From a virus (Duplodnaviria; Caudoviricetes): DNA of 62,494 nucleotides. The notes under the pieces are model-generated. The model was not told the DNA's origin, did not search any database, and worked only from the letters and a program-made list of their open reading frames with translations. Positions 1-62,494 of the stretch are shown piece after piece. Position 1 is the stretch's first letter, and the number at the start of each line of letters is the position of its first letter. The position numbers and the translations under genes were made by a program. The stretch covers positions 1 to 62,494 of IMG/VR virus record IMGVR_UViG_3300032318_001284, one strand, 5' to 3'.

Positions 1-19
1 CTCCATTTCCATAGACCCC
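1..19 (+). repeat. Terminal direct repeat/assembly overlap CTCCATTTCCATAGACCCC (copy 1)
   Basis: Identical to 62476-62494. Confidence 0.97.
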
Positions 20-631
20 ACTGCCACGAACATCGACCTCGTTGTTCGGGCGTTGTCCACGGTTGGCGTGACCCTAAGCGACGGCACGACTGCAAACATT
101 TTGGGCTGGACTGATCAAGCGACGAGCAAGCCTTACAACTGGCTGGTTCCTGCCGGCGCGATCATGCCGTTTGCCAATACGCTGGCCAGCCCGACAGGCT
201 GGCTTCTGTGCGACGGCAGTGTTTACAGCCGCACGACGTTTAGCAACTTGTTCGGTGTGATTGGCACTTCCTACGGCGCCGGCGACGGCAGCACGACGTT
301 CGCGGTGCCAGACCTGCGCGGCTATTTTGTCCGTGGCCAAGGCACCAATTCGGACGGCACTCAGTCTGCGGCCCTTGGTGCCAAGCAGGGGATGGCCACC
401 GCCCTGCCGACTACGGCGTTCACCACCGACAATCCGGGCGACCACACCCACAACACGCTCGCCGCCGACAGCGCCGCAGGGACCGGCCCGTATCACGGCG
501 AAATGACCTCTGCTACCCCACAAAATATCGCAACTACCGCAGCGGGTGCGCACACCCACACCATCACTGGCGGCGGGGATAGCGAAACTAGGCCCAAAAA
601 CATCGCTTTGCCGTACTACATCAAAACGTAG
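20..631 (+). CDS. C-terminal part of a tail-collar-domain protein that starts at 61967 (379 aa across the junction)
   Basis: PAGAIMPFA...PTGWLLCDGS...F.VPDLRGYFVRG and ETRPKNIAL..IK tail-collar motifs; frame continuous with 61967-62494. Confidence 0.9.
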   Translation, partial: TATNIDLVVRALSTVGVTLSDGTTANILGWTDQATSKPYNWLVPAGAIMPFANTLASPTGWLLCDGSVYSRTTFSNLFGVIGTSYGAGDGSTTFAVPDLRGYFVRGQGTNSDGTQSAALGAKQGMATALPTTAFTTDNPGDHTHNTLAADSAAGTGPYHGEMTSATPQNIATTAAGAHTHTITGGGDSETRPKNIALPYYIKT

Positions 632-649
632 GAAACAAGCACGATACCC

Positions 650-656
650 CCATAAA
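650..656 (+). promoter_or_regulatory. CCATAAA candidate late-promoter -10 element
   Basis: Immediately upstream of ATG 658; same heptamer upstream of other late modules (15878, 27730, 42113, 44208); GAAAC ends 14 nt upstream of the CATAAA. Confidence 0.4.
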
Positions 657-657
657 C

Positions 658-1341
658 ATGGCAACCATGTTCCCAAAAGCACCGTCCGACAATTTCGGCA
701 GCAACATCCGCACCGAAAGCCCCTTCAAGCAGGGGATGATTCGGCAGGCTTCGGCCGTTCCTATGTCATACGGCGGGGCGAACGCAAGCCGGTCTGCGTT
801 TGCCCGCGCCCTGTCGGACGATGCTGCTAGCCAAAGCAGAAACCAGTTCGACCTCGATACGGCTGAATACCAGAGCAAAGCCGTCAAGGCTCGCGCTCAG
901 GATGTTCAGGGCCGGCGGGAAGACATGGTCAAGGGGCAGGGGCTCGACACGCAACTGCGGGTGGGCAACGAAACCATCGCCACCCAAGGGCGTGTGCAAA
1001 ACGCAAAGCTCGACCAAGCCTACAGGCAGTCGAAGGCAAACATCGCGTCCTACACACAGCGGGCGAAGCAGGACTTCTTGGTCAACTCGGTCACCGGCCT
1101 TGCAGAAGCAGCCTATGGGCCGGTTATGACCATCGCAGAAGGCCCAAGCTCGCAAGAAATGTACATGGCCTTGAAAGCCAAGAACGGCGCTAACCCATAC
1201 GAAGGCATCACATCGGGCGACATACTTGCCGCAGGGTCGCCAAGCTATCGCGCCGGCGGGTTCAGGGGAGCCGCTGCCATGCCATACTATGACATGCCTG
1301 CTCTTGGCGAACGCCCCGGCCTTCTTCGCGGCCTGCGCTAA
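658..1341 (+). CDS. Putative internal virion/ejection protein
   Basis: 227 aa, Ala/Gln/Gly-rich and probably helical; follows tail genes. Confidence 0.6.
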   Translation: MATMFPKAPSDNFGSNIRTESPFKQGMIRQASAVPMSYGGANASRSAFARALSDDAASQSRNQFDLDTAEYQSKAVKARAQDVQGRREDMVKGQGLDTQLRVGNETIATQGRVQNAKLDQAYRQSKANIASYTQRAKQDFLVNSVTGLAEAAYGPVMTIAEGPSSQEMYMALKAKNGANPYEGITSGDILAAGSPSYRAGGFRGAAAMPYYDMPALGERPGLLRGLR

Positions 1342-1350
1342 TCCTCGCGG

Positions 1351-1875
1351 GTGAAAAACATGTTTTCTAACGATTCATTTCCGCAAACGTACTCGGGGCC
1401 AATCTTCGCCTCGGGCGACCTCGTTCGCCGCCTTCGCAGCAGCGGAATGGCCCAAGCGAATTTTGCCGGTAACGAGCGAGCGTTTCGCCCGCAGCAAATG
1501 GGCATCGGAGCGGGCAGTGGCGTTTCTGCATACAGGGGAGGAATAGCCTCCGATGCGGAGCGGTCTAAGGGCTACTCGGAGGGCATGAAGCCGCTCGGTG
1601 ATTACGAGCGCATGAAGGCCCAGAGCGAGTTTGACTACCAGACTGGCTCGGCCGCAGAGCAAGCCGGCATTCGCGGGCTCCTGTTGCAGCAGCGCGGCTT
1701 TAACCAAGACGCGGACCTGTCGCTACGGACGCTGCGGCAGAACGAGCAGCTTTCCAACAAGCAGATGCGTCAGGACGCCGACGTTGCACAACGCCAGCGA
1801 AAAGCCGAAAACGACGCCAATTGGTGGAACAACGCAGCCAAGATTCTCGGAACCGGGGCAAGGTTCCTTTCATAG
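1351..1875 (+). CDS. Putative internal virion/ejection protein
   Basis: Gln/Ala-rich coiled-coil-like protein with amphipathic C-terminus; similar composition to the upstream gene. Confidence 0.6.
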   Translation: MKNMFSNDSFPQTYSGPIFASGDLVRRLRSSGMAQANFAGNERAFRPQQMGIGAGSGVSAYRGGIASDAERSKGYSEGMKPLGDYERMKAQSEFDYQTGSAAEQAGIRGLLLQQRGFNQDADLSLRTLRQNEQLSNKQMRQDADVAQRQRKAENDANWWNNAAKILGTGARFLS

Positions 1876-1885
1876 GAGTTTTCTA

Positions 1886-2215
1886 ATGCCATCGAAAAAG
1901 GAACAGCCGTCCAGCCCTTCACGAGTTGTGGAGTACAAGGACTTCACCAAGGCGGCGCTGGCTCGCATGCTGGCCGAAGCTGACGCCGGCGCTCGGTTCG
2001 CAGCCATGCCTCTCCACAAGCGCCGCCTCGCCACCGAAGACGATGACGAGGATGACGAGATGACGCAGGAGGCGGACGAAGATCGCGTTGCCCGCGCCGA
2101 TTTGGTCGAAACCACCCGCCCGGGGAATGCTCCCGAAGTGGACGAGGAAGACCTGCCCCGGAACGTGGTCAAGCGCTACGCGGAGAAGCCTAAGAAAGGC
2201 CGGGGCCGGGCGTAA
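1886..2215 (+). CDS. Hypothetical protein (acidic middle, basic tail)
   Basis: AGGAG RBS then ATG 1886; TAATG coupling to the next gene. Confidence 0.7.
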   Translation: MPSKKEQPSSPSRVVEYKDFTKAALARMLAEADAGARFAAMPLHKRRLATEDDDEDDEMTQEADEDRVARADLVETTRPGNAPEVDEEDLPRNVVKRYAEKPKKGRGRA

Positions 2216-5136
2216 TGGCGACTGGTCGCGGCGGGCCACGCAGGACGCGGTTTGATGTCACGGCAAAGCCACTGGCTGGTGGCGGTGCCGGCGGCGGCGA
2301 AATCTACATCGACCCGCGTTATAGTTCCACGCTCCCTTTTAGGGATGAAGTGAGAAGGGCTCGTGGCGCAGACACGGCAATCCACGTCGCCGGCGACCTG
2401 CACGAAACCCTAAGCGCGCTGGATGTATCTTCCAGCGGCAAGAACAAAAGCCGGGCGGCAGTCCAGCAGTTCGTTGGAAACCTGCAAAGGGCGGTTCTGG
2501 AACACAGCCGGGCGCCCCAAGAAAATCTGCTTGACCCGTATAAGCAGGCTTTTACGCAGCTAGCCACCACTGACCCGGAGAAGGCGGCTGCACTTCTGGG
2601 CTCGTCCGGCCTGCCGCTGAGCGCGGTGCAGGAATTAGGGTCTACGGGTTTCAAGACGTTGCTGGCTAGTGACCCCAGACGTGTGGTTCAGGCCATGGAA
2701 GCAACGGGCCTGCGGCCTGAAATGGTCCGTGCCCTGCTTGCTAGCCCAGACAAGGCCGTGGGACAGCCCGCCCCGCAGCCAGCCCAAACGGCCCCAAAGC
2801 TGCCTGTTGGTGCTGGCCCGGGGTACACGACGATCCCGTCAGTTGACGTTGACCCTGTTATTCCAGCACAGCCCGCTAGATCGCCCATTCCAATCCAGAG
2901 GGGCGACGAGGCCAAGGTTCTCGCGGAGCCGGGGCCCGACTGGAATCCCAGCCAGATTAAGCGGGGGTGGAGGGCAACCACAGTCGCTCCGTATGGAGTA
3001 CCTGCCGTTGCCGCCCCGCGTGCCAGCAGCGTCAACACAGAAGGCGTTAACTACGCCAACACCTACATCGAGCGGCAGAAAGCTCGCCTTGAAGGCGGCA
3101 TCCGTACTGCCGGCGGGACAAACACCAAGCAGGGGCAGAAGCTCAAGGCGATACTTGAAAACTCCGACGCTTTAACCGCTGCCGCTCGCCAGTCAGCAGA
3201 AGCAGACTTCGACGCTGCCTTGGCACAAAGGCGTCAGGCTGTCGAGACTGCCAAAGACCCTGCCGCATTAGAGCAGGCAAAGCAGAAGCTGTATTTGACG
3301 GAGCGACAGCGTGAAGACCACTTGGCTTCCTTCGATGCCATGTCTCGCCCTGCGTCGGCCGGCGGCGGCACGCCAGCACAGGGGCCGGGGGGTGCGCCGC
3401 GCCGCATTTTTGAGGTCATCGCTGGCCGGTGGCAGACAGACCTGAAGCCCACTCCCGCCATGGGAGAGCGGCCCAATCCGACAGTTGGCCAAGAGAGGGC
3501 CACGGTTAGGCCAATTCCACAGGCCGCATCGCCGCTTGTGGGACTGCGTCGAGACGTTGCCACCGACTCGGTTCCCGCCCACACGCTTCTGTCGCGCCTC
3601 GGCCCAGAGGAACGACAAGCCCTAGAGCGTGCCCAAGATTTGGCCGCAGCCCTGAAGACAGGCCGGCAGATTTCCATGGGTCAGGAGATTGCTCCGGGGC
3701 AGGTGGAGGGGATGCAGCAAGTCCCGCTGGCCCAAGAGTCAGTCTGGTTCGACAACACTCCGCAAGCCCGCGACCTTAATCGGGCAATCGGTGACATTAC
3801 ACGGCGTTTCCCGGCTCTGGCTGGCCTCATAGACACCAGCCCGGCTCTGGCCCCTTCACCTCGCGGGCCTCTCGCCCCGCTGGACAGAGGCGATTTTCAG
3901 GTCAGCTTAAGCAGCCTCATGGGTGGCTGGGACAACGCCAAGCCGTTCTTCTTTGAAGACCGCCCGTCCAACGTGCCGCCAGCCATCAAGCCGCTAATTA
4001 AGCAGGCCGAGAACGTCGCGGCCCTAGAGCGAATCACTGGCCAGCCGTTCGTAGCCCAGCTTCCCGCAGAATCGTCCACGGTAGGCGCCCTGAACAAGGG
4101 GGTGACCCGCGATGATTTGCCTGAAGGCTACGACCAGATGACCCCTAGGCAGCAGAAAGCTGCGAGGAAGCGTCTGGAAGAACGAATCGAGGGCAGCGTC
4201 GGTGATCGGCCGAAGTATGGCGTAAACGCCGACCCCGGCGTGTCGCAGGCACTGCGGATCATTGACAAGGAAATCCCCCTTGGCAAAGGACGGAGGATCG
4301 ACCTCGATGAGATTGAGAAGAAATATCCGGCAGTGGTTGCTGAAGTCCGCGCGATCATGGCTGAATCGGACGCCAAGCACGGCGGTCCGGTCATTCTTAG
4401 CAACCAAACAAGGATCGACACCAGCCCGTCGCAACGCCGATCCGCAATCGCCTCTGCCCGTGGAAAGCTGCCTCGCCTTCAGGAGCAGCTAATCAGCATT
4501 ATCGAGGGCAAGTCCAAATTTATGCCCACGGTGCTTCGGCCCACGAAGGCCAAGCCAACGCAGGGGCTTGTGGACGAGAAGGCCAAGGCCACGGGTGCGC
4601 CGGCCAAGGAGCCCCCGTATGACCCGTGGAGCATGGTGCCGGCACGCTCTCGGGCGAAGCGCAAGCGAGAGGGCATGGAGATGGTGGCAAGGGCCATCGA
4701 GCAGGGCGGCATCTATCCGCTGGACGAAAATGCCTCGTATTGGCGTGGAAAGTTCGTGTTTTTGGACCCCGATGACGGCAACGTCTACTACGGTCGCCTG
4801 ACCCCCGGGGTGCTTGCACGCACTATATCCCAGCAGTTGCTTCAGGACTCTGGCAAGAGCTTGCAATCGTTAACGGATATGATTAGACGCTCCATACAGG
4901 TGTACGAGCGTTTACCCCCAACTAAGGCTGCGGCCCAATTCGTGGACGAAAAGGGTGCGCCTCGCGTCGTTGCACCGACCAAAACCTACATGCAGGCGAT
5001 AGAGAAATACTTTGAGGAGAAGGGCCTGCCTTTCTCTCCAATCATTCGCATGGACCCGCTGCAAGAGCCGCCGGCCCCGCCTCAAGGCAAGCGTAGATTT
5101 GTCCCTATTAGCCCGATTACCGGACTGACGAAATAA
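2215..5136 (+). CDS. Large putative internal virion/ejection protein
   Basis: 973 aa, Pro/Ala-rich; in the virion-gene run; ends PISPITGLTK. Confidence 0.65.
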   Translation: MATGRGGPRRTRFDVTAKPLAGGGAGGGEIYIDPRYSSTLPFRDEVRRARGADTAIHVAGDLHETLSALDVSSSGKNKSRAAVQQFVGNLQRAVLEHSRAPQENLLDPYKQAFTQLATTDPEKAAALLGSSGLPLSAVQELGSTGFKTLLASDPRRVVQAMEATGLRPEMVRALLASPDKAVGQPAPQPAQTAPKLPVGAGPGYTTIPSVDVDPVIPAQPARSPIPIQRGDEAKVLAEPGPDWNPSQIKRGWRATTVAPYGVPAVAAPRASSVNTEGVNYANTYIERQKARLEGGIRTAGGTNTKQGQKLKAILENSDALTAAARQSAEADFDAALAQRRQAVETAKDPAALEQAKQKLYLTERQREDHLASFDAMSRPASAGGGTPAQGPGGAPRRIFEVIAGRWQTDLKPTPAMGERPNPTVGQERATVRPIPQAASPLVGLRRDVATDSVPAHTLLSRLGPEERQALERAQDLAAALKTGRQISMGQEIAPGQVEGMQQVPLAQESVWFDNTPQARDLNRAIGDITRRFPALAGLIDTSPALAPSPRGPLAPLDRGDFQVSLSSLMGGWDNAKPFFFEDRPSNVPPAIKPLIKQAENVAALERITGQPFVAQLPAESSTVGALNKGVTRDDLPEGYDQMTPRQQKAARKRLEERIEGSVGDRPKYGVNADPGVSQALRIIDKEIPLGKGRRIDLDEIEKKYPAVVAEVRAIMAESDAKHGGPVILSNQTRIDTSPSQRRSAIASARGKLPRLQEQLISIIEGKSKFMPTVLRPTKAKPTQGLVDEKAKATGAPAKEPPYDPWSMVPARSRAKRKREGMEMVARAIEQGGIYPLDENASYWRGKFVFLDPDDGNVYYGRLTPGVLARTISQQLLQDSGKSLQSLTDMIRRSIQVYERLPPTKAAAQFVDEKGAPRVVAPTKTYMQAIEKYFEEKGLPFSPIIRMDPLQEPPAPPQGKRRFVPISPITGLTK

Positions 5137-5138
5137 CC

Positions 5139-7295
5139 ATGGCAGCAAAAACTGGACGCGGTGGGACAGTGCGGGGCCGCAAGGGCCGCAAGGGCGGCGA
5201 CGGCGGCGAGGCCAGCGACGGTAACCCGCCGGTAGCCGAAGCAGAAGCCGGAGGCGCACCCCGCCAGCCAGCCGCCGCCGCTGCGGCGGACGGTGGTTCT
5301 GTCGAATCGGCTATGTTCGATCAAATTGCGCAGGCGCATCAAGAGATCACGAAGCTGACCGGCGGAATCCCGCCGGACCTGACTGGGGCTGTGACCAAGC
5401 TGGTCGAGCAAGGGTTTGCGCCGGCCCAGATTACGGCCGAGATGAGCGCCCGTGGCGTGGACGTTTCGCAGTTTGTGCAAAACGTCACGCCCACGGCTAC
5501 CGCTGCCGAGCCGCCGACCAACATGGGCGCGGGCGACCTCGCACCCGTTGAGGGCGGCACAACCAATCTGCCTGAACCGACCACCCAAGGGGCGGTTAAT
5601 CCGGCCACGCCTAAAGCCGCAGCCGCGCCGGCAGCAACGCCGGCGAGCAAGGACACCCCATTCGACCGGGCGTACAAGGCGTTGGCCGAGGTTGGGTACA
5701 CGGAAGATCAGATTCTGGAGATGACGCCAGATGACATGATGCGCACTGCCGAGAGGGAAAACCCGGCGGCGTTCCCAGAACTTGTTGCCAAGACAGCCCC
5801 AGCCGCGACAGCCCCAGCCGCCCCTCCGCTCGCCGGGTTTCTGGACGATGTGGCGCTGATGAAGCAGAAGTACGGGTTCACTGACGAGCAAATCGACCAG
5901 ATGCCCGCAGACGAAATTGCGGACACTGCCGCCCAGATTCGCAAAGAGATAGCTGACGCTGCCGAAGCTGAAGCGGCCCCAGAGTCTACGGTGGCGGATT
6001 CTGCGGTAGTCGCCCCGGTTCAGCAGCAGCCAGCCGCACAGGGCCCGCTTGCCGACAATGAACAGGCCGCTTTGAGGGCCCAGTTTGGCGACGATTTCAA
6101 CGTCGATGCCATGGACCCGAACGACTTGCAGGCCACACTGCGAATCATGCGGCAGCGCGTTAAGCAGGGGATGGGGCCAACTGGAGTCCTGTCTGCCCTG
6201 CGGGAGCCGAGCCCAACAGAGGTTGCGTACCAACTTTTGTCACAGCGCCTGCCAGACAGCGTGCTGTCGCGGATGACGGACCAGCAGATGATGGAGATGG
6301 CCGGGACGCTTCCTCCCCTCCCGCCGGCCCCTGCGGCGAGCCCTGTAGGCAGGCTTGTGGAGCCAGCCCCGCAGCCGGCCCCGGCCCCTGCGCAAGTGGC
6401 ACAGCAGGCTCCAGCCAGCCCGGCACCCCCGCCGCCGGAGCCAGCCGCCACCACCAGCCCTGTTGCAGGATTGTCTGACGCAGCACAGGTTCTGTCCGAT
6501 GGGCCCGGACCGCTGGAAATGCCGGCTGAACCAGCCCCGCTAAACATGCCGGCTGACGCAAACCCCTACGCCGGCGACATCTACATGCAGCTAGCCCAAG
6601 CGGCCGGCATGGGCGGGCAGGTCCGCTCGCAGTTCTCGCCGGACGTTGTCGGCCGCGAGGCACCGCCGCCGCAGACCGTGAATCCGCAGTTTGCCGCCGG
6701 AACGGCTGGCCCGAACATGCAGGTCAACCTTGGTTCCTACGTGCCCAGCGGAGGGGCCCCCGGGGTGATGGATGTGGGTGCATACGTGCCCGGAGGGGTG
6801 GGCCCAGCAACGGTGCGCACGCAGTGGCGAGACGAAGGTGGGAACCTGAACACAGCCCCCCAGCAGGCCGCAGCCGGCGGTGCAACCGGGGGGCGGATCA
6901 TCCGAGCCTTGATGGGAACGCCCGCGCAGGGCGATACTCCTGCCCAGCTTGGGCTTCTGAACCCGGCGTGGGGACAGATGTTCAGCGGCCAAGACGGCGG
7001 CATGGTCGGCAAGGTTTCTCGGTTTGCCACGTCGCCGCGAACGCTTATGACGGCGGCAACCATCAAATACTTGATGAGCAACGGCGGTCTGGTCGGTCAG
7101 GGTAGCCCTGCCAAGGAGTTTGCTGGAGCAGTCATGTACGGCACGCAGGGCAACCAGCAGGACTCCCAGCAGGGCACGACAGACTATGCCAACAACTATG
7201 AGGCTGCACTTCGTAGACTGTCGCAGCCAATGAGCGGGCCTAAGCAAGACCTCGCCCCGCCAATGGTCCCTAACTACGACCGTCCGCAACGCTAG
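5139..7295 (+). CDS. Pro/Ala-rich putative internal virion protein
   Basis: 718 aa with repeated G[YF]T[ED][DE]QI..M[TP] mini-helical motif; largely low complexity. Confidence 0.65.
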   Translation: MAAKTGRGGTVRGRKGRKGGDGGEASDGNPPVAEAEAGGAPRQPAAAAAADGGSVESAMFDQIAQAHQEITKLTGGIPPDLTGAVTKLVEQGFAPAQITAEMSARGVDVSQFVQNVTPTATAAEPPTNMGAGDLAPVEGGTTNLPEPTTQGAVNPATPKAAAAPAATPASKDTPFDRAYKALAEVGYTEDQILEMTPDDMMRTAERENPAAFPELVAKTAPAATAPAAPPLAGFLDDVALMKQKYGFTDEQIDQMPADEIADTAAQIRKEIADAAEAEAAPESTVADSAVVAPVQQQPAAQGPLADNEQAALRAQFGDDFNVDAMDPNDLQATLRIMRQRVKQGMGPTGVLSALREPSPTEVAYQLLSQRLPDSVLSRMTDQQMMEMAGTLPPLPPAPAASPVGRLVEPAPQPAPAPAQVAQQAPASPAPPPPEPAATTSPVAGLSDAAQVLSDGPGPLEMPAEPAPLNMPADANPYAGDIYMQLAQAAGMGGQVRSQFSPDVVGREAPPPQTVNPQFAAGTAGPNMQVNLGSYVPSGGAPGVMDVGAYVPGGVGPATVRTQWRDEGGNLNTAPQQAAAGGATGGRIIRALMGTPAQGDTPAQLGLLNPAWGQMFSGQDGGMVGKVSRFATSPRTLMTAATIKYLMSNGGLVGQGSPAKEFAGAVMYGTQGNQQDSQQGTTDYANNYEAALRRLSQPMSGPKQDLAPPMVPNYDRPQR

Positions 7296-7303
7296 GAAAC
7301 ACG

Positions 7304-7648
7304 ATGCCAACCACGATTGTCCGGCTTGGAAGCCTGTGCGATCAGATCACTCTGACCAACTCTGTCAGTACCACTGGCGGGTTCTCGCTGTCCACCGACG
7401 CCGGGGCCTTGCTGATGGTTGATAGCAAGTCCTCTGGGACCAACATCACCATCACGTTCTATGCAAAAGCGGACGATAGGCTGGCGTCTTCGTACCTTCT
7501 CGTAGACTCGGCTGGGGCTGCGATTACCCAGATCGTGTCCGCTGACGGACAGTGTTTCCCGCTTCCAGACGGCCTGTTCGCATCACGCCACGTCCTGCCT
7601 GTCGTGAGCGCAGGAACCGCCCTCGTCCGCGTAGTCACCAAGGGCTAG
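7304..7648 (+). CDS. Small beta-rich virion protein (paralog of 7652)
   Basis: 114 aa; TITFYA...Y...S.G...P..LF pattern shared with the next ORF. Confidence 0.7.
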   Translation: MPTTIVRLGSLCDQITLTNSVSTTGGFSLSTDAGALLMVDSKSSGTNITITFYAKADDRLASSYLLVDSAGAAITQIVSADGQCFPLPDGLFASRHVLPVVSAGTALVRVVTKG

Positions 7649-7651
7649 ACC

Positions 7652-7984
7652 GTGCCAACAAGAATCGAACGCTCCGCTCCGGTTAGCCAGCAGGCTGTCG
7701 CGTTTGCCACGGCCGTAGCCAGCAGCGACACCATCTGCATGTCGAATGCAGCCGCGTTCGCGTTCATCATGCCGGCCACTGCGTCAGCTACCACGATTAC
7801 TTGGTATGCCTCGCACCGGGACGATGGCCCCTACTACCCCATTATTTTGTCTAGCGGAACAGCAGCATCCACGTCGGCAGTGGCTGGTCGGGTGTACATC
7901 GCCCCGCCGGAACTGTTTTCCTGCGCGTTCGTGCGGGGCGTGGCCGGCACAGCAGTAAGCGCCATTGTGATGATGAAGACCTAG
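7652..7984 (+). CDS. Small beta-rich virion protein (paralog of 7304)
   Basis: 110 aa; TITWYA...YY...SSG...PPELF. Confidence 0.7.
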   Translation: MPTRIERSAPVSQQAVAFATAVASSDTICMSNAAAFAFIMPATASATTITWYASHRDDGPYYPIILSSGTAASTSAVAGRVYIAPPELFSCAFVRGVAGTAVSAIVMMKT

Positions 7985-7986
7985 CG

Positions 7987-8130
7987 ATGACAATAGAGCA
8001 TGCACTCCTGTTGCCTCCGGGCTTTTTCGGAGGCGGCGGTGCGCCAGTAACCCCGGGCGGCTACTTGCTCTGGGCTGATAGCGGTCGGATAACGCTTGAA
8101 GACGGACTCGGGTTCATCACGTTGGAGTAA
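7987..8130 (+). CDS. Small tail-associated peptide (not in the ORF track)
   Basis: MTIEHALLLPPG...YLLWADSGRITLEDGLGFITLE*; LEDG..I.LE motif typical of genes preceding MADxKIS tail proteins; fills the gap between neighbours. Confidence 0.65.
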   Translation: MTIEHALLLPPGFFGGGGAPVTPGGYLLWADSGRITLEDGLGFITLE

Positions 8131-8133
8131 GCC

Positions 8134-8328
8134 ATGGCAGATCGCAAAATCAGCGACTTGACTGACAATCCCAGCCCCGGCGCCAACACTGGAATTGTGC
8201 CGATCATCGAGGAATCTGTGGTTAACGGCACGACCACTTATTCGCAATACCGGGCATACGTGAAGAACATCGTGCAAAGCGGGGTCAATGCTGCCGCTAC
8301 CACGCAGGTAGATGGCGGCTCCTACTAG
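8134..8328 (+). CDS. Short tail-fibre adaptor-like protein
   Basis: MADRKISDL N-terminus; ends DGGSY. Confidence 0.65.
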   Translation: MADRKISDLTDNPSPGANTGIVPIIEESVVNGTTTYSQYRAYVKNIVQSGVNAAATTQVDGGSY

Positions 8329-8368
8329 TCCATAACAATACAGAACAGCAACCACCAGCGAGAGAAAA

Positions 8369-9673
8369 ATGGCCACTATTCAATTCAAGCGTCGGCTTTC
8401 TGGCGGCGCCGCTGGAGCCCCCTCCAGCCTTGCCAACGGGGAGCCGGCATACTCGGAAGTTGACTCGATTCTCTATATCGGAACTTCCGGTGGAGTAGTG
8501 GCTGTTGGTGGTACTGGCATGGCCGTCACCCTGACGGGCACCCAAACCGTCAGCGGTGCTAAGACATTCTCGGGCGGCGTCACGTTCAGCACCACCTCCT
8601 GCACGTTCTCGGCCGCTGTGGCGCTCGGCGGCAGCGCGACCGCAACTACGCAGCCGCAAGCAACCAACACCACGGCGGTCGCAACGACCGCGTATGTGCG
8701 GTCCCAGCCCGGCATCGACGCCACGGGCACGGTCACCAGCGTCAACATCACCGTGCCCAGCATCTTCACGGCGGGCTCGGCGGTCACGACCTCCGGCAGC
8801 GTCTCCTTCACGGTCGCCAGCCAAACGCAGAACACCGTCTGGGCGGCGCCCAACGGCTCTGCCGGCGCGCCAGCATTCCGCGCGCTTGTGGCTGCGGATA
8901 TTCCGACGCTGACAGCCAGCAAGATCAGCGATTTCGCCACAGTTGCGCAGGGATATCGCCTCGACCAGTTTGCCGCGCCCACGGCCAGCGTGTCGATGAA
9001 CAGCCAGAAGATCACTGGCCTTGCTACTCCGACCGCTGCATCAGACGCCGCCACGAAGGACTATGTAGACCAGACTGCGCTTGGACTGGAGTTCAAGAAC
9101 AGTGTTCGTGCCGCGAGCCCCACCGGAACGAACGTGAACATCGCGTCCGCGCTCGTCAACGGCGGTACGCTCGACGGCGTCACTCTCGCTACCGGCGACC
9201 GAGTCTTGCTGAAGGATCAGACCACCTCCTCGCAGAACGGCATCTACGTGGTGGTGGCAAGCGGCGCTGCGTCTCGCGCGACGGACTTCAACTCGTCCAC
9301 AAACATCACCGCTGGATCATTCGTGTATGTCGATGCTGGAACGACCAACGTCGGCACCGCATGGGTGATGAACACAACCGGCGCGATTACGGTAGGCACG
9401 ACCAACCTCACCTTCGCGCAGTTCGCCGGCGGCGGCAGCACCGGCACCGGCAGCACGTCCATCGTCACCCTCGGCACGATTGCGACCGGTACGTGGCAGG
9501 CGGTCGCCATCGGCGCGGCCTACGGCGGAACGGGACTGACCTCTGCCCCCAACGGCCTCATCAAGGGTAACGGCTCCACAACCTATTCGGCCGCAGTCGC
9601 TGGCACTGACTACCTGACGCCGACGAATATCGGCAGTGCAGGTAGTGCGACGTTCGACGGCGGAACCTATTAA
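8369..9673 (+). CDS. Tail fibre protein
   Basis: MATIQFKR..GEPAY head motif, KITGLATPT..DAATKDYVD, GDRVLLKDQT..QNGIY; ends DGGTY. Confidence 0.85.
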   Translation: MATIQFKRRLSGGAAGAPSSLANGEPAYSEVDSILYIGTSGGVVAVGGTGMAVTLTGTQTVSGAKTFSGGVTFSTTSCTFSAAVALGGSATATTQPQATNTTAVATTAYVRSQPGIDATGTVTSVNITVPSIFTAGSAVTTSGSVSFTVASQTQNTVWAAPNGSAGAPAFRALVAADIPTLTASKISDFATVAQGYRLDQFAAPTASVSMNSQKITGLATPTAASDAATKDYVDQTALGLEFKNSVRAASPTGTNVNIASALVNGGTLDGVTLATGDRVLLKDQTTSSQNGIYVVVASGAASRATDFNSSTNITAGSFVYVDAGTTNVGTAWVMNTTGAITVGTTNLTFAQFAGGGSTGTGSTSIVTLGTIATGTWQAVAIGAAYGGTGLTSAPNGLIKGNGSTTYSAAVAGTDYLTPTNIGSAGSATFDGGTY

Positions 9674-9675
9674 AA

Positions 9676-10299
9676 ATGGCAACGCTAAAACTTCGCACAG
9701 GCAGCACCACGCCCACGGCGAATGTTTTCGTCGCTTCGGAACCGGGCTGGGATGGCACGAACAATGTGCTGTGGGTGAAGAACGCTGCCGGGGCCATGGC
9801 TCCGGTAGGCACTGTCACTTACTCCAGCATTTCGTCGTTCCCGGCGACAGGCATCAGCAACGCCATCTACATCGCCGCCGACACAGGCAAAGCCTACGCA
9901 TGGTTCTCGACTGCCTACGGAGAACTGGGAGCGTCTGGTGCCCTGCCAAGCCTCGCCATGGAGGTCGCTACCGTAACGGCCGGCGCGGTCACGCTGTCTC
10001 CGGGCGACATCTACTCGGGGACGATTCTGGTTACGTTGACGCAGGCCACGACAATTACGTTGCCGTCCGCTGCCACAAGCCGCCGTTTCAATCTGTACGT
10101 TGCGCAGGACGCGACCGGGTCGTGGACGCCGACGTTCACCAGCACCAGCACTATCGTGTGGCCCAACGGCGTTCAGCCCTCTTGGTGTATTGCCGCCAGC
10201 ACGTTCGCCATCCTCTCGTTCATCTCCAACGGCACGGCGTGGTACGCGCATGTGTCGATGGACCCGACTACGCGATGCGACATTGTCTCGTGGATGTGA
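9676..10299 (+). CDS. Tail fibre-associated protein
   Basis: MATLKLRTG..EP.WD start; QDATGS...WPNG..P C-terminal beta domain. Confidence 0.75.
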   Translation: MATLKLRTGSTTPTANVFVASEPGWDGTNNVLWVKNAAGAMAPVGTVTYSSISSFPATGISNAIYIAADTGKAYAWFSTAYGELGASGALPSLAMEVATVTAGAVTLSPGDIYSGTILVTLTQATTITLPSAATSRRFNLYVAQDATGSWTPTFTSTSTIVWPNGVQPSWCIAASTFAILSFISNGTAWYAHVSMDPTTRCDIVSWM

Positions 10300-10302
10300 C
10301 CA

Positions 10303-10656
10303 ATGCCAGTACCTGACATTTCACGGCCTGCCAAGATAGAAGGTCGCATGGCGCGAGTAACGCCAACAACGACCGCCGCCACCACGCTCCTGACATGCCC
10401 GGCAGACACGATTTGCCGCATTCGGTCCATCAGTGTTTACAACACTACCGCAACATCATCCAACCTAAGAATCCAAATAAACCGCTCCAGCACGGCGTTT
10501 GCAGTCATTCCGGCCATAACGGCTGCTGCGAACGTGTCAGTCGTGTGCTTGAACGGCGATGACGCTTTCTATCTTGAGCCGAACGACATCTTGCAGGTGT
10601 CGAGTACCGTTGCGAACACTCTCGCATTCACAGTTTTCTACGAACTGGTGACGTAA
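10303..10656 (+). CDS. Small virion beta-sandwich protein (paralog of 10658)
   Basis: IRSISVYN...FYLEPNDIL...YELVT. Confidence 0.7.
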   Translation: MPVPDISRPAKIEGRMARVTPTTTAATTLLTCPADTICRIRSISVYNTTATSSNLRIQINRSSTAFAVIPAITAAANVSVVCLNGDDAFYLEPNDILQVSSTVANTLAFTVFYELVT

Positions 10657-10657
10657 C

Positions 10658-11020
10658 ATGCCGACCCCGGACCTTGTACGGCCAAAGCGAGTAGACGCGA
10701 AACTGTCGCTGACGAATTTCAATGGCGGTACTGCGCTCGTGACTATCTTCACCGTGCCGGCCAATCAGACCTATCGCATTCGCACGGCCATTTTTTCAAA
10801 CGCCACGGCAAGCATTACTGCGGCGGTAGTCAATTTGCTTATCGGCCGGGGTGGGGCGAACGTGCAAACCTCCAGAACGACCTTAGCCCAGAACGCCACT
10901 ACGTTTCTGGTGCAGGCAAATGACGCCATCTACCTAGAGGCTGGCGATTCGTTGGTCGCGTCCACAGGGCTGAACGTAACTGGCATATTTCTCAGCGTGG
11001 TGTACGAGGTCATCCAGTAA
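10658..11020 (+). CDS. Small virion beta-sandwich protein (paralog of 10303)
   Basis: IRTAIFSN...IYLEAGDSL...YEVIQ. Confidence 0.7.
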   Translation: MPTPDLVRPKRVDAKLSLTNFNGGTALVTIFTVPANQTYRIRTAIFSNATASITAAVVNLLIGRGGANVQTSRTTLAQNATTFLVQANDAIYLEAGDSLVASTGLNVTGIFLSVVYEVIQ

Positions 11021-14000
11021 TGCCGAAAAACAACTACGGCGTTTTGGGCGATTCCTACATCACTCCCGCGCAGCGGGCGTCGTTGGGAGTTCCGTTTACG
11101 GGCGCGCAGTACCGCTACGAGGTTCTTGCTGGTGGCATAACGCCGATCAATCCGCCGCCGCCACCGACAAGTGTTGCGCCGTCGTGGTCGCGCGGTACAT
11201 ACGGTGTGCCCGGCACGGCCGGACAGCCGGGGCAGTGGTTGAGCATTGGAATAGCCTTGTATGAAGGAGACACTGTCACCATCGACCTTCAAGGCCAGAC
11301 GGTGACTATGACAACTGGATACCCGTCGTATCAGCAGTTCACTGTAGGCCCGAACGGCGGCTCCGCAGCCGGCGTGGAGGGCGAACAGCGCTGGTACACG
11401 GGGCAGAACGGCCGAACCTTCAATCTGGCTGCGGTGCTGCTCCAGATCGAAGGCACCACCGCCACGGACACGATCTTCCAGACCGGCGAATACGCATCGT
11501 TCACGGTGGGGCCACCAAGCGACCCGATGATGCCCGCTGCAAACGCCAGCCTCGGCGTCAACTGCGTGGAAGGTTCTCCGGTGAATATCGTCACGTCCGC
11601 TCCCGGCGTGGAGGTGTGGTATCCCATATACACGATTGACCGTGGAACTAGGAACCTGACATGGTCTGCGCCGGCAAGCCCCGGCGGCACGATTACTGGG
11701 TATGCGGTCCAGTATTCCTCTGATGGCGGTGCCAACTGGAGCGACGGCGGTGTTTTCAATAGCACTACCGCCGACCTGTCTAGCCTCAACCTAGCCCCAA
11801 ACACCGCGTACAAGATTGGCGTGGCGACGATTACATCCAACGCCGGGGCCGGCAACTTTTCTATTATCGACACCATCACGCCGCCCGCGAAGTCGGGTGC
11901 GCCAACCAGCGTCACTGGCAGCGAGGGCGATGCACAGGTGTCGCTAACGTGGACGCAGCCGTCAAACACCGGCACTAGCGCGATCACCGACTATCGTATT
12001 CAGTATTCGTCCAACAACGGCAGCACATGGACTACGTTCAGCGATAGTGTCTCCAACGCTACATCTGCGGTGGTGACCGGGCTGACGAACGGAACGTCCT
12101 ATAAATTCCGCGTGGCTGCGATAACGGCTTCAGGGATGCTCGGCGCTTATTCTGCCGCGTCCTCTGCTTACACGCCGGCAGGAACTCCAGTGGCACCCGG
12201 AGCGCCAACGGGGGTCAGCGGCACTGCCGGCGATCAGCAAGTGTCTCTGTCGTGGAGTGCCCCCAGCACCAACGGCGGCTCCGCGATCACCGACTATGTC
12301 GTGCAGTATTCGTCTAACTCGGGTTCGTCGTGGTCTACGTTTAGCGACGGGACTTCCACCAGCACATCGGCAGTCGTGACAGGACTGACCAACGGCACTG
12401 CGTATACGTTCCGCGTGGCCGCGACAAATAGCGTGGGAACAGGCAATTATTCGTCGGCATCTAGCGCCATTACCCCGGCCGCCCCATCGGCCCCCGGCGC
12501 GCCGACGAGCGTCACTGGCAGCGCCGGCAACACACAGGTGTCCCTGTCGTGGACGGCCCCTGCCAGCAGCGGCTCGTCCGCAATCACCGACTATGTCGTG
12601 CAGTATTCAAGCGATTCGGGCTCGTCGTGGTCTACGTTCTCTGACGGCACCAGCACCAGCACTAGCGCAGTCGTGACCGGGCTAACCAACGGCACCGCCT
12701 ATACGTTTCGGGTGGCAGCGACCAACGCCATCGGGACAGGCAACTACAGCACGGCCAGTGGTGCAGTTACCCCCGCCGCTGTGCCCGGGGCACCGACTTC
12801 TGTCAGCGGAACCGCTGGCAACGCACAGGTGTCGCTCACTTGGACTGCCCCATCCAGCAACGGCGGCGCGTCCATCACCGACTACGTTGTGCAGTATTCG
12901 TCTAACTCGGGGTCTTCGTGGTCAACCTTCTCGGATGGCACTAGCGCAACCGCGTCTGCGGTAGTCACCGGGCTGACCAATGGCACTGCGTACACGTTCC
13001 GCGTGGCTGCGGTGAACAGCGTTGGCACTGGCAGTTACAGCACGGCGTCTAGCTCTGTCACGCCCACGGCTGGTAACTGGAATTTCTCCAGCGTCGCGCT
13101 GCTGATGCACATGGAGGGCTCGGGCGCAACATTCACCGACTCGTCATCGGTCGGCAGATCAATCACGGCGCTGGGCAACTCCACGCAGTCGACGGCGCAG
13201 TCGCGTTTCGGCTCAAAGTCATGGCTGTCCGATGGAAGCGGCGACTACCTGACGTTTGGCGGCGGCAGCACGCTGACGATGGGCACTGGCGATTTCACCA
13301 TCGAGATGTGGCTGCGGCTCACTTCCTACGCGCAAGCGTCTCTGTGGGAGTCCACGCCGATTGGCGGATCGGGCGGGCGAGACTCTGGATTCATCTGGTA
13401 CATCGTCAGCGATGGGACAGTGTACCTGTTCCACGACGGATCAAACATCCTGTCGACAAGCAGTGCAATCATCCCGCTGTCGCAGTGGTCGCACGTTGCC
13501 TTGTCGCGGGCGAGTGGAACCACTCGCATGTACGTTGACGGGTCACAAGTCGCGTCAACGTCGTCCTCGTACAACGACACTGCCGCCGGTGGAGCAATCG
13601 GCGCGTTCTGCGACGGCGGATCGTTCAGCGTAGACGGCTACATAGACGAGGTGCGTGTATCTCGCGGCATTGCAAGATACAGCGGTAGTACGCTCACGGT
13701 CCCGACCGCTGCCTTTCCAGATAGCGATGCTCCCGGGGCACCCACCTCGGTTACGCCAACTGCCGGGGACGCATCGGTGTCCCTGTCGTGGACTGCCCCA
13801 TCCAACATCGGCGAAGGGGGCGCGATCACTGACTATGTGGTTCAATACTCGTCAAACAGCGGCTCGTCGTGGACTACCTTCAGCGACGGCACCAGCGCTA
13901 CGGCCAGCGCTAACGTGACCGGCCTGACAAACGGAACTGCTTATGTCTTCCGCGTGGCAGCGACCAACGCAGCCGGCACCGGCTCCTACTCGACGGCTTC

Positions 14001-14694
14001 CAGCAGCGCTACTCCCAGCGGCGGCTCGTTTTCGCCCATGGCGGTCATGCTCACTAGCGGAACGAGTTACGCCGTCCCGTCTGGCGCAACCAGCATGAAA
14101 GCGTGGGCAGTGGGTGGCGGGAGTTCGTCTTACGCGAACAGCACGGCCAGCGCAGGCGGTGGCGGCGGCTGCGCCTACAAGACATGGAGCGTGAGCGGCG
14201 GATCGACGGTTACCTACTCCTGCGGCACCGGCGGCACCGTCAACGGCTCTAGCGCCGCTGGAGGCAACACTACCGTCACCTATGGCGGCGCAACAATTAC
14301 GGGCAACGGCGCGTCTGGAAGGCCCGGCGGAAACCAATACTGGGGCGTTGGAGGCTCTTACTCTGGCGGCGACGGCGGCGCGAACGGCGGCGACGGTGGC
14401 GGTTCGGTCGATAGTTCTTCGGGCGCAGGCGGTGCTGTTGGCGGCAACGGAACATCTACAGGGTGTGGCCGTTACCCCATGAGCGACGTTAGCGGGCTGA
14501 AGGCCGCTCTAACGCTGGCGGGCGTATCCACTACGGAGTCCTGCGACACAACGGCAGCGTTCGGCTCGGGTGGTGTATCCAACAAGTTTGGCAACAAGAA
14601 ATCCGCTGGCTATGGCGGCGGCGGCTTGGCCGATCCCTACGGCTCTTACGGCGTAGCCGGTGGGCCGGGCGCGGTTGTGCTTTCGTTTTCGTAA
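11020..14694 (+). CDS. Fibronectin type III repeat / LamG / Gly-rich tail or adhesin protein
   Basis: About six FN3 units (VSLSWTAP...ITDYVVQYS...VTGLTNGTAYTFRVAATN), a LamG domain (GDFTIEMW...WSHVA...GYIDEVRVSRG) and a Gly-rich C-terminus. Confidence 0.92.
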   Translation: MPKNNYGVLGDSYITPAQRASLGVPFTGAQYRYEVLAGGITPINPPPPPTSVAPSWSRGTYGVPGTAGQPGQWLSIGIALYEGDTVTIDLQGQTVTMTTGYPSYQQFTVGPNGGSAAGVEGEQRWYTGQNGRTFNLAAVLLQIEGTTATDTIFQTGEYASFTVGPPSDPMMPAANASLGVNCVEGSPVNIVTSAPGVEVWYPIYTIDRGTRNLTWSAPASPGGTITGYAVQYSSDGGANWSDGGVFNSTTADLSSLNLAPNTAYKIGVATITSNAGAGNFSIIDTITPPAKSGAPTSVTGSEGDAQVSLTWTQPSNTGTSAITDYRIQYSSNNGSTWTTFSDSVSNATSAVVTGLTNGTSYKFRVAAITASGMLGAYSAASSAYTPAGTPVAPGAPTGVSGTAGDQQVSLSWSAPSTNGGSAITDYVVQYSSNSGSSWSTFSDGTSTSTSAVVTGLTNGTAYTFRVAATNSVGTGNYSSASSAITPAAPSAPGAPTSVTGSAGNTQVSLSWTAPASSGSSAITDYVVQYSSDSGSSWSTFSDGTSTSTSAVVTGLTNGTAYTFRVAATNAIGTGNYSTASGAVTPAAVPGAPTSVSGTAGNAQVSLTWTAPSSNGGASITDYVVQYSSNSGSSWSTFSDGTSATASAVVTGLTNGTAYTFRVAAVNSVGTGSYSTASSSVTPTAGNWNFSSVALLMHMEGSGATFTDSSSVGRSITALGNSTQSTAQSRFGSKSWLSDGSGDYLTFGGGSTLTMGTGDFTIEMWLRLTSYAQASLWESTPIGGSGGRDSGFIWYIVSDGTVYLFHDGSNILSTSSAIIPLSQWSHVALSRASGTTRMYVDGSQVASTSSSYNDTAAGGAIGAFCDGGSFSVDGYIDEVRVSRGIARYSGSTLTVPTAAFPDSDAPGAPTSVTPTAGDASVSLSWTAPSNIGEGGAITDYVVQYSSNSGSSWTTFSDGTSATASANVTGLTNGTAYVFRVAATNAAGTGSYSTASSSATPSGGSFSPMAVMLTSGTSYAVPSGATSMKAWAVGGGSSSYANSTASAGGGGGCAYKTWSVSGGSTVTYSCGTGGTVNGSSAAGGNTTVTYGGATITGNGASGRPGGNQYWGVGGSYSGGDGGANGGDGGGSVDSSSGAGGAVGGNGTSTGCGRYPMSDVSGLKAALTLAGVSTTESCDTTAAFGSGGVSNKFGNKKSAGYGGGGLADPYGSYGVAGGPGAVVLSFS
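11890..13070 (+). repeat. Tandem ~290-bp FN3-coding repeats (4 adjacent, another at ~13730-14020)
   Basis: Recurring ATCACCGACTA, CAGTATTCG, GGCTGACCAACGGCAC and TTCCGCGTGGC segments. Confidence 0.85.
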
Positions 14695-14700
14695 CTACCT

Positions 14701-15201
14701 ATGCCTAACATTCTTCGCAATCCGATTACTGGCCGGGCCGTCGCGTTGATGCCGCGCTCGGGGACACACTCGTTGGCACTCGCTGCGCTGGCGTCGTGGT
14801 ATCCAGATGTTGAGATACCCGACGCAGGCCACCCGGCCATGGCTATACCATCTGATGAAGCGTGGTCCGAAGGTTCGCCAAACTGCGCTATGGTGGTGAG
14901 AAACCCGGTCGAGCGATTTCGCTCCATGATTGCCCGGCGACACCTCAACGTAGACAGTCAACTGGAGCGTCCGCTCTACGGCCCGCTGCCTTCGGCAGAT
15001 TGTTTTGAGCGCGTCTTCAAGTTTGAGCACGGCGGCTTGCAGGCTTGCGCGGACTGGCTTGGCATTACCGTATCGCTCACGCACGAAGACGCCAGCGTCG
15101 AGGCTGACAAGCCGACCCTGACTCCAGCGCAAGAGGCCCAAGTGCGCGAAATCTACGCGGCAGATATTGCGTTGTGGGAATCGCTTACCGCCAATTCGTG
15201 A
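14701..15201 (+). CDS. Sulfotransferase-fold protein
   Basis: PRSGTHSL (5'-PSB-like) and VVRNPVERFRS (3'-PB-like) motifs, FKFE and C-terminal IY..D. Confidence 0.7.
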   Translation: MPNILRNPITGRAVALMPRSGTHSLALAALASWYPDVEIPDAGHPAMAIPSDEAWSEGSPNCAMVVRNPVERFRSMIARRHLNVDSQLERPLYGPLPSADCFERVFKFEHGGLQACADWLGITVSLTHEDASVEADKPTLTPAQEAQVREIYAADIALWESLTANS

Positions 15202-15210
15202 GAATGGATC

Positions 15211-15855
15211 ATGCCTAGTTTTCCCGCCAGCCCAACGAACGGGCAGACATACACATCGGGTTCTCGTTCGTGGGTCTACGCCACTGCCACGAAAACGTGG
15301 GACTTGCTGCAAGGGCCCGTCGCCCACAAGGGAACGCATGCCACTGGCGGCTCTGACGCATTGACTGCCGCAGACATTGGTGCGGTGGGGACGGCCAGCC
15401 CGACGTTCACCGGCACAGTGACTGCGCCGGCCATACTCAACAACGTGCTGCGACAGCCGCTGTATGACGCGGGAAACTCAGGAAACAGCCTGACCCTAGA
15501 TGTGAACAACGGCAGTTACCAGTTCGTCACGTTGACAGGCGCGAACACCATCGGCGGGCAAACCGGAAGTTTCGCAAACATAATTTTTCCGAACAGTCAG
15601 GGCAACACCTACGGGCACATGGTCGTTATTTTGAATTCGCCAAACAGCACTGCGCGCGCGAACATTGCGGCCTCTACAACCGTGCTGGCTAATGCAGACT
15701 GGATCAGCAACCTGTCGGCCACTTCGGGAACGACCCTGTTTGGCAGCAACTCGCCATACACCTTGGCCGCTGCCAGTGGTGGCTCGTACTCGGTCGCTAT
15801 TGGATTTCCGTTCGGCGGCAATTGGGCAATTCTGATTTTTGGCCCGTTCCTCTAA
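15211..15855 (+). CDS. Tail fibre-like protein
   Basis: FPASPTNGQTY...W.Y...W, H..THATGGSDALTAADIGA and SPTFTGTVTAP motifs. Confidence 0.8.
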   Translation: MPSFPASPTNGQTYTSGSRSWVYATATKTWDLLQGPVAHKGTHATGGSDALTAADIGAVGTASPTFTGTVTAPAILNNVLRQPLYDAGNSGNSLTLDVNNGSYQFVTLTGANTIGGQTGSFANIIFPNSQGNTYGHMVVILNSPNSTARANIAASTTVLANADWISNLSATSGTTLFGSNSPYTLAAASGGSYSVAIGFPFGGNWAILIFGPFL

Positions 15856-15901
15856 TCCGCTAATCAACGCCTCTCTCCCATAAACTTGGCAGGAACAAGC
15901 C

Positions 15902-16969
15902 ATGAACCCAGTGCAAAGCATGCTTGAGAAAATGCGGGAAAACCGGCATAACGGCCGGGGGGTCCTGCCCACCGTGCTTCGGCTTGGGTTCCAGCCCCCG
16001 GTGACCTACCAAGAGGGCATCAAGTCCGTCGAGGAATACGTGCCGGAGGAGTCCAAGCGCGGCGGGATGTTCGCCCCCCAGTGGTCCCGGCCGGGTGCGC
16101 CCCAGCAGGCCATGCAGGTAAACGAGGTTATCGGGGACTCCGACCCGGTAGAGTCTGCTTTTTCTTCGCTGTCCGGCAACAGGACTGCGAGGCATGACCT
16201 GAAGGGCAACCGGGGCATGCGGTATCCAGACCGCATGCTTGCCACTGATGCCGACGCCCCGGACGAAGGCTTTAGCCGGCCCGACCGGATTGACGGCCAA
16301 GACCCCATTCGCGGCGGCACCGAGCTTCCAGAGCCGGTATACGAAACCCCGACGCACAAGCTGCTGGCCAACACAATGTCCCGCCTCCAGCGGTACGAAG
16401 CCCAGCTACAGGGAATACGTGACCCGCGTCAGGCGGCAGTCATCAAGACGCAATACTCGATGGCGAACAACGAGGCGGCTGGATACCAGCGTCAGATTGA
16501 CGCCGCAGCCGCCAAGGCCCAGCAGGGGCTCGCCCCCGCCGTCAACCAGCTTCAGCCTATTCTGGAAGAGGCTGTGAGAACCGGGAGCTTTGGCGCCTAC
16601 GATGCCGCCGCCATCTCCATGTTTGGCAAGACCGACAAGGACGGCATGCCGCTCGACCCGGTGGCCTACACGCAGCACGGCCGCAGGACTGCCGAGGTTC
16701 CGATTCTGATGAACGCCAGATCGGCGTTGCAGCAGCACAACGGGCTGGCCGGCGCCCCCCCAGAAACAGCGCTCGCAGTGACGAAGGGGCTGGCGTATGT
16801 CTACCCGTTCACTCCCAAAAATCCTGCCGACGTGAACGAGCGTAGGTTGTACATCAAGCAGCTTTCGTTGCGGCTCAACTCGCAACTGAACCAGAGCCGC
16901 GATCCACAGATGAAGGATTACCTAGACGCTCTGGCTGCGGCGACAGCGTACAACCAGCACCCGTGGTAA
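15902..16969 (+). CDS. Putative internal virion protein
   Basis: 355-aa ORF at the head of the second low-complexity cluster. Confidence 0.6.
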   Translation: MNPVQSMLEKMRENRHNGRGVLPTVLRLGFQPPVTYQEGIKSVEEYVPEESKRGGMFAPQWSRPGAPQQAMQVNEVIGDSDPVESAFSSLSGNRTARHDLKGNRGMRYPDRMLATDADAPDEGFSRPDRIDGQDPIRGGTELPEPVYETPTHKLLANTMSRLQRYEAQLQGIRDPRQAAVIKTQYSMANNEAAGYQRQIDAAAAKAQQGLAPAVNQLQPILEEAVRTGSFGAYDAAAISMFGKTDKDGMPLDPVAYTQHGRRTAEVPILMNARSALQQHNGLAGAPPETALAVTKGLAYVYPFTPKNPADVNERRLYIKQLSLRLNSQLNQSRDPQMKDYLDALAAATAYNQHPW

Positions 16970-16984
16970 TAAGGCAGGTGACAA

Positions 16985-17392
16985 ATGGGTTTGCTTACCG
17001 CACTCCTGAACAACGTCCGCGAGCGGCGGCAGGCTGAACTGGCGTTTGCCCTGAATCAGCGCGAGGAAGCTGAAGCCCAGTCTCGCATGAAAGAAGCAGA
17101 GGACGCCCGGCTCTGGCATTCAGTTGGCTCTGACTTCGGCCAGCAGCTAGCGGAACCGTGGTCTAAGCGTGGCGGCGGCGAGCCGTGGTCACCCCCGGAT
17201 TTTCCCAGCACATACAGCAGCCGCGCATCACGAGCCCCGGAGCCCCCAGCCATGCAGCCCCAAGCTGCCGCTCCGCAGGGTGGTGACCACAAATGGGCAA
17301 ACATCCTTGACAGAATGAAGTCCACATCCAGCCGCATGGGGTCGCTCCCGTCAACGAACAGGGCGCCTTCGCCACTCAACCGGGTGCGTTAA
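16985..17392 (+). CDS. Putative internal virion protein
   Basis: 135 aa; TAATG coupling to the next gene. Confidence 0.6.
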   Translation: MGLLTALLNNVRERRQAELAFALNQREEAEAQSRMKEAEDARLWHSVGSDFGQQLAEPWSKRGGGEPWSPPDFPSTYSSRASRAPEPPAMQPQAAAPQGGDHKWANILDRMKSTSSRMGSLPSTNRAPSPLNRVR

Positions 17393-20300
17393 TGCTGCCA
17401 ACGCTGGATGAACTTCTTGGTCAGGGCGGCGGCTTGCCTTCGTTGAACCAAGCGAGCTTGAGCCTCGACGCTCAGGCGCCGGCCCTGCCCAGCCTTCAGC
17501 CGCAGGCACGAAGCAGGCAGGGTGGATCGCCCGGCCTGTCTCCAGACGAGCAGCAGTATTGGATGCGGAAGCTGGCCCAGCAGTCTGGCCAGTTCATCGA
17601 GACGCTTGGCTTGGCCCTCGATACGCCCGGTGCCATTGCCCGTGGCTATTTGGCCGGCGACCCTGACAGCGGTTTTACGTTCGACAACGACCAGCGCACC
17701 AGCGGCATCGAGTTGTTGGACAAGATGGGCGTTGCCCCGGAAAACCCATACTTGCGCACGGCGGCAGGTCTGGGCGCCGAGATTATTACCGATCCATTGT
17801 TTTGGATATCGGGGCCCACGGGCGCGATGACCAAGGCTGGTGCCGCTGCCAAGCGTGCCGGCGTGCTGAAGAATGCCCCGGTCGCGTACATGCAGAAGTA
17901 CGGGACTGAAGCCGCCGAGAACACCATGCGTGGCGGCTATATCACCGACATGTTTGAGAAGGGGTTCGTACCCAAGACGAGCGGAAATTACCAAGCAGTT
18001 TCGCCAGTTGGGCAGCGTCTTGCTCAAAGCAAGGTCACGCTAGAGGATGTCATCGGTGCTTCGTCCGCTCCAGACGAGGCGATGAAGAATGTCCTCACAG
18101 CCTTGGGTGGGCAGGCTGAATATGACAGGCTCAAGGGCGACACGCTTGGTGGACTGTTCGGCCTGAACGTGGGCCCAGTCAACATGGCCTTCACGCCATC
18201 CGGTTCGGACAACGTGCTGGACGCCATGGACTACCTAGGTGCCCGCGCCCGGTTCTCATACCCCGGCCGACTCGGCGCCGGGCTGTTCTCCAAGGCCAAC
18301 GCCGGAGCGGTCGAGGCCGGCGACCAGATCAACGCCCTGCGTGCGAACGCACTGGAGGACATGTATCAAACTCGCGGCCAGACCGAAGCGACCAAGCACA
18401 ACTTGCTGCTGACCAAGATTCCGCTGTCAGACCCAGCCAAGAAATTGCTCAACGCTGACACGCTCTACAGCCCTGAAGGCAACGACATGCTTCTGCGGCT
18501 TGCTGAAGGGCATGGAACAGCAACGGACCGCCAGATTCTGTCCATGACTCCAGAGCTACAGCCTTGGCTGGATTCATGGGAACAGATTAGCAATCGCCAG
18601 TTTGCGGAACGCGATGCCCTCGGCCTCAACGGCAACTACTACAAGGACGAGTTTGGCACCAAGTACAACCCACGGTACGGCGACGAGTTCCAGTTTGATG
18701 AAGCGGAGCAGGGAACTGGCCGGCTCCTGTACAGTGCCAGCGAGGCAGAGGCTTACGGCAGGCGCGACTATCTCAAGACTCCGGGCGGCACGGACGCGCT
18801 GCGGAAGATCAGCACGCTGCCGGATATCATCGAATACTCCAAGCCGGGGTCGAAGATCACCGACGAGCAAGCGGCCCAGACGGTCATGGACTGGTTCAAC
18901 ACGAACCATCCGGGCGAGATGGTTGGCCAGCCCGTCGAGCGTGGCGTTGACGCGCGGACTGGTGCGGCGATTATGGGCCCGAATCCGCAGGCCCTGAAGA
19001 TCGCCCGCGTCATGGCACGGCGTGCGCAGGACTTGCCGCCGGGAACGCCGGTGTTTGCCGCTCACCCTGCCAACACGCAAGCCAGACGCATCATCAGTCA
19101 CGAGGTCAACAAATCTCGTGCGGTGTTCCTGCTGGAAGCCCTCTCGGAATCTGCCGTCGAAGGGTCCAAGACGCAGCTAGAGGGTAGGTGGCGGAACCTC
19201 GGAGAATCGTGGGACGAGATCGGCAAGCGGGCTGGCTTCAAGAGCCAAGGCGACGGCCTGCACGACGATGCCATTATGTCGATGAAGCGGGCCATCGCTG
19301 CGGCCAGCGGCGATCCTGCCGCAAGCACTGACCTATCCAAGATTGACCTATCCAAGTATTCGGTGCCAGAGCGGGTAGTCCGCCGGCTCCAGAAGGTGGC
19401 CGACTTCTATGCCGCCCCATCTGCACAGAAGGAAGTCGCCGGATTCCTTGATGGCTGGACGAAGCTATTCAAAGGTTTCGTTTTGGCAACACCGCGCCGG
19501 TTCGTCAGAGACTACTACAGCAACGCCGTGTCGGGGTTCCTTGAAACCGGCAACGCTCCGAAGCAACTGGCGGCAATGTACAACGCCAGCAAGATCGTTA
19601 ACGGAGACTACGCAGGGGCAATGGATACCCTGCGGACGATCCCTCGGTACACCGGGCTGGCAGACGAACAGATCAAAGACGCCTTCATCATGGATGTCGG
19701 CGGCAACGGGGTGCTGTCGGGCCTCTCCTCCAGCGAGCTTCTGTCGAGCGCGCGCTCGGGCGAGATGGGCCAGTTGATTCCGGGCTCGACGCCTATCTCG
19801 ATTACAAAAGGCTTGGGCGAGTTGGTGCCAGACGCCAACACCAGCCTCTCGCAACGCATCAAGAATTTCGGCTCTGTGTATGGGGTCACCGACCAGTACG
19901 ACACCCAGAACCCAATTCTTCGTGCTAGTTCTACTATCAACGACACCGTCGATTCGGTGGGCAGGCTCGGGACTTTCATCCATCTTCTTCAGCAGGGCGT
20001 TAGTCCAGCGGAAGCTGCCGATAGGGTAAAGCGGGCGCTGGTGGACTATCAGTCGCTAACCCTTACCGAACGCAAGTGGATGAGATCGGTATTTCCTTGG
20101 TGGGCTTACAATTCCCGCATTGGAAAATATGCCGCCGAGTCTTTGATGGAGCGGCCGGGTGGTGCCTATGGCCAGATGATCCGGGCCAGCAACACGATCC
20201 AGCAGCCGGACGAAGACACGTACATCACCGAGAATCTGCGGCGGCGATTTGCCGTCCGCATGCCCGACGCGCTGACTGACATGCTGGGGCTGACGCAGCC

Positions 20301-20934
20301 GGGCAACGAGACGTTCATCACCGACATCGACCTGCCCGGGATCGACGTGGCCAACTACTTCGATCCGTTCAGCTTGCAGGAAACTGTCGGCAATCTTGCC
20401 GCCCAGACATCCCCGCCTATACAGGGTCTTATGTCTCTGGCTACGGGGCGTGACTTGTTCTTCGACCGACCGCTGGACGAAACCAGCACGCCGGCAGACA
20501 GGGTTTACAAGGCGATCACGGGCGACCCGCGAGGGCTGTCGCCAACCGCCAAGGTGCTGGCCGGTCTAGTGCCGGGAACGCAGGTGCCGCTGGCTTTTGC
20601 CGGCACGATGCTTGACGAGAGAATCGCAGACCCGATGGCCCGTCTGGCCAAGGGAACGCTCAACGTGTCGAGCGGCCTGAAGGTCAACACGCAGACCAAG
20701 GAATCGGAGATTTACGATCTCCAGCAAAAGATTGCCAAGGAGTTGGCTCCGGTAAACTACACGTTCGTCAAGCAGTACATCCCAGAAGAACTGGAGCCGA
20801 CGCTTACCCCACGCGAGCGTGCGCTGAACCGGCTGTCTGGCGAGAAGGCGCAGGAAGCCATCAAGCTGCGTGAACGCCGACGCAGGCAGGAAAGAATCAA
20901 GGAACTGCTGGCCCGTGGAGGACTTGGTCAGTGA
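17392..20934 (+). CDS. Large putative ejection (DNA-transfer) protein
   Basis: 1180 aa; LGAEIITDPL, LVDYQSLTLTERKWMRSVFPWWAY and GRDLFFDRPL motifs typical of large podoviral internal proteins. Confidence 0.75.
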   Translation: MLPTLDELLGQGGGLPSLNQASLSLDAQAPALPSLQPQARSRQGGSPGLSPDEQQYWMRKLAQQSGQFIETLGLALDTPGAIARGYLAGDPDSGFTFDNDQRTSGIELLDKMGVAPENPYLRTAAGLGAEIITDPLFWISGPTGAMTKAGAAAKRAGVLKNAPVAYMQKYGTEAAENTMRGGYITDMFEKGFVPKTSGNYQAVSPVGQRLAQSKVTLEDVIGASSAPDEAMKNVLTALGGQAEYDRLKGDTLGGLFGLNVGPVNMAFTPSGSDNVLDAMDYLGARARFSYPGRLGAGLFSKANAGAVEAGDQINALRANALEDMYQTRGQTEATKHNLLLTKIPLSDPAKKLLNADTLYSPEGNDMLLRLAEGHGTATDRQILSMTPELQPWLDSWEQISNRQFAERDALGLNGNYYKDEFGTKYNPRYGDEFQFDEAEQGTGRLLYSASEAEAYGRRDYLKTPGGTDALRKISTLPDIIEYSKPGSKITDEQAAQTVMDWFNTNHPGEMVGQPVERGVDARTGAAIMGPNPQALKIARVMARRAQDLPPGTPVFAAHPANTQARRIISHEVNKSRAVFLLEALSESAVEGSKTQLEGRWRNLGESWDEIGKRAGFKSQGDGLHDDAIMSMKRAIAAASGDPAASTDLSKIDLSKYSVPERVVRRLQKVADFYAAPSAQKEVAGFLDGWTKLFKGFVLATPRRFVRDYYSNAVSGFLETGNAPKQLAAMYNASKIVNGDYAGAMDTLRTIPRYTGLADEQIKDAFIMDVGGNGVLSGLSSSELLSSARSGEMGQLIPGSTPISITKGLGELVPDANTSLSQRIKNFGSVYGVTDQYDTQNPILRASSTINDTVDSVGRLGTFIHLLQQGVSPAEAADRVKRALVDYQSLTLTERKWMRSVFPWWAYNSRIGKYAAESLMERPGGAYGQMIRASNTIQQPDEDTYITENLRRRFAVRMPDALTDMLGLTQPGNETFITDIDLPGIDVANYFDPFSLQETVGNLAAQTSPPIQGLMSLATGRDLFFDRPLDETSTPADRVYKAITGDPRGLSPTAKVLAGLVPGTQVPLAFAGTMLDERIADPMARLAKGTLNVSSGLKVNTQTKESEIYDLQQKIAKELAPVNYTFVKQYIPEELEPTLTPRERALNRLSGEKAQEAIKLRERRRRQERIKELLARGGLGQ

Positions 20935-21086
20935 GCGACACTATTCGCAAACTTCGGAAGCCGGGGCTGTGGGCCAACATCCACGCCAAGCGAGAGAGGA
21001 TCGCTGACGGGTCTGGGGAGAAAATGCGTAAGCCGGGTGACAAGGGGGCGCCGACCGCCAAGGCATTGAAGGATAGCCAGACATGA
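20931..21086 (+). CDS. Small basic phage protein (not in the ORF track)
   Basis: GGAGG RBS, GTG start; KPGLWANIHAKRERI..GSGEKMRKPG.KGAPTAKA; 4-nt overlaps with both neighbours. Confidence 0.75.
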   Translation: MSDTIRKLRKPGLWANIHAKRERIADGSGEKMRKPGDKGAPTAKALKDSQT

Positions 21087-21349
21087 GCCACGGCAAGAAG
21101 AGTCCGGCATGGCAACGCAAGGAAGGCAAAAATCCCGAGGGCGGGCTTAACGCTAAGGGCAGAGCCTCCTACAACAAGGAGACGGGCGGCAACCTGAAGG
21201 CCCCCGTCAAGAAGGGCGGCGCCGAGCAGGGCAGGCGGCGATCCTTCTGTGCAAGAATGCGTGGCATGAAGAAGAAGCTCACGAGCGCGAAGACGGCGGC
21301 TGACCCCAACAGCCGCATCAACAAGTCGCTTCGTGCGTGGGATTGCTAG
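21083..21349 (+). CDS. Small basic phage protein (DUF6321-like)
   Basis: WQRKEGKNPEGGLNAKGRASYN...RRSFCARM...W.C. Confidence 0.75.
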   Translation: MSHGKKSPAWQRKEGKNPEGGLNAKGRASYNKETGGNLKAPVKKGGAEQGRRRSFCARMRGMKKKLTSAKTAADPNSRINKSLRAWDC

Positions 21350-21377
21350 CGTCGAGACGCCGGCTTTCAAAATCCCA

Positions 21378-21405
21378 TTGACAGCATCTGGCCAGCGCGT
21401 ATCCT
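21378..21405 (+). promoter_or_regulatory. Sigma70-type promoter for the recombination/replication operon
   Basis: TTGACA-16 nt-TATCCT in the intergenic gap. Confidence 0.6.
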
Positions 21406-21423
21406 TTCGCCCCAGTCGCACCC

Positions 21424-22260
21424 GTGGAGGCGAGGATGGAACCATCGTCAATTTCGCATGAGCCGGCCCACGAATATCACGGCTGGCCGGAGACGAGCGC
21501 TTCGCAACTCAAGGAGTTGGCGACAAGCCCGCGAGCGTATCACCAGCGATTCGTGCTGAAGAACGCTCCCGCCAAGGAGAGCGCTTCGCTTTCGTATGGC
21601 ACGCTCTTGCACCTGTGGCACGAGGTTGGACCCGAGGCGTTTTGGAACCGGGTTGTGGTGGCGCCGGCGGATGCCGTGACGGCCACGGGGCAGTTCGGCA
21701 AGGCCGCTCAGGAGTGGTTGTCAACCCTCCCCGAGGACGCCATTCCCATCAGCCCTGCGGACGCCGGCAAGCTGCGTCCGCAGACAGACGAGATACTGGC
21801 CAACCCCGCCTCCGCTGAACTGCTGGCCCAGCGGGTTGACTCCGAGTTCAACATCAAGTTCACCCGCAACGGCCACGCCTGCCGCTGCCGCGTGGACGGT
21901 GCCACTGCCTCCGTGTTCTACGACCTGAAGACCACGCGGGCACCAGACCCAGCCTCGACATTCGACTACGAGTGCAAGGAGTGGAAGTACCATTTGCAGG
22001 CCGCTCTCTACGGCATGGCGGCGGTATCGGCGGGGTGGCCGAAACAACCCATGCAGTTCATTGCTACCAGCAACATGTACCCGTACCACTGTGCAGTCAT
22101 GGTGCTGCCTTCAGAGGTAATGAAGCTAGCGGAGAAGCAGGTGGACGCATTGCTGCGGGAGCTAGACCAGCGGCGTGCGCTGGATTGGTGGACTCCACGG
22201 GGATACGGGGAAGTTATCGAGATGCCCGCTAGGGCTTTCATCAAGGGGAGGGGATGGTAA
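21424..22260 (+). CDS. RecE/exonuclease VIII-like PD-(D/E)XK nuclease
   Basis: SASQLK, GTLLH, RCRVDG, YDLKTT and YHLQAALY motifs. Confidence 0.88.
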   Translation: MEARMEPSSISHEPAHEYHGWPETSASQLKELATSPRAYHQRFVLKNAPAKESASLSYGTLLHLWHEVGPEAFWNRVVVAPADAVTATGQFGKAAQEWLSTLPEDAIPISPADAGKLRPQTDEILANPASAELLAQRVDSEFNIKFTRNGHACRCRVDGATASVFYDLKTTRAPDPASTFDYECKEWKYHLQAALYGMAAVSAGWPKQPMQFIATSNMYPYHCAVMVLPSEVMKLAEKQVDALLRELDQRRALDWWTPRGYGEVIEMPARAFIKGRGW

Positions 22261-22889
22261 TGACTAGGCAGACGCATGTCTACCAAGAGTGCAGCCAAAC
22301 GTCCGAGCTATTGGACGAAGCTCTGGCAAAAGCACAGGGTGAATTCAAAAAGGTCCGCCGCAATAGGGAGGGCCCATACGGCTGGTTTGCAGACCTCTCT
22401 GCCATGGAGGACGCCACCAAGCCGGCGCTGTCCAAGAACGGGCTCAGTGTGCGGCAGACGTTCGTAGTTAACGATGATCGGTCCATGACGCTGGTGACGA
22501 GGTTGTCCTGCAAAGGGGAGTACACCACCAGTTGCATCCCGATCCCGTTCTTCGCCAACCCGCAGCACACGCATTCGTACTGCACGTACATGGCACGGCT
22601 TGGCTACAGCCGCATCCTGTGCCTGTCGGTCGATGACGCCAGCGACGGCGAAGACCTTCCCAGCGAGGACGATCCTCCGAGCCCGCAGTCGCAGAACCCT
22701 CCCGACTCAGGCCCTGACCTCGCCGCCATCAAGTCCGCGTTTGCTCAGGCCCCGGACGCTGATCGCGTGACGGCGTTGTGGAAGCGAGTGGGCGAGTTAA
22801 CGATGAGCAAGGCCCAGATGACGCAGGCAGAGAAGGCCCGCGATGCAGCGTTAGCTCGCCTGTCAAAGTCTAGGGAGAAGCAGCCATGA
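22254..22889 (+). CDS. erf: ERF-family ssDNA annealing protein
   Basis: ALAKAQGEF, ADLSAM...KPALSKNGL..RQ, TYMARLGY and D.DGE motifs; adjacent to the exonuclease. Confidence 0.85.
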   Translation: MVMTRQTHVYQECSQTSELLDEALAKAQGEFKKVRRNREGPYGWFADLSAMEDATKPALSKNGLSVRQTFVVNDDRSMTLVTRLSCKGEYTTSCIPIPFFANPQHTHSYCTYMARLGYSRILCLSVDDASDGEDLPSEDDPPSPQSQNPPDSGPDLAAIKSAFAQAPDADRVTALWKRVGELTMSKAQMTQAEKARDAALARLSKSREKQP

Positions 22890-23329
22890 TGCCCGGCAAC
22901 GAGTACATCGAGGCGAAGCAGCGAATGCTACTGGTGGCGGAAGTCTCGGACCTAATGCTGCGAACGCCAGACAAACTGCGTTTCGATGACGAGATGTTTG
23001 CGCTCGTGATGAAAGCCATGGCATCAAACCGCGATGACGTTCGCACGGTGTTCGCGGAGATGGACATGCTTCGGGCCTCTCTCGGGTTGCCCGTCGTTCC
23101 AGAAGGAGTGGTGTCAGATGCAGCCGGTGGATCACCTGTGGAATCAGTGCGGCCAATGGCCGGTGCCGGTGGTAGCCAAGCAGCAGGGGCTGACGCCGGC
23201 CCAGCTACTGGAGAAGTTCCAGACGGCGGGTCTGATGGGAAACGGACCAAAAGACCCAAGCCCCGCCGAAATAAAAAGGGCGACACTGGAACTGCAAAGC
23301 CAGTGGACCCCGGAGATATGGCAGGCTAG
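22886..23329 (+). CDS. Hypothetical protein; its C-terminal tail overlaps the next gene
   Basis: ATGA coupling to erf; RBS GGAG. Confidence 0.6.
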   Translation: MMPGNEYIEAKQRMLLVAEVSDLMLRTPDKLRFDDEMFALVMKAMASNRDDVRTVFAEMDMLRASLGLPVVPEGVVSDAAGGSPVESVRPMAGAGGSQAAGADAGPATGEVPDGGSDGKRTKRPKPRRNKKGDTGTAKPVDPGDMAG

Positions 23330-23363
23330 GTGGGTGGGGAGGCGAGATCGTTCGGTTCGCTAG
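23118..23363 (+). CDS. Hypothetical protein with DPSPAEI...W motif
   Basis: AAGGAG RBS at 23103, ATG 23118; protein-like sequence in an alternative frame. Confidence 0.6.
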   Translation: MQPVDHLWNQCGQWPVPVVAKQQGLTPAQLLEKFQTAGLMGNGPKDPSPAEIKRATLELQSQWTPEIWQARWVGRRDRSVR

Positions 23364-23393
23364 GTTAGTAGGTTCCGCGAAGGGAGTCGCACG

Positions 23394-24962
23394 ATGATCG
23401 AGTCAGACACGCAATGCACGCTGTTCCCTACCGGCAAGCCGCTGCCGCTGCATCTGCGTCCCTACCAAAGGGAAGCCATCGACAACATTCGGCTGTCAAT
23501 AAATGCGAGTGGGCGTACACTGGCGGTGCTTGCCACTGGCACTGGGAAAACAGAGATCGCTGCGGAACTGATTCGGGAGTGCAAGAAGGGGGCGTTGTTT
23601 ATTGCCCCTTTGATTCAGCTAGTTAGTCAGACAGCCCAGCGGCTGCGAAGCCGGGGCATCGAGTGCGGCGTCGAACAGGGGGGATCACGTTCGGACGAGA
23701 AGGTCACGGTCGCGTGCTACGCTTCCTTGCTTTCACGCAAGCGCTGGGAGCGGTACATTGACACGGTTGACCTCATCGTCGTGGATGAAGTTCATACCAA
23801 CTTCTCCAAACGCGCACTGGAGATGCTTACCAACCTGACGCAGGGAGGGGTCAGGTTGGTCGGGCTGACTGCTAGCCCGGAGCGTGGCGGCGGCGACCCG
23901 CTCACCAGCTACTACGGAAACGTGGGGTTCTACTACCCCATCAGCCAAGCCACGGCGGACGGCTGGCTTGTCCCGGCCAAGGTCTGGCTATCGGTTATCG
24001 AGAGCATCAACCTCTCCATCCCGAATCTGAAAGGCCCGAAGTTCGGAGATTACAACTCCGAGGAACTGGCCAAGATCATGGCTCAGGAGCAGACCGTCCA
24101 AGAGATCGCATCGCTTGTGCAGCAGCACTACGAATGCGAGCCGTCTGTCGTGTTCTGCCAAGGCATCTTCCAAGCAGAAGCCCTGCGTGACAATCTCCAG
24201 CGCCGGGGAATCCTGTCGGCAATCGTTCACTCCAAGATGGACGATGTCGAGCGGCGTGCCCACCTGAACGACTTTGAGGACGGCACGGTCAGCATCATCT
24301 TGAACGTCGGTTGCCTAACACTTGGCTGGGATTATCCGCCCGTGCGGAAACTGTTCATCGCCAAGCCGACGAAGTCCAAGGCCAAGTACGTGCAGATGTT
24401 CGGCCGTGGAACGCGGCCCCTGCCCGGCGTGGTGGATGGGTTTGCCAGCGCCGAGCTACGTAGGAAGGCTATCGCAGAATCTGCCAAAGGATTCTTTGAG
24501 GTCTTCGACATTACGGATAGCTCTCGCCATTGCGATCTGTGCAGCAGCCTTGATGTCCTCCAGCCAAACCTAGAACGCAAGCTGATGGCTCGTGTCCGCA
24601 GGAAGCAGGAGGGCGGCGGGCCCATGACGGCCGCACACCTCGACCCAATCATCGAGGAGGAGCGAGCCGCCGAGGCCGCAGAGCAGCACGCGCGCGAGCG
24701 TCTGGAATGGCACAGGCGTGCCGGCTTGGTCGGGCACGCCCGGTTCGGGAACTACGAGCGTGACATGATGGCGGAAGCGGAGGCCCGCGACCGCCGCCCG
24801 CCGGTGACGCACATGCCGTTCGGCAAATACAAGAGACAGCGGCTGGATAGCATCCCGCTGCCGTACCTGTGGTGGATCGTCAACAAGTCCGAGTGCCGTG
24901 ACCGCAGGGTTTTGGAAGCCTGCAACGGGGAGATTGCTCGACGCAGGACGGGGATGGAATAG
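23394..24962 (+). CDS. Superfamily 2 (ResIII/DEAD-like) helicase with DUF3820-like C-terminal domain
   Basis: LRPYQ, ATGTGKT, VVDEVH, LTASP, QMFGRGTR; C-terminal MPFGKYK..L..IP..YL.W. Confidence 0.93.
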   Translation: MIESDTQCTLFPTGKPLPLHLRPYQREAIDNIRLSINASGRTLAVLATGTGKTEIAAELIRECKKGALFIAPLIQLVSQTAQRLRSRGIECGVEQGGSRSDEKVTVACYASLLSRKRWERYIDTVDLIVVDEVHTNFSKRALEMLTNLTQGGVRLVGLTASPERGGGDPLTSYYGNVGFYYPISQATADGWLVPAKVWLSVIESINLSIPNLKGPKFGDYNSEELAKIMAQEQTVQEIASLVQQHYECEPSVVFCQGIFQAEALRDNLQRRGILSAIVHSKMDDVERRAHLNDFEDGTVSIILNVGCLTLGWDYPPVRKLFIAKPTKSKAKYVQMFGRGTRPLPGVVDGFASAELRRKAIAESAKGFFEVFDITDSSRHCDLCSSLDVLQPNLERKLMARVRRKQEGGGPMTAAHLDPIIEEERAAEAAEQHARERLEWHRRAGLVGHARFGNYERDMMAEAEARDRRPPVTHMPFGKYKRQRLDSIPLPYLWWIVNKSECRDRRVLEACNGEIARRRTGME

Positions 24963-25418
24963 GCCCGGTTGCCATGGATGGCCTGAAGTTCGGCTTGCCG
25001 CCTAACCGCCTGTAGCAGGGCGAGAGCGGCCCCTGCGGGGGCACGACAAGAGCAAGCGCACCCGCTGTTGACCCACCCCTCCCGGGGTAATCCAGCGGCA
25101 TGTGGAATAAGCCCGGTATGCTGCCGACTCCAGCCCGGACTGAAAGGCCAAGCGGCCCATCCACACGGGGCGAAGGTTTGAAGGCCAGTGAACCCCGTGA
25201 AAAACACGCACTGCCCGATCTTGCCCGGCTCCGAAGGGTGCCTGTCAGGGCCGACTCTCCCATAACAGGGGGAGTCGGTCTGCCCTCACCCAAGGGTGCC
25301 GGCTCAAGGAATTGTCGCGCATTTCCCGCATGTAAACTGCCCCCCAAAGTGCAGCCTAACAGCATCAGCCTCAATCTTCAGATTCACCACTATCGTTAAC
25401 TACAAGCGAGAGGAAGAA
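24963..25418 (+). ncRNA. Candidate structured non-coding RNA or replication-origin element
   Basis: No credible ORF; several stems, including a ~90-nt nested hairpin at 25220-25308. Confidence 0.4.
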
Positions 25419-25736
25419 ATGGCGAGACTCGGTTCTGAACTGGACCCGATAGACTACGAGCCGAAGGGAAATGCAGTGATTGCCGCGACCAACAGCCCCA
25501 CTTGCAAGACCTGCCATTTCTTTGAGAGGATTGCCGGCCGCTACGACAACAAGTACGGCCGGTGCTTACGCAATCCGCCCCAGTTCGTGGAGTATTCCGC
25601 GCTGAACGGAGACTGGCCGGTGATCAAGGAAGACCAATGGTGCGGAGAGCATGATCAACATTCAGACGTTTCGCGGCGCAGACCTCCCGCCATTCCTAGC
25701 TCAGGGGATGGTTCCTCTAACGAACCGAAACTCTGA
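25419..25736 (+). CDS. Small Cys-rich phage protein
   Basis: CKTCHFF...GRCLRNPP...WP....WCGE; GAGG RBS. Confidence 0.75.
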   Translation: MARLGSELDPIDYEPKGNAVIAATNSPTCKTCHFFERIAGRYDNKYGRCLRNPPQFVEYSALNGDWPVIKEDQWCGEHDQHSDVSRRRPPAIPSSGDGSSNEPKL

Positions 25737-26094
25737 CCACAGCAGGTGGCTCACGGCAATCGGTGATGACGGCAAGTACGAGGGACTGCCGTCCGACCTG
25801 CTCTACTCGGTCTGCGAACTGGATGACAGCTTCGACATCGTGCCCATCGGATGGGCCAGCCTCTACGTGTGGAACGGGATTCCTTCGCTGGAGGCTTTCG
25901 TCAAGGAGGAGTGGCGTGGCAAAAGGATTGCGTCGGCGTGTGCGGCTACGCTCATCAACTCCATTGGTGTCTCGCTGGAGGAGATCGCGGTCTTCTCCGA
26001 TGAATGCCAAGCGATTGCGAAATGGCTCGGGTGCCAAGGCATCGTCAGGTTCAAGAGGGTCGAAGACGGCTGGATCAAAACAAATGTCCAGTGA
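25651..26094 (+). CDS. GNAT-like acetyltransferase
   Basis: IGWA...LEAFVKEEWRGKRIAS resembles GNAT motif A. Confidence 0.6.
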   Translation: MINIQTFRGADLPPFLAQGMVPLTNRNSDHSRWLTAIGDDGKYEGLPSDLLYSVCELDDSFDIVPIGWASLYVWNGIPSLEAFVKEEWRGKRIASACAATLINSIGVSLEEIAVFSDECQAIAKWLGCQGIVRFKRVEDGWIKTNVQ

Positions 26095-26458
26095 GCTTGA
26101 CCCAAACGAATACATGCTGCTGCACGAGCGGTGTGCCGTCTGCCACTGGCCAGCCCGCCGGCACGGCAGGTGGATGGAACTGCACCACATCGTCGGAGGG
26201 TCAGGCAGGAAGGACTTGTTTGAGAACTGGCTGGCTTTATGCAACCGTTGTCATTTCGCTGTACACAATAAGCTGCCCGGATACGGCGAGATACCGAAGG
26301 GTGCGGTGCTTGCAGCCAAGGAGGAGGAGGACGGCAGCGTTGACATCAAGACGCTGGCCTCGCTACGCAGGAGGAAGGCCCTGCCATACGAACAAGAGCC
26401 GATACCGAAGAAATTCTTGGATGACCGAAGAAAACAGGGAGGATCACCATGGCCATAA
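26084..26458 (+). CDS. HNH endonuclease-like protein
   Basis: CAVC...ELHHIVGG...NWLALCNRCH. Confidence 0.8.
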   Translation: MSSELDPNEYMLLHERCAVCHWPARRHGRWMELHHIVGGSGRKDLFENWLALCNRCHFAVHNKLPGYGEIPKGAVLAAKEEEDGSVDIKTLASLRRRKALPYEQEPIPKKFLDDRRKQGGSPWP

Positions 26459-26997
26459 ACAGCCGCCGCAAGGGGAAAAACGGGGAGCTTGAAGCAGCAG
26501 AAACCCTGCGAAATCTGTTTGGCTGGGAGTGCGCGAGAACCGCACAGCACTGCGGCAATTCCGAGGATGGCGCAGACCTGCGTGTATTAAACACGCCGGC
26601 CCTCTGGTACGAGGTCAAGCGTGTTCAGGCGTTGTCCGTACCAAAAACAATGAAGAAAGCGGTGGAGCAGTGCGGGCGCCGTTGCCCGGTCTTGCTGCAC
26701 CGGACTGACCGCAGTCCGGTCGGCTGGCTACTGACCATCAGACTCTCTGATTTGCCGAGGTTAGCTCATGCCTTTGATGCTGCGGAAGGTGTCTCGCTGG
26801 CTACGCCGCCACTTCCCGACGCGGACCCCGGTCAGGGTCAGGGTCGTGGCCAGCCTGCCGGGAATGCACGGGCTGTGTCACGTAACCGGAGAAAAAGCAA
26901 ACATCCAGATCAGCAAGGCGTCGGAACACATGATGTCCGAGACGCTGCTGGAGGAATGGGCTCACGTACTGCGGCACGAATGCCCGGTTCCATATGA
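26449..26997 (+). CDS. Holliday junction resolvase (Hjc-like PD-(D/E)XK)
   Basis: SRRKGKNGELE, ADL and YEVKR motifs. Confidence 0.82.
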   Translation: MAINSRRKGKNGELEAAETLRNLFGWECARTAQHCGNSEDGADLRVLNTPALWYEVKRVQALSVPKTMKKAVEQCGRRCPVLLHRTDRSPVGWLLTIRLSDLPRLAHAFDAAEGVSLATPPLPDADPGQGQGRGQPAGNARAVSRNRRKSKHPDQQGVGTHDVRDAAGGMGSRTAARMPGSI

Positions 26998-27070
26998 CGG
27001 AGATGACGTTCACGACGCCGTCTTCTGGTCAATCCTCGCAAGGATTACCAAGGAGTACCGAGGGGAATGA
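26777..27070 (+). CDS. Small zincin-like protein (EEWAH variant)
   Basis: TLLEEWAH...HDAVFW resembles the SprT-type HEXXH...H..F pattern. Confidence 0.55.
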   Translation: MLRKVSRWLRRHFPTRTPVRVRVVASLPGMHGLCHVTGEKANIQISKASEHMMSETLLEEWAHVLRHECPVPYDGDDVHDAVFWSILARITKEYRGE

Positions 27071-27151
27071 TCCCCGATGTCGCTGCATGAACACGATGAA
27101 ACGGATCGTTGCAGATTGCCTGACAGACACGAAGCAGGGGGAGGCTAGCCA

Positions 27152-27451
27152 ATGCCATTCAACCAAATCACCAGCCCGCGATCATTCGCCAGAGCCGCAG
27201 TAGACGAGGAGGAACTGGACCCGGTTATTCAGCCGGCCCACTATACTGCACACCCGTCTGGAATAGAGGCGGTCACGATTGCCAGTGGATTCTGTTTTGC
27301 CCTTGGGAACGTCATCAAGTACGTGTGGCGTGCTGGGCTCAAGACCCCCGACCCTTTGCCCGACCTGCGCAAAGCCCGCTGGTATCTGGACTACCACATA
27401 CGGGAGCTAGAGAGGAAGCGAGATGGGGGCGACGGGCGACACGGCGCTTGA
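27152..27451 (+). CDS. DUF3310 (SaV-like) protein
   Basis: DPV..PAHY..GIE...GNVIKYVWRAG.K..DLRKARWYL. Confidence 0.88.
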   Translation: MPFNQITSPRSFARAAVDEEELDPVIQPAHYTAHPSGIEAVTIASGFCFALGNVIKYVWRAGLKTPDPLPDLRKARWYLDYHIRELERKRDGGDGRHGA

Positions 27452-27893
27452 GAGCGTCATTAACGAGGAGTTGGCCCCACTAAACAGGGACGAACTGTAC
27501 GGCATCTGGCGATCACTCTGCGGGCTCATGCTGATGCGGACAGCCAGCCTGCTGAACTGCGAGCCGAACGACCGCCCCTTGATTGCCCGCCAGCGGCAGG
27601 CCGCGCTGCGGTGGGTGGATGGTGCCCCTGCAATCATCACGTTTGCAGCCGTCTGCGAATGCTTCGACGTGGACGAAGACTGGGCGAAAGACGGCCTTAT
27701 GCGGTATGCCGAAACCCGGGGCCAGCCTCCCATAAACAAGGGGAGTTCCGGCAGAAACCCCGTGGGAATACCAAGCCATGCCCTCCATCTCAGAGAAGAT
27801 TTCGATCCTGCTCCAGTGGAGCCCGATCCTGAACTATCTGATCACCATCTCCTCGGCTCCTCCGGGCAGGGATCGGGTCTATCGGGCCCTTGA
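27423..27893 (+). CDS. Hypothetical phage protein
   Basis: A..W......F..VC..FDVD pattern. Confidence 0.6.
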   Translation: MGATGDTALESVINEELAPLNRDELYGIWRSLCGLMLMRTASLLNCEPNDRPLIARQRQAALRWVDGAPAIITFAAVCECFDVDEDWAKDGLMRYAETRGQPPINKGSSGRNPVGIPSHALHLREDFDPAPVEPDPELSDHHLLGSSGQGSGLSGP

Positions 27894-28053
27894 TCTGTTG
27901 GACTTTCTCGCGGCCAAGACCCCGTCGAGCTTCGACAACGATTCATTGGCGCTAGTCCGTGCCGTGTTGCTGACCCCGCAGGGCGGTCAACTGCTAGACT
28001 ATCTGGCAGACAGCCTGCATAAGGCGATCAACACCCCCGGACCGCAGGCGTGA
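27778..28053 (+). CDS. Hypothetical protein, first gene of the putative lysis cassette
   Basis: 91 aa amphipathic; preceded by CCATAAA at 27730. Confidence 0.6.
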   Translation: MPSISEKISILLQWSPILNYLITISSAPPGRDRVYRALDLLDFLAAKTPSSFDNDSLALVRAVLLTPQGGQLLDYLADSLHKAINTPGPQA

Positions 28054-28054
28054 A

Positions 28055-28339
28055 ATGCCAGCCATCAGCCCGCTCGACCTCGCTGTTCTAGCAGTGATTG
28101 CCCTAGTGGCCCTTGCCCCGACTGTGATTTCTTGGGGCAAGAAGTTGGTCGCTGGTGGCATTCCGATGAGGATTCCGGGCTCTGCTCCAGCCGCCGGCGG
28201 TGATGCGTGGAGGAAGCTGTGGGTCCAGAAGCTCATGGAACTTCAGTCAGACCTTGAGGCCAAGCCAGAACAGAAGCCGGCCCTGACGCTGTGCCGGCAA
28301 CTGATCTGGGAAATACTCGGCGGGGGTCCGACCAAGTGA
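28055..28339 (+). CDS. Membrane-anchored protein (lysis-cassette candidate)
   Basis: N-terminal hydrophobic helix LAVLAVIALVALAP. Confidence 0.65.
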   Translation: MPAISPLDLAVLAVIALVALAPTVISWGKKLVAGGIPMRIPGSAPAAGGDAWRKLWVQKLMELQSDLEAKPEQKPALTLCRQLIWEILGGGPTK

Positions 28340-28761
28340 ACCGCCTGCTGCTATGCCTGCTGATCGGAGTCGGCTATCTCTTTGTGAGAGATGGCGAGAC
28401 TGCCAGCCGGCCAACAGTGAAGCCGATAGGCGTCCTCGCGGAGCGCGCGCGGGCGCTCACGAAAGAGGAGAGGGCCGGGCTCTCGGAGGCTTACGCCATC
28501 CTTGCCCGCAGCATCGAGTCCAACCCGGAAGCCGACCCTGTTTACCCCGACTGCGCCGCCGTTCGCCGTGCGCACCGGGCTGCGATACAGGTTGTCTGGC
28601 ACGGCGTGTTTGGAAACCAGCCGGGCAAGTACCCGGGATTGAGGGAGGCGATTGAGGGGGAGGTCGAACGTGGGCTTGGTACGGCGGACGTACCGCTGAC
28701 ACCCGCATTGCAGCAGCAAGCTGCGAAGACCTTCTCTGACATCAGCGCCTCCCTCAAATGA
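28336..28761 (+). CDS. Signal-anchor/secreted protein (lysis-cassette candidate)
   Basis: GTG start overlapping the upstream stop (GTGA); RLLLCLLIGVGYLF. Confidence 0.65.
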   Translation: MNRLLLCLLIGVGYLFVRDGETASRPTVKPIGVLAERARALTKEERAGLSEAYAILARSIESNPEADPVYPDCAAVRRAHRAAIQVVWHGVFGNQPGKYPGLREAIEGEVERGLGTADVPLTPALQQQAAKTFSDISASLK

Positions 28762-29756
28762 AGCCGCAGATCGTACTCGACTACGAATCGGGCAAGCTCA
28801 AGGGGTACGTTCCTGACCCCGAGGCGGATCGCGGTCTGGCCAAATACCTGACCGAGATGGGCGGCTATGCTGACGCACGCGATGCTATCTCAGACTACGG
28901 TCTGTTTAACAGCGGGGCGGGCAAGCTCTGCCTGACATACAAAGCGGCCACGACCCTGTTCCCCGGGTGCCTGCCCGGAGGATACCAGCAGCGCGGTTCG
29001 TGCGTGGCGTGGTCGAGCCGCAACGCCGCTCTGGTTTCCTACTGCGCGTACATCATGTACGGCCGCAACGAGGAACGCTTCGCCGTGCCCGTTGTTTCAG
29101 ACACTGCCATCCATAACGGGGTCGCCTCTACCGAAGGGGTCTACTGGTTCAGGGCACACGGCGGGGACGGGTGGCAGTGCAGTTCAGCGGCCAAGGTTCT
29201 CATTGAGAACTGCGGTCTGCTGCTGCGAAAGAATTACCCCGAAATCAACATCGACTTGACGGTGTATGACAAGAACACCGAGGGCCGATGGGGTGCGTCT
29301 CCTCCCCCGGAGAACGTGCGAGAAGTTTGCCGCCAGCATCTCTGTTCCAACGCTACCGAAGTCAAGAGTTGGACAGCGGCCCGCGACATGCTGGCTAATG
29401 GCTATGCCCTCAGTACCTGCGGTAGCGAGGCATTCGTAGACACCCGCGATGAATGGGGCGTCTGCGACCAGAACACCCGGGACTCTTGGGCCCACGCGAT
29501 GGCGGCGATAGCGGCCGATGATCGCCCCGAGACGATTGCCAAGTACGGCTGCGGCCTGCTGTTAATCCAGAACAGTTGGCCAGTATCGTACCTGTCAGGC
29601 ACCGATCTAATTCACGGGACCAGCCAGCGGATTCCTCCCGGCTCATTCTGGGCAAGGTGGACGGACCTGCAAGACAGGTACATGGTTGCCATTGGCCCGA
29701 GCAAGGGGTGGCCAGCCAACAAACTCCCCGACTGGGGGCTTGCTCAGATCATATGA
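28758..29756 (+). CDS. Papain-like C1-family cysteine peptidase
   Basis: QQRGSCVAWS (Gln/Cys), WAHAM (His), IQNSW (Asn) and GSFW. Confidence 0.85.
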   Translation: MKPQIVLDYESGKLKGYVPDPEADRGLAKYLTEMGGYADARDAISDYGLFNSGAGKLCLTYKAATTLFPGCLPGGYQQRGSCVAWSSRNAALVSYCAYIMYGRNEERFAVPVVSDTAIHNGVASTEGVYWFRAHGGDGWQCSSAAKVLIENCGLLLRKNYPEINIDLTVYDKNTEGRWGASPPPENVREVCRQHLCSNATEVKSWTAARDMLANGYALSTCGSEAFVDTRDEWGVCDQNTRDSWAHAMAAIAADDRPETIAKYGCGLLLIQNSWPVSYLSGTDLIHGTSQRIPPGSFWARWTDLQDRYMVAIGPSKGWPANKLPDWGLAQII

Positions 29757-29980
29757 ACAACAACGACAAACCCGGCGTCTGGTTTTATTTCATTCATATC
29801 GCAAGCGTAGTGGTGCTGATATGGCAGATCGACATGGCAGTTCAAGCGGGCATCGCAGCGTCCATTCGGCCGAAGGCGCCCTCGCCTTCCAAGGAAACGC
29901 CACCACAGATGCAGCCGGCGCAGCCCCCATGTTTGCCGGGTCAGCAGTGCCCGCCAACGGCCCCGACCCCTCGCAGGTGA
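29753..29980 (+). CDS. Small membrane protein with Pro/Cys tail
   Basis: ATGA overlap; TM segment VWFYFIHIASVVVLIW; CLPGQQCP. Confidence 0.6.
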   Translation: MNNNDKPGVWFYFIHIASVVVLIWQIDMAVQAGIAASIRPKAPSPSKETPPQMQPAQPPCLPGQQCPPTAPTPRR

Positions 29981-30207
29981 ACCTCCATCTGGAGTTCTTC
30001 TACAAGGTGGCCGAGCGTTTCGGCGTGCCTGTAGTCCTGCTTCTGGTGGTCATGTGGTGGGCCAAGAACGATTTGGTGCAGCCATTGCTCGACGCCCACT
30101 TCGATTTCATCCGCAAGATTACAGTTGCCCACGATAAGCAGGCCGATGAGTTGTCTGGGATAGGCGACAAGCTGGACACGCTTATCCGCATATCAGACAA
30201 CAAATGA
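29977..30207 (+). CDS. Holin-like single-TM protein
   Basis: GTGA overlap; ERFGVPVVLLLVVMWW followed by a coiled coil. Confidence 0.55.
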   Translation: MNLHLEFFYKVAERFGVPVVLLLVVMWWAKNDLVQPLLDAHFDFIRKITVAHDKQADELSGIGDKLDTLIRISDNK

Positions 30208-30725
30208 GAAAGCGCCGACGCCTGACCGTGGCGCAGCAGCGCATGGCAGAAGACTGCCTGCGTTTCTGCAAGCCGGCGATAGCCACGTTCCTGAAACGGA
30301 ACCCCGACCTCCGGGCCAGCGCCCGGCGGGTGGACTTGGAGAGCGTGGCGATGCAGGCTGTGGTCATGGCGGCGACCACGTACAAGCCAGAGAGAAGTTT
30401 GCCGACAACCTACTTCGGCTCCGCTATCCGGCACGCCCTGTTTAGGGAAGTGCTGACGCAGGCCAAGCAGGACGGCAGGTATGTCACAGTAGAAAAGATA
30501 CTGGACCCTGAACCGGTGGGGCACCGCACCCGTCAGGAGATGCGGGCCCTGAAAGCCATCCGCATGCTGTCCGCTTATGATCGGACGCTGCTGGAAGACC
30601 GGCTTATAGAGGCAGTCACGTTAGAACAGCTAGGTCTAGAGCAAGGACTTGACCCACGAACGATTGCCAAGCGAGTTCGTGAAGCCGTTGAGAAACTGCG
30701 GCAGGCCGAATCAAACCTTCCCTGA
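30204..30725 (+). CDS. Phage-encoded sigma70-family sigma factor (regions 2 and 4 only)
   Basis: DLESVAMQAVVMAATTYKPERS..TTYF..AIR (region 2); LSAYDRTLL...TLEQLG...RTIAKRVREAVEKLR (region 4 HTH). Confidence 0.8.
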   Translation: MRKRRRLTVAQQRMAEDCLRFCKPAIATFLKRNPDLRASARRVDLESVAMQAVVMAATTYKPERSLPTTYFGSAIRHALFREVLTQAKQDGRYVTVEKILDPEPVGHRTRQEMRALKAIRMLSAYDRTLLEDRLIEAVTLEQLGLEQGLDPRTIAKRVREAVEKLRQAESNLP

Positions 30726-31463
30726 CCGCACTAGCTTCCTGACTTCTTTGTACCCCGTGACCTTGGGGTATCCGAGAGCGTGGGCATTGAGGGCCCATCG
30801 CACCGCCTCCCTGCTGCGGAACTGCCGCTTGTTGGGGAATTGTTTCTGCGTGTAAGACCAGAGCGCGATCCTCTCCATGGACATGCCGGCAGCATGCAGC
30901 TTGGAGATATGCTCTGCCAGCACACGCTCCTGTGGGTCCGCCCGATACACCCGATGCGGCCTCCGGCCCACTGCCTTCCAGCCAACCGGCACGCCACGGC
31001 TGAACGGCAGGCCCAGCGATTTGCGGTAGGCGATAGTTTCCCGCACTGCCTCAGAAGAAACCTCCCTCCATAGTTGATCCGCTGCCATATGCACACGCCT
31101 GACGAACCTGCCGTGGGCTCGGGTCGTGTCAATGGGCATGTCCAGAGCGTGCAGCGTCACCCGACGCAGGCTCAACTGGTGAAGCGTGTTCTCCCCGTCA
31201 CGCACAGAGCGGAATGGCCGGCTCATCTTGGCAACCACCAGATGGTCGCCGGGCTGTAGGGATGCCACCACGATCCGCCCTTGCTCTCGTTCACCGAACA
31301 GGATGGCTGATGTTATGGCCTCATCGTAGAACCAGCCCGCCAACTCCACCCCCTTGGGCAGGAGTTCGCGTTCGTAGTAGCGTTGACAGATGTCAAGCTG
31401 AACCTCCTGCGTCAAGTCCTGCTTGTCTGTGCTATGTCTGCCGTAGAGAAATGCCCGTGCCAT
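30711..31463 (-). CDS. Serine recombinase (resolvase/invertase catalytic domain plus recombinase-like C-terminus)
   Basis: YGRHSTDKQ catalytic Ser motif, GD.LVV.KMSR.FR, IDTT..GR, G.P.GW. Confidence 0.9.
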   Translation of the reverse strand: MARAFLYGRHSTDKQDLTQEVQLDICQRYYERELLPKGVELAGWFYDEAITSAILFGEREQGRIVVASLQPGDHLVVAKMSRPFRSVRDGENTLHQLSLRRVTLHALDMPIDTTRAHGRFVRRVHMAADQLWREVSSEAVRETIAYRKSLGLPFSRGVPVGWKAVGRRPHRVYRADPQERVLAEHISKLHAAGMSMERIALWSYTQKQFPNKRQFRSREAVRWALNAHALGYPKVTGYKEVRKLVRSGKV

Positions 31464-31495
31464 TCAACCCTCCCCGGTTGTTTGGTTAGAGATGG

Positions 31496-31541
31496 AAAAA
31501 AGAAAGGGGCGGGGGCCACGATGTTGTGGAACCCCCGCCCC
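31496..31541 (-). terminator. Intrinsic terminator upstream of the recombinase
   Basis: GGGGCGGGGG/CCCCCGCCCC stem followed on the minus strand by TTTCTTTTT. Confidence 0.75.
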
Positions 31542-31551
31542 GAATAGCAAA

Positions 31552-31938
31552 CTACCAACCACCGAACTCGTTCTGCTCCCGCTGCCGCCGCCATTTGTTG
31601 GCTAGCTTGGCGGCACGGACGCGCTCCTCCATGTCGAGCATGGCCAGCAACCCCAACGCCATCTTCCTGCCCACGTTCAGTTCGACCTCGCCATCGACGG
31701 CTCGGTAGAGGTACGTGATCAGCAGCGCGTTCATCTGCACGTTCCGCCTCCGGTCGGCGTACCGATGCACGATGTCACGCAGCGGGGAGGGCACTGCCAG
31801 ACTGGTGTACAAAGGATCAGCCTCGTAGATGCGGGCTAAGTCCTTGCACTGCTCGACCGTCAGCTTGAGCCGGCCACGACGCTCTCGGGAGGCGATCTCC
31901 CCGATTGCCCGGAGCGTTTCCCTCTCACTGTCCCGCAT
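31552..31938 (-). CDS. Hypothetical protein
   Basis: GAGG RBS, ATG at 31938 (MRDSERE). Confidence 0.55.
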   Translation of the reverse strand: MRDSERETLRAIGEIASRERRGRLKLTVEQCKDLARIYEADPLYTSLAVPSPLRDIVHRYADRRRNVQMNALLITYLYRAVDGEVELNVGRKMALGLLAMLDMEERVRAAKLANKWRRQREQNEFGGW

Positions 31939-32198
31939 GGAGTCAACCTCACGTGCGCCTTCCAGTCGAATCTGAAGCCGTGACCAGTAGTCTCCCATAT
32001 CACCCCCTTCAGCAAGAGCCCATGAATTAAAGCCATGACAGAGTTTGTAGACTTGTACTGGAACCACTTCTGGATGTCACGGTAGGTGGGCTGCACGCCC
32101 GTGTCCAAGATGCTCTTGGCCACGAGCCACAGCAACATATGCTCACGCTCCGTCAGACCCTCGGGGCAACCGTACACCTTGTCGGCCGGCACCTTCAT
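31860..32198 (-). CDS. LexA-type N-terminal winged-HTH protein (no peptidase domain)
   Basis: LTERE..LL.....I...G..PTYRDI.....KSTNSV...I..L..KG.I. Confidence 0.75.
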   Translation of the reverse strand: MKVPADKVYGCPEGLTEREHMLLWLVAKSILDTGVQPTYRDIQKWFQYKSTNSVMALIHGLLLKGVIWETTGHGFRFDWKAHVRLTPCGTVRGKRSGQSGRSPPESVVAGSS

Positions 32199-32539
32199 TC
32201 ACCGCCCCCTTTCTGCTCCAAGCGATAGAGAGCATTGCGAACGCCGCTCACGCTCATCTTAAACCGGCGGGCCAGCGTGCGGGTGGCCATGCCCTTCTTC
32301 CGCAGCGCCAACAACTCCTGAAACTCCTGCGTCGTGAGGTTGGGGCGGCGGCGCTTGATGCGCCGACGCACGTTGATCGTCGCCTCGCCATTGCTGGCGG
32401 GACGGGGAGCCGGAACACGCGCCGGCGATTGGTCATCCAGCCACACCACATTGAAGCCAGCACGAATCAGAGCCACCAACTCGGCGGCATGCCGGTCCGT
32501 GTACACCAACTCCTTGCTCACCAAACAGCGTCCAGTCAT
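32195..32539 (-). CDS. HTH DNA-binding protein
   Basis: RRPNLTTQE..EL..LRKKG...RTLARRFKMS.SGVRNAL. Confidence 0.75.
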   Translation of the reverse strand: MTGRCLVSKELVYTDRHAAELVALIRAGFNVVWLDDQSPARVPAPRPASNGEATINVRRRIKRRRPNLTTQEFQELLALRKKGMATRTLARRFKMSVSGVRNALYRLEQKGGGE

Positions 32540-33567
32540 TCGCCATTCTCCTTGTCAAGAAACCCGGTCGGAACCTGCTCCAACCGTTTACGATGAACCA
32601 CGGTGCCACGACGGAACCGTATGCGGGGGATTTTGCGGCCATGACCCGTCCAGTAGAGGGCGGCGGGCGAGGCGGCACGAACATGAGGAACGACTTCGAT
32701 GTTGCGGCCCACATTGAAACCGTAGCTGCCACGACGAATGGCCTTGTTCACCAGACCAAGGTCGCCGGTTCGCTCAAACTTATCCTCGTCGGCCTTCAAC
32801 ACAATAGGCTCGACCAGATTTTTATCCTCGGCCATGAGGCACAGGGTGCAGACGATGCGGGCAACGTCACGCACGATGCTGTCGGGGTATGCCACACCGT
32901 AGTCGGCAGAGTCATGTCGCGGGATGTTCTCAAACGACCACTCGATTGTCCTTCCCTCCTCGCAAACAAGGTGCTTGTACATCATCCGGCACAGCTTCCC
33001 GTATTGGCCAACGGGATACTGTTCATCCGGTGTTTGCACCATCGGCTCGTTAATGTCCAACCACATGCCAATCCCGCGAACGAAGTGGTCCGGGTGCGTC
33101 TCCCACGTACCGTCCATCCAGCCCTGCGTATTCCGGTTGCCTCCCCTTACCAGAGACACGTTCCCGCATAACACGGCCCTGACCCTCCACTCCTTGCCCT
33201 TGTCTGTCCACACCAAGTGATTGCCTTCCATCGGCAGACGCAGCAGCAGCACCGGCAATGGCAGGCGAAAATAGCCGGCGTCTGCATCCAGCCGCATCTT
33301 GGTGAGGGCGGGAATGATGCTGGGCCAGAGGTTGTAATAAGGCCGCTCGCCCTCATGCCACTCCGCCTCCATCTGCAACAGTGCCGGGGTCAGCGGATCG
33401 ACCAGTTGGATGGGCTTGCCAGTCATCTCCAATGCCCGCTCGGAGAGCAGGCCCGTATAGCCCTTGAAGAATTCCCTTGGCGTCATGTTGCGAAACATCT
33501 TCTTCGCGCCTGCATTCGGGCTAGATTTGTGAAGCTGGAAGTGGGTACGGTAATCGTAGAACTGCAT
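32536..33567 (-). CDS. Conserved phage hypothetical protein
   Basis: GGAGG RBS; C-terminal PHVR....YWTG.GR basic motif. Confidence 0.7.
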   Translation of the reverse strand: MQFYDYRTHFQLHKSSPNAGAKKMFRNMTPREFFKGYTGLLSERALEMTGKPIQLVDPLTPALLQMEAEWHEGERPYYNLWPSIIPALTKMRLDADAGYFRLPLPVLLLRLPMEGNHLVWTDKGKEWRVRAVLCGNVSLVRGGNRNTQGWMDGTWETHPDHFVRGIGMWLDINEPMVQTPDEQYPVGQYGKLCRMMYKHLVCEEGRTIEWSFENIPRHDSADYGVAYPDSIVRDVARIVCTLCLMAEDKNLVEPIVLKADEDKFERTGDLGLVNKAIRRGSYGFNVGRNIEVVPHVRAASPAALYWTGHGRKIPRIRFRRGTVVHRKRLEQVPTGFLDKENGE

Positions 33568-33797
33568 CACTTGTCCTCCACTGGGTAGATAATCGGCGCC
33601 CATGCGTCGGGGGCAGCGACGGCACTGGCGTTGTCAGAAAGAAACCACGACGGCCCCAAGCGAAACACAACCCGAGACACAGGGCAATTGCCATTGCGCC
33701 AGTAGGCCAGCACAATTGCGCCGGCCTCTGGCATGACAGTGGCTAGCTGCCATTCGCCTAATCTTGGCGCAAGATTCAGGATGTCAGAGCCCATCAC
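33567..33797 (-). CDS. Hypothetical protein
   Basis: Coupled to neighbours; W....MP...VL.Y pattern. Confidence 0.55.
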   Translation of the reverse strand: MMGSDILNLAPRLGEWQLATVMPEAGAIVLAYWRNGNCPVSRVVFRLGPSWFLSDNASAVAAPDAWAPIIYPVEDK

Positions 33798-34039
33798 TCG
33801 TCCTCCTGTTTGGATTCCTCAACCACTTGCTGCCAATAGTCATACAGTCCAAGAGCCTTGGACAATCGCTTCCACTGTCGCGTCCGCTCCCATCCGGGGA
33901 CGGTTTCCTCAAGCGTTACGCACGCCTCGGTAAGTGCGGCGGCTATCACCGCCATGTCTTTCATCACCATCTTCCAGCCCGACCTCTTGTATGTATTCGC
34001 CGCTGGTGCATGGCATTTCTTGCATCGCTCTAAAGCCAC
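33794..34039 (-). CDS. Hypothetical protein
   Basis: GGAGAGGG RBS and GTG at 34039; CKKC motif. Confidence 0.5.
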   Translation of the reverse strand: MALERCKKCHAPAANTYKRSGWKMVMKDMAVIAAALTEACVTLEETVPGWERTRQWKRLSKALGLYDYWQQVVEESKQEDE

Positions 34040-34055
34040 AGTCCCTCTCCCTTTA

Positions 34056-35171
34056 CTAGGTGATGTTGTTTTCGCAGATGCCGGGGAAACGCAAGAGAAC
34101 ATCCTTGGACGAATTGAACGGGATGTTCGACACGCTCATGCCGACGTTCCTCCCTTCGACTGCCGGCATGCCGTAGTTGATGGCAGCGATAGTGTCATAC
34201 TGCTTGAGCCACGGGTTCATGGGGTCGCGGTTGGCCATCGCCAGCAATGCCGCTTCCTCCCGCTGCCGGACGTAGAACGCGACCTCACGCAGAATTGCAT
34301 CCCTCCATTCACGCTGATACTGCACATCCCGCACGCAGTACGGCAACTCCGCGCCCACCTGTTCCATGCCGTATGCCAGATGCCTCGGGATCATGGCGAC
34401 GAACCTTTTGGATCGCGGCTTCGTGACCTGCACCTTGGGCACCGTGACAGCACGATTGACGGCGAACGTGCCGCACTCGTCGGGCGTTTTGTCGGGCCGC
34501 ATCTCGGCAGAGAAGAACGGCTGCATCGCAGTGATAGCACCGGCCTTGTAGTCGGCCCAGCGTGACGCAGAAGAACGCACGAATACACCAGACCAAATGG
34601 CGTGTTTGTAATCGTCGTGGTCGATAGCGCCGACGCAACCCATCGCAATGTCTTGTGTCATATGACGATGCTCGGAGTAGGCCCGCACGCCCGGACGCAG
34701 ATGCGGAAGCCAGTCTTTCTTCTGCATCTGATTGGCGTTAACACCGCTGGCCGCAGCCTCTTGCAGATACCTGCCGAAATAATGCAGCACGCGGTGCGAC
34801 ATGACAGGAACAGGAGCATTGCCCTTCGGCGCGAATGTTCCGATCACGCCAACCCGTGCGCAGCCGCCGGCGGGCGGCGCGAATGCCTGAGCCAGCGCCG
34901 CAACCGGCGCCTTGCAAGCACCAAAGAACGCATGGGCAAGAGTACGCACTGCCGTGGAGTGTGCCCTAGCAAGGAACCACCAAGTGAAGTGGGACGCGAT
35001 TGCCAGCCGAACAATGTCCGGGCACTGCCGCAGAGCCTGCGATTCCTCGCCCGGCGGCTTCTCCAGACCGAGATTGCGCAGCCAATGGTCAGCGTCCAAC
35101 AGTCCAACCTTGCCATTTGCAGTTGGCATGACGCACAGCGGATTCTCCGGCCGATAGCAGAGACTGCTCAT
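34056..35171 (-). CDS. Hypothetical protein
   Basis: Long ORF; TGATG coupling with the upstream gene at 35171. Confidence 0.65.
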   Translation of the reverse strand: MSSLCYRPENPLCVMPTANGKVGLLDADHWLRNLGLEKPPGEESQALRQCPDIVRLAIASHFTWWFLARAHSTAVRTLAHAFFGACKAPVAALAQAFAPPAGGCARVGVIGTFAPKGNAPVPVMSHRVLHYFGRYLQEAAASGVNANQMQKKDWLPHLRPGVRAYSEHRHMTQDIAMGCVGAIDHDDYKHAIWSGVFVRSSASRWADYKAGAITAMQPFFSAEMRPDKTPDECGTFAVNRAVTVPKVQVTKPRSKRFVAMIPRHLAYGMEQVGAELPYCVRDVQYQREWRDAILREVAFYVRQREEAALLAMANRDPMNPWLKQYDTIAAINYGMPAVEGRNVGMSVSNIPFNSSKDVLLRFPGICENNIT

Positions 35172-35590
35172 CAGATCACCCCCTTCTTGGTGTAATAGGA
35201 AACCTTCTTGCGATAGAGCTTGGCCTTCGTGGCCGCAAGTTTCTGCTTGCGTGTCCACTCCACAACCTTGGCCCGTGCAGCGATAGCCCTACGCTCGACC
35301 AGCGTCAGTGGCTTGGCGCCCTTGGCGGGCGGCTTGCGCCGTGCGGGCGGCATCGAGAACAGCGGCTCGTAGTTGTGCCGCTTGTTTCGATAAGCCTTGA
35401 ACACCCGGACGATCTCGCCCTCAAAGTATTGGGCCAGACCGTCCACTCCTGCGAGGTAATCGTCGCCCGGATTGAGGGCCACGTACCCCGTCTGCCGCAT
35501 GCGTTTGACAGCATTGCGGATGGCGACCCGGCACTGCTTGCGCAGGTCGCGGGCCGCATTGCAGAACACGTACTCCGTCTTCTTATTCAC
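35171..35590 (-). CDS. Basic hypothetical protein
   Basis: GGAGG RBS; C-terminal W.RK.KLA.TK.K.YRKKV.YY. Confidence 0.7.
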   Translation of the reverse strand: MNKKTEYVFCNAARDLRKQCRVAIRNAVKRMRQTGYVALNPGDDYLAGVDGLAQYFEGEIVRVFKAYRNKRHNYEPLFSMPPARRKPPAKGAKPLTLVERRAIAARAKVVEWTRKQKLAATKAKLYRKKVSYYTKKGVI

Positions 35591-35653
35591 CGTGGCCTCC
35601 CGTTGGTGAGATAAAGGGCGATACCGAGAAACGCAATCAGCGTGGCAATCTCA

Positions 35654-37048
35654 TCAGCCGACATAGCTGGGCGCCTCCTTCGTCAGGTCAACGACACGGG
35701 CCCACTTTGGAGGGGCACAGTCGTGGGCGACAGCAGCCACCACGAGACGGGCACGAGTGGGCTTGTTGGGCCAGTGCGTGCCGCAGTCAGTCACGATCAC
35801 GATGCAGTCGGGACGGTACTTCGCATCGGCATACTCGATGGCATGCTGCATCCCCGTGCCGCCGCCACCGCACCACTTGAAGTCCCGCATCGAGGCAAAC
35901 CGTGCGTCCCCCTGCAAGCCATCGTCCCACGAGATGACCCGTGGATTCCGCAGCCGCCGCACACCCTGCGTGATGGCAGTCACAGCACGGGCTACGCGAT
36001 CACTCTGGGCACCGCGCCCCATTGAGCCAGACGTGTCAAGAATAATCACGCACTCCGGGTTCATGCGGATGACGCCGCGAACAGGGAAGTCATCGTGCTG
36101 CTGCATCCGGCCGGGCTTGCGGAACGTGTACTCGTCCACTCCCACTACCGTGGATGTTTCCTTGCCAACGATGGACTTCAACTGGTCATAGGGATCGGGT
36201 TGCCGGCGAAGCCGCACGTTCAGCGACTGCGACAACCTCCCCATCCCCTTGCCCATGCCCGGTCCGCCATCGTCTTCCATCTGCTGCCGGACTTCCTCCA
36301 GCCGGGCCAGATTGCCGGCCGTGCTGGCAAGATCGGACTCCAATTCGTAGTCCTGCTTGACGCCGTCAGATGCAGACCCGGACTTGCCGTGTGGCTGCTT
36401 GCCCTTGGGCTGCTTGCCAGTGCCGGGAGAACCGCCGCCGTCGCCGCTATCGTCCGATGGCTGGCCACCGGAACCCTGCTGCTGCCCCGGTTGGCTGGGC
36501 TGATTACCGGGCCCCTGACCGGGCTGTTTGCCGGGCTGCGGCTGATTGCCGGGCTGCTGACCGGGCGGCTTGGGCTGTTGCGGATTGCCGTTGTTCCACA
36601 GTATGCCGTAGTACCGCTCGGTCGAGAGTCCGGGCACCATCTCGGGGATGTGGGAGTAGTTGTCCAGTTCCACGGATGGCAGCGGACGATACTTGTCCCA
36701 GTCCGCCAGAATCTGCTGGATGCACAGGTCTGCGGCCTCGTTCCACTTCTCCAGCATCTCCGGGGTGGCTTCGGGTATGGCCTGCTCCCGTCGCTCGGCA
36801 TGGTTCAGCAGGTTGTGGCACATCTCGTGCAGCAGAACGTAGGCGTTCTGTTCCACGCCCCACTGGTTGACCCACTCGGGGTTGATGTAGAGCCTGCCGT
36901 CGCAGTCCACGCCCATGGTGGGCACCCCGTCATCGAAGATCGTCGGGCATCCCTCCAGATACCCGCCGAGGTACTTCATCCACGCTTGGGCAATCTCCTT
37001 TGCCTTGCTCACTGCGACGATATGCGTCGGCAGTTTGGTAGTCGCCAT
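35654..37048 (-). CDS. HEXXH metallopeptidase-like plus vWA domain protein (DUF2201-like)
   Basis: TMGVD, LLHEMCH...H..R, WN.AAD; Q/P/G linker; MIDAS motifs DTSGSM, GGGT, TD. Confidence 0.9.
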   Translation of the reverse strand: MATTKLPTHIVAVSKAKEIAQAWMKYLGGYLEGCPTIFDDGVPTMGVDCDGRLYINPEWVNQWGVEQNAYVLLHEMCHNLLNHAERREQAIPEATPEMLEKWNEAADLCIQQILADWDKYRPLPSVELDNYSHIPEMVPGLSTERYYGILWNNGNPQQPKPPGQQPGNQPQPGKQPGQGPGNQPSQPGQQQGSGGQPSDDSGDGGGSPGTGKQPKGKQPHGKSGSASDGVKQDYELESDLASTAGNLARLEEVRQQMEDDGGPGMGKGMGRLSQSLNVRLRRQPDPYDQLKSIVGKETSTVVGVDEYTFRKPGRMQQHDDFPVRGVIRMNPECVIILDTSGSMGRGAQSDRVARAVTAITQGVRRLRNPRVISWDDGLQGDARFASMRDFKWCGGGGTGMQHAIEYADAKYRPDCIVIVTDCGTHWPNKPTRARLVVAAVAHDCAPPKWARVVDLTKEAPSYVG

Positions 37049-37074
37049 GTTGCAAACCTTTCTGAGTTAGAGTT

Positions 37075-37118
37075 GCCACGGGGCGTAGCTGCGCATTCGC
37101 CTTACTACGCCCCGTGGC
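37075..37118. other. Perfect 14-bp intergenic stem-loop
   Basis: GCCACGGGGCGTAG / CTACGCCCCGTGGC with no U-tract. Confidence 0.7.
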
Positions 37119-37139
37119 GGGGAGTGAATCGACAAGGAA

Positions 37140-38237
37140 TCAAGCCATGATCTGGGCCAGCAGATTGCCGAACCGCTCCAGATAGGCGGACGGCGGACGG
37201 TAGCCGGGCTTGATCAGAGCAATCGCAGACAGCGGCTGCTTGACAGCATCGACCATGCCCTTCTCGCCAAGGGTCAGCAGCACGACGAACGCACGGTCCA
37301 CCATGTCGCTCGTCAGGTTCCCCTCGTCCTTCGCCATCTGGGCGTGGAAGATGAGGGCGGACGGCAACTGGAACAGGCGGTCCAGCTTGTCGTTGAAGTT
37401 GACCTGCTTCTTGCCCTCCATAACGTCACGAGCGGAGTACAAATCCATGGCCTCCGCGAACGTGACGAACAGGGTGGCAGCGGTCTGGCCGACGCAGCCA
37501 GACACGAACTTCACGAAGTCCTTGGACTCCGCACCGACAGCGGACAAACCAGCACAGCCCTTCTTCACGTAGTCCCACTGCCGCAGACTGGGGAACGACA
37601 AGGCATCGGGCTCCACGGCCTTGGTTTCCACGAAATCCGGCTTGCTCTCAAGGAACAGCCGAATCTTGCGACCCCACGCCATATCCCCGATCTCGCTGTT
37701 CTTCACAACGGGAATCTTGGGCTTGGGGTAGACGCCGGACTCGATGCCGATCAAGAAGTCCTGAACGGGCGTCTCCCACTTCCAGTGGAAGAACCGGTTC
37801 AGCACCGAACCCTCAAACGGGGTGGCGTTGGGGGCGATCTCCGGCGGGTTGGCAGCAGCGGTCACGATGAGGTCCGGGGCGAAACTCATGTTGCCGATCC
37901 GCCGCTCGCTCGGGTTGACGATGGACAGCGTGACGGCACGCATCATCGAGGAACCCGTGTTGGCCTCGTCCAGATGCCACCAGCGGTTGGGCAGCGTCAG
38001 GTCGTGCATCTCCTCCAGCGGGACCATCTTCACCATGTTCTGCTCGCGGTAGATGGACGGCATGCCGGTCATCTCCTCGGGCAGGTGGTGGGTGGGCAGG
38101 AAGGCGTGGAACTTCTTCCCCGCAGCGACAGCACAAGCCTCGATAGAGGCAGTCTTCGCCACGCCAGTACCGCCCCATGCCATGGACGGTACACCGACCT
38201 GTGCCGCCACGTAGAACGGCAGGTTCTTCAGACTCAT
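37140..38237 (-). CDS. MoxR-like AAA+ ATPase
   Basis: WGGTGVAKT (Walker A variant), HLDEAN (Walker B), AANP, LNRF and PSLRQW. Confidence 0.88.
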   Translation of the reverse strand: MSLKNLPFYVAAQVGVPSMAWGGTGVAKTASIEACAVAAGKKFHAFLPTHHLPEEMTGMPSIYREQNMVKMVPLEEMHDLTLPNRWWHLDEANTGSSMMRAVTLSIVNPSERRIGNMSFAPDLIVTAAANPPEIAPNATPFEGSVLNRFFHWKWETPVQDFLIGIESGVYPKPKIPVVKNSEIGDMAWGRKIRLFLESKPDFVETKAVEPDALSFPSLRQWDYVKKGCAGLSAVGAESKDFVKFVSGCVGQTAATLFVTFAEAMDLYSARDVMEGKKQVNFNDKLDRLFQLPSALIFHAQMAKDEGNLTSDMVDRAFVVLLTLGEKGMVDAVKQPLSAIALIKPGYRPPSAYLERFGNLLAQIMA

Positions 38238-38271
38238 CGGAAACACTCCCCAGTGTCAAAGGAAAGGAAAC

Positions 38272-38307
38272 AAAAACCGGGGGGGGCCGGCAACACGCCG
38301 GCCCCCC
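38272..38307 (-). terminator. Intrinsic terminator fused to conserved motif copy A
   Basis: GGGGGGCCGGC/GCCGGCCCCCC stem then CCGGTTTTTG on the minus strand. Confidence 0.6.
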
Positions 38308-38339
38308 GAAAACCACTCGCCGGGGCGCCTCGCCCATGG
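38308..38339 (-). promoter_or_regulatory. Conserved early-region motif, copy A
   Basis: Minus strand CCATGGGCGAGGCGCCCCGGCGAGTGGTTTTC. Confidence 0.7.
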
Positions 38340-38345
38340 CGACGA

Positions 38346-39248
38346 TCACTTGCCCTGCGACTTGCGGATTTGCAGTTCCGCCAGCAGTTCGCAGGACTTG
38401 GACAACGCGGCCCGGGCAGCTTGCAGGTTCGTGCCGAACTGCGTTTCGTAGTAGTTGGCCAGTTCCGCGAACTCTGCCAACTGCTTCATCCGGGTATCCA
38501 TCCCGTTCTTCCGTGGCGACTTGTTGTTGTCGATGATGTCCTGCATCACATCGTTCATCGACTCACACTCCGTCACCAACGTGTCGTTCGTGGCCTCCAG
38601 CACCTGTTTGACCAGTTGCGGGTTGTTGCGGAGGTCTTGCGTCAACAGGACGCAAGTGCAACCAGCGGAGTTGAGGTCTGCGAAGACCTTGTCCACAGCA
38701 CCGACAGCACAATCGGGAACGAAGTACGCACCGCCCCGCTCCTTGAGCGGAATCCCCTTGTTGCGGCCGATCAGCCCGATCAGTGCATCCGTCACATCCC
38801 GGCTGGGCATGTAGGCGAGATGCCGCTGATACAACTGATTCAGGATCGTGTCCACCTGTGGATTGGCGAAGAAAGCCGCCAAGTTGGGATGGACGCCGAC
38901 CTTGACCACGAACACGGTGTTCGTATCATCGACGCCAAGCGAGAACAGGAACTCACGCTGGTTCTGCTTGTCGCCCTTGTGGGTCTGATAAAACTCCACG
39001 CCGACGCCGGTCCGCGACAAGCTGTCATGCTTGACGGGGGCCTTGCGCTGCTTGATGTTTGCAGCACCCACCACGTTCTTGCCAGTCTCGACCAGAGCGT
39101 CGAAGTTGTCGATGGCGGGGATGTTCTCCTCGCCAACCGCCTTCAGCGCGTTCAGCACCGTCTGCCGCAGCACACGGTGTGCCGTCCAGAGTGCCACACA
39201 GCCGACTGTGGCAATCATGACGCCAGTAAGAGGAATCTTCTGAGCCAT
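38346..39248 (-). CDS. DUF6744/DUF3150-like protein associated with the AAA-vWA module
   Basis: GIPLKERGGAYFVP motif and helical C-terminus; AAGGA RBS before ATG 39248. Confidence 0.7.
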   Translation of the reverse strand: MAQKIPLTGVMIATVGCVALWTAHRVLRQTVLNALKAVGEENIPAIDNFDALVETGKNVVGAANIKQRKAPVKHDSLSRTGVGVEFYQTHKGDKQNQREFLFSLGVDDTNTVFVVKVGVHPNLAAFFANPQVDTILNQLYQRHLAYMPSRDVTDALIGLIGRNKGIPLKERGGAYFVPDCAVGAVDKVFADLNSAGCTCVLLTQDLRNNPQLVKQVLEATNDTLVTECESMNDVMQDIIDNNKSPRKNGMDTRMKQLAEFAELANYYETQFGTNLQAARAALSKSCELLAELQIRKSQGK

Positions 39249-39281
39249 CGCAAAACTGTCCTTTCGTATCGCAGGGAGTGG

Positions 39282-39327
39282 AAAAAGAACCGCTGCCAGT
39301 GAGACTCCCGCACTCACTGGCAGCGGT
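39282..39327 (-). terminator. Intrinsic terminator
   Basis: 15-bp stem ACCGCTGCCAGTGAG/CTCACTGGCAGCGGT then TCTTTTT on the minus strand. Confidence 0.75.
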
Positions 39328-39350
39328 CAAGCTGCACCGACGTACACTCA

Positions 39351-39710
39351 CTAGCCGACGATCTTGAGGATCAGGGCCACAGCGTCACGCAGAGCCAGCA
39401 GGTCAGCGATGCTGATCCCGTTGGCATACGCAGCCGTGTCGATCTCCTCGGCGGTGGGGTCCACGTAGCAGACCTTGGCACCGGAGAGGTTGGAGAACGT
39501 CGTGGCATCGTCCAGCACGACCACCGGAGTGGTAACGCCGGACTCGGCCTTGGCAACAGTCGCCGCCACGGGCTTGACCACGACGGGCTCGGGAACAGCA
39601 GCAACCGGGACCGCAGCGGGCTCCTTAGCCTTGGCAGCGGACTTCTTGGGCTCCACGGCAGCAGCACCTGCCGCCATCTCACGCAAACGGGCCAGAATGT
39701 CATCGGACAT
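39351..39710 (-). CDS. Hypothetical early protein
   Basis: AGGAGG RBS; Ala/Pro linker. Confidence 0.75.
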   Translation of the reverse strand: MSDDILARLREMAAGAAAVEPKKSAAKAKEPAAVPVAAVPEPVVVKPVAATVAKAESGVTTPVVVLDDATTFSNLSGAKVCYVDPTAEEIDTAAYANGISIADLLALRDAVALILKIVG

Positions 39711-39771
39711 AGCAACGAACCTCCTGAAACATGGGGAAACCGAACCACTAACCAGCGGGGCAGGCTACGCT

Positions 39772-39812
39772 GCCGGCCCCGAAAACCCCTCGCCGGGGCG
39801 CCTCGGCCATGG
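39772..39812 (-). promoter_or_regulatory. Conserved early-region motif, copy B
   Basis: Minus strand CCATGGCCGAGGCGCCCCGGCGAGGGGTTTTCGGGGCCGGC. Confidence 0.7.
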
Positions 39813-39823
39813 GCTAAGGCGTA

Positions 39824-40033
39824 CTAACGACTCCTGCGGTAGCACCGCAATGCACGCTGTTCGGAGCCTCGGGGCACAATCACGGCGTATCCGGCCGTCT
39901 TGTGCCCGTACTCCATCAGCACCATACGCGGCGTTTCCCCGGAACAAGCAATGCAGCACACTGCCTTGCCTTGGTTCTTGAGAACACGAACCCGCTCTCT
40001 CGGGATGGGCTGCGAGCAATAGGGGCACTTCAC
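39824..40033 (-). CDS. DksA/TraR-type C4 zinc-finger protein
   Basis: CPYC...IPRER...L......CIAC; AAAGGAG RBS. Confidence 0.7.
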   Translation of the reverse strand: MKCPYCSQPIPRERVRVLKNQGKAVCCIACSGETPRMVLMEYGHKTAGYAVIVPRGSEQRALRCYRRSR

Positions 40034-40045
40034 GATGGGCTCCTT

Positions 40046-40465
40046 TCAGTTATTGTCGAACTCGCGGGGATTGGTGCTGATCTCGATGATGTGGAACTTG
40101 CGATCCTCGGCATACGTGCAGTGCGCATTTACCCAGCCTGACGCCTGCTGTTCGGAGTCAAACGGCCCGACGATGCACTCCTCGTTGAAGTTCTGCCCGT
40201 CCTCCTCCATGAAGTGAACCACCCACGCCCCGACCACCGGAATGTCGCCCTCTTCCAACTCCATCTCCATCTCGCTGTCGAAGACTGCGGTGATTTCGTC
40301 CACCCGCAGAACCAGCGTGCGGATCAGCGTGCGGATGGTGCGGTCATAGTCCGGGGCCTTCGGATCGAGCTTCCACAGTTCGTGGGCAACATCCCGGGCG
40401 GCGTAGACCATCCGTTGCAGGGTCAACAGCCGCATCGTCACAGCCCGGGCCATCTTCGTGAACAT
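40046..40465 (-). CDS. Hypothetical early protein
   Basis: GAGG RBS, ATG 40465; VGPFDSEQQA motif. Confidence 0.65.
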   Translation of the reverse strand: MFTKMARAVTMRLLTLQRMVYAARDVAHELWKLDPKAPDYDRTIRTLIRTLVLRVDEITAVFDSEMEMELEEGDIPVVGAWVVHFMEEDGQNFNEECIVGPFDSEQQASGWVNAHCTYAEDRKFHIIEISTNPREFDNN

Positions 40466-40512
40466 GACAAACCTCGCAGGTTGAAGAACCAAGTACCGTC
40501 GCCGGCGACACT

Positions 40513-40555
40513 GCCGGCCTCCGAAAAACCCTCGCCGGGGCGCCTCGGGCATGGG
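40513..40555 (-). promoter_or_regulatory. Conserved early-region motif, copy C
   Basis: Minus strand CCCATGCCCGAGGCGCCCCGGCGAGGGTTTTTCGGAGGCCGGC. Confidence 0.7.
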
Positions 40556-40695
40556 GCTATAGGCGATAGCAAACCCAACGCCATGCGGCCAAAACGGCCC
40601 GAACGCCCATCCGCCCATGGGGGCACTCCCGGCCACGCTCTACCTGCACCTGTACCTGTACCAGTTGCGGTACAGATACACGCCATGGCAAGCCG

Positions 40696-40722
40696 GCCCC
40701 GGCGAGAGCTTGTTGCCGGGGC
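40696..40722 (+). promoter_or_regulatory. Conserved early-region motif, copy E (degenerate)
   Basis: GCCCCGGCGAGAGCTTGTTGCCGGGGC with an 8-bp stem. Confidence 0.55.
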
Positions 40723-40765
40723 GAGTGCCCCGCTAGCGACGTTTCCCTTAACTTTGGAGGCTACC

Positions 40766-41113
40766 GTGGCAATGCAAGAGCGAACCGTGACGATCATCAA
40801 GCAGGACGGATGGGACGAGTACATGGCCGAACACCACGGCCACACGGCGTTCACCAACGCGATTGGCTACCTGTCCGAATGGAACATGTGGGCCAACCGC
40901 TTCGACAGCGTTCGCATCACCTGCTCCCTTGGTCGCAATGGGGACCAGCCGGAGATCGGCGCCAGCTACACCCGCACCGAGTATGACTGCGGCAATGGCC
41001 GGAAGTCGGCCACAGTGACGGACGGATACTTCATCTGCGCCATCTTCCAGCCGCAGCAGTCGGCGTCAGAAGACGAACAGGCCCGTCTCGCCCGCTTCTC
41101 GTTCCACTCTTGA
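40766..41113 (+). CDS. Hypothetical early protein
   Basis: GGAGG RBS at 40756; ends FSFHS. Confidence 0.7.
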   Translation: MAMQERTVTIIKQDGWDEYMAEHHGHTAFTNAIGYLSEWNMWANRFDSVRITCSLGRNGDQPEIGASYTRTEYDCGNGRKSATVTDGYFICAIFQPQQSASEDEQARLARFSFHS

Positions 41114-41298
41114 ACCGCCCCACTGTGCCAAACACCGGACCAACAACCCATGTACATGGCTGCTTGTTCCAGTTGTTCCGGCCACAACGGTTCAAACGCC
41201 CTCAAATCCGGCCCAAACGCCATGATCCCACGTTGGGTGGGCATGGCATGGGCCGGTATTCGACAAGCTATCTATAGTCGCCGTTCCGCTATTCCAGC

Positions 41299-41351
41299 GG
41301 CGCCCCGGCGAGAGCTTTTCAGCCGGAGCGGTCGCCGGCAGTATCGACCGC
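41299..41351 (+). promoter_or_regulatory. Conserved early-region motif, copy D
   Basis: GGCGCCCCGGCGAGAGCTTTTC followed by a GCGGTCG/CGACCGC hairpin with a CCGGCAGTAT loop. Confidence 0.65.
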
Positions 41352-41376
41352 AGAGTTTTTAAGAGGGAGTTTCACA

Positions 41377-41799
41377 ATGGCCCGTATTACTTCCACCCCT
41401 TCCCCGGTCCAGCACCAGCCCGCCGACATGGCTGCGCTTTTGAAAGAGTTGGCCGACCTGCGGTCCGCCCTGTCTTCGGCGCAGTCCCGGGGAGCCCGCA
41501 AACCGGGTTTCCATGTCCGGCCTGTCCCCGTGCCCAAAAAGCCGGGTACGCCGCCTGCCCGGGCTCTGGCCGACGTGGTACTGCCGGGCGGCTCGATCAC
41601 CCTGTCGCTCTACGTGGGAGCCCACGGGAAAGCGACGTTCGGGGGTGGGTTCGGTTCGCGGGGGTTCGGCTTGTGGGGGGAGGACGTTGGCCCCTTCTGC
41701 GATTGGTGCGAGTCGGGGGCGCTCCGTGCGGCTCTGAGTCGGCCGGAAATCGCGGCTCATCTGGAGCCCCGTTGGAACGGCACTGGCGCCGCGGAGTGA
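41377..41799 (+). CDS. Hypothetical early protein
   Basis: GAGGGAG RBS; 140 aa. Confidence 0.7.
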   Translation: MARITSTPSPVQHQPADMAALLKELADLRSALSSAQSRGARKPGFHVRPVPVPKKPGTPPARALADVVLPGGSITLSLYVGAHGKATFGGGFGSRGFGLWGEDVGPFCDWCESGALRAALSRPEIAAHLEPRWNGTGAAE

Positions 41800-42200
41800 T
41801 GCCCGGACAACCGGGACGGGCATGATGCCCGATGGATCGACAGCCGGCCCGGGGCGCATGGAAGCGTCCCGGGCCGGTTTCATTTCATGCGCCGCACGGC
41901 ACGCCGTCCCCATGGGCGGCGCGGCGCCGTGGCCGAAGGTACGTTCGGCCACACTCTAACGCCGTCCCCATGCAGCACATACGGCACAGACGGACCCCGC
42001 CCACCCCCAATGGGCGACCCAAGGAGCCCACGTACCCCCTCTGGATTTTTTCCCAAATACCTCACTGCCCCTCGGCTGGGGGGGATGCTGACTCTGGCGT
42101 CAAGTTTTTTTGCCATAAAACGTGACATGCTGACGTGCTGACGCTGCTGACATGCTGACACCGACTTCCCAGATACAGGCAGGCCCGCTATAACCCCCGC
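41799..42200. other. Non-coding hairpin/repeat region; candidate packaging terminus or origin
   Basis: Four stem-loops, direct repeat ACGCCGTCCCCATG (41901, 41959), GTACCCCCTCTGGATTTTTTCCC tract and TGCTGAC repeats. Confidence 0.5.
42128..42159 (+). repeat. Tandem TGCTGAC x4 (another copy at 42086)
   Basis: Copies at 42128, 42136, 42145 and 42153. Confidence 0.9.
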
Positions 42201-42201
42201 C

Positions 42202-42513
42202 ATGCTCCAGTGGCTAAAAGAACGGTGGTCGGAGTTTGAGGCTTACCGCACCGGGCGGTGGAGTTCTTGGAGGAAGCGGCACCTTGAACGGGAGCCCGAG
42301 TGTCAGGCGTGCCGGACGGTGGAGGAGTTGGAAGTCCACCACATCCTGCCTGTGCATGCCGGCGGGCCGGAGCTTGCTCCCCCGGAGGGCATGATCACGC
42401 TGTGCCGGGAATGCCACTTCTATCTGGGGCACGCCTGCGACTGGTCGGCTTGGAGGCCGGATGTCCGGCATTTAGCAGAAGTCATTCGGACAGCCGAAGT
42501 CCGAAGGTTGTAG
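42202..42513 (+). CDS. HNH endonuclease
   Basis: W...R..HL.REPECQAC...LEVHHILP...ITLCRECH. Confidence 0.88.
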   Translation: MLQWLKERWSEFEAYRTGRWSSWRKRHLEREPECQACRTVEELEVHHILPVHAGGPELAPPEGMITLCRECHFYLGHACDWSAWRPDVRHLAEVIRTAEVRRL

Positions 42514-42544
42514 TTCAGTAGTCCCCTGCAACAAGGAGTTCTTC

Positions 42545-42700
42545 ATGCGTTCGCTCGTTCTCGCGCTCGCCCTGTCCGGCTGCTGTTCGGTGTCGATGGC
42601 TGGCCATTGCTGCCACCCGGTTCGCTCGGGCGTTGCCCGGGTGTTCCACGCCGCCAAGAAGATCGTCAAGGCCCCGTTCAGGGCGGTGCGGTGTCGCTAG
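42545..42700 (+). CDS. Small secreted/lipoprotein-like cationic peptide (not in the ORF track)
   Basis: AAGGAG RBS; MRSLVLALALSGC...VARVFHAAKKIVKAPFRAVRCR*. Confidence 0.65.
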   Translation: MRSLVLALALSGCCSVSMAGHCCHPVRSGVARVFHAAKKIVKAPFRAVRCR

Positions 42701-43170
42701 ACATCCTGACCCCCAAGGGCCAGAAATCTCTGGAGTACGCCCGGCGTGCTGCGGAGATTTGGACTAAGTACAGCACCGGCTGGCAGTACGCCCGGACCCC
42801 AGAGGATTCGGACTGTCCGTTCGACGCGGTGTTGATAGACCCCGATGGAACGGTCCGGGCCATCGTGGAGCAAAAGTCCCGTGATTTGTCGAGAAGCCAA
42901 CTGGCCGAGTTCAACTACGAGTGGCTGGTCACCATGGACAAGATCGTCCAAGCCAGCCAGTGTGCCCGGCTGTTCAGAGTCCCCCTCATCGGGTTCCTGT
43001 ACCTTATCCCAGACGATACCCTGCTAACCCGGGTGATCGCTGACAACAAGGGGTTGTTCTGCGTACCGTTCCGGTGTGAACAGACCGTCACGCAGCAAAC
43101 GATTAACGGCGGGCTTGCCCTTCGCGGCAACGCATACATGGACATGCGGGAAGCACGGTCTATCCCCTGA
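42691..43170 (+). CDS. PD-(D/E)XK nuclease-fold protein
   Basis: PFDAVL...IVEQKSR. Confidence 0.65.
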   Translation: MSLDILTPKGQKSLEYARRAAEIWTKYSTGWQYARTPEDSDCPFDAVLIDPDGTVRAIVEQKSRDLSRSQLAEFNYEWLVTMDKIVQASQCARLFRVPLIGFLYLIPDDTLLTRVIADNKGLFCVPFRCEQTVTQQTINGGLALRGNAYMDMREARSIP

Positions 43171-43332
43171 CAGACCAGTGGCCCGGTTTTGCTGGGTTCC
43201 GTGGCCAAAAATCCAGCTAAATCACCATGCTTGAACGGATCGACGCTATGCCTGTGATTGCCGACATAGCTGTAATCATCTCGTTCTGCTGCGGTTTCTA
43301 CTGCGGCTGGAACATGTATACGGAGAAAGCCA

Positions 43333-43566
43333 ATGAGCGACATCGTGACGAGACTTCGGGACAGGGCTTATTCCTCCAAGGGGAAGGACACGCTCTGCGA
43401 GGAGGCGGCGGACGAGATCGACCGCCTGCGGGAAGCGGTGAAGTTGCAGGCCCTTTCGCCGTTCTCTATAGACCTCGACAGCATGACTATCGTCAGCGAG
43501 GAATTCACAGAGGATGAGGATGACCAGAGAATCTACGTTTCCACCCAGCATCCGCTTCCCGACTGA
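43333..43566 (+). CDS. Small phage protein
   Basis: DIVTRLR...EAADEIDRLR motif. Confidence 0.7.
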   Translation: MSDIVTRLRDRAYSSKGKDTLCEEAADEIDRLREAVKLQALSPFSIDLDSMTIVSEEFTEDEDDQRIYVSTQHPLPD

Positions 43567-43699
43567 CGGAGCCAAGATGACGATTTTGGGGGTGGCCTTG
43601 GCGCTTGGGGTCATATTTGCAATCTTGTGCGGCGGGTAGTCCGGCTTGGCTTGGAAGCCAACCGGCAGGAGTTCCAGAGCTTTCACAGGGAGTAGCCTC

Positions 43700-43792
43700 A
43701 TGGCCAAGACCAAGTCCTCGTGCCAGAACAAGACCCCGGCCGGCAAGACCAGCATGGCCCAGAAGTCGATGCCCAAGGGCAAGAAGAAGTAA
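43700..43792 (+). CDS. Very small basic peptide
   Basis: GGGAG RBS; MAKTKSSCQNKTPAGKTSMAQKSMPKGKKK*. Confidence 0.5.
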   Translation: MAKTKSSCQNKTPAGKTSMAQKSMPKGKKK

Positions 43793-43795
43793 TCC

Positions 43796-44197
43796 ATGAT
43801 CCAAGCAACCGTCACCGGCAATCTGGGCCGTGATCCAGAACTGAAGGACACCCGTACCGGCAAGAAGATGGCTACCTTCTCGGTGGCCAGCACTACGAAG
43901 CGGGACGGGAAAGACCCAGAGACTACGTGGCTGGATGTCGTTTGCTTCGACAGGCTGGCAGAGGACGCCGCCGGAAATTTCCGCAAGGGGATGAAGGTGA
44001 TCGTTCTCGGCCAGTTGTCGATGGAGACGTTCGCCCGCAAGGACGGGACCGAAGGTTCTGCTTTGCGGATGGTCGCCAACGACATTGGGCTGATGGTTCG
44101 CACCAAGCAGGAGCGTGACGAGGGCGACGATCAGCCGCCCGCCCGTCAGGCCCCGCCGCAGAGCAAGCCGGCTCGATCCAGAAACGAGCCTTGGTAG
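43796..44197 (+). CDS. ssb: Single-stranded DNA-binding protein
   Basis: GNLGRDPELK, FSVA, TTW..V..F, KG..V.V.G.L; C-terminal EPW. Confidence 0.93.
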   Translation: MIQATVTGNLGRDPELKDTRTGKKMATFSVASTTKRDGKDPETTWLDVVCFDRLAEDAAGNFRKGMKVIVLGQLSMETFARKDGTEGSALRMVANDIGLMVRTKQERDEGDDQPPARQAPPQSKPARSRNEPW

Positions 44198-44207
44198 GTT
44201 TGGATGA

Positions 44208-44247
44208 CCATAAAAGGGGAGAGTCCACGGAGATTCCCCCTTTATGG
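44208..44247 (+). promoter_or_regulatory. Hairpin containing CCATAAA that sequesters the ATG at 44244
   Basis: CCATAAAAGGGGA pairs with TCCCCCTTTATGG (one mismatch). Confidence 0.55.
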
Positions 44248-44621
44248 TCGATCCGGCATACACGGCGTTTCAGGACGAAGTCTTCGACCGCCTGCCCCTG
44301 CGCAAGCATCTCGCTGGCAGAGAGCGAGTCCGCGACTGCATTTCCGTAGTCGTGCAGGAGTGGCCTGACGAGCAGTTCGCTCTGGCCACAGGCGATTCCA
44401 AGGCTGAAGCCACCTGTGTTCGGGACTTGATGAAGTCCAGCAAGCGGCATCTTCATCTGGCCTACGGGGACAGAGAGTTTGGCTTTATCTGGGCCACGAT
44501 CCTGTCCGCTTTGCTCTACGAACTGATCATCATTCTGATCGAATGGTGGAGGAGTAAGCGGGAAAATCGCATGGCTTTGCTGCACTGGCAGGAGCAGTGG
44601 AGGTCTGGAAATGGCGGGTAG
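44244..44621 (+). CDS. Membrane protein
   Basis: C-terminal TM segment FGFIWATILSALLYELIIILIEWW. Confidence 0.7.
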   Translation: MVDPAYTAFQDEVFDRLPLRKHLAGRERVRDCISVVVQEWPDEQFALATGDSKAEATCVRDLMKSSKRHLHLAYGDREFGFIWATILSALLYELIIILIEWWRSKRENRMALLHWQEQWRSGNGG

Positions 44622-45567
44622 ACAGCCACGGTTCTACAGGGGCAAGCCACAGAACCTCGACGCCAGCAAGGCCAACATCGTTGAATGGGGCGCGTCCCCG
44701 CTAAACAAGGCTCTGGAGAAAATTGTCGAGCCCGTCCCTCCAAGGCAGACCCTCCCGCCGCCGGCTGCTTTCAGCAGCGACGAATGGCTGCACCGGGGCA
44801 TCCAGCAGGCCGTCGATGAAGGCATTCCCGGCGGTTCGCTCCAAGAGCGCGTGACTCCTCCGTACCTGCGGAGCGTTGCCGATGACAGGGAGTTCCTGTG
44901 GAACCTCCAGAAATTGCTGGAATCCAAGGGCGTACACGGGCTGGACCCATACGGACAGAACGGGCTACCACAGCGAGGCGCATTCAAGGCGACGTTCAGT
45001 TCCGGCGACAACGTCGTGAAGTTCGGTGATCCGGGCGCATCGGAGTGGGAGGGGGCAGCGCTTCCTGAAGGCGTGTGGGGTGTAAATGCCCTGACGGACT
45101 CCTTCGATTACGGCCCAATCCACACAGAAGACAATCCGTACACGCCCCACAGCGGCCTGAGCGTGTACCTCCAGCCCCGCACCGAGCTAGTGCATCCGAA
45201 ATGGGGCTCGCCTCTCGATGACATGCTGCACCACAAGACCCTGTCCCGAGCCTTGGAAAAACAGGGCTGGATGTGGACAGACGATCACCGCAGAAACATG
45301 GCGTTCCTGAAGGGAGATGACTACAACCCCGTAGTCATTGACGGGGAAGTCAGGCCATATGGCGGCATGGTTGAGCCGCCTGTCGGCCAGCGGCAAAACC
45401 CTCCACCCGGATACGGCGCACCGGGGGCAGTTCCGGCGCCATTTGTGCCGCCTGTCCAGCCAGACTGGTACTACAGCGTTCTGGCCCCGCTGCTTATGTC
45501 AGCCGCAGCCGGCCAGCAGCAGCAGCAGCAGTCCAACCCACTAACCGGCCTGACGGAGAGTTACTGA
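44611..45567 (+). CDS. Protein-kinase-like fold protein, putative virion-delivered effector
   Basis: RGAFKATF (G-loop), VVKFG, DDHRRN (catalytic loop), VVIDG; hydrophobic/poly-Q tail ending NPLTGLTESY. Confidence 0.6.
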   Translation: MAGRQPRFYRGKPQNLDASKANIVEWGASPLNKALEKIVEPVPPRQTLPPPAAFSSDEWLHRGIQQAVDEGIPGGSLQERVTPPYLRSVADDREFLWNLQKLLESKGVHGLDPYGQNGLPQRGAFKATFSSGDNVVKFGDPGASEWEGAALPEGVWGVNALTDSFDYGPIHTEDNPYTPHSGLSVYLQPRTELVHPKWGSPLDDMLHHKTLSRALEKQGWMWTDDHRRNMAFLKGDDYNPVVIDGEVRPYGGMVEPPVGQRQNPPPGYGAPGAVPAPFVPPVQPDWYYSVLAPLLMSAAAGQQQQQQSNPLTGLTESY

Positions 45568-47150
45568 TGCAGACCTCGCCAGAAGCATGGGGTGGTGGTG
45601 GCGTTGGCCCCGGCGGGGCGCCACTGCCGATGAGGAAGCGGTCGCTCACCGAGGATTTCAACGAGGTGTCGCCCGAGCAGGGTCAGTACCTGCAAATGGC
45701 CCGGGATGCCTTCTACACCGCCCCGTCCATCCAGCCGACTCTCCCAGACTCCCCTCGCGTAACCCCTGCCCAGTATCTTCGGGAGGAGATCGTCGGCCGT
45801 GCCCGAAAGCGTGGGGCCGAGCTTTCCCCAGAGGCAATCGAAGCAGCCTTGGGGAACATCTTCAACCACATGACAGGCCAGAAGGCTGGCGACCCGCTTA
45901 CCGTCGAACTCTCACAATATGCCCTGCGGCGGCTCAAGGGCGAGTCCCCGGTGGGCGATGCTCCGACTAAGGCGTTCGCCGGGCAGACCCTGAGCCAGCG
46001 GGCAGACCGCCGGCGTGACGGATTCCAAGACGGGCGGTTCATCACGAGCCCGGGGCTGGACACGCAGCTAGAAGCACTGCGTGCCTACACGCTGCTTGGG
46101 GCGATGGAAGATTCCCCGGACTTGCAGTTGCCGATGTTCAACCTCTCCGGCAACATCAACTCGGTTGTCGCCCTGCCCTACGCTGTCGGCAACCCCATGA
46201 ACTGGGGCACTTCGGACCCGACCGTAGACGCCGGTGCCGGGATTCGGCACTTGATCGGGCTTCGGAACGGCTATTCGTTCGTTGATCCCGTGGGGGCGCG
46301 GAGGTCCGAGGCCGAATACTGGGCACGTCTGGGGGACAAGGCCAAGGCTCAAGAGGGGCAGTACAAGAGTTCTGCTGAAGGCGGCTACTACTGGCCGTAT
46401 TCTTTCATGTCCGACGCCGGCATGGCCCACCAAGGCGAGACTGACTGGGCCAATGCCCTGACAGCCGTGGACAAAAAGAAGGACATGGTGCTGTCCGACA
46501 TGAATATGTGGGGCGGCGAAGAGGGCAAACGGCTGATGCACTTGGGGAATCAGCTAAACCGCGAGGTTCCCATCGTTCCCGAAGGCGCCACCCCCGAGGA
46601 AACACGCCAAGCCAGAGAGCTTTTCCGGCAGCTAACCAACCAGACCGAAAACCGGATGATTGACGAATACCCGCTGTACCAAGAGGCGTGGAACAAGGCC
46701 ATGCCGGGCACGGCCATGGATGTCAAAGAGTATTCGTTCCCGTCTCCGGCGTGGAACACCGTGGCTAATGCACCGAAGTACAGCGTTGACTTGCCAACGA
46801 TCCTTTCGTTTGGGTCGGCCGCACCGGGGATTATCCGCAAGTCTGGCATCAGAGGGCTTGCCAGCCTGTATGCAGCCGACGCTGTCTTAGATCAAGCGAC
46901 CATGGAACAGCCGTATGCTATGACGTTGCACAGCGCCAACAATGACGGCGACCTGTCCAACTACTTCAAGCCGTTCCCGCAAAGCAACGTCTCCGACGAT
47001 CCGGGGCGCCCCGGGGACAGCACATACAGGGCTGATTTTGGCCAATTCAAAGAAAAGCAACGCGATTCGATTCGCAAATTGCTGGAATACCAGCAGAGAC
47101 ACCACCCCCTAGACAAGCTGCAAATGGAGCCAAGAAAGGCTGGTTTTTAG
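45567..47150 (+). CDS. Putative internal virion protein
   Basis: 527 aa; TGATG coupling to the kinase-like gene. Confidence 0.6.
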   Translation: MQTSPEAWGGGGVGPGGAPLPMRKRSLTEDFNEVSPEQGQYLQMARDAFYTAPSIQPTLPDSPRVTPAQYLREEIVGRARKRGAELSPEAIEAALGNIFNHMTGQKAGDPLTVELSQYALRRLKGESPVGDAPTKAFAGQTLSQRADRRRDGFQDGRFITSPGLDTQLEALRAYTLLGAMEDSPDLQLPMFNLSGNINSVVALPYAVGNPMNWGTSDPTVDAGAGIRHLIGLRNGYSFVDPVGARRSEAEYWARLGDKAKAQEGQYKSSAEGGYYWPYSFMSDAGMAHQGETDWANALTAVDKKKDMVLSDMNMWGGEEGKRLMHLGNQLNREVPIVPEGATPEETRQARELFRQLTNQTENRMIDEYPLYQEAWNKAMPGTAMDVKEYSFPSPAWNTVANAPKYSVDLPTILSFGSAAPGIIRKSGIRGLASLYAADAVLDQATMEQPYAMTLHSANNDGDLSNYFKPFPQSNVSDDPGRPGDSTYRADFGQFKEKQRDSIRKLLEYQQRHHPLDKLQMEPRKAGF

Positions 47151-47304
47151 CATGCCAATGAACAACCGTTTGCTTCGCCCAAAGAAGAAATAGCAGGCTC
47201 CGGCCTATATTCCCTAAATGCAGGCTTGCCATATTGGGCAGGATTACTGCATATTGTTTGCAAGCCGCCCACAGGGAATGGGCGAAACACGGAGGGCCAC
47301 ACGC

Positions 47305-48351
47305 ATGGACGATGTTTCTGCCGTTGCCGAAGAGGTCGAGTCTCTTCCGGCCGTTTCATCGGACCCGCCGGCTATGCCGGAGTCGCCGCCAGAAGCCCCG
47401 CAATCCTCCGAGCAGCAGTCTGATGTCTGGGCTTCGTTCCGGCAGATGCCGCAGTTCCAGAGCATGCCGGACCAAGAAATCGCCGCCCGCTTGCAGAACA
47501 GCATGCAGCGAGAGCAGCAGGCGATCCGGGCTCTCCAGCAGTACCAGTCAATCGTGCCGGCCGCTTCTGAGTACCTGTCCAACAGGGAGATGTACCAGCA
47601 GTGGCTCCAGTCCCGCTCGCAGCCGCAGCAGGCTCCCATGCAGGCTGCTCCCGCCCAGCGCGAAGAATCGTGGTGGAATCCGCCCAAGGTCAACGACGCC
47701 TACAAGCAGTACCTCGTCCGCGATGCCAACGGCCGCGAGGTTATTTCTGAGAACGCCCCGCTAGACGCCCAGCACCAGTTGGCGGCGTACCAAGCCTACA
47801 AAGCCGACTTCGCCCAGAAGTTCCTGACCGATCCGCAGGCCGCTCTGGGGCCCATGATCGAGAAAATTGTCAGCAGCCGGGCCCAAGAAATTGCCGAAAG
47901 CCAGCTTTCCGGGTTCAAGGAAGAGGCTCTGGTACAGCGTATTGAGGCTGAAAACAAGGACTGGCTGTACGATCAGACAGGGAATGTATCCAGAGAGGGA
48001 CTTCTAGTCCAAAAATTTATTGAGGACGCAAGGGGCTTAGGCATCAAGGGTGCCGAGGCTCGCTGGGACTACGCTACGAAAATGGTCGAACGGGAGTTGG
48101 CACTGTCCAACCTCCAGCAGGCCGTTCAGCCGCGAGCCCAGACGGCGCCGCCACAAGCGGCACCGGTTGCCCCTCAAGCGGTCCAGCAGGCACCACAGGA
48201 TTCGGCCCAGCGAAACATGGAATACCTGCGTCAGCAGGCTTCCAGAACAGCAACGCGACGGCCAAGTTCAACCACCGACTCAAGAGTCCCCCAAAAGCCG
48301 ATGTCCTTCGCAGAACGGATGTACTCCAATCTGCAAGGGCTTCCCGACTGA
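47305..48351 (+). CDS. Capsid scaffolding protein (putative)
   Basis: GGAGG RBS; acidic, Gln-rich coiled coil directly upstream of the major capsid gene. Confidence 0.7.
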   Translation: MDDVSAVAEEVESLPAVSSDPPAMPESPPEAPQSSEQQSDVWASFRQMPQFQSMPDQEIAARLQNSMQREQQAIRALQQYQSIVPAASEYLSNREMYQQWLQSRSQPQQAPMQAAPAQREESWWNPPKVNDAYKQYLVRDANGREVISENAPLDAQHQLAAYQAYKADFAQKFLTDPQAALGPMIEKIVSSRAQEIAESQLSGFKEEALVQRIEAENKDWLYDQTGNVSREGLLVQKFIEDARGLGIKGAEARWDYATKMVERELALSNLQQAVQPRAQTAPPQAAPVAPQAVQQAPQDSAQRNMEYLRQQASRTATRRPSSTTDSRVPQKPMSFAERMYSNLQGLPD

Positions 48352-48372
48352 TAAGAAAGGGTTATCAAAGCC

Positions 48373-49539
48373 ATGGCTTCGCCAAACGACTGGGCACGCG
48401 CAATTGCCACGACCATCGTCCAGCACACGCGGGAAGAAGAGATCGCCGTTTTCCGGCGGTTCAAGGTCTTCACGATGCTGGAAGCGTCGGGCAACATTCT
48501 CATGAACCAGTCTGGACGAGGCTTTGACTGGAATGTTCGCTATCGCAACGCTCCGGTAACCGGCAATACCGGAGACACGCCCCGGACATTCTCTCGTACC
48601 AACATGTGGAAGAGAGCAGAGCTTCCGTGGCGCGGGTTCACGACCACGGACTCCATCTACCGCCGCGAGTTGCTGGAGAACCGTGGCAAAGAAGCCCTCG
48701 TCAACGTGGCTTCGCAGATGGCGCAGCGGCTGCAAGAGTCGCTTGAGCAGTACCTGAGCTATCAGCCCTACGTGGACGGTAACGCCTCGGGGAACGAGAA
48801 TTTCTTCCACGGTGCGCTGTCGTTCCTCGGATACGACGGCACGCTGGACGAGGATGGCCCGAGCGCCAAGCAGCAGGACACGACGGCCAGCGGCAACTAC
48901 AAGGGCGGCACGGGCGACCGGTTCGGCTTCCCGACCGACACCTACGCGGGCCTCTCGACCCAGTTGGGCTACTACGGCGGTGGCCGGCTCAACGCCACTT
49001 CCGGTGTTTTTCCGGACGTTCCGGTAGACCCGGAGTTCGACTTCTATTCTCCCATCATCGTGAACTACAACGCCTCGGGATGGAAGAACAAGCGAACATG
49101 GGCGGACAACTGCATTCAGGCGACCCGAGAGGGCATCGTCCAGTGTAAGCGAAACGACTCCAAGGAAAGCCAGATCGACATGGTTGTCCTTGATCGCAAG
49201 CTGTTCATCCAGTACCTGAACCAACTGGAGAGCAAGGAGCGGGCGATCATCACCCGCGAGAACGGCCTCCGGTCGTTTGGCTACGCAGATGTATTTGAAC
49301 AGGACGGCTGCGAAATCTGCCACGAGACGGCTGTTCCGTCCGGTTTGGGCTTCGGCCTGTCCATCGGGAACATGGAACTCCGCTGCCTTGAGAACCAGTT
49401 GTTCATGGCAGAGGGGCCCTATTTCTCGGAGGAGACGCAGGCATATAGGTACGCCTGTTCAACGCTCGGGAACATGCGTTTCAAGAGCCCGCGCAATTTC
49501 TTCCTGCTGGCTCCGGTGACGGCGCCCGCCACGGTCTGA
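48373..49539 (+). CDS. Major capsid protein (podoviral HK97-fold type)
   Basis: ATTI...SG....WNVRY...AELPWR...I...E...NRGKEALVN...YVDG pattern; 388 aa. Confidence 0.85.
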   Translation: MASPNDWARAIATTIVQHTREEEIAVFRRFKVFTMLEASGNILMNQSGRGFDWNVRYRNAPVTGNTGDTPRTFSRTNMWKRAELPWRGFTTTDSIYRRELLENRGKEALVNVASQMAQRLQESLEQYLSYQPYVDGNASGNENFFHGALSFLGYDGTLDEDGPSAKQQDTTASGNYKGGTGDRFGFPTDTYAGLSTQLGYYGGGRLNATSGVFPDVPVDPEFDFYSPIIVNYNASGWKNKRTWADNCIQATREGIVQCKRNDSKESQIDMVVLDRKLFIQYLNQLESKERAIITRENGLRSFGYADVFEQDGCEICHETAVPSGLGFGLSIGNMELRCLENQLFMAEGPYFSEETQAYRYACSTLGNMRFKSPRNFFLLAPVTAPATV

Positions 49540-49571
49540 CCCATAATCACCACCACTCCACAGGAGTAGAC

Positions 49572-50198
49572 ATGTCCACGATTTTCTCTGATCCGGGCTG
49601 GCGGCGTGGAAGCACCCTGCTGAACCGTGAGGCCATCGAACTCGACGCCGATAGTCGGCCGATTGCTGGCCGGGAGCTGATCGGTCAGGTCAAGGTCTTC
49701 CAAGACGTTGATCCGTCCAGCGGCCAGCGGTACAGCAACCGCCTCGTCTACTGCGTTGCCGCCCGGTACACGGGCTCGACCACTCTGACGAGTGCGGATG
49801 CCGGCAAGGTGGTGTCGTTCAACACCGTCGCCGCCTCCGGGCCGCTGATTTCGCCCAGCGTCTATGACCTCACGGACGGGCCTCTGTCCGAGTTTGGCGG
49901 GGTGGCCACGACCACCGACGTGAACACGAACTTCCGTACCTACGGGGTTCTGGACGAGTACCTGACCGAGGACGTGCGGCAGAACGACATCGTCTGGGTG
50001 GTGATGAAGGGGCCCACTTCGGTGCAGTCCGCCGGCACGGCCGTTGCGGCCGGCGGGGTTGTCGAAGTCACCGGTACGGCGGGCCGAATCCAGACCCGCT
50101 CGTCTGGTAGCATCATCGGCACCCAGCTTAACGGTGCTTCGGTCGGCGGTACTGCCGGTGCCCTCATCCGCGTCAACCTGCACAACGACCGCATCTAG
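49572..50198 (+). CDS. Capsid decoration/cement protein (putative)
   Basis: AGGAG RBS; follows the capsid gene; WVV.KGP beta-rich motif. Confidence 0.65.
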   Translation: MSTIFSDPGWRRGSTLLNREAIELDADSRPIAGRELIGQVKVFQDVDPSSGQRYSNRLVYCVAARYTGSTTLTSADAGKVVSFNTVAASGPLISPSVYDLTDGPLSEFGGVATTTDVNTNFRTYGVLDEYLTEDVRQNDIVWVVMKGPTSVQSAGTAVAAGGVVEVTGTAGRIQTRSSGSIIGTQLNGASVGGTAGALIRVNLHNDRI

Positions 50199-50228
50199 TC
50201 GGTTGCTGTCGCGCTCAACGCCACGATA

Positions 50229-50258
50229 CAGCCCGCTGGGGAAATCCCCGGCGGGCTG
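50229..50258 (+). terminator. Stem-loop after the capsid operon
   Basis: CAGCCCGCTGGGG-AAAT-CCCCGGCGGGCTG; weak U-tract. Confidence 0.55.
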
Positions 50259-50273
50259 CTATCATTTACGGGC

Positions 50274-50951
50274 ATGTCACAGCCTTGTATCCACTGCGGG
50301 ACCATATTCCCGCCGGACCGAGAGCATTTCCATTGGCACAAGAAGGACGGCTTGACAAGCGTCTGCCTGTCCTGCCATAAGGCTCAACGTCGCCACCAGA
50401 AGAAGCGGGAGCAGGCCAAACGATCCGCCGGCCTCAAGAAGATCGAGGCTTCGGCCGTAGACCTGTACTCCAAGCTGGCCCAAGCTGGCGGGTCGAATAT
50501 CCCGCATTCGGCCGAGTTGGTGGAGAAACTGTGCGAGTATTTCGGGGGAGTTTCTGGGTTTGCCGCCATCGTGGTGAAGCAGTATTACGACGCCAAACCC
50601 GGGACTAGCACCAGAAACAAGGTACTGGAAACGATTTGCCGGCTAATTCAGACAAACGTGGACAGCGGCGGGGCCAAAAAGCCACTGACGCTCTGGAGCG
50701 AGGAAGAACTTGAAGCCGAACTGCAAGAGCGTTTCCGGGTTGCCGTCTTGTCACAGCGGATGCTGATAGATGCCACGCCGACACCCGAAAGCCAATCCTC
50801 CGAAGATTCCCAAGATTCCGAGCCTGTCCCAGCACCAACTGGACAAGATCAAGGAACTCCAGAACGAACTGCGGGAGCGGCAACTGGAGGGGCTGAAGCT
50901 CTACCAGCCGACGCCGCCGCAGGAGGAAATCCACAAGTGCTTGGCGAGTGA
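50274..50951 (+). CDS. Putative terminase small subunit with N-terminal Zn finger
   Basis: CIHC...F...C..C; helical core ending SEEELEAEL; overlaps terL. Confidence 0.55.
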   Translation: MSQPCIHCGTIFPPDREHFHWHKKDGLTSVCLSCHKAQRRHQKKREQAKRSAGLKKIEASAVDLYSKLAQAGGSNIPHSAELVEKLCEYFGGVSGFAAIVVKQYYDAKPGTSTRNKVLETICRLIQTNVDSGGAKKPLTLWSEEELEAELQERFRVAVLSQRMLIDATPTPESQSSEDSQDSEPVPAPTGQDQGTPERTAGAATGGAEALPADAAAGGNPQVLGE

Positions 50952-52461
50952 AATCCTCGTCATCGGCGGCAATCGCTCCGGCAAATCGCTCTCGACGTTT
51001 GTCGAAGACGCACGGGCCGTAACCGGGCAAGACCCCTACAAGAAATACCCCGAGCGAGACGGCGTACTCGTCATCATCGGGAAGGACTGGAAGCACATAG
51101 GGCTGGTCGTTTACCCGTGCTTGTTCCGTCCCGGGGCGTTCAAGATCATCAAGGACTTGGCCACTGGAGAGTGGAGGCCCTTCAACCCCGCCACCGACGA
51201 AGACCGCCGGTGGGAATCCCGGCCAGCGCCGCCGCTAATCCCGAAGCGGCTGGTCAAATCCACGTCGTGGGTTTTGAAATCGGCCCAGTACATCCAGCAA
51301 TGCACCCTGCACACCGGCTGGACAATCTACTTCTTCTCCAGCGAGGGCGACCCTGTACAAGGCTTTAGCGCAGACAGAGTCCACATAGACGAAGACATTA
51401 ACAACGAGAACTGGGTGCCAGAGATGCAGGGGCGCATCGTGGACCGCCGTGGACGCTTGTGCTGGTCGGCCATGCCCCATAGCACCAACAACGCTCTAAT
51501 AAGCCTGAAGGACAGGGCTGACGAGCAAGAGGCCCTGCATGGCGAAGAGTCTTCTATCCGGTTGTTCAAGCTGCGGTTCTTGGACAACCCCTATCTAAAC
51601 GAAAAAGAGAAGCAAAAGTCCATCGAGCGGTGGGCTGCTGTGGGCGTGGACACGCTGCGGCAGCGTGCGGAGGGCGACTTCATCACGGACTCCGTGCTGA
51701 TGTACCCGTCATTCGACATGAGCATCCACGGCTACGCCAGAGAAAACTTGGAGGACGGCCAAGTCCCGCAGAATTGGACCCGCTACGCCGTAATCGACCC
51801 GGGCCACACCGTCACGGCCGTGCTTTTCGCCGCTGTTCCCCCAGACGAGAGCATGATCCTGCTGTATGACCAGCTATATCTGCGGCAATGCAATGCCTCG
51901 GTGTTTGGCGAGCAATTTGAAACGAAGGTCAAAGACCACCAGTTTCACGCCTTCATCATCGACGCCCACGGTGCCCGCATCAGAGACATCGGCTCCGGCA
52001 GGTTGCCCAGCGAGCAGTACACCGAACAGATGATGCAGCGAAACATTCGCTCCCAAGTTACCGGCTCAAGTTTCATTGCGGGGTGCGATGACATCCCGGC
52101 ACGCACAGAGGCCACCCGGGTCAGCCTGCACATCCGGGCCCAAACAGGCACGCCGCTGCTGCGGGTGCTGAAGAGCGCAATTCCCGATTTAGAGCGGGAA
52201 ATCAAGCGATACCGCAAAAAAGTCAACTACGTGGCCGGCGTGCCTGTCGTTACAGACATGCCCAATACCCGAGGGGAGTGCCACATAGTTCAGTGCATGG
52301 AGTACCTGTGCGCTTACAGGCCACGCTATCATGCTCCACCGGAGAAGCCGGAAGCGGAGCCGTGGTGGGTAAAACTGCTGGAACGCCGCAAGAAGCGGCT
52401 TGGCGAAGAAGAAGGTGGTTACGTAAACTTGGGCCCAACCTATGGAGGAGGATACGGTTAG
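50770..52461 (+). CDS. terL: Terminase large subunit
   Basis: PTPPQ, GGNRSGKS (Walker A), VHIDED (Walker B), DNPYL and IDPG nuclease motif. Confidence 0.93.
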   Translation: MPRRHPKANPPKIPKIPSLSQHQLDKIKELQNELRERQLEGLKLYQPTPPQEEIHKCLASEILVIGGNRSGKSLSTFVEDARAVTGQDPYKKYPERDGVLVIIGKDWKHIGLVVYPCLFRPGAFKIIKDLATGEWRPFNPATDEDRRWESRPAPPLIPKRLVKSTSWVLKSAQYIQQCTLHTGWTIYFFSSEGDPVQGFSADRVHIDEDINNENWVPEMQGRIVDRRGRLCWSAMPHSTNNALISLKDRADEQEALHGEESSIRLFKLRFLDNPYLNEKEKQKSIERWAAVGVDTLRQRAEGDFITDSVLMYPSFDMSIHGYARENLEDGQVPQNWTRYAVIDPGHTVTAVLFAAVPPDESMILLYDQLYLRQCNASVFGEQFETKVKDHQFHAFIIDAHGARIRDIGSGRLPSEQYTEQMMQRNIRSQVTGSSFIAGCDDIPARTEATRVSLHIRAQTGTPLLRVLKSAIPDLEREIKRYRKKVNYVAGVPVVTDMPNTRGECHIVQCMEYLCAYRPRYHAPPEKPEAEPWWVKLLERRKKRLGEEEGGYVNLGPTYGGGYG

Positions 52462-52462
52462 C

Positions 52463-52792
52463 ATGGCAAACAACGAAACTTGGACGATGCCCCGGCCGGC
52501 TATTGGAGACATCGTGCTGTTCAGCACTGACATCCACACGTTCAGCAACCCGACCATCGGGTTCGTCGTGCAGGAGCCCGGAGACAGCACCGTCAGAATC
52601 CTGACGTTCACGCCCCACGGCTGGGTAGACAGGCCGTCAGCCCACCACCGCGATGACCCCGAAATCCACGGCGACCACGGCTGGGAGGATTTGGGTGTGT
52701 GGCAGTTCGCGCCCATCACCGAAGCCGTCTACAAGGGCGCCGCGCTAGCAGCCGCCGCGAAGGAGAAGCCAGCACATGTCGGCAGTAAGTGA
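52463..52792 (+). CDS. Hypothetical protein
   Basis: MPRPAIGDIVLF...HHRDDP...G.W motif. Confidence 0.7.
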   Translation: MANNETWTMPRPAIGDIVLFSTDIHTFSNPTIGFVVQEPGDSTVRILTFTPHGWVDRPSAHHRDDPEIHGDHGWEDLGVWQFAPITEAVYKGAALAAAAKEKPAHVGSK

Positions 52793-54806
52793 CCTCCTGC
52801 GTCAGCTAACCCACACTTGGGTGAAAAAGCTGAACGCCGCCGTCAAGTACAAGAAGCCCTTCACGGAAGACGCGAAGGAAGCCTCGATGTTTTTTGATGG
52901 CGAGCATAACTGGATGTGGCGGGACAATTACGCGCGCGGTGACAAGGGGTACAACTCCAGCATTGCGCCGCCTAATTTCCGCATTCAGGTGAACAAGGTT
53001 TTTGAACTGGTGGATATATACGGCGCAGTCATGTACCACCGCAATCCGGTGCGTACCGTGAGCGTGATGGATCATCCAGACCTTCCCCCGGAAGTGTTTG
53101 GCATCCACCCAACGCCGGACATGGACATCCGCATGCTGCCCCCCGAGCAGCAGCAGATTCTGCAAATGGCCCTTCAGGAGGCTTCCCTGAAGGAGCAGCG
53201 GCGCGGCACCGCGATGATCCTAGAGAAGTATTTGAACTGGACGCCGCAGGAACTCGACCTGAAGAAACAGGGCCAAAAGTGGGTCAGGGAAGCGCTCATC
53301 AAGGGCATGGGCATCATGTGGACCGAGATGATGACGCTCGACACGTCCACTGACGGCCAGCAGCCGCCGGTGCGGATGGTCGGGTCGTTCTACGACACGG
53401 TCGATAACTTTCTCATGGACCCGGACTGGGACAACATGGACGATATTCTCTGGTGCGCCAGAAAATGCGTCTATCCGCTGGAGCAGGTCGCGGAAGAATA
53501 CGGCATCCCAGAAGAAGAACTCCGCAAGGCCGTAGACCGCGACTCCGAGATCAAGCTGGACCGCGAGCCAAAGGGCAAGCGAACCAAGGCCAATCTGGAA
53601 AACACCAACGAGCTTCTGACCATCTACAAGGTTTGGTCAAAGTGCGGGATGGGCGACCGGTTCAAGAACGCCCCGAAGGAACACCGTGGTGTCTTCGACC
53701 AGCTTGGCAAATACTGCTACGTGGTAATTTGCGAAGGTCTGGATTACCCGCTGAACATGCCGCCAGAGCTTCTGGAGCAGGCCATGTCGGGTGGCGATGA
53801 CGGTTCTGGGCAACTGCCGGCCGAGCTAATCGCCAAGACGGCGTGGCCGATTCCCTTCTACTGCGACAATTTCGGGTGGCCGTTCACCCCGCTCTGGTTC
53901 CACTGGAAGCCGGGCTACAGCTACCCCATCAGCCACATTCGTCCGGCTATCGGAGAATTGCGGCTGTTGAACTGGGCGATGTCGTTCGCCGCCACCCGCA
54001 TCGCCACGTCATGCGAGACGATGATTGCCGTGCAGAAGGCTGCGGACCAGACAATCAAGGATCAGATTCTTGCCCCGTCCGAGGGCGGTTTCAAAATCAT
54101 CGAGATTTCGGAGCTTCTTGGTCGTGGCATTGGCGACATCATGTCGGTTTTCCAGATGCCGCAGGTTACCAAAGACTTGTGGGACATAATTACCTCGGTT
54201 TCAGACCTGTTTGCGCAGCGCACCGGACTATCTGAATTGGTCTACGGCTATTCACGCTCGGCCTTCAGAAGTGCCAGCGAGGCGCAAATTAAGCAGGAAA
54301 ATATCAGCGTCCGCCCCGATAACATGGCAAACCAGCTTGAAGATGCCATGTCCCTGCTAGCGCGGCGAGAGGCGTTGGCCTGTCGCTGGCTGTTGGAACC
54401 TGAAGACGTTGTCCCCGTGCTTGGCCCCATGGGTGCCATCGCGTGGAAGCAGAACGTGGCGAGCATGGACTTGGTGTCTCTGACACGAGACTTCATCTAC
54501 CGTATCGAAGCAGGGTCTGCGAGAAAGCCGAACAAGGCTACTCGCGTCGAGCAGATGCAGATGGCCGTGCAGACGCTCGGGCCAATCGTGTCGAGTCTCA
54601 TTGGCTCCGGTGTAATTGAGCCATACAACGCTTTGATGCGCGACTGGGCCGATTCCTTAGACATCGACCCGTCCGCTTATCTGATTTCTCCACCCCCGCC
54701 CCCGCCCGTCGCGCCGCCCAACGGTCCTCCCCCCGGAGAGCAGGACGCGGCGGGCGGGGAGGGCCCGGCCCCAGAGCCGGCGCCGGCTGCGGAGGAGCCG
54801 GCCTAG
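52776..54806 (+). CDS. Portal protein
   Basis: 676 aa after terL; KGMGIMW, NFLMDPD, RTGLSEL..G...SASEAQI and IEAGS..KPN patterns of P22/T7-like portals. Confidence 0.85.
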   Translation: MSAVSDLLRQLTHTWVKKLNAAVKYKKPFTEDAKEASMFFDGEHNWMWRDNYARGDKGYNSSIAPPNFRIQVNKVFELVDIYGAVMYHRNPVRTVSVMDHPDLPPEVFGIHPTPDMDIRMLPPEQQQILQMALQEASLKEQRRGTAMILEKYLNWTPQELDLKKQGQKWVREALIKGMGIMWTEMMTLDTSTDGQQPPVRMVGSFYDTVDNFLMDPDWDNMDDILWCARKCVYPLEQVAEEYGIPEEELRKAVDRDSEIKLDREPKGKRTKANLENTNELLTIYKVWSKCGMGDRFKNAPKEHRGVFDQLGKYCYVVICEGLDYPLNMPPELLEQAMSGGDDGSGQLPAELIAKTAWPIPFYCDNFGWPFTPLWFHWKPGYSYPISHIRPAIGELRLLNWAMSFAATRIATSCETMIAVQKAADQTIKDQILAPSEGGFKIIEISELLGRGIGDIMSVFQMPQVTKDLWDIITSVSDLFAQRTGLSELVYGYSRSAFRSASEAQIKQENISVRPDNMANQLEDAMSLLARREALACRWLLEPEDVVPVLGPMGAIAWKQNVASMDLVSLTRDFIYRIEAGSARKPNKATRVEQMQMAVQTLGPIVSSLIGSGVIEPYNALMRDWADSLDIDPSAYLISPPPPPPVAPPNGPPPGEQDAAGGEGPAPEPAPAAEEPA

Positions 54807-55396
54807 TGGATGCAAAACAGCGAAAACGGTGGCAGAACTTCTGGGTTCGCTATCGGATTAGCAAAGCAGCATTCGACAGGATTGCGTCCAGAAACAACGG
54901 TAGATGCGAGATATGCAGCAGCAATCGCCGCATCTGCGTGGATCACTGCCATGAAACGAAAGCCATCCGGGGCCTACTCTGCACGGGCTGCAACGCAGCC
55001 CTCGCGCGATTTGGGGACAACCTCGCGGGAGTCCTCCGCGTCACCAAGTACCTCAAGGCACACCTCTCAAGAGCTTCCCGCCAGCATCGTAAGGGCAGGA
55101 ACAGAGGTGCAGCAGATGTATTTGCGTATGTTGTCTGCCGGCCAGACCCCGATGTTCGCGGAAATGTGCGCCCTTCAGCAGCCGCCCGGAACAAGGGGGA
55201 CGGATCGGGCGTTCATGCAGGGAAGATCAAATCAAGAGTGGCTAGGCGATATGCCAAAGGATCACGCCGACCGCATCCTGCGAGAGGCGAGGCTGTCCGG
55301 CATCAACGTGAGCGGTCGCTATTACATGAGTGGACTCGCGGACAAAAGAGGCCACCGCGATCCGGCCGCATGGGTGGACTCCATCGCGGACGTTAA
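54806..55396 (+). CDS. Recombination endonuclease VII-like protein
   Basis: Y.IS...F.......GRCEIC...VDHCHET..IRGLLCTGCN..L..F.D. Confidence 0.85.
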   Translation: MDAKQRKRWQNFWVRYRISKAAFDRIASRNNGRCEICSSNRRICVDHCHETKAIRGLLCTGCNAALARFGDNLAGVLRVTKYLKAHLSRASRQHRKGRNRGAADVFAYVVCRPDPDVRGNVRPSAAARNKGDGSGVHAGKIKSRVARRYAKGSRRPHPARGEAVRHQRERSLLHEWTRGQKRPPRSGRMGGLHRGR

Positions 55397-55610
55397 GAAA
55401 GTCGCCGTTGAAAGAAACTTGTCGGTGTCGGGGATCGTTGACCACAAGGGCGTGCCCCAGCCGCCGCCCCCGCCGAAGCGGCTTTCTGCCTCCCTGACCA
55501 AGCGAATGATGGCGGTTGAGAGGGCGAAAAACCCCGGCATGAAGATGAAGGACCGTGACCTGAAGGAAATGGTCAAGGACAAGTACGGCTACAAAAGGCC
55601 AAAGCTATGA
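55116..55610 (+). CDS. Conserved phage hypothetical protein (start uncertain)
   Basis: GAGG RBS; ATGA coupling to 55607. Confidence 0.65.
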   Translation: MYLRMLSAGQTPMFAEMCALQQPPGTRGTDRAFMQGRSNQEWLGDMPKDHADRILREARLSGINVSGRYYMSGLADKRGHRDPAAWVDSIADVKKVAVERNLSVSGIVDHKGVPQPPPPPKRLSASLTKRMMAVERAKNPGMKMKDRDLKEMVKDKYGYKRPKL

Positions 55611-56980
55611 ACACCGCCCAAGACGTTGTCGATTACCTCCTGACGGCAACCGGCGGTGGGGCCCAAGACGGCGAGCATCGTGCAGTCCGGTCTGCGGTAA
55701 TCCACGCCTGCCGGGAGGTTCACCAGACACGCGACTGGCTCTGGTACACGCGCAGCGAGTCGTTCCGTACCGTGCAAACCTCGACCACGGCCTACATTGC
55801 GCCGGGCATCCAGTACATCACGGTCGCCAGCCAAGAGGGGCTGGTTGTCGGCCGCATCGTGGCGCCGTCCAACATCAGCCTGTATTCGACAACCAGCCGT
55901 GTAGCGGCACTGCTTGCCAACAACGTCGTGCAGGTAAACCAGTCAGCCGTATCTACCGTGCCGTGTATTACCAAGGCGGCAAACACCACGTCCGGCTCGG
56001 CTGTCATTCAGTGCGCCAACAACACTGACTTCGACAAGATCGAGGTCAACGCCATCGTCAGCGTTGGCTCCGGCGGAACTGACACCAGCTTGTTTGCCCA
56101 GCCTCTGCGGGTCATTGCGAAGAACTCCGGCGCATCGACCATCACGCTGTCTGGCAACGCCACGGCAACGACCACTGGCACGTACTTCAACTTCGGCCTG
56201 CCGTACACGCTGCTGGCGCAGACGTTCTATGACCTCCCTGCCAACGTCAAGGACATCGACGCCTTGATGACAGAAACGGTTGGCACGATGCACTTCTACG
56301 TGTCGCCGCAGGAGTGGCAGCAGCTTCAGGTCAATACTCGCGGTGCCGGCGAGCCGTACTACTACACGATCATGCGGAGCGACACGAGTTCTGACCGTTA
56401 CCAAATCCGCTTCGTTGGCGTGCCGACTGACGGCACGATTGTTTTTTACACGTACCGTTACTTGCCTGACGCCATCCGGCTGATGGGATACGAGCCGTCG
56501 TGCAGGCAGGGAACCGCCACTGTTTCGGCCAACTCCACGACAGTGACGCTTACCGGCACCACGCTGCCAGTAGACCTGTCGAACAGCGTCATTCGGTTTG
56601 GTACTGCCCTGACGGACGCGGACCCGCTTGGGGCCCTTAGTCCGTTTGTCTACGAGCGAAGAATTGTCTCCCGCACGGGCGACACGACGCTGACGGTGGA
56701 CTCGCCCCTGCCGGCCATGACCAACGTCAAGTACGCGATTTCCAGCATCATCGACGCCAGCCCCACCATGTACACCGCGATTCTGTCGGCTACGGAGATG
56801 TGGTACGCACGGCTGGCCGGCAAGGACGCCGGGTCGGCAACCGCTCTGTTTAACCGCGACATGCGGCTGGCGATGGAGAACGATGTGGTTAGCCCGCTCA
56901 ACGGCCGGATGTACATGCGGCACTATCCCACGCCCAGAACCATGGGATACCACTCGCCAATCATGCCGGACAGAGGGTAA
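55607..56980 (+). CDS. Head-tail adaptor / tail tubular protein A-like
   Basis: DW.WY, YDLP..VK.I and GEP.YY motifs with inserted beta domains. Confidence 0.7.
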   Translation: MNTAQDVVDYLLTATGGGAQDGEHRAVRSAVIHACREVHQTRDWLWYTRSESFRTVQTSTTAYIAPGIQYITVASQEGLVVGRIVAPSNISLYSTTSRVAALLANNVVQVNQSAVSTVPCITKAANTTSGSAVIQCANNTDFDKIEVNAIVSVGSGGTDTSLFAQPLRVIAKNSGASTITLSGNATATTTGTYFNFGLPYTLLAQTFYDLPANVKDIDALMTETVGTMHFYVSPQEWQQLQVNTRGAGEPYYYTIMRSDTSSDRYQIRFVGVPTDGTIVFYTYRYLPDAIRLMGYEPSCRQGTATVSANSTTVTLTGTTLPVDLSNSVIRFGTALTDADPLGALSPFVYERRIVSRTGDTTLTVDSPLPAMTNVKYAISSIIDASPTMYTAILSATEMWYARLAGKDAGSATALFNRDMRLAMENDVVSPLNGRMYMRHYPTPRTMGYHSPIMPDRG

Positions 56981-56982
56981 TC

Positions 56983-59900
56983 ATGGGAAAGGCTTTGGTG
57001 CAGAATTGGGTCGGCTTGGGCACGGCTATCAGCCCGTATGTCCTGCCACCGGGGGCGACAGTCCGCCAGAGCAACCTTCAGATCAAGCGCCCCGGCGAGC
57101 TTCGCCAAAGGCCCGGCATGGACTCTGTCTACATGTCGGCGGACTACAGCGAAATCTTGGGCATGTACCGGGTCAGCAATGGCTCTGTCGCGCTCAATGA
57201 TCTAATCGTTAGCGCACGCACGTCTGCAACTGCGAACACCCTCCGCTACCAGACGCCGACTGGGGTGGACGATAGCTGGTCTGTTACTCCCGCATACACA
57301 ATCACCACCTCGTCTCTGGTCAGCCCGTCGTTTGCCGAAGACCGGCACGGGCGGATTTATGTGTTTCACGGCAACGGCGTGGACCCGCTGGTGGTGTCCA
57401 GAAAAACCAAGCTGGCAACCACGGCCGGGCTCGTCGCGCCGACGATTGCCCCGACAGTGACGCCATCTGGGAACGGTTACTTCATCGAGCGTGTCGATGT
57501 TCTGGAGGGCGGCGGTTCCTACTGGGCGGCTCCAGACATTGTGGTGACGGGCGGCGGTAGCCGTACTCGCGGTGCCAAGCTCAAGGCCATCGTCCAAGGC
57601 GGCTCTGTGGTTGCCGTTGATGTTGTGGACGGCGGCTCTGGATACCAGACAGCACCGACCCTTACCGTAGACGAGTCTGGCGTTAAGGGCGTTGGCTTTC
57701 GCGGCTACGGAGTGATTGGCGTAGACCCCGGCATCCAAGGGCTTGAGCCGGTATTCATCAGCAGCGCGTCAATCACCAACACCAGCACCAGCGTCTCCAG
57801 CGTCGGCCAGATCGAGAGCGTGCGTGTCGGCGCCACCGTCTCCGGCAATGGCATTCAGTCTGGCACCACAGTGCTTTCCCGCGACCCTGTTGCCCGCAGC
57901 CTCACGCTTTCGCTCGCCGCCCAAGCGACCAACGCCTCGGCGCAGCTTACGTTCAACGAGGGCGTTCGCACCGGCAGCACCGGCAGCACGTCGCACGGCC
58001 TTAGCCTAGACGTGTCGGCAACTACGATAGCGTACTCATTCACGTCTACTGTGACGCTGACCAACGGTCAGGCCGTAATCAGCAACGTCGCCAGCCTCTC
58101 GCGTTTGCTGGTCGGCGCCATCGTGATTGGCGGCACTGGCGTAGTAGTAGGCACCACGGTGACCGCGATCAACGCCGACACCGGCCAAGTCACGCTATCT
58201 GCGAACGCCACGTCGAGCGGCACGCAGACCCTGACGTTCATGCAGGGTGCTATCGCTACCTATGACGGCGTGAACGGGAAGTACACAGCCCTTATCCCGC
58301 TGACTGCCGGAACCAACGCCAGCACAAGCGTCCAGTCTGTGGGCGCTGGAGCGTCGGCGCTAGTCTCCTTTACCGTGCTGCTCGACACGCTGTCGCGGAA
58401 CGTCAACATCGGCGGCTCGGCGGATTCAAGCTGGCCGCTGCAATATAGCTGGCTGGGGGCATCTGCCTCCACGCTAACCACAGCCAACGACTACTGGGTT
58501 AACACAGACGATTGCTCGCAAATCGCCACGAACACCACGATCACTTGGGCATACGCTCCTTATCAGTGGAAGAACAACAACTGGGATTTCTTTGCGTCAT
58601 TCGCACCAAGTCCTCGCGTTAATTTCCACAGCCGCTGCCCAATCGCTGTAAAGCAATATCAGACTTCTGGGACGGGCGGCACCACATACACGCCGTTCAC
58701 GGTTTACTCGGACCTGTACGCCTACGATTTCGGCTACATCTCGCTGCGGTACTTTACCGGCGGCAGGACGGAACTGGAGACGGCTTCAGACACCAGCGAC
58801 AAGTGGGTGTGGGTAACGCTGCCTGTTGGCGTGTCGGTCGCGGGCGTGCCATACGTGGACGTGACGCTGACTCCGGCCAAGAAAACCAGCACAACCAACT
58901 ACACCACGTACTCCAACTACACCCCTCCTGTTGTCCGCGTGTGGCTCACGTACTGCCCCGACAGTTGGGTCAGCGGAGTCAACGACAACCAGATCAACGT
59001 GGGGTGGCGGCGGACAGTGGGCTCTACACGTCCGGGCACCACCGGGAACTCCACGAACGCCGCGACTGTCACGACTGCCAAGGGGTGGTGGAGCGCTGGC
59101 GCTGCCGAAACCGGCGTGTCACGTCGCCCAATCGTCAACTTCCGGCAGGGACCGAACCTCGCTGACGGCGTGGGCCTCACGTCCCAAAGCGTGCAGGTGC
59201 TGAACACCGGCTCTGGCATGGAGCTTCAAACCTTCTTCGCCATACAGTTCGACCAAGTAAACGCCTCCCGGCTGTTTGAAGGCCCGAACTTTCGTGAAAC
59301 CACTGCCGCGTCTAACTACACAGACAACTCCATTCTTCGTCCTTCGCCCGGCAATCCGGCAAGCATCGCCTATACGATCAACGACTTGGAGTTTGCGCCG
59401 GCTTCTCCGGCGTTTTCGGACGAGTGGAACCAGACGTTTAACACAGCCCGATTCAACAAGACGTTCAGCCAGTACAGGCAGCGACTGTACTTCTGGGCAG
59501 ACAGCATCGACGCGGGGCAGCAAGGCCCGCCGGGCTTGGTGATGGGAACGCCATCGGTCACGGTGCCGGGCAGCAACTTCCTGACCGGAGACAGGGCGTC
59601 GTTTACCCTGCAACAGCGAAGCGACCTGACCTCGTCGGCAACTTTTAGCCCGAGCTACACATACACGTTCACCGCCCGGCAGATCACGCCTGCCGCCAGC
59701 ACAAACTCCATCACGTCAGTAGTGGTGTCCAGTTCTGGGACCAACTACTACGGCACTCCCACGCTCACGTTTACTGGCGTTGGCTATGGGCTGGAGATGG
59801 ACGCTGTCATATCCGGCGGTGCAATAACGCAAGTCAACGTGCTGAACGGTGGCTCTGGGTTCACCACATCGCCGGTGGTGACGGCAGTGGCCGAGAAAGC

Positions 59901-61977
59901 CAAGATCATCCCCGTCATGCGGCCGGCTATGCGTGGAGCGTACCGCTGCGCGTATCGCTACGCCGACTGGACCGAGACGGAGGTGGCCCAAACCACCATC
60001 ACGACCGTGCAGGGCTCCACGTCTGCGACAGTTGCGAGCGCAGCGGAAATCGAGCCCGGCATCGTCATTCAGTCGAACAACACGCCATTCATGGCAAGGG
60101 TGGTGTCGAGGTCTGGAACCACCATCGTGCTGTCTGCTGCGGCCACAGCTACCGGCTCGACGCCGGCCATCGCCCGCGACATGACCAAGCCCATTTATTA
60201 CTCCAACTTCTCCCCGATAACGGACATCAACACTCTTGATTTTGCCGCCAATCCACGCCCCACAACGCTGACGTGGAGCTTGGCTGGCGTGACTCCACCA
60301 AGCAGGGCAAATGTCGTGGAGTTCTTTCGGACAAGCGGCGACCAATCGCTGGTCTTCTATCGTCTGGAGCAATACGGGCAAGTCAGCGGAAACTCTGTCA
60401 GCATCGTTGGGTCAGACACGATGACGGACGAGGATTTATTCAATCCGAGCCGCCCTTTCTACGCCGCCCTGCCAGTAGTGTTGCCAAACGGTGGGCTCAA
60501 TGCTTATCGATTTGGCGTGCCACGCGCTGACATGTCTGCCTGCGCGGCCTACGGCGACCGGCTTTGGTATGCCGTCAGCACCAGCGGCGAGTACGCAAAC
60601 AGCATCTTCTTTTCCGAGTATGACGAGTTTGAATCGTGCCCCGCCGAGAACGAGGTGTCGATCCAGAACAACCAGAAAAGCACGGATTCGCTGACCGGGC
60701 TCATCCCGTTTGCCAGCTACCTGCTGTGCATGCAAAACGCGCACTGCTACGGGTTGTCCTACAACACCGACCCCGTCCTCGACTCCAGCATTCAGTTGTT
60801 GGCTCACCGAGGAATGCTGTCGCAGACGTGTCACGATTTGTTCGATGACGTTGTGTTCGCCATGGACGAGCGTGGCGTTTACAAGATGGACCGCTCCGGC
60901 AGTGTCGAAAGCCTGTCGGACAACATCCGCAATTACTTCGACAACAACCTCCTCGACCTGACGTACCGCAAGCGGTTCTTCCTGAAAGTCGATCAGAGGA
61001 CGAGCATCCTCCGGGCGTTTGTTGTCACCAAGGATTCGGGAGCCTCGTCACCGAATGTCGCCCTCTGCTACCACATCAACTTGAAGGCGTGGTGGACCGA
61101 GTCGTGGCCGACTGGGCTGACGTGCGGGACCGACTACCGCAAGGCCGCAGGCGAGCAAGACCAGCCGGTGTACGGGTCTGTGGACGGCGACATCTACCGC
61201 GAGGGCGGGCTGCGGGATTATCCCTACCGATCCATCCGCAGCGTCACCGTCACGAGCGGCGGCAGCAACTACCAGTCGGCCCCGGCCGTCACCGCTTCTA
61301 GCGGCCAGCCGGGCTGCGGTGCCAAGTTCACGGCTATTCTGAAAGACGGTGCCGTAAGCGAGATTTTGATTGACGAGGCTGGATTCGGGTACGGGACACT
61401 GGCTGGCAGCACTTTGACCGACACTGTCAACCTCACTATCCAGCCCCCGACAAGCGGCACTACCGCTACCGCCACGGCGACGTGCAGTCCGCTGGCGCTG
61501 GGAACAGGCGCGTTTCCGCAGACTTCGGTGCCGTATGCCGTCCGAACCGGGGCCATGGAGTTGGTCAACGACGGGAACTCCAATTCCCGTGACGCTCTGA
61601 TCGACCGCAGCGTGTCGGTGGTTTACCGGCCCACGGCCACAAACAGCACCCTGAATCTGCGGGAGTTTTTCAACAACTCCGCACAGCCTCGCGTCAATGC
61701 CATGCCGAGAGATCGGGGCACTGGGTTTGTCCACAGCACGACAGGGGCCCAAACCAGCCTCAACATGTCTGCTTCTCGCTCGCCGCTGGGGCAGGCCACC
61801 GGTGTGGCAAAGGCTCAGTTTGCCGGCCGGAATTACTCCGACATGGGTGGTGCAGACAGGCACGTAGCTGTTGAGCTATCCGGCAATGCCGTAGACGCCA
61901 ACGCCACCGATCCGACTCCATCGGAGGTACTGCTGTACGCGATGGAGATCAACGGAGTCATCGAAAATGGCGGTTGA
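56983..61977 (+). CDS. Tail hub/nozzle (tail tubular B / P22 gp10-like) protein with a large insertion
   Basis: N-terminal RPG motif; C-terminal propeller-like motifs (GDRLW, IFFSE...ESCP, VFAMDERGVY, LS..I); V..GG.GY..P repeats. Confidence 0.7.
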   Translation: MGKALVQNWVGLGTAISPYVLPPGATVRQSNLQIKRPGELRQRPGMDSVYMSADYSEILGMYRVSNGSVALNDLIVSARTSATANTLRYQTPTGVDDSWSVTPAYTITTSSLVSPSFAEDRHGRIYVFHGNGVDPLVVSRKTKLATTAGLVAPTIAPTVTPSGNGYFIERVDVLEGGGSYWAAPDIVVTGGGSRTRGAKLKAIVQGGSVVAVDVVDGGSGYQTAPTLTVDESGVKGVGFRGYGVIGVDPGIQGLEPVFISSASITNTSTSVSSVGQIESVRVGATVSGNGIQSGTTVLSRDPVARSLTLSLAAQATNASAQLTFNEGVRTGSTGSTSHGLSLDVSATTIAYSFTSTVTLTNGQAVISNVASLSRLLVGAIVIGGTGVVVGTTVTAINADTGQVTLSANATSSGTQTLTFMQGAIATYDGVNGKYTALIPLTAGTNASTSVQSVGAGASALVSFTVLLDTLSRNVNIGGSADSSWPLQYSWLGASASTLTTANDYWVNTDDCSQIATNTTITWAYAPYQWKNNNWDFFASFAPSPRVNFHSRCPIAVKQYQTSGTGGTTYTPFTVYSDLYAYDFGYISLRYFTGGRTELETASDTSDKWVWVTLPVGVSVAGVPYVDVTLTPAKKTSTTNYTTYSNYTPPVVRVWLTYCPDSWVSGVNDNQINVGWRRTVGSTRPGTTGNSTNAATVTTAKGWWSAGAAETGVSRRPIVNFRQGPNLADGVGLTSQSVQVLNTGSGMELQTFFAIQFDQVNASRLFEGPNFRETTAASNYTDNSILRPSPGNPASIAYTINDLEFAPASPAFSDEWNQTFNTARFNKTFSQYRQRLYFWADSIDAGQQGPPGLVMGTPSVTVPGSNFLTGDRASFTLQQRSDLTSSATFSPSYTYTFTARQITPAASTNSITSVVVSSSGTNYYGTPTLTFTGVGYGLEMDAVISGGAITQVNVLNGGSGFTTSPVVTAVAEKAKIIPVMRPAMRGAYRCAYRYADWTETEVAQTTITTVQGSTSATVASAAEIEPGIVIQSNNTPFMARVVSRSGTTIVLSAAATATGSTPAIARDMTKPIYYSNFSPITDINTLDFAANPRPTTLTWSLAGVTPPSRANVVEFFRTSGDQSLVFYRLEQYGQVSGNSVSIVGSDTMTDEDLFNPSRPFYAALPVVLPNGGLNAYRFGVPRADMSACAAYGDRLWYAVSTSGEYANSIFFSEYDEFESCPAENEVSIQNNQKSTDSLTGLIPFASYLLCMQNAHCYGLSYNTDPVLDSSIQLLAHRGMLSQTCHDLFDDVVFAMDERGVYKMDRSGSVESLSDNIRNYFDNNLLDLTYRKRFFLKVDQRTSILRAFVVTKDSGASSPNVALCYHINLKAWWTESWPTGLTCGTDYRKAAGEQDQPVYGSVDGDIYREGGLRDYPYRSIRSVTVTSGGSNYQSAPAVTASSGQPGCGAKFTAILKDGAVSEILIDEAGFGYGTLAGSTLTDTVNLTIQPPTSGTTATATATCSPLALGTGAFPQTSVPYAVRTGAMELVNDGNSNSRDALIDRSVSVVYRPTATNSTLNLREFFNNSAQPRVNAMPRDRGTGFVHSTTGAQTSLNMSASRSPLGQATGVAKAQFAGRNYSDMGGADRHVAVELSGNAVDANATDPTPSEVLLYAMEINGVIENGG

Positions 61978-62494
61978 CAACAACGCTCTTGTACAAGCGT
62001 TGACTGACGGCGGCATTACGCCAGCCGCCGCCAGAATTATTGCCAACGCTCTGGCGAACGCGAACACTCCCCAGTATGCGCGCACTAGGGACATCGCAGA
62101 CGCAACACCCCGCGACCAACTCCGGCTCATAGACGCCGACACCCGGCGATACCTGCTGACGAATCTGGACTACTCCAGCGAGACTCCCTATCAGTCCAGC
62201 CTGCAATCAAATCCGGGCCAGTATGCGGGCGGGCCGGCGGACCATCCCTACAAAGACGCCCAGCCCGTGGCTCCCGTGCCGCCGCTTTCCCAGAACGCCG
62301 TGGCGGCTGGCGACTACATCAGCGTGGACAACGGGGTGCAAGACAGCGCTCAGGTTGCCACCGTCAGCCTGAAGCTCGGAGCGAAGACCGGCCCGCACAT
62401 GCGGATCAACTCGGCCACAAAGGCGGTCGAGGCCGTGCCGATTGTTTTTAATTCTCCGCAAGGGCTGGTAACAGGCTCCATTTCCATAGACCCC
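61967..62494 (+). CDS. N-terminal part of the tail-collar protein that continues at 20-631
   Basis: ATG 61967 (MAVDNNALVQ...) is open to the window end and joins in frame after the 19-nt overlap is removed. Confidence 0.88.
   Translation, partial: MAVDNNALVQALTDGGITPAAARIIANALANANTPQYARTRDIADATPRDQLRLIDADTRRYLLTNLDYSSETPYQSSLQSNPGQYAGGPADHPYKDAQPVAPVPPLSQNAVAAGDYISVDNGVQDSAQVATVSLKLGAKTGPHMRINSATKAVEAVPIVFNSPQGLVTGSISIDP
62476..62494 (+). repeat. Terminal direct repeat/assembly overlap (copy 2)
   Basis: Identical to 1-19. Confidence 0.97.

Follow-up and report, generated by a model that had tools for sequence, protein, structure and literature searches.

The uncultivated 62-kb phage analysed here carries, ahead of five of its genes, a GC-rich element of approximately 25-40 bases with two overlapping hairpins. 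Judged from its sequence in this phage and its relatives, the element is a real, phage-specific gene-control signal, conserved, gene-oriented and placed in cis, with a phage factor as its probable reader. The window, i.e., the whole stretch of 62,494 nucleotides analysed, is referred to as G000 where it is compared with three related phages, G001, G002 and G003.

Results

The exact 14-mer GGCGCCCCGGCGAG was found at 38316-38329, 39789-39802 and 40531-40544 on the minus strand and at 41299-41312 on the plus strand, that is, four occurrences in the whole window as compared to 0.01 expected, a number reached in none of 100 shuffled sequences. An 18-nt pattern including the TTTTC tail, searched with up to three mismatches, detected the four exact-core sites and additionally 40697-40714 (+), and these five matches (1.12 expected) were again not equalled in any of 100 shuffles. 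With up to two mismatches, the 14-mer gave four extra matches (12496, 45609, 47005, and 57086), each within a long ORF; the total of eight was matched by 1 of 100 shuffles and the extra sites are taken as chance. A sequence profile built from 11 copies of the window and G001 recovered those 11 only in the 280,335 bases searched. The initial annotation had described five intergenic, gene-oriented copies that flip near 40.6 kb, and this description holds: four copies are exact and one is degenerate, all five cores are located in non-coding DNA (10.6% of the window according to the ORF map) and are oriented toward the next gene, and the orientation switches between 40544 and 40693, so that the cores flank on both sides the sole divergence point. 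The five sites span 3.1 kb and none is present elsewhere in the window.

The cassettes begin 6-10 nt past the upstream stop codon and occupy the entire spacer to the next ribosome site, hence any promoter of the next gene must be inside the cassette; the genes downstream possess good ribosome sites. Four parts make up the architecture. A box C(C/T)ATGG is followed, four bases on, by the invariant core G(G/C)CGCCCCGGCGAG(A/T/G)G; then come a short T-rich stretch and the GC hairpin H2, whose tail is pyrimidine-rich. A further hairpin (H1) consists of the core paired with downstream sequence. The longer extension noted earlier for copies A-C was recovered as 54 nt in common at 69-81% identity.

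Copies C, B, and A head the leftward genes (37140-40465, minus strand). Copy C (40485-40565) has the box CCATGC at 40549-40554 and an H2 of the form GCCGGC...GCCGGC, with an extra conserved block nearby at 40573-40588, and its core lies 65 nt upstream of the start at 40465 of a 139-aa gene (40046-40465), which is accompanied by a gene for a zinc ribbon protein of 69 aa (39824-40033). Copy B (39722-39823; box CCATGG at 39807-39812), in which H1 and H2 overlap and a pyrimidine-rich tail is present, has its core 78 nt ahead of the start at 39710 of a 119-aa gene (39351-39710). Between the latter and a 300-aa gene (38346-39248, true start 39248) lies terminator T1 (39283-39335, minus strand), with a 14-bp stem and a T run. 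The 300-aa gene behind T1 has no cassette, which implies that some genes still need read-through. Copy A (38272-38345) combines the box CCATGG (38334-38339) and TTTTC (38308-38312) with an H1 whose 3' arm overlaps H2, here a full terminator hairpin (38281-38307, minus strand; 12 pairs, 11 of them G-C) followed by a T run to about 38272. Its core is located 78 nt upstream of the start at 38237 of an ATPase gene (37140-38237) whose product resembles N4 gp24 (23% identity over 89% of the length, E 3e-6), and a DUF2201/VWA gene comes next. A further hairpin with T run (31494-31541, minus strand) precedes a resolvase-family gene toward the end of the leftward operon. Thus, the terminator at copy A and the two others claimed for this operon were found. 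The proposed linkage of motif and terminator did not stand as worded: copy A alone meets a canonical terminator, and T1, present in G001 and G002 too with altered stem sequence, is conserved without the motif.

The rightward genes (40766-41799, plus strand) are preceded by copies E and D. The degenerate copy E (40672-40752) possesses the box CCATGG (40683-40688), the core-like sequence CCGGCCCCGGCGAG (40693-40706) agreeing in 11 of 14 bases, and an H1 stem formed by GCCCCGGC/GCCGGGGC; the GTG start of its target, a 115-aa gene (40766-41113), follows the core by 59 nt. Copy D (41278-41358) has a weak box, CTATTC, the H1 3' arm GCCGGAGCG at 41322-41330, and an H2 (41328-41351) made of GCGGTCG/CGACCGC and followed by a T run, with the ATG at 41377 of a 140-aa gene (41377-41799) 64 nt downstream of the core. 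A gene for an ECF-type sigma factor of 173 aa (30204-30725, plus strand) sits at the far end of a long rightward gene string.

H1 forms in each of the 11 window and G001 copies. Its mean energy of -18.8 kcal/mol compares with -13.0 kcal/mol at 119 chance genomic occurrences of the core (Mann-Whitney p 8e-4) and core-to-downstream pairs number 11.1 as compared to 6.6 (p 1e-5), the 11 copies being kin, so that these p-values overstate the case. The 3' arm of H1 and the 5' arm of H2 overlap by 6-14 nt in all 11 copies compared to 36 of the 119 controls. H2 is not more stable than in controls (p 0.12), and folding does not distinguish the sense from the antisense strand (sense favoured in 11 of 20, Wilcoxon p 0.43). 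The covariation which the initial annotation had proposed to look for is nearly absent because the 5' arm of H1 never varies. The register of H1 differs between leftward and rightward copies, the loop measures 7-14 nt in the window copies, and in three of these H1 is closed by a G-T pair that only the sense strand tolerates. Most copies have pyrimidine-rich tails behind H2; a canonical T run directly after H2 is present in one of the five window copies and is missing in the orthologous G001 copy.

Conservation in related phages was observed at two levels, with the core kept in G001 and the layout kept around a replaced core in G002 and G003. G001, with about 75% nucleotide identity to the window, has six copies of the motif; all four at orthologous sites have an exact core and two more depart from it by one base, with flanks that are 69-77% identical. 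In spacers A and D the core is the sole exact block of at least 12 nt; in spacers B and C there are one or two additional blocks, namely at the ribosome site and upstream of C. The core remaining unchanged while its flanks drift argues that it is under selection. G002 has a different 17-mer in two identical copies located in the same two spacers. In G003, a hairpin plus AGCGATGGC recurs seven times within 5.6 kb in gene orientation, with the switch of direction at the divergence point of that genome; the stems measure 6-7 bp, and six of the seven hairpins have a sense-strand G-N-A triloop with C:G as closing pair. H1 is not kept in G002 or G003. For comparison, the ATPase shares 89, 75, and 33% identity with that of the window in G001, G002, and G003, respectively. 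Gene content changes between the copies: between E and D, the 115-aa gene is replaced in G001 by two unrelated genes and an extra motif copy, and between C and B the 139-aa and 69-aa genes have changed places. Copies within a genome change in step, which fits a trans factor, and a conserved layout with lineage-specific sequence points to a phage factor that may co-evolve with its site. Clustering of the kind shown by host REP-like repeats was not seen in the genomes scanned: a search of genome contigs for box plus core returned at least 120 loci from scattered GC-rich taxa with one match each, and among the matches listed 0 of 120 loci had another core nearby (within 2 kb) or encoded relatives of eight phage proteins.

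As to the candidate reader, no RNA polymerase family was matched in 54 ORFs scanned against Pfam and PHROGs and 23 ORFs scanned against NCBIfam, and a T7 motif-B pattern is absent from 13 large ORFs, a search that remote homologues could escape. Since no phage RNA polymerase was found, transcription must be performed by the host polymerase. The phage sigma factor matched TIGR02937 (E 1e-10) with 41.5 bits, just under the curated cut-off of 42.9, and is 91, 89, and 64% identical to its counterparts in G001, G002, and G003, respectively. The DNA-reading residues of sigma factors are located in the sigma2 and sigma4 segments. Here, the sigma4 helix-turn-helix stretch and the sigma2 stretch YFGSAIRHAL stay the same through G000-G002 and almost the same in G003, whereas G002 has a different core and in G003 the core can no longer be recognised; therefore, the sigma factor was rejected as reader of the variable core. 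The earlier suggestion of a reading by a phage factor stood as probable; its sigma variant did not stand. In agreement with the reported lack of TTGACA/TATAAT, sigma-70-like hexamer pairs (TTGACA-N17-TATAAT-like) numbered 3 between 30000 and 45000 (3.1 expected), with none in the motif spacers, by a consensus from which that of the host could differ. A shared -35/-10 pair at ECF spacing (16-17 nt) was not seen across the copies, and when their sequences were inspected at the spacings of sigma-70, ECF, and sigma-54, no pair fitted. The phage comparison yielded no protein that is the same in G000 and G001 and changed in G002, and no factor gene was identified. Among the scanned ORFs, neither antiterminator-type families, including the CAT/PRD type, nor the usual types of immunity repressor and integrase were recognised; a resolvase/invertase-type recombinase of 250 aa and a small HTH protein are present. 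Rfam, which may or may not hold nut/put models, gave nothing at gathering score in the whole window and nothing at E up to 1 in 38200-41450, and a 5-bp stem with pentaloop was not seen by eye in the copies.

Discussion

The four uncultivated phages follow a common plan: control diverges from a single region, and a private repeat with hairpins stands ahead of each of the first five to seven genes on its two sides. They possess no recognisable polymerase, and the one sigma factor retained cannot explain the repeat, so that the repeats point to a specificity factor, as yet putative. Our analysis leads us to read the copies, tentatively and at somewhat less than an even chance, as composite promoter/terminator cassettes of early genes similar to the promoter-early stem-loops (PeSLs) of T4-type phages. 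Box and core would be the DNA recognition site for host RNA polymerase together with a phage-encoded specificity factor, other than the phage sigma and co-evolving with the core. Transcription may start in or right after the T-rich stretch, the sole easily melted part. H2 would then fold at the 5' end of the mRNA so begun, and it would also end or weaken transcripts from the upstream gene, in copy A together with the T run behind it. The cassettes also mark borders where small early genes swap between relatives, as PeSLs do, and the swaps between G000 and G001 match published PeSL descriptions. With respect to such a promoter, an invariant GC-rich core would be an unusual spacer or upstream element, no -35/-10 pair of a known sigma type fits and no factor gene was identified. 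A promoter in copy A would fire into a strong terminator, which is awkward unless the start is within the hairpin. The better-than-chance H1 is left unexplained by a pure DNA site, and the 300-aa gene, lacking a cassette, needs read-through past T1.

An RNA-level attenuator is a doubtful but not negligible alternative. The cassette would then be transcribed from an upstream promoter, and H1, made by the core and a G-rich segment downstream of it, would compete with H2, which would terminate or pause transcription; an RNA-binding protein of the phage that reads the core and the GAG loop would hold H1 and let the polymerase pass, with one site per hairpin. Consistent with this are the presence of H1 in all 11 copies with more than control strength, its overlap with H2 throughout, the full terminator of copy A and the pyrimidine-rich tails elsewhere, the G-T closure tolerated by the sense strand only, and the intra-operon terminators, which imply some read-through control. 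However, the two strands fold equally well, H2 is no more stable than in controls, four of the five window copies and the G001 ortholog lack the canonical T run, H1 is not kept in either G002 or G003, its register depends on direction, the invariant 5' arm precludes a covariation test, the kinship of the copies inflates the statistics and no antiterminator-type protein family was matched. The extended form, a multi-site RNA switch in which every early gene has its own attenuator and all are opened by one phage RNA-binding protein, appears improbable; the protein would clamp the core into H1, so that H2 cannot form, and fast co-evolution of the RNA-protein pair would give different cores in close relatives. 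If true, it would represent non-processive, phage-wide antitermination without a known protein family.

Action at the DNA level by a phage repressor, which would shut the divergent early promoters and block elongation in each spacer according to orientation, in the manner of the L5-type repressor of Cluster A mycobacteriophages, is unlikely. It would account for the asymmetric invariant site, the short intergenic spaces and the orientation that tracks transcription, all resembling stoperators (PMC9283540), its lineage-wise site changes would fit immunity specificity, and the phage encodes a small HTH protein as well as a recombinase of the resolvase family; but there are just 5-7 sites within 3-6 kb around the divergence point rather than genome-wide, no immunity repressor or usual integrase was recognised, the recombinase being of the 250-aa resolvase/invertase type, and the hairpins are left unexplained. 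We consider it quite improbable that the repeats have no regulatory role, as recombination borders or selfish elements homogenised by gene conversion in the early region: copies are alike within a genome and differ between genomes, and gene swaps fall between them, yet 14 of 14 core bases are constant at the four orthologous sites in spacers otherwise about 70% identical, strict gene orientation and a fixed start-codon distance are unexpected, and none of the 120 host-type loci among the matches listed has more than one core. Very little likelihood is left to promoters of the phage's own ECF-type sigma, even though a sigma-70/ECF family protein is encoded and private short motifs of this sort are known from phiEco32 gp36 (PMC12276001), since its sigma2 and sigma4 stretches are constant where the core is not, ECF-spaced elements are not shared and its gene sits at the far end of the rightward string. 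Least credible, and for the window close to refuted, is a reading of the N4 type, with DNA hairpins as promoters and a virion-borne RNA polymerase to transcribe from them: the gp24-like ATPase followed by the DUF2201/VWA gene and the G003 triloops recall N4 early promoters (PMC4496689), but no virion or T7-like RNA polymerase is found in any scanned ORF, the window H1 loop is 7-14 nt and not 3, and the sense-strand loop of G003 would, by the N4 rule, direct transcription away from the genes.

Whichever reading applies, the cassettes provide a testable handle on early-gene timing in a clade without cultured member. A factor binding RNA would be a new kind of antiterminator, and one binding DNA a new promoter-specificity or repressor protein. 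Moreover, the cassettes flag early-gene exchange points, which is helpful for annotating such contigs.

With regard to known systems, the RAT elements of BglG/LicT-type antiterminators provide one site per terminator hairpin. The cassettes would share with them this ratio and a conserved upstream hairpin overlapping the 5' arm of the next, but no CAT/PRD-type protein was matched, most H2 lack a T run and the 5' arm shows no variation where covariation would be the rule. Sites of the nut and put type act processively, with one site per operon right after the early promoter; lambda nut consists of boxA and boxB, HK022 put of two stem-loops. The initial annotation had proposed nut/put-like elements, and in common with the cassettes these are RNA hairpins past divergent early promoters that let polymerase cross terminators. 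This proposal was not borne out: the phage has one unit per gene (three leftward and two rightward copies, with 6 and 7 in relatives), and 5-7 copies per genome misfit a processive single-site system; no boxA/boxB-like sequence and no Rfam match were found in the window, and the two hairpins are mutually exclusive rather than side by side as in these antitermination sites. The N4 early promoter hairpins, whose stem has 5-7 bp and whose template-strand loop is a 3-nt G-N-A (PMC4496689, where the nut and put sites are named too), likewise constitute several GC-rich inverted repeats ahead of early genes and find echoes in the gp24-like ATPase and the G003 triloops, but differ by the virion polymerase gene, the far smaller loop and the strand. 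In phiEco32, gp36 reads AATGTA centred at -11.5 (PMC12276001). In both phages, a sigma is encoded and a private motif recurs ahead of genes; here, however, the motif varies while the sigma2 and sigma4 segments are constant, and it is GC-rich and 14-24 nt long instead of short and -10-like. The stoperators of Cluster A mycobacteriophages are asymmetric, near-invariant short sites in short intergenic spaces, oriented with transcription and with lineage variants (PMC9283540), as are the cores, but number more than 20 genome-wide as compared to 5-7 in a few kb, and the phage units include hairpins and have no matching repressor among the ORFs scanned. PeSLs, the terminator/promoter units of T4-type phages, contain an early promoter of the host sigma-70 type, whereas the cassettes are without sigma-70 consensus and contain a 14-nt GC-rich, lineage-variable core; the conserved sequence precedes the hairpins here and follows the terminator there, and host and phage type are unrelated. 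Both are nevertheless small, repeated, gene-oriented stem-loop cassettes between small early genes, located at the borders of gene gain, loss, and swap among close relatives (PMC4122927).

Genome organization

The record of 62,494 bases is a whole viral genome rated complete, and since the same 19 bases stand at both ends (1-19 and 62476-62494), the assembly closes into a circle. Its GC content is about 61%, and neither tRNAs nor Rfam families at gathering score were found over the window. The ORF map and family scans identify it as a tailed phage with a predicted P22-like portal, major head protein and tail-collar fibres, Erf, an exonuclease and a helicase, a resolvase-type recombinase, an HNH protein (42202-42513) adjoining probable packaging genes, an ECF-type sigma factor of 173 aa (30204-30725) and an ATPase followed by a DUF2201/VWA protein (35654-38237); family scans of the ORFs revealed no RNA polymerase gene. 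Nearly all genes read rightward, starting at 40766 and continuing across the joined ends to 30725, and the leftward genes form one operon from 40465 to 30711, which leaves a single divergence point (40466-40765) with the motif around it. Elsewhere, a unit of about 296 nt is repeated four to five times in tandem within a 1224-aa ORF (11020-14694); these units probably encode the Ig-like domains of a fibre protein. For a protein of 1180 aa, the ESM Atlas look-up matched viral hypothetical clusters only and a PDB sequence search gave no match (best E 0.8).

A gene-oriented intergenic motif

The exact 14-mer GGCGCCCCGGCGAG, the core of the motif, occurs four times in the window as compared to 0.01 expected, a count reached in none of 100 shuffles, and a fifth, degenerate copy (E, 40693-40706), caught by a longer pattern, shares 11 of the 14 bases. 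All five cores lie in non-coding DNA, which makes up 10.6% of the window, and each is oriented towards the next gene, with the start codon 59-78 nt downstream according to our own ORF map. Both the repeated intergenic motif described in the initial annotation and its extension beyond the core were confirmed in the window. Four looser core matches inside long ORFs are taken to be due to chance, and a profile built from all known copies detected no further ones in the window. Alignment of 11 copies, from the window and its close relative G001, gave the consensus unit C(C/T)ATGG-N4-G(G/C)CGCCCCGGCGAG-N-G, in which GCCCCGGCGAG and the G two bases on are invariant. A literature search for GGCGCCCCGGCGAG found no paper. 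A leader peptide starting at the ATG of the CCATGG box and reading across the core was considered and rejected, since an additional base separates box from core in copy A of G001 and shifts the frame, copy D of the window lacks the ATG, and no copy has a ribosome site upstream. Also located in the motif region is a 69-aa zinc-ribbon protein (39824-40033) with a CxxC...CxxC pattern and an IPxxR stretch, kept in all four phages at 52-77% identity; the pattern is reminiscent of TraR/DksA-type polymerase binders, but no match of this type was found in Pfam.

Hairpins and terminators

In all 11 copies, GCCCCGG(C) of the core can pair with a segment rich in G that lies 7-14 nt downstream, forming a hairpin (H1). 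Measured against 119 controls, genomic sites where this box and core occur together by chance, H1 was more stable (-18.8 vs. -13.0 kcal/mol, p 8e-4) and had more pairs (11.1 vs. 6.6, p 1e-5), p-values that are generous given the kinship of the 11 copies. The 3' arm of H1 doubles as the 5' arm of a second GC hairpin (H2) in 11/11 copies vs. 36/119 controls; the stability of H2 itself did not exceed that seen in the controls (p 0.12). The 5' arm of H1 is identical in all 11 copies, its register differs between leftward and rightward copies, and H1 is not kept in the relatives G002 and G003. A few base pairs of H2 are exchanged in a compensatory manner between orthologues, e.g., C-G to G-C in copy D. 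RNAalifold on orthologous sets of two to three sequences found 2, 2 and 4 compensatory pairs among 23, 17 and 20 predicted, with structures that were inconsistent from one set to another, and folding gave no signal of strand asymmetry, sense and antisense being equally good.

The link to terminators proposed in the initial annotation holds for copy A, the only copy whose H2 is a textbook terminator (the G001 orthologue has no T run). A strong terminator that separates the 119-aa from the 300-aa gene, present in three genomes with differing stem sequences, has no motif beside it, and the motif is not tied to it. The leftward operon is therefore a punctuated one that requires some read-through.

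Conservation in related phages

The only close relative in the viral and metagenome collections was G001 (61,113 bases): the exact 22-nt pattern was absent from the viral contig collection, a protein scan of metagenome contigs returned solely the G001 contig, and one of genome contigs returned no relative. Related ATPases numbered 23 (32-96% identity), and an alignment of 20 related ATPases was used to draw more distant viral contigs. In the motif region, G001 is 69-77% identical to the window and carries six copies, four at orthologous spacers with unchanged core and two with one changed base each, one of which heads an extra gene. Outside the core, common sequence in the four spacers that bear the motif is limited to a ribosome-site block, a block located upstream of copy C, and two short blocks with matches at non-syntenic places of G001. 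The retention of the core where few other spacer blocks are shared points to selection on the sequence.

GGCGCCCCGGCGAG is absent from G002 (ATPase 75% identical to that of the window), where GGGTCGGCAAGTGCCGG is found in two identical copies in the spacers before the 119-aa-like gene and the ATPase, a count that covers the part of the region remaining on a contig that ends before the divergent region. In G003, whose ATPase is 33% identical, the element consists of a hairpin of 6-7 bp and, 4-5 bases on, AGCGATGGC; it occurs seven times, each 56-95 nt upstream of a ribosome site and start codon. Four leftward and three rightward copies surround a divergence point of G003's own within a span of 5.6 kb, and AGCGATGGC with the hairpin was not found outside this region. 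In the window and in all three relatives, another GC hairpin comes after the element, together with a stretch rich in T or pyrimidines. Conservation in related phages, whose absence the initial annotation would have counted against its reading, was seen as a layout kept in G001-G003 and a core exact at four orthologous sites of G001. Judged by these comparisons, the layout is conserved across the clade and the putatively recognised sequence is private to each lineage. A separate observation concerns the more distant G004 (L137, 268-2234), where three predicted intrinsic terminators between early genes have a conserved GGAGAAATCCTTGG-like loop, apparently another lineage-specific hairpin-tied motif.

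Both differences in gene content of the region fall between motif copies. The interval from copy E to copy D holds one 115-aa gene in the window vs. two unrelated genes and an extra motif copy in G001, and between copies C and B two genes stand in opposite order in the two phages, one of them only 29% identical.

Other non-coding blocks are conserved as well. A block of about 140 nt (25160-25296, in the gap 24963-25650) shares 96% identity with G001 and 83% with G002, as compared to about 75% in its flanks, and is absent from G003. The mismatches show no three-base spacing, the predicted fold comprises multiple hairpins with four compensatory pairs in a two-sequence alignment, and Rfam gave no match; the block is a candidate for a new phage non-coding RNA. 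Pairing of the motif with this block was rejected, duplex energies being no better than those of shuffles (z -1.4 to +1.8). Just before the first structural-module gene (44244), the block 44174-44243, with (G)AACGAGCCTTGGTAGG-N12-CATAAA and then a hairpin, is kept in the window, G001 and G002; sought as a late-promoter motif shared for the sigma factor, it proved single-copy, and could serve as a late promoter or a control site. A T run and five copies of TGCTGAC (42080-42170) are situated just upstream of the HNH gene and a 187-aa gene (42607-43170), in a gap (41800-42201) with many blocks common to the window and G001, and may represent a packaging (pac/cos) or terminase-binding site.

Possible functions of the motif

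We tentatively rank first a DNA-level promoter/terminator cassette with a putative phage specificity factor, since the unit fills each spacer, good ribosome sites follow at 5'-leader distance, and the copies cluster at the only divergence point, change in step within each genome and mark swap borders. An RNA-level switch between H1 and H2, held by a putative phage RNA-binding protein, is possible and ranks second: H1 and its overlap with H2 speak for it, whereas T runs are lacking and the structure is not conserved in G002 and G003. More doubtful are repressor sites resembling stoperators, which fit the published description (PMC9283540); however, the copies are few and local, and no repressor was seen in the phage. 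Repeats devoid of function are unlikely, selection on the core being indicated, and the motif does not appear to be a clustered host repeat as far as a box and core scan of 185,579 species genomes goes: it gave at least 120 loci, single scattered matches in GC-rich taxa, and among those listed none had a second core nearby or a related phage gene.

Promoters read by the phage sigma factor, a possibility raised in the initial annotation, are quite unlikely. No protein of the set is better conserved than the sigma factor (91, 89 and 64% identity in G001, G002 and G003), whose sigma2-like and sigma4-like stretches are identical in the window, G001 and G002 and nearly so in G003; a factor unchanged across three different cores cannot be what distinguishes them. 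The ECF spacing rule did not fit the aligned copies, and promoters of the ECF-type factor were not found. In agreement with the earlier remark on TTGACA/TATAAT, no cassette has a sigma-70-type hexamer pair, by a consensus that may differ from that of the host. Sigma-54 promoters obey a -24/-12 rule, from which the GG/GC spacing departs, and were rejected.

Comparison with known systems

The ATPase and DUF2201/VWA gene pair resembles gp24/gp25 of phage N4, with 23% identity to gp24 over 89% of the ATPase length. In G003 (L136, 246-5895), six of seven hairpins have G-N-A triloops closed by C:G, the hallmark of N4 early promoters and of very stable DNA mini-hairpins. However, these triloops lie on the sense strand, and no N4-type polymerase genes were found in the phage of the window; N4-type hairpin promoters are very improbable. 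In having differences in gene content between its copies, the motif matches the description of the PeSLs, composite terminator/promoter motifs found in T4-type phages (PMC4122927).
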